Assembly: GCF_006345805.1 (NCBI RefSeq)
Contig: NW_021836099.1
Location: 1 to 25,475 of the forward strand
DNA length: 25,475 bases
Direction of reading: 5' to 3'
From: Octopus sinensis
Taxonomy: Eukaryota
In this document: in pieces, positions 1-25,475 of the stretch
Layout of the letters: each line of letters opens with the position of its first letter
Position numbering within the stretch: the first letter of the stretch is position 1
Translations under genes and position numbers: made by a program
Notes under the pieces: model-generated
Databases searched by the model: none
Told to the model about the DNA's origin: nothing
The model's input: only the letters and a program-made list of their open reading frames with translations

Positions 1-15
1 TATCCATCTACCTAC

Positions 16-60
<45 letters not shown>

Positions 61-80
61 CATCCATCCATCCATCCATC

Positions 81-165
<85 letters not shown>

Positions 166-250
166 CCTATCTATCTATCTATCTATCCATCCATCTATCT
201 AACTATTTGTCTGTCTGTCTGTTTATCTATCTATCTGTCTGTCTGGCTTT
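1..250. repeat. Compound tetranucleotide microsatellite (TATC)n/(TCCA)n/(TGTC)n
   Basis: Direct inspection: near-continuous tatc units with tcca and tgtc blocks. Confidence 0.97.
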
Positions 251-295
251 CTGTCTGTCTATCTATCTAACTATCTATCTATTTATCACTTTCTA

Positions 296-348
296 TATAT
301 GTATGTGCGTGAGTGTATTTGTTTGTGTATGTGTGTGCGTTTCTGTAT

Positions 349-381
<33 letters not shown>

Positions 382-420
382 CATGTGTGTGTGCGGTGTG
401 TGTGCGTGTGTGCGTGGCTT
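296..420. repeat. (TG)n/(CA)n/(TA)n compound microsatellite
   Basis: Direct inspection; explains ORF 207..551. Confidence 0.9.
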
Positions 421-559
421 GTAGTTTCCGTCGTTCAACATTACTACCTATGCCTCTTTGTTTTCTGAGATACTTTCATTTTTTTTCCAACAACGGCTCA
501 CTATTATGTCATATTCTACAACTACTCCTCTGCTGTCTGCTGCCTCTCTGATTATCTAA

Positions 560-1190
560 TCGTGTGTCTGCTTGCCAATGCCTTACTCTTCTTTCTTTCT
601 ATACATTATTTCTTGATTTAAGAGTGACATAGCTGCTTGTCATTATTATTCAGGCTCTAGGCGTTTCCTCTATATTCAGTGTTGGCCGGTCACTGTGGCA
701 GACATGACGTCATGCTACCCGATAGAATAAAGCACTTCTTTTACCCTTGTCTTTCCTATGTTTTTCGAAGATAGTAATAAATAATTACTTTCGGTATTTT
801 TGTGTATGACTAGTTGACATGATGATTCCATGTCCAGTTGGATGGGTAGCTAAATAGCTGTTGCTTAGCCTCATCCATAACGATAGCGTCTTTTTTTCCT
901 CGACATACTTGCATCAATGACCATATCGTCCAATGTTTCCTTCGTTTTCGTGTCTAATATAGTAGGGTGATATTGACGGGAATTGGCCGTTATTTCTAGC
1001 AGGTCGACTGCATAGAGGTCCATTCTCGGTACCTTGGTAGCTTGATTGATGGGTCGATGGGCTTTGCGGGTAGGGAAAAAATTTGGAAAGACTTTGCTAG
1101 GAATACATTTTGACATGCTATTAAGTCGATGGGTACATGAGTAGAAATTATTTAGCACAATTTTATAAATATTAGCATAAACAGATAATA
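560..1190 (-). mobile_element. Possible highly decayed retroelement coding remnant (family uncertain)
   Basis: Higher-complexity block. Minus frames give FFPTRKAHRPI, SPYYIRH and HVN*SYTKIP, in an order loosely like Penelope RT (LPKIHK..RPI / SYIRD / DVxSLYTNIP), but this needs several frameshifts. Confidence 0.25.
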
Positions 1191-1455
1191 GTAGAACATA
1201 TATATATACAAACACACACACATATATATACATACATGTATATATATATACATATATACTCACACACATTGCATATATATGTGTGTGTTAGTGTGCATGC
1301 GCATGTGTGTTTATGTATATATGTGTATGTGCGTGCGTGTATATAATATATATATAATATATATATATATATATTATATAATAATAATAATATAATAATA
1401 ATAATAATAATAATATAATAATAATATGATGATGATAATAATAATAATAATAATA

Positions 1456-1486
<31 letters not shown>

Positions 1487-1560
1487 TAATATGGGGAATA
1501 TTATTCCAAACTTACAGGGAAAATCAATTTAGAAAAACTAATCAAATTTCAAAAAAATAT

Positions 1561-1614
<54 letters not shown>

Positions 1615-1635
1615 ATATATATATATATATATATA
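1190..1635. repeat. (TA)n/(CA)n/(AAT)n compound microsatellite
   Basis: Direct inspection; long AAT tract at about 1381-1490 and TA tract at about 1558-1635. Confidence 0.95.
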
Positions 1636-1739
1636 AAAATTAGAAAGAAACCACATTTTATCAATTCAATAATGAAAAATTAAATTATACCATTTAGAAA
1701 ATTACATATAGAAATATTAAGTATAAGATAAAACATATA

Positions 1740-2870
1740 ACGATGATTAAGTAATGTGAATAAAAAGCTTTTTTAATATCCTTGTCAAGTTGCCAAATTA
1801 GAATGAATTAAAGACAATATATGAATGAAGTTAGTTACACTGCAAAAATGCAATCCATTTTTTCAAGGACTTATGTTTTCAAATATATTTATATTACAAT
1901 GGTCATCTATCTGGATCTAACCCTAGAACTTTCCAATTCCCTTCATTACTCTCGTACGGCAATACTAATGAAACACTAAAATGCATCCATAGTCATTTTA
2001 ACTATCCCAAACAACCTTACACCTCATACTACATATTATATAACAACTGAACAGTCACCCAGGTTTTCCCCCAGCCTCAGCTAATGAACAGATTTTGCAC
2101 AACACCTTCCAAAATTGCCATGATGCGTTAATGAGAAGTGGCTTAAGGATAAAACTTGCTACATAGCAACATTTAAAACAACAAATAAAACAACAAATTA
2201 AAATAATTAAAACAACAAATAAAATGGGATAGATGCCTAGCCCGGTACTCATCTACGTTCAATACTACAATTGAACCATTAGCTTATATGTTCTTAAACT
2301 CTGAATATAACTAGATCTTTCATAAAAATATTGTCAAACTTTTAATATTTTGTAACATCTCCAAACTTAGTAAACATAACAAAACACCACCATGCTTCTT
2401 CCCTAATACCTGCCCTCTGGAATCTAACTGCATCCCCAAAGATAATGTGCACCATTATTTAGTTACTGTCAATGACAACATTTCTTCGGTATGACTGCAA
2501 AACCATTTAAATGAAGATTTTACACACTCACGTATTCCCTTCAAAAACCAGAGCAGAAACAAACTTCTTTTGCTCTCTTCATTTGTCATTAGAAGATAAT
2601 TCATGACATCATAAGTGTACTTTCTGATGCTAATGTAAATAACAAATACCTATAATCTTTGAACTATGGAGGTCTATTATATCCTTTTTGTATCGATCTC
2701 ATTACGCAACTATCTTGCAAAAAAGAAATTCTGAAATGCATTTACTGGAAATTTAAGATATATAAACTTTACAAGGCACATATTTTTGCAACCGTGCATG
2801 TATCAAGTACAGTCTTCATGCATTATTCCTACTCTTATTCTTTATATAACATCTCTCACAGTCTTCATTA
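1740..2870 (+). mobile_element. Decayed Penelope-like retroelement: RT C-terminus/thumb, linker and GIY-YIG endonuclease
   Basis: Hand translation with frameshifts gives VIYLDLTLELSN, NETLKCIHSHFNYP, SANEQILHNTFQNCHDALMRSG, PYSSTFNT, IFHKNIVKL, SKHNK, NTCPLESNCIPKDNV, FGMTAKPFK*RFY and SFKN. These are colinear with Penelope motifs VNFLDVTL / KPN..LYI..SNHP / SSNEEIF..Y..AL..SG / NPPYS / CPL.G.CL / YIG.T..FK.R. Confidence 0.85.
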
Positions 2871-3308
2871 AAATCCTAGCAAATAGTTTTCACCTCTACC
2901 ATTATTAACAGTAAATCCAAGAGTTATTTTGTTACATTTTGATTTTTATTTCACAGAAATTTTAAGGACTGCATTCACATTCCATTTTTGCTTTATTTTA
3001 ACTTGACCATCTAGTAGAGGTAGATTTTATCAAATAAATATTTTGCCCTCTATATTGACAGTGTCAAAAGATTTTTATCAACGTGGTTATGTGTCATATT
3101 ATGTGTGTGTCTACGTGTATGGGCGAATGTATGAATGTTTATATGTAATGGTTATTAAAGTTGTTTTATTTCATGTTGTACTCTTTGGATTCAAATAAAC
3201 TGTTGTTCGCTGCGAAATAATTAAATAAGTATCATTAACTGCCGGCGAGTTAACTTCCCGTGTCCATTACATTAATGGTGGGCTTCATATTTGAGTTACG
3301 AGGTTTAT

Positions 3309-3321
3309 CTATGTATGTATG

Positions 3322-3355
<34 letters not shown>

Positions 3356-3583
3356 TGTATGTATGTATGTATGTATGCATGTATGTATGCCTGTATGTTT
3401 GTAATCTAAATATATGTAAGGGTGTGTACATATGTGTGTATTTACAAAACAATTTGATCTGGACCGCATTATTCGAGACAAATTCACATAGACATATGCA
3501 TAGATGCATATATGCAATCACACACACATATACATACACATACATACATATACATACATACATACATATATATATTTATATAT

Positions 3584-3638
<55 letters not shown>

Positions 3639-3660
3639 TATATAATATATATATTATACA
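3309..3660. repeat. (ATGT)n tract (3309-3380) and (CATA)n/(TA)n tract (3520-3660)
   Basis: Direct inspection; source of ORFs 3305-3693. Confidence 0.93.
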
Positions 3661-4233
3661 CGCCTGATCAGATATGGATAAAGTTGAAGCCAATGGTATG
3701 AGCCATAGATTTCAGGTTCTCCCTCCTCCAATGTTGGTGGCAAAGAGAGAACACATACCTATAGAGCTAACTCTTAAGTAAATCATCTGTATTTAACACA
3801 TATTACCAAAACACTTAACGAGTAATTCGGTTTTCAGTTGCAATGGAGCCTACACTTCTCATCTGGCCTGAATTTATAGCCAGATTTATGCAAACATATA
3901 TATTATCTATGTTTTCCTTTTCTTTGAAACTATCTCCTAGATATGCAAGAAAAAAAAACGAAACGCTAATCGAAAGGAGACACAGGAAATCGAACTGAAA
4001 TCTGCCAAGTTACTGTTATAATTCTTTATAGTTATAGTTAGATGTCACGTGTTTTCACAAAATTGTAAGTCTGCACGCATACTTTACTTTTATGATGTGC
4101 CTTTTTCTCGCTCACACACAACACACACACACATACACCACACACACTTATACACGCGAGCATATATATATATATATATATATATATACCGACACTTAAA
4201 TTGGGTTTGTGTATAAGAAATTTACTTTGCCAG

Positions 4234-4317
4234 AACAGCTTCTATTACTTTGAGCCACAACAGATAAGAAAATTGAGTGAGAAACTTCCGGTGATGGAAT
4301 ACCGAGATGACTGGATG
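4234..4317 (+). CDS. Candidate internal exon, NSFYYFEPQQIRKLSEKLPVMEYRDDWM; product unknown
   Basis: Acceptor tttactttgccag before 4234, then a stop-free 28-codon frame. The donor is ambiguous (GTGAGA at 4277 or GTGACA at 4318). No homology recognised. Confidence 0.2.
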
Positions 4318-5059
4318 GTGACAGTGATATGTATATTCACAATCACATGCCATTAATGTTAATATATGTATGCACACACGCACACACACACACACACATA
4401 TATATGTATATATAGTCACACATATATATATAGTGGGAAATATATTTATGAATAGTTTATTTTGTACCCATTAGAATGAACAGCGTATAGTAGAGCACTG
4501 CACCAACTGAACATGCGTAGTTTTTGTTGAAAGCGTGCATCAGTGTCTTGTAATTCTATTAGCGGTTTTGAACAAGGGATCTTGGTGATTAATGGCCAGA
4601 TACGTTATTGAACTATTTATTGTTCATATCGACTTCAGAACGAATTACAAATGAATAAATTTGCTTGCTTACGTAACGACTGATTTTACAGCCTGCGTTG
4701 AGAGTTTGTCAACGGAGGCAATAAAATCTATGCTGTTCGATGAAACTCAAAAAGGTTTTTAAAAATGTCAGTTGCTCTAATTTATAGCATGCTTTCTGTT
4801 TTGTAATCCTACTTAGCCATAGCCGAAATATAAGAGAAAATTTAATCAAAACTGTTCAGGAAAGCTATATCAAGAAATATGTGAATTCAGTTTTGGAAAA
4901 TATCTATCGCCATATCAAATTCATCACTTTACGTCATTGAAAACAAGCAGACGATTGTCAGAGTTGTGTTCTCACAAAGACTGCTGTGTCTGTCTGAGCG
5001 ACAGTTTTGGATATTTTCTATAAAAGTTTTGTAGTTCATCTCAACTATATTCGTTCAAC

Positions 5060-6690
5060 AATATATCAATTATGTCTTTAATCATCAAGCTCAGCTTGTA
5101 CAACACCGCATCTTAAAGTACATATTTCGAATTTATTCAATGTTAATATTCTGGAAAAATTAAGTTTAGTATTAGTTGAAAAAAGATAGACATGGTATAC
5201 CATGTAACCAGCAATTTGATGAATGGACGGTTTTGAAGGTGTATTCAGCCAGTATCGTATTGTTTCCTCTTTATCTCTTTTTTCTTTTGGAATTTTTACT
5301 CTTTGTAATCAAATGTTTTTCATTATTGGTTTTAACATCATTAGTGGTACTTTCTCCAAGATTTTGAACAGTAACTCTTACAATATGCGTATTTTGGGAA
5401 CGAAATATAGTTTCCTTAGACTAGTTAAAGCATGGTCATGTTCTTTAAAGATTTATTTTTATTATTATTGTTGTTGTTGCTGTTGTTGTTGTTGTTGCTG
5501 TTGTTATTGTTGTTGCTGTTATTATATATATATATATTTACTATTTTATAATTTCTACACTAACAAGTCTCCTAGATAATTGGTGAAGACCATCACTTGT
5601 AAAAACAATGACTGTTCTACTGTTGTAAAATAACCTTTGCAACTTTCATGACAATCGTCCTTCCAAGTTCTCTTTTGAGATGATCCAATTTTCAAGCAAC
5701 AATAGCAAAATATTCCATTGTATTTGGGAATAGAATGGCTTAACATAATCAACTGAAAATGGTATTGTTGTCAAAAGAGAAGGAGAGGTCATCGATTTCT
5801 GAAGCTTTGGTACAAATATTATGGATTAGAGAAGCATCTAGAGGATTATTAAACAGCAACAGATCTGTCAAATAGTTTCATAAACTTAAGCTTTTCTTAC
5901 ATCTCCTTGAAAACTCGGGGCAAGTTGCCAATATTGTATTCAAGAAAACACTTAAATTTATTAAGGACGCCTACTTCTGTAAGAGTTTAGAATAAAACTA
6001 ACAAAATTTTGTGGCTGTTTGATGCCCTCTGAAAGACATCGTCAACCAACTTTAGCAAAATATCTGATTTAATACAATTACTAGACATATTTATATCTCC
6101 AAAAACACAACATTCTTTATCGTTTTGAGGAATCTGTAGAAGCTTTATGTGCAAACATTTCAATATTCCATATTTTTCAAGGGACGATGAGTGAGCCATT
6201 ATAACTTCGATACACTTTGTATCAGGTGATCCAAGACAATCTAAAACTTTCAGAATGATTTCAACTTGGTCAAACACTTTCTCCAATTCCTCATTGAAGC
6301 TCTTGAAGTGTTTAGTGTTGATATTTTATTTAAACTTTTTGTTAATGCTTCAAATGGTTTCTCTCTTCAGTATACATTTTCTGGGACTATTTTTATTCAT
6401 TAGTTCTTCCCATTCCATATATCTATTTACGTTTATTTAGCTTCTACTTTTCCCCATTCAGTGTTTTTTTTTTCTTATTACATTATTTCACTCGAGAATT
6501 TTGAAAGCTTCAGTTATGTTGTTTCACTTTTTTAGAGGTTATTGTTGGGGTCTATAGCCTTTATAAGTTTCTCTAACTTCTTCCTAAACTCGTAGGCATG
6601 TTGAAAATTTTACGACTGTGTAAAGCTATTAGTTTAACCACAACGTTTTCGTATTGCTTTCTTCCCACAGTTTCATTATTTATGTTTATG
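5060..6690 (-). pseudogene. Decayed long protein-coding remnant (helical-looking protein, unidentified)
   Basis: Protein-like segments in series, broken by stops and frameshifts: QHAYEFRKKLEKLIKAIDP; MEWEELMNK; FNEELEKVFDQVEIILKVLDCLG...KILLVLF*TLTEVGVLNKFKCFLEYNIGNLPRVFKEM*EKLKFMKLFDR; FNNPLDASLIHNIC...KLDHLKRELGRTIVMKVAKVILQQ*; IFKEHDHALTSLRKLYFVPKIRIL*ELLFKILEK. Interrupted by a microsatellite at 5460-5540. Confidence 0.5.
5460..5520. repeat. (TTG)n/(CTG) trinucleotide microsatellite
   Basis: attattg ttgttgttgc tgttgttgtt...; explains the poly-Cys in ORF 5223..5579. Confidence 0.92.
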
Positions 6691-7009
6691 TAAGTATGTC
6701 AGTGTGTGAGTTGGTCTCAGAACAGTTTGGTGGCATTATTTACATACCTTGAATATTAAAACATATTGTAAGTATCGCGTGTTTTTACTGTACGTAAATC
6801 CATGACATGTTTATTAAAGTTACATTCAATCTTTTATCTTATTAGTGTCAAGTTGTTACTGTTTATATTACCAATTATATATATACACGTTCTACTTGGT
6901 TCTTTTGGATTTTTTAAATTTATAACAAAGTGAAGTTGAATATTACTTGGATAGTAGAAAAACGCACTTGCGAAGTGACTTTTTGTCTAGCTGACTGATC
7001 TCTCTCTTT

Positions 7010-7140
7010 CTCTTTCTCACTCTCTCTCTCTCTCTCTCTTTCTCTCTATCTATCTATCTCTGTCTCCTCTATCTCTATCTCTCACTCTCTCTCACACACT
7101 TTATCTCGCCTCCACTCTTTCCCTCTCTCTCACACACACA
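7010..7140. repeat. (CT)n/(CA)n low-complexity tract
   Basis: Direct inspection. Confidence 0.85.
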
Positions 7141-7989
7141 TATCACACGTGTACATATTCTCAGACATGCATTATTACAAATGCAGCTATTTTTACACGT
7201 TTAGCCGGGCCATTGAAATCGTTTATTCCGGTATAGAACAGCTATATCACAAATTCACTGCTGGGTCTTGCGATGATACAACAAAAATGCATCTCAATAA
7301 AGTTACCTAGCACTTAAGGAATGTGATCTCCTAAAAAGGTAAAAATAATAAATAGTATAACCATAGTGTTTTTTTGCGGTGGAATGGTGACTGCCTCCTC
7401 TATCATTATAATCCATATCATTTTTGTTTTGATTTTCTTAACCTATGAACGTGATTTCTGACCAGAGAAAAGATCCATAAAAACAGGAAGAAAAAAAAAA
7501 TTAAAATAAATTTTTTTGTTGATTTGTAAAGTTATATTAGTCAAATATGTAACAACATATTTCTGTCTTTTTAGAGATTTATCATTGGGATCGTTATGCT
7601 AAATATTACACCTGATGCTTCCCTGATGTCTAAAACTTTCGCACGCCTATTGAGAGGACATGATTTTAACCGGATTTATATTTTGATATTTTGTCATCTG
7701 CAATCCAGTTATAATAATAATAATAAGCTTAATGTATAATAGAAATTGTAAGAGTTGTACATAGTGTAAAAGAGATATACCAAACGATATTTTCGGTTAC
7801 AAGTACAGAGTTCAAAATTACAAGTCCATTTTCCTCGTAATTTCGAAAGTCATTTGTTAATCAGGAACACCAAAAAATCGCGTGCACAAATGTTTGCGAA
7901 TGAGGTAGATTGGAGAATGAATTAGAGCAACAGGATGTACTCATTGTTTCTCTGAAGCGTCATTGGCCTATATTTCACATCAGCTGAGG

Positions 7990-8227
7990 TCACGTGCTAC
8001 TCTCTGGAACAGGAGGGAAAATTACATTTCGATAAGTATTTTCAAAAAAGTATTCTGAATATGATCCGGTTACAAATGTATGAACTTTTGTTTTGAAGTG
8101 AACGGAACTGGTGAATAAAGAGACGGCCGGTGGCAAAAGCAATCTTCTCCATTCATTTTCTCCCATGAAACTTGTCTTAGGTTGAATATATTGTTGCTCA
8201 AGCTGATCCCGGACTTCCTTAGCTTTG
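7990..8227 (-). CDS. Candidate exon, 78 codons (KAKEVRDQLEQQYIQPKTSFMGENEWRRLLLPP...PPVPESST*); product unknown
   Basis: Minus-strand acceptor with a branch-like CTAAT (ccctaatttattcag|C AAA GCT) and a stop-free frame to TGA at 7990-7992. Not in the ORF track in this frame. Confidence 0.35.
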
Positions 8228-8560
8228 CTGAATAAATTAGGGAATCAGTCAACTCACGACTACTGTCATATATTAAATACTAGAGTATTAACCGTCATTT
8301 GACAGATAATTTTGAAAGTATTCATTTATCACAGGAATTACCGCCAGTTAATGCTACATAGATACTATTGTCAATTTTTAAATTAATCCAAATTTCATGG
8401 TACTTGTAGAAAATAATGAAAGCAAAACTAATTTTAGAATAGAAATATTCATCAAATGAAAATTAGATAAAAGAAAAATGTCATTCATATATCAGCAATA
8501 ACTATATGTTATAAATAACAATATTACTTATTTAACCACCATTTAACATTACTTAATATG

Positions 8561-8720
8561 ACTAACAATACCAAACGGGTATTACCAAAAGTACCCGTAA
8601 TCTGGCCGGTAACACCATAGTATGTAACCAATGGAAATAAACCGAATATTATCAGAGTTATCTCCCTTGGAGGGACGGACAAACAGAGATAAAAATATTC
8701 TGACAATTATATTGATAGAA
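8561..8720 (-). mobile_element. Possible short non-autonomous Helitron-like relic
   Basis: The minus strand starts TCTATCAATATAATT...CTGTTTGTCCGTCC. It ends with a 7-bp stem (ACGGGTA 8575-8581 / TACCCGT 8592-8598), 9 nt and then TTAGT, which approximates the Helitron hairpin + CTRR|T end. Confidence 0.3.
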
Positions 8721-8739
8721 TTGTTTTCAATAGAGATTT

Positions 8740-9170
8740 ATTTTTACTCGCTGGTTCTGGAGGAAGGAGTTGTATGCCTAGCCTTTGCAGCTCCTCCTAG
8801 AATGACGAAATTGATGACATTTATGTCCTCCTTGAACATTTGTAAGTCAACACCGGCGGGGATCATATCACCAGGTAAGGGATTCCCGAGAGCTTATGTC
8901 CGAGAAAGGAATTGCTGGGTGTAGAGATTACTGCCGGTCCTGGGAGGTTGCGTACAAGGGTGATGTGGAGATGCCAGACAAGTGGGACGAAAGTGACTTA
9001 GTCGAGGTAGGCAGCTCCAAGGAGCAGAGGCCATTCATTGTAGAGACAATAAAAAATGACTGAGGAAGGAATAAATATGTCTGGGGGCAGAAGCTGCAGT
9101 GTATCCCTGAGTGACATTATGACATTCAACTGGGTCTAAAGTGTTTATGTATGCAGCGGTAACACTGCTC
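8740..9170 (-). mobile_element. 5'-truncated CR1/Jockey-type LINE, ORF2 C-terminus and 3' end
   Basis: Minus frames give FYCLYN(G)LCSLEL and HFRPTCLASPHHP...RTGSNLYTQQFLSRT*ALGNPLPGDMIPAGVDLQMFKEDINVINF. This matches the CR1-group C-terminal pattern (SF..RT..LWNSLP....DLQ.FK..IN), followed by an A-rich tail-like end. Confidence 0.75.
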
Positions 9171-9235
9171 CGATGTGAGAGCAACTACTACGTTATAGAC
9201 TTCATTTAAACTTTATAGAGTATCAATAAATGTTT

Positions 9236-9288
9236 GTGGTGTATGTACCTTATGTGTGTATGTACCTTATGTGGTGTATGTACCTTAT
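9236..9288. repeat. 3 x 17-18 bp tandem repeat GTG(G)TGTATGTACCTTAT
   Basis: Units at 9236-9253, 9254-9270 and 9271-9288, head-to-tail with no spacers. Confidence 0.95.
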
Positions 9289-9529
9289 GCTAAGGATAGA
9301 TCCGGGTTTTACGTGAAACGTAACTGGAGGGATTTTAAGGGTTCTAGCTGTGTGCTGCACATGATGAAGGGCAGAGGTGTGGTTATGCTTTCTCGATATG
9401 AAGATCGTTTGCATTTCTATTCTAATGAAAGACACAAACTTGGGATAACCTCACAGTTATAGAGGAATTTATTTATAACTGCATTAACAACACAATATAC
9501 ACACAAAAATACACATTCATATAAATGTA

Positions 9530-9586
9530 TATACGAATGTATGAATGTATGCATGCATGTATGTATGCTTGTATGTATGTATAGAC

Positions 9587-9683
<97 letters not shown>

Positions 9684-9689
9684 ATAATC

Positions 9690-9744
<55 letters not shown>

Positions 9745-9745
9745 C

Positions 9746-9799
<54 letters not shown>

Positions 9800-9800
9800 C
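9530..9800. repeat. (ATGT)/(TA)n/(TAGA)n compound microsatellite
   Basis: Direct inspection. Confidence 0.96.
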
Positions 9801-9829
9801 TACTGTATAATATCACATCCTATGATGAG

Positions 9830-10444
9830 TGGCAGCGTTCACACTACACACCATTGAAATAGTCTTGCACATTTACCTCCCACCATATGAACGAACTCAC
9901 AGCGACGATTTTGCACGGTGATCTCTGTAGAGATCTAAATCCCAAAATCTAGGCTACCCTTTAAGGTACCCAAAATATCTGAACTCTTAGATCAGTCTGC
10001 ACAAAGGTCAAGTAAGACTGAGCTTGGAATGTTACACCGATTTATTTAGATATTTATACAGTTTGTCTTTGTACCTGAGCCATGGCTATCCAACATGTCT
10101 GTGTCCATTATCAAGCTGAATATACATAAGGACTCTAGATACTCTTTTGCCATTCATTCTGATGACATGACTAATCCATCCTAGTTGTGACTGCATGACA
10201 AAGGTCTTCATGCTTCCAATTATAAACTTAGTGAAGATATCGGCGTTTCCTATTTTGTTCACATGGGTGTAATCACAGATTGCCCAAAGACAGCTTTTAT
10301 GAAAGACGTCTTGTTGGTTGATGTTCAACCTGAATGGAGTCCAAGATACTGATCCATACAAGAATGTGGCCTGTGCACAGCCTTGTAAACCTCTGTCGTG
10401 GTGTCTAGTTTTCTTTCTCTCTCTCTCTCTCTCCCTCTCTCTCT

Positions 10445-10518
<74 letters not shown>

Positions 10519-10705
10519 CAATGACAGTGTTTGCCAAATGCAGTCGAAGGTTTGCATAAATTACCTCGATATCGAGAGATCCATTTGAGTCCATCTTACA
10601 GCCAAGATATATGAAAGATTTCCCATACTGGAGATTTTTCATTCCATTGACCTTGATAGGGGTGTATAGGAACTGGTGAACTAGTGGCTTCTGTTTGACA
10701 CCTTA
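9830..10705 (-). mobile_element. RTE-clade LINE fragment (RT C-terminal part to 3' end), interrupted by (CT)n at 10412-10516
   Basis: Minus frames give IKVNGMKNLQYGKSFIYLGCKMDSNGSLDIEV..AKPSTAFGK, then FLYGSVSWT...FHKSCLWAI...QSQLGWISHVIRMNGKRVSRVLMYIQL..G.R, RYKDKL and a terminal KCARLF. These follow the RTE motifs YLGS, LLYGxETW, LRWxGHVxRM and RYKD. Confidence 0.88.
10275..10469 (+). repeat. Left arm (source copy) of 195-bp perfect inverted repeat
   Basis: Base-for-base reverse complement of 11663-11857, including the ccc and cgcg interruptions in the (CT)n tract. Confidence 0.95.
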
Positions 10706-10714
10706 TGTGTGTGT

Positions 10715-10794
10715 GTGTGAGTGTGAATGTGTGTGAGTGTGAATGTGTGTGAGTGTGAATGTGTGTGAGTGTGAATGTGTGTGAGTGTGAATGT
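10715..10794. repeat. 5 x 16-bp minisatellite GTGTGAGTGTGAATGT
   Basis: Five exact units counted at 10715, 10731, 10747, 10763 and 10779. Confidence 0.95.
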
Positions 10795-10900
10795 GTGTTA
10801 TATATTACATATATATATATATATATATATAACATATATATATATATAACATATATAAGATATATAACACATATAACACACACACATGCACATATATATG

Positions 10901-11057
10901 CTTTTTTCAGTTTCCGTGTACGAAATGCACTCACAAGGCTTTGGTCGGCCTGTTGTTATAGAAGAATACACTTGCTCAAAGCGCCGCGAGGTGGGACTGA
11001 ACTTTCCACCATGTGGTTGTAAAACAAACTTCTTACCACACAGCCACGCCTGCACCT
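10901..11057 (-). mobile_element. tRNA-derived SINE, 5' half only (same family as 20018-20415)
   Basis: The reverse complement reads GCAGGCGTGGCTGTGTGGTAAG...GTTCAGTCCCAC...GGCCGACCAAAGCCTTGTGAGTG...GGAAACTGAAA. It is alignable by eye to 20020-20168 and has an A-box and a B-box-like motif. Confidence 0.88.
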
Positions 11058-11244
11058 ACAACTAATATATATTGTTAATATGAAATCTGAACGAAATGCA
11101 TATAGTAAGAATTATCCTTCAACCCATTCCGATCCATTTATCTACAACTGAAAGAAATCAGTAACTCTTCTAGTCGCAGTAAGTCCCTCAAATCGCACCG
11201 ATCCTGATGGACATTTAGTGACACTGGGCACAAAACAACCTCAT

Positions 11245-11265
11245 CACTACATACATACATACATA

Positions 11266-11332
<67 letters not shown>

Positions 11333-11470
11333 CATATACATACATATATATATACACAATATATATATTACATATACATACAAAATATATACATACATAT
11401 ATATTATATCCATATATATATGCATCAATATCTATTTGTAGGTGTTGGATGTGCACATACACATACTTAG
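11245..11470. repeat. (CATA)/(TA)n low-complexity tract
   Basis: Direct inspection. Confidence 0.88.
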
Positions 11471-11657
11471 ATGCAGGCTTGTATGTAAGTATAATTATAC
11501 ATGTGTGTGTGTGGGGGGGTATGTGTGTGTTCGTAAATGGGTGGATATATATAATGTACTTAAGTACATGCAGGCAGGTAAAAAAAGTAGAACATGGAAG
11601 AGATAGACAGACAGACAGACAGAGATAGAGAGAGTTTCTTATAATCATGACAGCTGG

Positions 11658-11865
11658 AACCTGAGAGAGAGAGAGAGAGAGAGCGCGAGAGAGAGAGGGA
11701 GAGAGAGAGAGAGAGAAAGAAAACTAGACACCACGACAGAGGTTTACAAGGCTGTGCACAGGCCACATTCTTGTATGGATCAGTATCTTGGACTCCATTC
11801 AGGTTGAACATCAACCAACAAGACGTCTTTCATAAAAGCTGTCTTTGGGCAATCTGTTAACCTGA
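11658..11865. repeat. Right arm of the inverted repeat: 194-bp insertion (11665-11858) flanked by 7-bp direct repeats AACCTGA
   Basis: AACCTGA at 11658-11664 and 11859-11865. The interior is the reverse complement of 10275-10467 plus one extra T at 11858. Confidence 0.9.
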
Positions 11866-12197
11866 CATCTAGTAATTCGAATTTCATACTCCCAATCACC
11901 ACACTGGATATGTGAAGTTTGATTTTCAGCAACGTGACAGTCGAATAATTAAATGTGAGAGACCAACTGTCTTTCATTGTCTCTCTATTTATCTCCCTCT
12001 TACTCTTACACACATAAAAATATAGAGATACATATGCACATACACATACATGTGTATATATACGTATACATGCATATAAATATAGACAAGATGGACTGGG
12101 AGATATACATAGATAGATACCTATAGACATATAGATGGATACATATAGGTATATATACATGGACGACTACTCATCATATTTTTTTATATATCTCCAG

Positions 12198-12274
12198 TCT
12201 CTCAAGAGTACGCAGTATTACTTAACCGTACCGTCATCTAGTATCCGGTTTTATAACCAATGCAAAACTGAAAG
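12198..12274 (+). CDS. Candidate 77-bp internal exon SLKSTQYYLTVPSSSIRFYNQCKTE(R/S); product unknown
   Basis: Strong acceptor (tttttttatatatctccag) and near-consensus donor (AAG|GTAAGA). Only one of the three frames is stop-free. Confidence 0.45.
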
Positions 12275-12315
12275 GTAAGATCAGCTGTAATGGATCTATA
12301 ATACCATAAACTTTG

Positions 12316-12526
<211 letters not shown>

Positions 12527-12659
12527 TTGTGAAGGTGAGCACTGTTATTTGTTGAGATAGAAATATGCAGGTTTATATATACGAATAGTTGTGGAAAACT
12601 TCAGAAATTCTAGTGGAAATTAGCGCATGAGTAAAATACTAACAAGAATGTTATATTAT

Positions 12660-12844
12660 GGACACATATACATATATGTATACGTGAATATGTGTGTGAA
12701 TGTACACACACAAACACACACATACATACGTAAATACACACATACATTTATATACATATACATTTATATACACATACATTTATATACATATATGTGAGTG
12801 TGCATTCATATATATGTGTATATATATACTGTATATATATACAT

Positions 12845-12883
<39 letters not shown>

Positions 12884-12921
12884 CACACCACACACACACA
12901 CACATATGTATATATATACAT

Positions 12922-12953
<32 letters not shown>

Positions 12954-12999
12954 GCCACACACACACACACACACACACACATATGTATATATATATATA
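12660..12999. repeat. (CA)n/(TA)n tract containing a 77-bp higher-order tandem duplication
   Basis: Units 12831-12907 and 12908-12984 both begin GTATATATATACATACACGC and end CACATAT. Confidence 0.85.
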
Positions 13000-13911
13000 T
13001 AGGGTCATCCCATAAATAATGCGGTTTTTTCAATGTCACGAACTAAAAGTCGGAGTGGGACGGGATAAGCTACCTGCATCAACTTGCTATAAAAGCAGGT
13101 AGTATATATTACCTTGTCCTTATCCTTTGTGCAAGTTTTGAAGAGTGCAGTTCGATTTTAAAAGTTATTTTTTTAAAGCTATAATGGAAGTGACAAAGGC
13201 GCATAATCGATATATTTTGCTTTATGAGTTCAATAAAAGCAACAACGTAACGGAAAGTGCGAGGAATATTAATGCAGTATATGGCGATCGGACAATAAGC
13301 GTCAATGGTGATTCCAGAAATTCTCAGCTGGAAACTACAGCCTAGAAGACAAGCCTCGTCCTAGAAGATCTGTAGAGCTCGGCGAGGATGTCCTGCAAAA
13401 CTCTGGTGGAATAAAATCCCATCGGGACTGTTATGGAGCTAGCTGAGAAGATTAGACTTGATCAATCAACCATTCATCGACATGCGCGCTAGAAGAAAAA
13501 CCACCATCTTTGGTTTGAAGACAAAAGGGGTTCTTCCATTAGGATAATGTTCGGCCACATACAGCAAGGATGACAATCCGAAGACTGGAGTAGCTTGAAT
13601 GAGAAACGATGTCTCACCCACCATATTCGCCGGACATTGTCCCATCTGATAATTATTTATTCCGCAGTCTTCAAAATCATTTGCACGGAAAAATATGAAA
13701 TCTGCAGACAAGGTCATAACAGTACAGGGGGAATATTTCTTATCACGGACAAATGAAGTTTGGAAGAGGGGTTTTGCAAATCTACCATAAGAGCAGAGCA
13801 TTATAGAAGATGAAGAAGGGTTTTTTTTTTAGACCAAAATAGAACTTTGCTTATCTGAATTCTCAAAAATATAAGTATAACATAAACCGCATTATTTATG
13901 GGATGACTTAA
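13000..13911 (+). mobile_element. Non-autonomous mariner (D34D) transposon, internally deleted, with both TIRs and TA TSD
   Basis: TIRs at 13000-13027 and 13884-13911 are 25/28 identical with a 24-nt perfect core GTCATCCCATAAATAATGCGGTTT, and TA lies on both sides. The transposase relic starts at ATG 13184 (MEVTKAHNRYILLYEFNK) and includes FH*DNVRPHTA...HPPYSPDIVPSDNYLFRSLQN with 34 residues between the last two Asp. The region holding the first catalytic Asp is missing (junction near 13490). Confidence 0.95.
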
Positions 13912-13914
13912 TAT

Positions 13915-13949
<35 letters not shown>

Positions 13950-14160
13950 ATACATACATATATATATATATATATACATATACATAAATACATATATATT
14001 TATATATATATAGAGAGAGAGAGAGAAAAAAACAGACAGATACATACATACATACATACATACAAACATACATACATACATACATACATACATACATACA
14101 TACATACATACATACATACATACATACATACATACATACATACATACATACATGCATACA
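13915..14160. repeat. (TG)/(TA)/(GA)/(TACA)n compound microsatellite
   Basis: Direct inspection. Confidence 0.95.
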
Positions 14161-14404
14161 TAGAGAGGTAGATTCATTCATTGACTGATACACGGATAGA
14201 GATAGAGAGGAAATTGTTGTGTGGAATAACTTTGTTTCTTTGTTGGTATTACCGAACGTACTGTATCACAGGACACGTAGTAATTCATATATCTGCATCA
14301 TCTCTATTCATTTAATTGATCTCTACGAGCTACGTTTCTATAAGGAGCCTACGAATCTATAAGTTATACGGGGCCGAATCAAACTGATATATATCTAAGG
14401 GGAG

Positions 14405-14580
14405 AAAAAAAGACGAAGACAGGTGGTATAGACAACAAACAGATGCATTAGTTTAATGCTCGGGAAGTGAAAAAGTCTTTAATGTTTCGAGCCTACGCTC
14501 ATCCACGGAACGGAACAGAAAGAAACAAGGAGAGAAAATAAAGAATGTGTAGTGGCTAGCGATCTATCATGGCAAAAGCC
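14405..14580 (-). mobile_element. Interspersed repeat fragment with a degenerate hammerhead-ribozyme-like core (Penelope pLTR-like)
   Basis: The minus strand at 14480-14505 reads TGGATGA GCGTAGGCTC GAAAC ATTA with a GAGC/GCTC hairpin. The flanks resemble a repeat I recall from Octopus assemblies (unverified). Confidence 0.4.
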
Positions 14581-14594
14581 CTACTAAATGTGTC

Positions 14595-14775
14595 GAGTAC
14601 CTGTATTTCAAAGGTCCAGCCTTGTCACACTGTGTCACGCTGAATCTCCCGGAGAACAACGTTAAGGGTACACGTGTCTGTGGAGTGCTCAGCCACTTGC
14701 ACGTTAATTTCACGAGCAAGCTGTTCCGTTGATCGTATCAGCTGGGACCCTCGTCGTCGTACCCGACGGAGTGCT

Positions 14776-14778
<3 letters not shown>
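14595..14778 (+). mobile_element. 5'-truncated SINE (3' body of a second octopus SINE family)
   Basis: GTACCTGTATTTCAAAGG...GGAGTGCTCAGCCACTTGCACGTTAATTTCACGAGC...CCCTCGTCGTCGT.ACC.GACGGAGTG followed by a (CA)n tail. Family assignment is from recall, not a database search. Confidence 0.7.
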
Positions 14779-14806
<28 letters not shown>

Positions 14807-14826
14807 CACACACACACACACACAAT

Positions 14827-14865
<39 letters not shown>
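14779..14865. repeat. (CA)n then (TA)n microsatellite
   Basis: Direct inspection. Confidence 0.95.
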
Positions 14866-14867
<2 letters not shown>

Positions 14868-15461
14868 GATACAAGTTATAAGAAGACAGTCCTCGTTAGG
14901 TGGCCTAATCAATTGATAATTATTTTATAAATAAATCTCAGAGTGATTGATCAATACAGCTAATAATTATTAATTTATTTTACTAAATTCTATTATCTCT
15001 TAGTGGATTCAAGGTTTTTCCTTTTATTTTTCTACGGTTATTGAAGTATAATATATTTCAAGCTAGTCCTGTTCTAGCTCTCAGAGATGGTACAAGTTAT
15101 TCTTGATTCTTAAACTGAATATATATATATGCAGGAGGAATAAAAAAGACCACTGGCCCAGTTAGTTATTCCGTGCATGCTCTCAACAAAACTACACTCA
15201 GTACTGAAAAGTCAAAGTTGGATCTAAAAATTGACTTATAAAGAATAAAATTTAACAAATTAATTGTGTTTATTGTTCTATCGTTATGGTATTTAAAGGT
15301 TCGAAAGAACTTGTATTTGAAATTTCGATTGGATCAACTCTTTCTAAAATTGTTAGAAAGAAATAAAACAAATTATAAGACTGAAGAAAATTCCTATAAT
15401 TGTAATACCCAGCAGTGAGACCAAAATACTGCATTGATTCTCTCGTCTTCTGTTTTATCAG

Positions 15462-15586
15462 ATATGCCCTTTAATAAAAGTGTCACAACCCATGAGACCA
15501 GAAATGTTTTGTATTCCGCAGAACACAGAGTGAAGTATTCGATTATTTATTACGATGATAATAAGTTGCTTTATCTCGATGGATGT
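15462..15586 (+). CDS. Candidate 125-bp internal exon (D)MPFNKSVTTHETRNVLYSAEHRVKYSIIYYDDNKLLYLDGC; product unknown
   Basis: Strong acceptor (ctctcgtcttctgttttatcag), stop-free frame, donor TGT|GTATGT at 15587. Overlaps track ORF 15434..15634. Confidence 0.45.
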
Positions 15587-15839
15587 GTATGTGTTACTTC
15601 TCATAGATGTGTATTTGAAACTGTACCTGACTGAAGATGTCAGACCGAACTGGTCGTTAGATCCAACTGGCTTAACAAAACAGAGAAACATTACGAACAA
15701 TGCGAGTTAACTCTTTAAATGTACTACATTCATACTGAGAAGTCATTTGAAAAGGCGAGGAATCCACGGATTTATAACTTATAGATTTTAAAGTTCAGTT
15801 AAAAAATCGCACAGTCAAATTATCTTTGCTGATATACGT

Positions 15840-16280
<441 letters not shown>

Positions 16281-16649
16281 GAGGATTTACGATAAACGCA
16301 AGTTTATATCATTATTTCCTACGTACGTTTCACCATTATGGTTGTTTGTAACCCAACTTTGGATGTTTAAGCAGAACGAATCAACCGGAAATACATTATT
16401 GCACAATGTTATACGCACACGCACACATGCACACACGTACATTTGTATAACCTTCACACATGCATACACGTACGTGAGTATATACGTTTGAATATCTGTG
16501 TTTGTTTGTGTGTGTGTCACTAACAGCTAGCGAAACACATTCAAGAAGTGTTTTGTAGTGCAAAATAAATCAAGATAAAGCAAATTAGAAATATATTAGA
16601 TGTAGTTGTGGCTTAAGTAACGTCTAAAAGAAAAACTGGTCCATATGTG

Positions 16650-16651
16650 TG

Positions 16652-16685
<34 letters not shown>

Positions 16686-16752
16686 TCATATATTATATAT
16701 ATCTAATATATGATAATATTATATATAAATAATATAATATAATATACTATAT

Positions 16753-16793
<41 letters not shown>

Positions 16794-16810
16794 ATTTATA
16801 TATATATTTT
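16650..16810. repeat. (TA)n / AT-rich low-complexity tract
   Basis: Direct inspection. Confidence 0.9.
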
Positions 16811-16811
16811 A

Positions 16812-17335
16812 AAAAATACAAAATGGGACAAGAACGCAAATCATCCGGACAACTAGATGATACTAAAAGGGACAACGAAACATCCAGATAGATGATACAA
16901 AGAAAACAAGGACGGGGGTCATTCGAAGTTTTCTATCTTCAATCAAGAACCAGATTATCCTCGCAATTTTGGCTGATTATTCTTGAGATTGCTCCAATCT
17001 GGCCAGCCCCAAGAACTAAGCTAAGGGCATTAGCGAATGTATACAAAACAAGGACAGAAAAAACGGACAATGTTACACAAATATAAATACAATAAAAAAA
17101 TACAATAAAAATAAATACACCAAATATATGTATATATATACACGGAGTCGTTGCGTCCTCTGTAATACGGTATTTTTTTAGATTAGCACAGCCCCCCTGC
17201 CTCCCTTCGGCCATCACATTTTGGATGTTTGTCTAGGTCATGGATGGAGAGTCATGCCAGTGTCTATGTCTCGTGGCAGCAACTACCCGAACGATTAGAA
17301 TATCCGAAATAAGGGTACGGTGTGGCTGTAGTCTC
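16812..17335. mobile_element. Unclassified interspersed repeat fragment(s)
   Basis: GC-richer block between microsatellites with an internal imperfect direct repeat (CATCCGGACAACTAGATGATAC / CATCCAGATAGATGATAC). Resembles a repeat I recall from Octopus genomes; no coding or terminal structure seen. Confidence 0.4.
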
Positions 17336-17437
17336 TCATCTTTTTTTCTTTTCTTTTTTTTGATTATTACAGGTACGTACATACATACACCTACAACTAC
17401 ATACACAGACAGCAACCAAACACACACACACCATTTA

Positions 17438-17495
<58 letters not shown>

Positions 17496-18025
17496 TATCG
17501 TTATTAACATGTGTTCGTGTGTTTATGTATACATAACATACACACACATAAGTATATTTATTCGAAGAGAGGGAGAAACCGAGAAAGTGAAGGTGGGGGG
17601 GGGGCAATATTCATTGTCCATTTAGCTTTATCTCTGTTAATCTAGAGAGAAAGTCCAATAATACATTCTGTCATGCGATATCGAGTCTCACTCAAATGTT
17701 ACCCTCTATTCAATAATTGACATTTATTTTGTCAACTTTCCAAAGATGTAAGGTCAAGTTGACATTGGTAGCTGCTTTGAAATTAGACTTGTGAAAGAAT
17801 TTCAATCTCCCTTACTTCTCTCCCTTTCTAACTCAGCCTCACAACTTTCTAACTGTGTATGTGTATGGATATATCTATATGTATAAGTACGCGTCGGCCT
17901 GTGTCTGGGTGTGCGTATTCGTGTGCGTGCCTGCCTGCCAGTCTGTTCTATATATGTCTATCTATATATCTGTGTGTGGATGTGTGTGTGAATATGTGAA
18001 TGCGTGTGTGAATCTTTGTGTTTAG

Positions 18026-18117
18026 AAGAATGAAACCTGTTGAAAATTTCACAATCAACTATGATGTTAATGTTCCTGACCTCAACAATGCTGATAAACT
18101 GGCAAGAATTAAACTAG
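18026..18117 (+). CDS. Candidate exon RMKPVENFTINYDVNVPDLNNADKLARIKL(G); may instead run to a stop at 18129-18131
   Basis: Acceptor aatctttgtgtttag and an open frame. Weak donor TAG|GTCATA at 18118. Phase-compatible with the 12198-12274 exon. Confidence 0.25.
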
Positions 18118-18559
18118 GTCATAAGTTTTGATACTAACATTAATATCTCTACACCAATCCTTGTAACATATGTCTGTGTCTATGGTAGCCGGGGTTTTTT
18201 TTTTACTTATTATTTAAACAATCGTTTTTTTTTTTTTATAATAAATCTTATGTTCACTTGTCTAACTAGTGGTCGGTTTATATTTCAGTTTATAGTTATA
18301 TGTTTGTAATACTATAGTCTTATAGTTACATTCATGTATATTTTCATACGTGAATGTCTGCTTGTGCGTGTGTGCGCGCGCGGATGCGTTACCATGCTTT
18401 GTGTCAGTACATAGTAATTTCATTACATTATAATACAGCTGCTCGGGCGAAAAGTGTCGGGTACTAACCTCAACTCTTATGATGTATATTTTGTAGTCCG
18501 TTAACTCACAAAACAATATTCAAAACTCAACAGTAAAATCGATTCAGTCGTAAAACGTT

Positions 18560-18750
18560 TATATCTATCTATCTATCCATCTATCTATCTATAAATCTAT
18601 CTATCTATAAATATATCTGTCTGTCTGTCTGTCTATTCATTTATTTATTAATTTATTTTCATTTCTCTCTTTCTCTCCTCTCTCTCTTCTCTCTCTCTCA
18701 CTCTCTCTTTCTCTCTCTTTCTCTCTCTATTTCTCTTTTCTCTCTACCTG
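18560..18750. repeat. (TATC)/(TGTC)/(CT)n low-complexity tract
   Basis: Direct inspection. Confidence 0.85.
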
Positions 18751-18759
18751 ATTCTACAG

Positions 18760-18837
18760 AAACTTGGAGTTATTACATCGACTCATACTGCTGGCATTAT
18801 TACTCCATACATTTACTTTTACGATGGAAAGAACTGA
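18760..18837 (+). CDS. Candidate exon after a very strong acceptor; frame uncertain (phase 0 gives KLGVITSTHTAGIITPYIYFYDGKN*)
   Basis: Long pyrimidine tract + ctgattctacag acceptor at 18758-18759. All three frames stay open for at least 25 codons, so the frame cannot be chosen. Confidence 0.2.
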   Translation, partial: KLGVITSTHTAGIITPYIYFYDGKN

Positions 18838-19160
18838 GTTCAAAGATATTTTGCTGCTATTTTTAGCAGTTCGAGCTATCACATTGTGGCTCTTTCGTAC
18901 TGTGCTAGTCTTTTTGGCCTATCTACCAAGTTAGCTTCATTTTCTTTTTCTGTTTTTTTCTCGATAACTTTTAGCATATGTCTAAAATCCGTAAACGACC
19001 GGATAAAAACAAGGGGACCAAGGTGTACTGAAATAGCAAGAATAATCCCAAACGACTTCTGGAAGGAACACTTTTCAAGCATCAGTATAATATATACATG
19101 TTGCAAGAGTATATAAAAGCAAGAAGAATCATACCAGAAACCTGTACCTTATTAATATTG

Positions 19161-19210
<50 letters not shown>

Positions 19211-19784
19211 ATATGTATGTATAAAGGTGTGTTGCAGTTACATTTACATTCCAAACGTTGCACAAGCTTGGGAATCACAATGAACGTGTAAAAACTGTCA
19301 AGGTAGGAAACTAACCCATCATTGATATGCTACGATATTTCATTTATTGTTATTCAGTCAATTATCATATAAGGACATGGTATAGATATCACATAGAGAT
19401 ATCACATGTGATGTATCATTTATTCACAGTTTATTAGCAATTTATTTTGCAACACCAATAAGTTTGTCTTCAACTAATCTTACTAAATTGCTCACTTTGC
19501 CAACTTGCATTTTTTTCCTTTTATGATTTCTCTTTGTTTTGTTTTTTTTTTGTTTGTTTTTTCTTTGTTTCCTTTGGTTAATGATTCCATTCTCACTAAC
19601 GAGTAAACAATTCATAAAACGGGAGAATTTGAAAATGTTTTATATATTAAGATTATTGTTAGATAAATATGTAACAACAAAGAATTGTGTAAACGTGTAT
19701 AGGTATGGTTATGTAAGTATTTATGTACGTGAGAATGTAAACGTGTGTGTGTCTGTGTATGTGTCTGTGTGTCTGTGAGTTGAA

Positions 19785-19810
19785 AGATAGATAGATAGAT
19801 ATATAGATAT

Positions 19811-19846
<36 letters not shown>

Positions 19847-19863
19847 GTAGGTAGGTAGGTAGG

Positions 19864-19924
<61 letters not shown>

Positions 19925-19946
19925 GATACATACATACATACATACA

Positions 19947-19980
<34 letters not shown>

Positions 19981-20015
19981 CATACATACATACATACATA
20001 AATGCATACATAAAC
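19785..20015. repeat. (TAGA)n/(TAGG)/(TACA)n compound microsatellite
   Basis: Direct inspection; source of the long ORF 19659..20486. Confidence 0.96.
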
Positions 20016-20017
20016 AC

Positions 20018-20415
20018 ATGCAGGAGCGGCTGTGTGGTAAGTAGCTCGCTTACCAGTCACATGTTCCGGGTTCAGTCCCACTACGTGGCATCTTGGGCAA
20101 GTGTTTTCCACTATATCCATGGGCCGACGAAAGCCTTGTGAGTGGATTTGGTAGATGGAAACTGAAAGATTTATATATATATGTATGTATGTGTGTCTAT
20201 ATGTTTGTGTGTCTGTGTTTGTCCACCCAAAAATCGCTTGACAACCGATGCTGGTGTGTTTTACGTCCCCGTAACTTAGCGGTTCGGCAGAAGTACCGAT
20301 AGAATCAGTACTAGGCTTACAAAGAATAAGACTTGGAGTCGTTTTGCTCGATTGAAAGCAGTGCTCCAGCATGGCAGCAGTCAAATAACTGAAACAAGTA
20401 AAAGAATAAAAGAAT
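20018..20415 (+). mobile_element. Near full-length tRNA-derived octopus-type SINE
   Basis: A-box-like CGGCTGTGTGG (about 20027-20037), B-box-like GGTTCAGTCC (20069-20078), internal TA/TG low-complexity linker, 3' body ending GTCAAATAACTGAAACAAG and a short tandem tail TAAAAGAATAAAAGAATA. A second copy at 10901-11057 confirms that it is repetitive. Confidence 0.9.
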
Positions 20416-20682
20416 ATATTTACACATTTCTTTGTTGTGCATTTCCATTTTTTTTCTTCTTGTGTTATCTTGATCTTGATTTGCAAAATGAATAGAACAT
20501 GTGCTCAGAGTCCTATGATTGCTTGGAGATATAAGGCGTGTTATAAAAACCTGTCTAGGCCGAGTCTCCAAAGCAAAGAGCCATTAGTAACTCACATTTT
20601 TATACTGTGTACATAAAATTACATTTATCTCTCACTGGATGGAGTACGCTTTTTGTTGATTGTACCTTAACGGAAGAGTAAA

Positions 20683-20684
<2 letters not shown>

Positions 20685-20730
<46 letters not shown>
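20685..20730. repeat. (TA)n microsatellite
   Basis: Direct inspection. Confidence 0.95.
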
Positions 20731-20732
<2 letters not shown>

Positions 20733-20974
20733 GGTTGTCCATTTAATGTGAGTTATATTTCAAAGTTAAGAGTATGACCATTTTAATTACTTAGCAGGAT
20801 TAAACACTGAAAATAATTTTAGCCCTCTTTTTAAGATGATATAAACCACAGTAATAAGGTTGGTTTAGATTTCAATTCTCCTATCCAGATTTCTCCTTGC
20901 TTGACGGGAAATTAATAAACAATTATTACTTTTGAAGTTGTTTTCAGTATTTCACTGTTTGTCTTTTAAACATT

Positions 20975-21150
20975 CACAAACACACACATACACACACACA
21001 CATACACACACACACACACACAGACACACACACACACACATATTCACACATATACACGTGTGTGCGCATAAACATGTGAAATTAGTGTCATACGTGTGTA
21101 TGTGAGTTTGCGCGCGTGCGTATGTTCGTGCGTGTGTGTGCGCATGTGTT
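20975..21150. repeat. (CA)n/(TG)n tract
   Basis: Direct inspection. Confidence 0.88.
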
Positions 21151-21160
21151 ATCCTTTTAG

Positions 21161-21432
21161 TCAGAAGGAAGGAAGTACCCATGACACGTTGCATGTCCTC
21201 CAAGACAAGTGGTGGGGGAACAGAGAATGATATTCTCAACCGGAAGCCTGTCCTGAATGCTTGCAACAGACTGGACTTTGCTAAAGTCAACCGAGTGCCA
21301 GATGGTGGCGTTTCACCGAGCCAACCCAACTGGGCCATAACGGAAGCTGGATTCATAAGGCAAAGAGCCGGAACAAATAACACAAAGTATTCGGTGCCAT
21401 CTCTTTGCAGTTTTGACAATTCACCGTCTTAG
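21161..21432 (+). CDS. Candidate terminal exon or decayed element ORF (RRKEVPMTRCMSS...PNWAITEAGFIRQRAG...DNSPS*)
   Basis: Acceptor ttatccttttag, about 90 stop-free codons, and a visibly more GC-rich block than its surroundings. No family recognised. Confidence 0.28.
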
Positions 21433-21974
21433 ATTAGTACTTTTTTATCGTCTCCGAAGAATGGGAAGCGAAGCTGATTTGAATCCGGAGTATAAAGAAT
21501 TGGATCAAATACAGCGAAGCATTCTGTCCGGCGCACTAAAGTCTCTGCCAGGTTACCCGGTGTGTATACATGCGTGTGTCTGTGCGCGTGCATGTCTGCA
21601 CATGTATATAAAATGATAGATTAGGAGGGAAGGAGAGCGAAAGAGAGATAGAAAGCAAGCGGTAGGTACCGTGTGTGATATATACGCATAGTATATAAAT
21701 GATAAATAATGTATATGGATTTAAGCGCTCGTACAGAGTTGCGTAGATTTACAGATAATATCAAATGATTTTCAGCGAAGATTGGGGTTTAAAACTGACT
21801 TATATATTTGATATTAGATTTCAGGATAGTAAAGTTTGTATATTTGTGAATCCTTTAATAACTTATAGACACTGTAGAATGCAATAATTATCTTACGACG
21901 TTTCGTAGTTATACATGTGTTATGGCTATCAATACTCACTGTTTTATTCTTGTCAAAATCGATAAACTTTTTAC

Positions 21975-23010
21975 ATATATATTACAGCTGTCACTTCTCC
22001 CATTTAAATGTATGAAATAAGTGGCACCTTTCGTGGTTACATGTACGTCAATTGCTGTCAATTACAAATTACATGTTTCTCCACAGGTCAATTCTCATTA
22101 TTAAATATGTCTGTGTGTTCAAAATTATTCAACCTCTATGTATTGTGCAGCTGCCAGTTTTTCACAGGTATACTTGATATAGTTGTCACTTGTCACCGTT
22201 ATATGCTTCTTACAAGTGTCAACTTCTCGTAGATACATCCATCTACTTCCATCCTTTCGTAGTTACATTTATGTTACAATGGTCGCCTTCTTATAGTTAC
22301 ATATACCACTATAACCTTCTCACAAATGATTTTACAAACACCAACCATTACAAGTGCTATATTTTCTCAATCGCATGTGTAACTTTTACCTTCCACGTCA
22401 CACCTCTAACAGCTACATATCACATGTAACTTATAACTGCCAACTTTTCACAGTTACGTGTTACACTTGTCACCCTCTCACAGTTACGTTTATGTTGCAA
22501 CTGTCACCTTTCCCACTGTTACAGATATAAAGACCTGACACCTCACAGTTACATAATTATCTCGCTGTTAATGTCACCTGCTCCCAATTGCATATTTGCT
22601 ACAAATGTTGCCTCTTGATAATTCCATGCACCTTGTAGTCATCACCTTCACAGTTGGTACGTTCTCACAGTTATATACGTGCTATAGCTCTATAACTCAC
22701 TTTTTACTTTACACTAATATATATGTTACAACAGTTACATTCTCATAGTTGTATGTATCTTACAACTGCCACTATTTTTCAATTACATGTGTGTAGCTCT
22801 AAAGTTCGTACAGTGACATGTATTTTATAGCTGTCATAGTGTCTCTGTCTTATGTACGATATAACTGTCACCTTACAATGACATGTATTTTAAAAATGTC
22901 GCCTTCTTAGCGTCACATTTATCGTACAATTATCACACTCTTACATTTGAAACTATGAGAGAGTAAGAGTTGTAAGATACATGACTGTAAGAGAAATGTA
23001 AAAACTATCC
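21975..23010. repeat. Highly eroded minisatellite, unit about 30-34 bp, approximate consensus TTACAACTGTCACCTTCTCACAGTTACATGTATG
   Basis: For example 22431-22460 TTATAACTGCCAACTTTTCACAGTTACGTG, 22461-22494 TTACACTTGTCACCCTCTCACAGTTACGTTTATG and 22495-22527 TTGCAACTGTCACCTTTCCCACTGTTACAGATA; the motif recurs across about 1 kb. Confidence 0.75.
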
Positions 23011-23999
23011 CTTTATTGGAGTTATGCATAATACACTTTATCATTCTGAGAAAACCACACATTTGGTAATATTGTCCAAGGTACACTATGCTTCAAAAAG
23101 TTGGGATGTTCATGGTTGGAATGCCTTTCTCTATATATCTGATCCAATAGGGCTGACTTGGACTAAACAACAAAGGTTACAAAGCATCTTACTGTTTGAC
23201 TTTCTGCTTGTTGTTCTTGCCTTTTGTAATTTTTAATGAAGAAATCAATTTTGCATTGTTGTTGGTTCTGTGTCATATATTGAATAAATCATACAGCTTA
23301 TTCAGCTTATTGCTATTGTTATACATATATGTCACACAGCTATAGTTCAAATGCATTCACAATATCATTTGTTAATGCTATTCAGTCTACCAGCTGAATT
23401 TATAACGTATTGTTATTCAAACACTTACCAGACTCTCTTCTGTGGCTCACATGTTATCTTCTACGTTATACAACAGACCCCTCTGCTGTTTATTTTATGC
23501 TAAGCTATTATATTTAATCGTATTGTTATTTCTACTGATATATCACAATGCTAAACTTGTAAATTCGTAGCTGTTGTAGAAATATGTTTATTATAATTCT
23601 TAGCAGAATTCTTGCAAAAATAGGTATAGCATATTATTATTATCAGCGTATGGTAATTAATAGTTGACAAGTTATTAATTATAAGTTGAAATAAATTTTG
23701 TCTTTATTGATTCTTCTTAGGGTTCCATCTGTGTCTGTGTGTGACTGTCAGTGTGTCTAAACGTCTGCCATGAATTATAACGTTTTGACATTGGTAGTCA
23801 TGCGTTTTCTGTGTAAGTATGTGGGCAACAATGGTCAAAATACTCGGTATTCATAGAGATTTTGTCGCTTCTACGTTATTACATTTGCTCGTCATTTAAC
23901 AATCACCTGACAAAATACAGTTTAATAGATCTTTACTCTCAACCAACATGTCTATGCTGATGTACTGTGATGTGTTATGACTTAACATATGCAGCATTG

Positions 24000-24420
24000 A
24001 GATTACATTTCGATTTAGCCAGGCTTAATAATTATATCTGATTATATATTTGATGTACTATGATTTACAGTCAATCAATGTAACATTCTGATTCTATTAT
24101 TTATTAGAATCGACAATCTTTATCCGTGTTTTCTGTGATCTATTAGAATAACCTAGTGCTATACTCTCGTTCTATGATCTGTCAGGATCACCTAAATCAA
24201 TAGTACGGTTCTATTATTCATTGGGGTCAGTCAATGCTACGCTGTCGCTGTAATTAATTAGAATCAACTAATGCTATACTGTGGCTATAGTTTGATCAAC
24301 TAAGACTTATTAGAGTCAATCCATAGTATACAGTCTAGTCACAATCTGATTTATAATGATTTATCAGAATCAACCGATACTCCATTGTGAATTGTGCTTA
24401 ACAATTACTGTGATTGGCCT
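24000..24420. repeat. Second eroded minisatellite, unit about 34-37 bp, approximate consensus CTGTGATTTATTAGAATCAACCAATGCTATACT
   Basis: For example 24133-24166 CTGTGATCTATTAGAATAACCTAGTGCTATACTC, 24247-24283 GCTGTAATTAATTAGAATCAACTAATGCTATACTGTG and 24356-24389 ATGATTTATCAGAATCAACCGATACTCCATTGTG. Confidence 0.6.
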
Positions 24421-24859
24421 TTTATCGATCACCGTTTCAAATCAGTGAATATGTTGAGATTGTAATTGAGTGCTGGCTGTCACTTTCCACTTTCGGATCA
24501 GTGTTATTTGGTCGTAAGGAAAATGTAATTGTTAATCGAGGATGGCTTAATAAATAACACTAGGGTTAGATCTACATGTTGAAATTTTGTCATTGTGACC
24601 ACACATTGTTGCCAGTCAATGTAATGTGATTAGCAGATGAGGAATTAAGTGTGATTGTATAATCATCCACTGGATTTGGATTCCAGTGTTACAGAGAAGT
24701 GATTTAAGAATAACTGTAACGTTATTATGATTACTAATCAAGGCAGGATTTATGGTTAGGATCAGTTGAAGTGCCATTGCAATCATGTAACTGCAATTAA
24801 CTTTAGGTGTCTAATTTTGTACCGAATACTTTTTATGTAACGTACGTGGGAATGCAGAG

Positions 24860-24922
24860 ATTGTGTGTGTGTATATGTGTGTATATATGTATATATATAT
24901 CTATATATATATATATATATAG

Positions 24923-24957
<35 letters not shown>

Positions 24958-24974
24958 ATATATATATACATGCA

Positions 24975-25022
<48 letters not shown>

Positions 25023-25130
25023 TATATTACATATATACATATACATACATATATACATATACATACATAACATACATATATACATATACATACATACATA
25101 CATACATATATATATATATATACATGTATG
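24860..25130. repeat. (TG)/(TA)n/(CATA)n compound microsatellite
   Basis: Direct inspection; source of ORFs 24783-25159. Confidence 0.95.
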
Positions 25131-25475
25131 TGCACACGTCTAGACATATTCACATACACAATTTAAATGAATTTTCAACAACAAATGCATTTCTGTGTAT
25201 GTGTTTCTCTCTGTGTGCGTGAGAGAGAGAGACACACAGAGATAGATGGGGAAGAGAGAGGGGGAGAAACAGAAGTGAGTGAGTGAGTGAGTGAGAGATT
25301 CAAAATATTGAATTGATGAATAAGCATGGATAAGCTTATATAAAGTTCCCCATATATTTCTAATTGTTGCATTTGCAACAGGTATGTTAAATCTATTTTT
25401 GTTAGGAGATACGTTATGTTATTTGTTAAACAATTCAATGTGCTGGATCTTTTGATATCGGCGATGTGGACAGCC

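What the first reader, a model, noticed from the sequence alone, without database searches (positions are those of the whole stretch)
10275..11865. Local templated inverted insertion with a 7-bp target-site duplication
Seen in sequence: 11663-11857 is an exact 195-bp reverse complement of 10275-10469, 1193 bp away, including the ccc and cgcg flaws of the (CT)n tract. It is flanked by AACCTGA...AACCTGA, with 2-nt GA microhomology at one junction and one untemplated T at the other. The source copy lies inside a longer continuous RTE relic, so it is the donor. Inference: perfect identity in otherwise heavily decayed DNA means the event is very recent. The geometry fits target-primed reverse transcription of a nearby + strand transcript, with a ...CCTGA-3' nick priming inside the (CU)n tract and a 5'-truncated cDNA. 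That would be cis retro-duplication of non-element RNA by LINE/Penelope machinery. A DNA-templated repair insertion (polymerase theta-type) at a staggered break is the alternative.
Basis: partly seen in the sequence, partly recalled or inferred. Interest (0 to 1): 0.7.

Follow-up and report, generated by a model that had tools for sequence, protein, structure and literature searches.

The report
Local inverted copy-paste insertion, 194 bp
A 194-base piece of a dead jumping-gene remnant was recently copied backwards into a spot 1.2 kb away and is flanked by a 7-base duplication; this is a clean scar of DNA break repair or stray reverse transcription, unusual in detail but a single event of a known general kind.

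Summary
Bases 10275-10469 and 11663-11857 are perfect reverse complements (195 nt). The second copy is flanked by AACCTGA/AACCTGA, with a 2-nt GA overlap at one junction and one extra T at the other.

The direction of copying is now well supported. Copy A lies inside a 5'-truncated, decayed RTE-like LINE on the minus strand (about 9800-10705), and protein homology runs straight through A's outer edge. The closest DNA relative found (74.6% identical) has 24 nt of purine-rich coding sequence where the window has the 104-nt (GA)n tract. The tract is therefore an in-situ expansion private to this copy. B carries the tract, its flaws and the relic's frameshift, so A is the donor and B a recent copy (95% bound below about 1.5% divergence).

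The mechanism cannot be settled from one sequence. I favour DNA-templated snap-back synthesis at a staggered break (about 0.5). The donor lies close by, upstream on the priming strand and inverted, as that model requires. Assembly artefact is unlikely.

The host genome could not be searched, so copy number and the empty site are untested. Interest is moderate.

The parts
9800..10705 (-). 5'-truncated, decayed RTE-like LINE relic (C-terminal part of the RT ORF plus a short 3' UTR remnant). It contains the donor.
   Evidence: HMMER search of the relic ORF gave 645 hits at E<=0.001. The long hits carry Exo_endo_phos and RVT_1 domains. tblastn HSPs cover 10702-10559, 10411-10376 and 10370-10038, with one stop and one frameshift. 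The alignment is colinear with intact ORFs.
9690..9799 (-). (TAGA)n on the plus strand, (TCTA)n on the minus strand: the microsatellite tail at the relic's 3' end
   Evidence: TRF row 9690-9799, period 4, 98% matches. Relatives L001, L004 and L005 end in a conserved hairpin followed by (TA)n or ATAG-type repeats.
10275..10469 (+). Arm A, the donor. It is antisense to the relic's RT reading frame: 137 nt of unique sequence plus the first 58 nt of the (CT)n tract.
   Evidence: Protein homology continues across 10275 (CLWAIC|DYTH aligned to CLRAIC|GLSL), so 10275 is not an element boundary.
10412..10515 (+). (CT)n tract, (GA)n on the relic's sense strand. It is an in-situ microsatellite expansion inside the RT coding sequence, and copying started inside it.
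   Evidence: TRF row 10412-10515. In L005 (74.6% identical DNA) only 24 nt...GAACGAGGTGGGAATTAAA..., lie between the same flanking codons.
11658..11664 (+). Left copy of the 7-bp flanking duplication AACCTGA. Its last GA is shared with the insert (2-nt microhomology). It is the inferred primer 3' end.
11665..11857 (+). Arm B, the inserted inverted copy. There are 193 templated nt if the GA belongs to the target, or 195 nt counted from 11663.
   Evidence: B carries the same KLDTTTEVYKAV / ATFLYGS frameshift as A, and homology stops exactly at 11857.
11858..11858 (+). Single T not templated by the donor
   Evidence: Donor base 10274 is C and would give G, but T is observed.
11859..11865 (+). Right copy of the flanking duplication AACCTGA
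   Evidence: Joining the two flanks gives the empty site ...CAGCTGGAACCTGACATCTAG....
10327..10333 (+). AACCTGA inside the donor, mirrored as TCAGGTT at 11799-11805 in B. It is the same 7-mer as the flanking duplication and is unexplained.
   Evidence: About 0.02-0.03 occurrences are expected by chance.
10869..11054 (-). SINE-like repeat in the spacer between the arms. It is not part of the event but shows the typical age of repeats here.
   Evidence: 77% identical to 20019-20204

Best explanation
This is a real, recent, local templated insertion made during repair of a staggered chromosome break, with DNA as the template.

Proposed steps:
1. The target ...CAGCTGG AACCTGA CATCTAG... was cut with a 7-nt offset between the two strands. 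The cause is unknown. Closely opposed nicks and an aborted cut by a LINE endonuclease are both possible.
2. The left end was resected, leaving the plus strand as a long 3' tail ending in ...AACCTGA.
3. This tail folded back on itself. Its terminal GA paired with TC in the 104-nt (CT)n tract 1.2 kb upstream on the same strand, which offers about 50 landing sites.
4. A polymerase extended the tail for about 193 nt, to position 10275. Polymerase theta and polymerase delta are the usual candidates.
5. The new strand was released, gained one untemplated T, and was joined to the other end.
6. Fill-in of both 7-nt protrusions left AACCTGA on each side.

Shown: the anatomy, the direction of copying (A to B), and the recency. 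Inferred: the break, its stagger, the resection, the fold-back, the polymerase, and that the template was DNA and not RNA.
For: - The perfect 195-nt inverted copy and the junction details are confirmed.
- The donor is 1.2 kb away, upstream on the same strand as the inferred primer end, and the copy is inverted. That is exactly the geometry required for in-cis fold-back priming on a resected tail (described).
- Short flanking duplications arise without any transposon when breaks with complementary 3' protrusions are filled in and joined.
- LINE-endonuclease breaks are reported to yield local inverted duplications.
- A reverse-transcription event with no local bias would land within a few kb of its source with probability of roughly 1e-6 in a Gb-sized genome (my estimate).
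- The donor is an internal, antisense fragment of a dead element, not anything with its own 3' end.
- The relic family's own 3' end is a conserved hairpin plus a (TA)n or (TAGA)n tail, not (CT)n.
Against: - The insert is long (about 194 nt) and the template is far (1.2 kb) compared with typical polymerase-theta or MMBIR insertions. Those run from tens of nt upward, and their templates were sought within about 100 bp.
- Those events usually show microhomology at both junctions. Here the second junction has none and carries an added T.
- A clean 7-bp flanking duplication, together with a start inside a simple repeat, is the textbook signature of target-primed reverse transcription. In addition, this genome's LINEs and SINE-like repeats end in microsatellites.
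- No read-level, population or transcript data were available.
Confidence: 0.5

Rival explanations
1. Target-primed reverse transcription of a local plus-strand transcript. A LINE or Penelope-type endonuclease nicks after ...AACCTGA. The 3' GA pairs inside the (CU)n stretch of an RNA transcribed through the relic in antisense. Reverse transcription runs to a 5' end or truncation point at 10275. The enzyme adds one nucleotide and jumps to the other target strand, which was nicked 7 nt away, giving the duplication.
For: - A 7-bp perfect duplication, a start inside a simple repeat with 2-nt overlap, and one extra nucleotide at the far junction together match LINE insertion anatomy and class-1 templated sequence insertions.
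- Retroelements that end in microsatellites are abundant here and in the relic's own family. Octopus RTE elements are described as having a microsatellite directly after the ORF.
Against: - Nothing in the model explains a donor only 1.2 kb away, unless nascent RNA is used in cis. I know of no demonstration of that for LINEs.
- There is no evidence of a plus-strand transcript.
- Priming would be internal, 46 nt before the end of the tract.
- The only LINE family characterised here has a conserved 3' hairpin, which suggests stringent template recognition, and a different tail.
- There is no intact LINE ORF in the window.
Confidence: 0.22
2. B is an older insertion, made by either mechanism, and its perfect identity to A is maintained by gene conversion between the two inverted arms. 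'Very recent' would then be wrong.
For: Inverted repeats 1.2 kb apart can convert each other (general knowledge). Identity ends exactly where homology ends, which is also what conversion would give.
Against: - 195 nt is near the lower limit for efficient conversion (general knowledge).
- Both 7-bp flanking copies are intact, although other repeats in the window sit at about 77% identity.
- The 58-nt imperfect microsatellite part is identical unit for unit, despite the high slippage rate of such tracts.
Confidence: 0.08
3. Assembly or sequencing artefact: a chimeric or fold-back read, or a graph path that reversed through the (CT)n/(GA)n repeat.
For: (CT)n is its own class of reverse-complement repeat and can confuse assembly graphs. 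The sequence could not be checked against reads.
Against: - An artefact would not create a perfect 7-bp flanking duplication.
- The second junction...CAATCTGT|T|AACCTGA, lies in unique sequence with no shared k-mer to jump through.
- Fold-back chimeras give adjacent palindromes, not a 194-nt insert 1.2 kb away.
Confidence: 0.06
4. Both arms are members of a dispersed, young mobile family (a (GA)n-RTE fragment unit). On this reading B came from elsewhere, not from A.
For: The host genome could not be searched, so copy number is unknown.
Against: - A is colinear with the LINE ORF on both sides, so it is not an inserted unit.
- The nearest relatives found are only 64-75% identical and lack the (GA)n tract.
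- There is no third copy in 25 kb and none in the metagenome collection.
Confidence: 0.04
5. The flanking AACCTGA pair is the footprint of a cut-and-paste DNA transposon that once sat at the site. When it excised, the gap was patched with filler DNA copied from nearby sequence.
For: Excision sites keep both target duplications and can acquire filler DNA (general knowledge; excision footprints are discussed in a paper listed).
Against: - It needs two events.
- No terminal fragments of a transposon remain.
- 7-bp duplications are uncommon among DNA transposon superfamilies (general knowledge).
- The duplications are untouched, whereas footprints usually alter adjacent bases.
Confidence: 0.05

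Closest known systems
Microhomology-mediated templated insertions (MMBIR-type 'MMB-TI') and polymerase-theta snap-back insertions (SD-MMEJ)
   Same: The insert is an inverted copy of a nearby template on the same chromosome. The first junction has short microhomology. The geometry fits a 3' end folding back on its own strand.
   Different: It is much longer (about 194 nt) and much farther from its template (1.2 kb) than typical cases. The second junction has no microhomology and an added base. A clean 7-bp flanking duplication takes the place of the usual deletion.
Class 1 templated sequence insertion polymorphisms, orphan 3' transductions and processed retrocopies made by LINE machinery
   Same: Non-element sequence is inserted with a target-site duplication of at least 5 bp. 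Copying begins at a simple-sequence 'tail' and the far end is 5'-truncated.
   Different: Known cases have distant donors, poly(A) tails and an L1 endonuclease motif. Here the donor is 1.2 kb away, the 'tail' is an internal part of a (CT)n tract copied from the donor, and the nuclease preference is unknown.
Small tandem duplications from fill-in of complementary 3' protrusions (CST / Pol alpha-primase followed by NHEJ)
   Same: This explains a short direct duplication flanking a repaired staggered break without any transposon.
   Different: Those events are plain duplications. Here 194 nt of templated sequence sit between the two copies.
Fold-back priming and inverted duplications at resected double-strand breaks
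   Same: A resected 3' tail anneals within its own strand to an upstream site and is extended, producing inverted sequence. Breaks made by LINE endonuclease are reported to give local inverted duplications.
   Different: Those events usually continue into hairpin-capped or dicentric chromosomes. Here synthesis stopped after about 194 nt and the break was resealed.
L1 twin priming (5'-inverted LINE insertions)
   Same: An inverted LINE-derived segment with a target-site duplication.
   Different: In twin priming the inverted part is adjacent to the rest of the same new insertion and shares one duplication pair with it. Here B is isolated, 1.2 kb from an old decayed relic, separated from it by other repeats, and has its own duplication.

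Membership tests
LINE-mediated retro-insertion of non-element RNA (class 1 TSIP-like, TPRT) | Target-site duplication of at least 5 bp flanking the insert | tested here: met
   AACCTGA at 11658-11664 and 11859-11865. The chance expectation is about 0.6-0.8%.
LINE-mediated retro-insertion of non-element RNA (class 1 TSIP-like, TPRT) | Simple-sequence or poly(A) tail at the junction where first-strand synthesis starts | tested here: inconclusive
   The insert starts in (GA)n with a 2-nt overlap. However, the repeat is copied flaw for flaw from an internal part of the donor tract, so it is not a true 3' end.
LINE-mediated retro-insertion of non-element RNA (class 1 TSIP-like, TPRT) | Evidence of an RNA intermediate (intron loss, polyadenylation, transcript boundaries) | not testable with these tools
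   The donor has no intron or poly(A) signal to be lost, and no expression data are available.
LINE-mediated retro-insertion of non-element RNA (class 1 TSIP-like, TPRT) | Insertion site matches the endonuclease's preferred cleavage motif | not testable with these tools
   The nuclease preference of this genome's LINEs is unknown. There is only one site (TGA^C).
LINE-mediated retro-insertion of non-element RNA (class 1 TSIP-like, TPRT) | Donor at an unrelated or distant genomic position | tested here: not met
   The donor is 1193 nt away on the same molecule.
MMBIR / polymerase-theta templated insertion | Insert is an inverted (or direct) copy of a template close to the junction | tested here: met
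   Exact inverted copy on the same strand, upstream. The distance of 1.2 kb exceeds the roughly 100 bp usually considered.
MMBIR / polymerase-theta templated insertion | Microhomology at both template-switch junctions | tested here: not met
   There are 2 nt (GA) at the first junction. At the second there are 0 nt plus an untemplated T, and only an imperfect CTG match to the target.
MMBIR / polymerase-theta templated insertion | Usually accompanied by loss, not duplication, of flanking bases | tested here: not met
   A 7-bp duplication is present. It is explicable if the break had complementary protrusions that were filled in.
RTE-clade LINE (identity of the relic that holds the donor) | Single ORF with an N-terminal apurinic-type endonuclease followed by a reverse transcriptase | tested here: met
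   Full-length homologues P0018, P0046 and P0077 have Exo_endo_phos followed by RVT_1. The relic aligns to their C-terminal 200-250 residues.
RTE-clade LINE (identity of the relic that holds the donor) | Very short 3' UTR ending in a microsatellite | tested here: met
   L001, L004 and L005 have about 60 nt after the stop codon, containing the hairpin CGTCGAAATCGACG and then (TA)n or ATAG repeats. The relic abuts (TCTA)n. This matches the description of the octopus RTE.
RTE-clade LINE (identity of the relic that holds the donor) | Phylogenetic placement of the RT among reference RTE elements | not tested
   No reference LINE library or tree was available. The label 'RTE-like' rests on architecture only.
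Fold-back or TIR DNA transposon (arms A and B as terminal inverted repeats of one 1.58-kb element) | Arms are element termini, with a target duplication outside both arms | tested here: not met
   A's outer edge lies inside a colinear ORF. The outer flanks TAATC and TAACC are not a duplication, and the true duplication flanks B alone.
L1-type twin priming | Inverted and direct segments adjacent, within one duplication pair and of equal age | tested here: not met
   The segments are 1193 nt apart with a SINE-like repeat and microsatellites between them. The relic is decayed whereas B is identical to it.

The most novel reading that the evidence does not exclude
A LINE or Penelope-type reverse transcriptase in this microsatellite-rich genome, probably a cephalopod's, primes on simple-repeat stretches of ordinary nascent transcripts and inserts the cDNA close to the site of transcription. 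That would be a cis 'retro-duplication' pathway generating local inverted repeats, which are potential hairpin-RNA sources, from non-element RNA.
Probability: 0.2. Interest if true: 0.65.

Novelty: new member of a known kind. Interest (0 to 1): 0.35.

Why it matters
Single fresh events with both junctions intact are rare natural records of how breaks are repaired in animal germlines outside the model species.

This event combines features normally assigned to two separate pathways. The flanking duplication and the start in a simple repeat point to reverse transcription. The nearby, same-strand, inverted template points to fold-back DNA synthesis.

A genome-wide census of such events in this species would show which pathway makes them. 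It would also show whether long polypurine/polypyrimidine microsatellites act as landing pads for broken ends.

The event also creates a new 195-bp inverted repeat with a 1.2-kb loop. This is one way for hairpin-forming loci to be born.

On its own, one event in non-coding repeat DNA has no evident functional consequence.

Tried and rejected
- **Word-indexed protein search with the relic ORF:** no hits. The exhaustive HMMER search succeeded.
- **Exact look-up of ten window ORFs in the protein collection**, hoping to find the host genome or independent reads across the junctions: none present.
- **Exact-match scan of the metagenome collection** with a 27-mer from the unique part of the arm: nothing.
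- **Literature search for the SINE-like repeat's sequence**, to name the organism: nothing. The guess that the genome is a cephalopod rests on my memory of that repeat and on the match to the published description of the octopus RTE. It is not shown.
- **Pfam on the relic and on ten other ORFs:** nothing useful, and the window looks non-coding. Rfam and tRNA scans were empty.
- **Other (TC)n tracts at 6999-7093 and 18664-18745:** checked for similar structures. They are plain microsatellites.
- **The AACCTGA inside the donor:** I tried to build a multi-step template-switch model using it. A second fold-back on GAACA would give ...CTGT-T-C-AACCTGA, which explains the extra T, but the observed sequence lacks the C and the model does not explain the left copy. 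Left as an unexplained coincidence.
- **Return of a replicating strand by CTG microhomology to ...GCTGG:** rejected. It predicts CTG-G-AACCTGA, not CTG-TT-AACCTGA.
- **Reverse polarity** (minus-strand RNA from read-through of the neighbouring SINE-like repeat): rejected as less likely. There is no T4 terminator or simple repeat at the 10275 end.
- **Twin priming and the fold-back transposon reading:** rejected (see the membership tests).
Full report
**1. The observation**

The region was read directly and searched for repeats. Arms 10275-10469 and 11663-11857 are 195 nt long and 100% complementary, with 1193 nt between them. A string comparison confirms this. Both arms carry the same CCC and CGCG interruptions of the dinucleotide tract.

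AACCTGA lies at 11658-11664 and at 11859-11865. Its last GA overlaps the arm. T at 11858 is not templated, because the donor's next base (10274, C) would give G. The donor's (CT)n tract runs on to 10515, so copying began 46 nt inside it.

In random placements within this window, a flanking direct repeat of at least 7 nt (slack +-3 nt) occurs 0.6-0.8% of the time. Self-BLAST finds no third copy. It also shows that the only other non-simple repeat pair in the window (10869-11054 against 20019-20204) is 77% identical.

**2. What surrounds the donor**

The minus strand of about 9800-10705 reads as the C-terminal part of a LINE ORF. The motifs seen are ...KSFIYLGCKMDSNGSLDIEV..., KLDTTTEVYKAV...LYGSVSWTPFRLNINQQDVFHKSCLWAICDYTHVNKIGNADIF...QSQLGWISHVIRM... 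and G*PWLRYKDKL.

Pfam does not cover this part of such proteins, and the word-indexed search found nothing. An exhaustive HMMER search gave 645 hits at E<=0.001, the best at 2e-24. The full-length hits carry an apurinic-type endonuclease followed by RVT_1.

The alignment and tblastn show two things:
- Homology runs without a break across the outer edge of arm A. CLWAIC|DYTH in the window aligns to CLRAIC|GLSL in the homologues.
- Homology resumes on the other side of the (CT)n tract, at 10702-10559.

A is therefore embedded in a longer relic and is antisense to its reading frame. The relic has at least one in-frame stop and one frameshift, between 10376 and 10370. Its 3' end abuts (TCTA)n at 9690-9799.

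**3. Relatives of the relic**

Related loci were fetched through proteins. At the DNA level they are 64-75% identical to the relic.

The closest is L005, a marine metagenome scaffold at 74.6% identity. It spans the site of the microsatellite. Where the window has 104 nt of (GA)n, L005 has 24 nt of ordinary purine-rich coding sequence (TGG AAC GAG GTG GGA ATT AAA) between the same flanking codons. The tract is thus an in-situ expansion private to this copy's lineage.

B contains the tract with the same flaws and the same frameshift, and its homology to the ORF stops exactly at 11857. Hence A is the donor and B was copied from it after the relic had decayed.

Zero differences in 195 nt put a 95% upper bound of about 1.5% on divergence between the arms. 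If the published octopus rate applied (distance 0.065 for about 18 My), that would mean under roughly 2 My. The species was not identified, so this figure is only indicative.

**4. Is the relic an RTE?**

- The homologues have a single endonuclease-RT ORF with a C-terminal CxxC...HxxxH motif.
- They have about 60 nt of 3' UTR containing a conserved hairpin (CGTCGAAATCGACG), followed by (TA)n or ATAG-type repeats.

No phylogeny was made, so 'RTE-like' is the proper label.

**5. Mechanism**

The anatomy says the following. A plus-strand 3' end ...AACCTGA was extended using the plus strand of A, or an RNA of the same sequence, as template. Copying started at a TC within the (CT)n tract and ran for about 193 nt. 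One extra T was added, and the product was joined so that the 7 nt are present on both sides. This fixes the polarity and implies a 7-nt offset between the two strand breaks. It does not say whether the template was DNA or RNA.

This genome's retroelements end in microsatellites.

*Against RNA.*
- The donor is only 1.2 kb away. A reverse-transcription event without local bias would land that close with probability of roughly 1e-6 in a Gb-scale genome (my estimate).
- Part of this is ascertainment, since a reader of one window can only recognise local donors. The comparison that matters is how many local events each pathway produces, and that favours an intrinsically local pathway.
- The one LINE family characterised here has a conserved 3' hairpin and a different tail.
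- No intact LINE ORF is nearby.

*For DNA.*
- The donor lies upstream on the very strand whose 3' end served as primer, and the copy is inverted. That is the specific geometry of fold-back (snap-back) priming on a resected tail.
- It is also the geometry of the 'inverted, nearby template' signature of MMBIR-type insertions.
- A GA-3' end has about 50 landing sites in the tract, so a start there is not surprising.
- Flanking duplications arise at breaks with complementary 3' protrusions by fill-in and end joining, without any transposon.
- Breaks made by LINE endonuclease are reported to yield local inverted duplications. A hybrid origin, with a retroelement nick and DNA-templated repair, is therefore also plausible.

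*Against DNA.* The insert is longer and the template farther away than typical. Only one junction has microhomology.

I put DNA-templated fold-back repair at about 0.5 and local reverse transcription at about 0.2-0.25. The remainder is split among gene conversion of an older insert, artefact, a dispersed family, and a transposon-excision footprint with filler DNA.

**6. Artefact**

A reversal through the (CT)n/(GA)n repeat could in principle fake the first junction. The second junction lies in unique sequence, and an artefact would not produce a perfect 7-bp duplication. I consider an artefact unlikely, but it is untested because no reads were available.

**7. An unexplained detail**

The 7-mer AACCTGA also occurs inside the donor at 10327-10333, and therefore as TCAGGTT at 11799-11805 in B. 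About 0.02-0.03 occurrences are expected by chance.

With its left neighbours, the donor reads TGTTCAACCTGA and the right junction reads TGTT-AACCTGA. I could not build a template-switch path that uses this without an extra 1-nt deletion and without leaving the left copy unexplained.

**8. What could not be done**

The host genome, its reads and its transcripts are not in any searchable collection here. Copy number, the empty site, polymorphism and expression are therefore all untested. These are the decisive data.

**9. Verdict**

The event is a templated insertion of a known general kind with an unusual mix of features. The RNA-or-DNA question is open, with DNA favoured. Interest is moderate (0.35). 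If a census showed a real pathway of local retro-duplication primed on microsatellites, the interest would be clearly higher.

Noticed in passing
window 10323-10333 and 11854-11865 (mirror at 11799-11805): The donor contains GTTCAACCTGA. The right junction reads GTT-AACCTGA, so the 7-mer of the flanking duplication, plus three or four preceding bases, recurs inside the copied segment. About 0.02-0.03 occurrences of the 7-mer alone are expected by chance. No mechanism I tried accounts for it.
   Followed up: partly
window 10412-10515; L005 469-492: The 104-nt (GA)n/(CT)n tract grew out of a purine-rich stretch of RT coding sequence. The nearest relative has GAACGAGGTGGGAATTAAA there. It is a clear case of a microsatellite born inside a dead ORF.
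   Followed up: yes
L001 3629-3665, L004 4634-4700, L005 1137-1230; window about 9800-9840 (minus strand): The relic's LINE family has a conserved short 3' UTR with a perfect hairpin (CGTCGAAATCGACG) and GAGTCCATCAT just before a (TA)n or ATAG-type tail. It is conserved between copies that are only 64-75% identical overall, so it is probably the recognition element for the family's reverse transcriptase. A decayed version is visible in the window's relic.
   Followed up: partly
window 10869-11054 (minus strand) and 20019-20204: A SINE-like repeat pair, 77% identical, each followed by long compound microsatellites. From memory it resembles the abundant tRNA-derived SINE of octopus genomes. ARAGORN and Rfam found nothing, and a literature search for the sequence was empty.
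   Followed up: partly
window 10712-10798: A perfectly homogeneous 16-nt tandem repeat (TGTGTGTGAGTGTGAA, 5.4 copies, 100% matches) lies between the relic's 5' end and the SINE-like repeat's tail. Its perfection suggests very recent expansion.
   Followed up: no
whole window: The microsatellite load is extreme: 54 TRF rows in 25 kb, mostly TA, TAGA/GACA, AC/TG and TC units. GC content is 33%. No Pfam-recognisable coding ORF was found apart from the LINE relic. The window appears to be intergenic or intronic repeat DNA of a marine invertebrate, probably a cephalopod.
   Followed up: partly
window 9235-9289: An 18-nt tandem repeat (TGTGGTGTATGTACCTTA, 3.1 copies, 94% matches) in otherwise unique sequence upstream of the relic's tail.
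   Followed up: no
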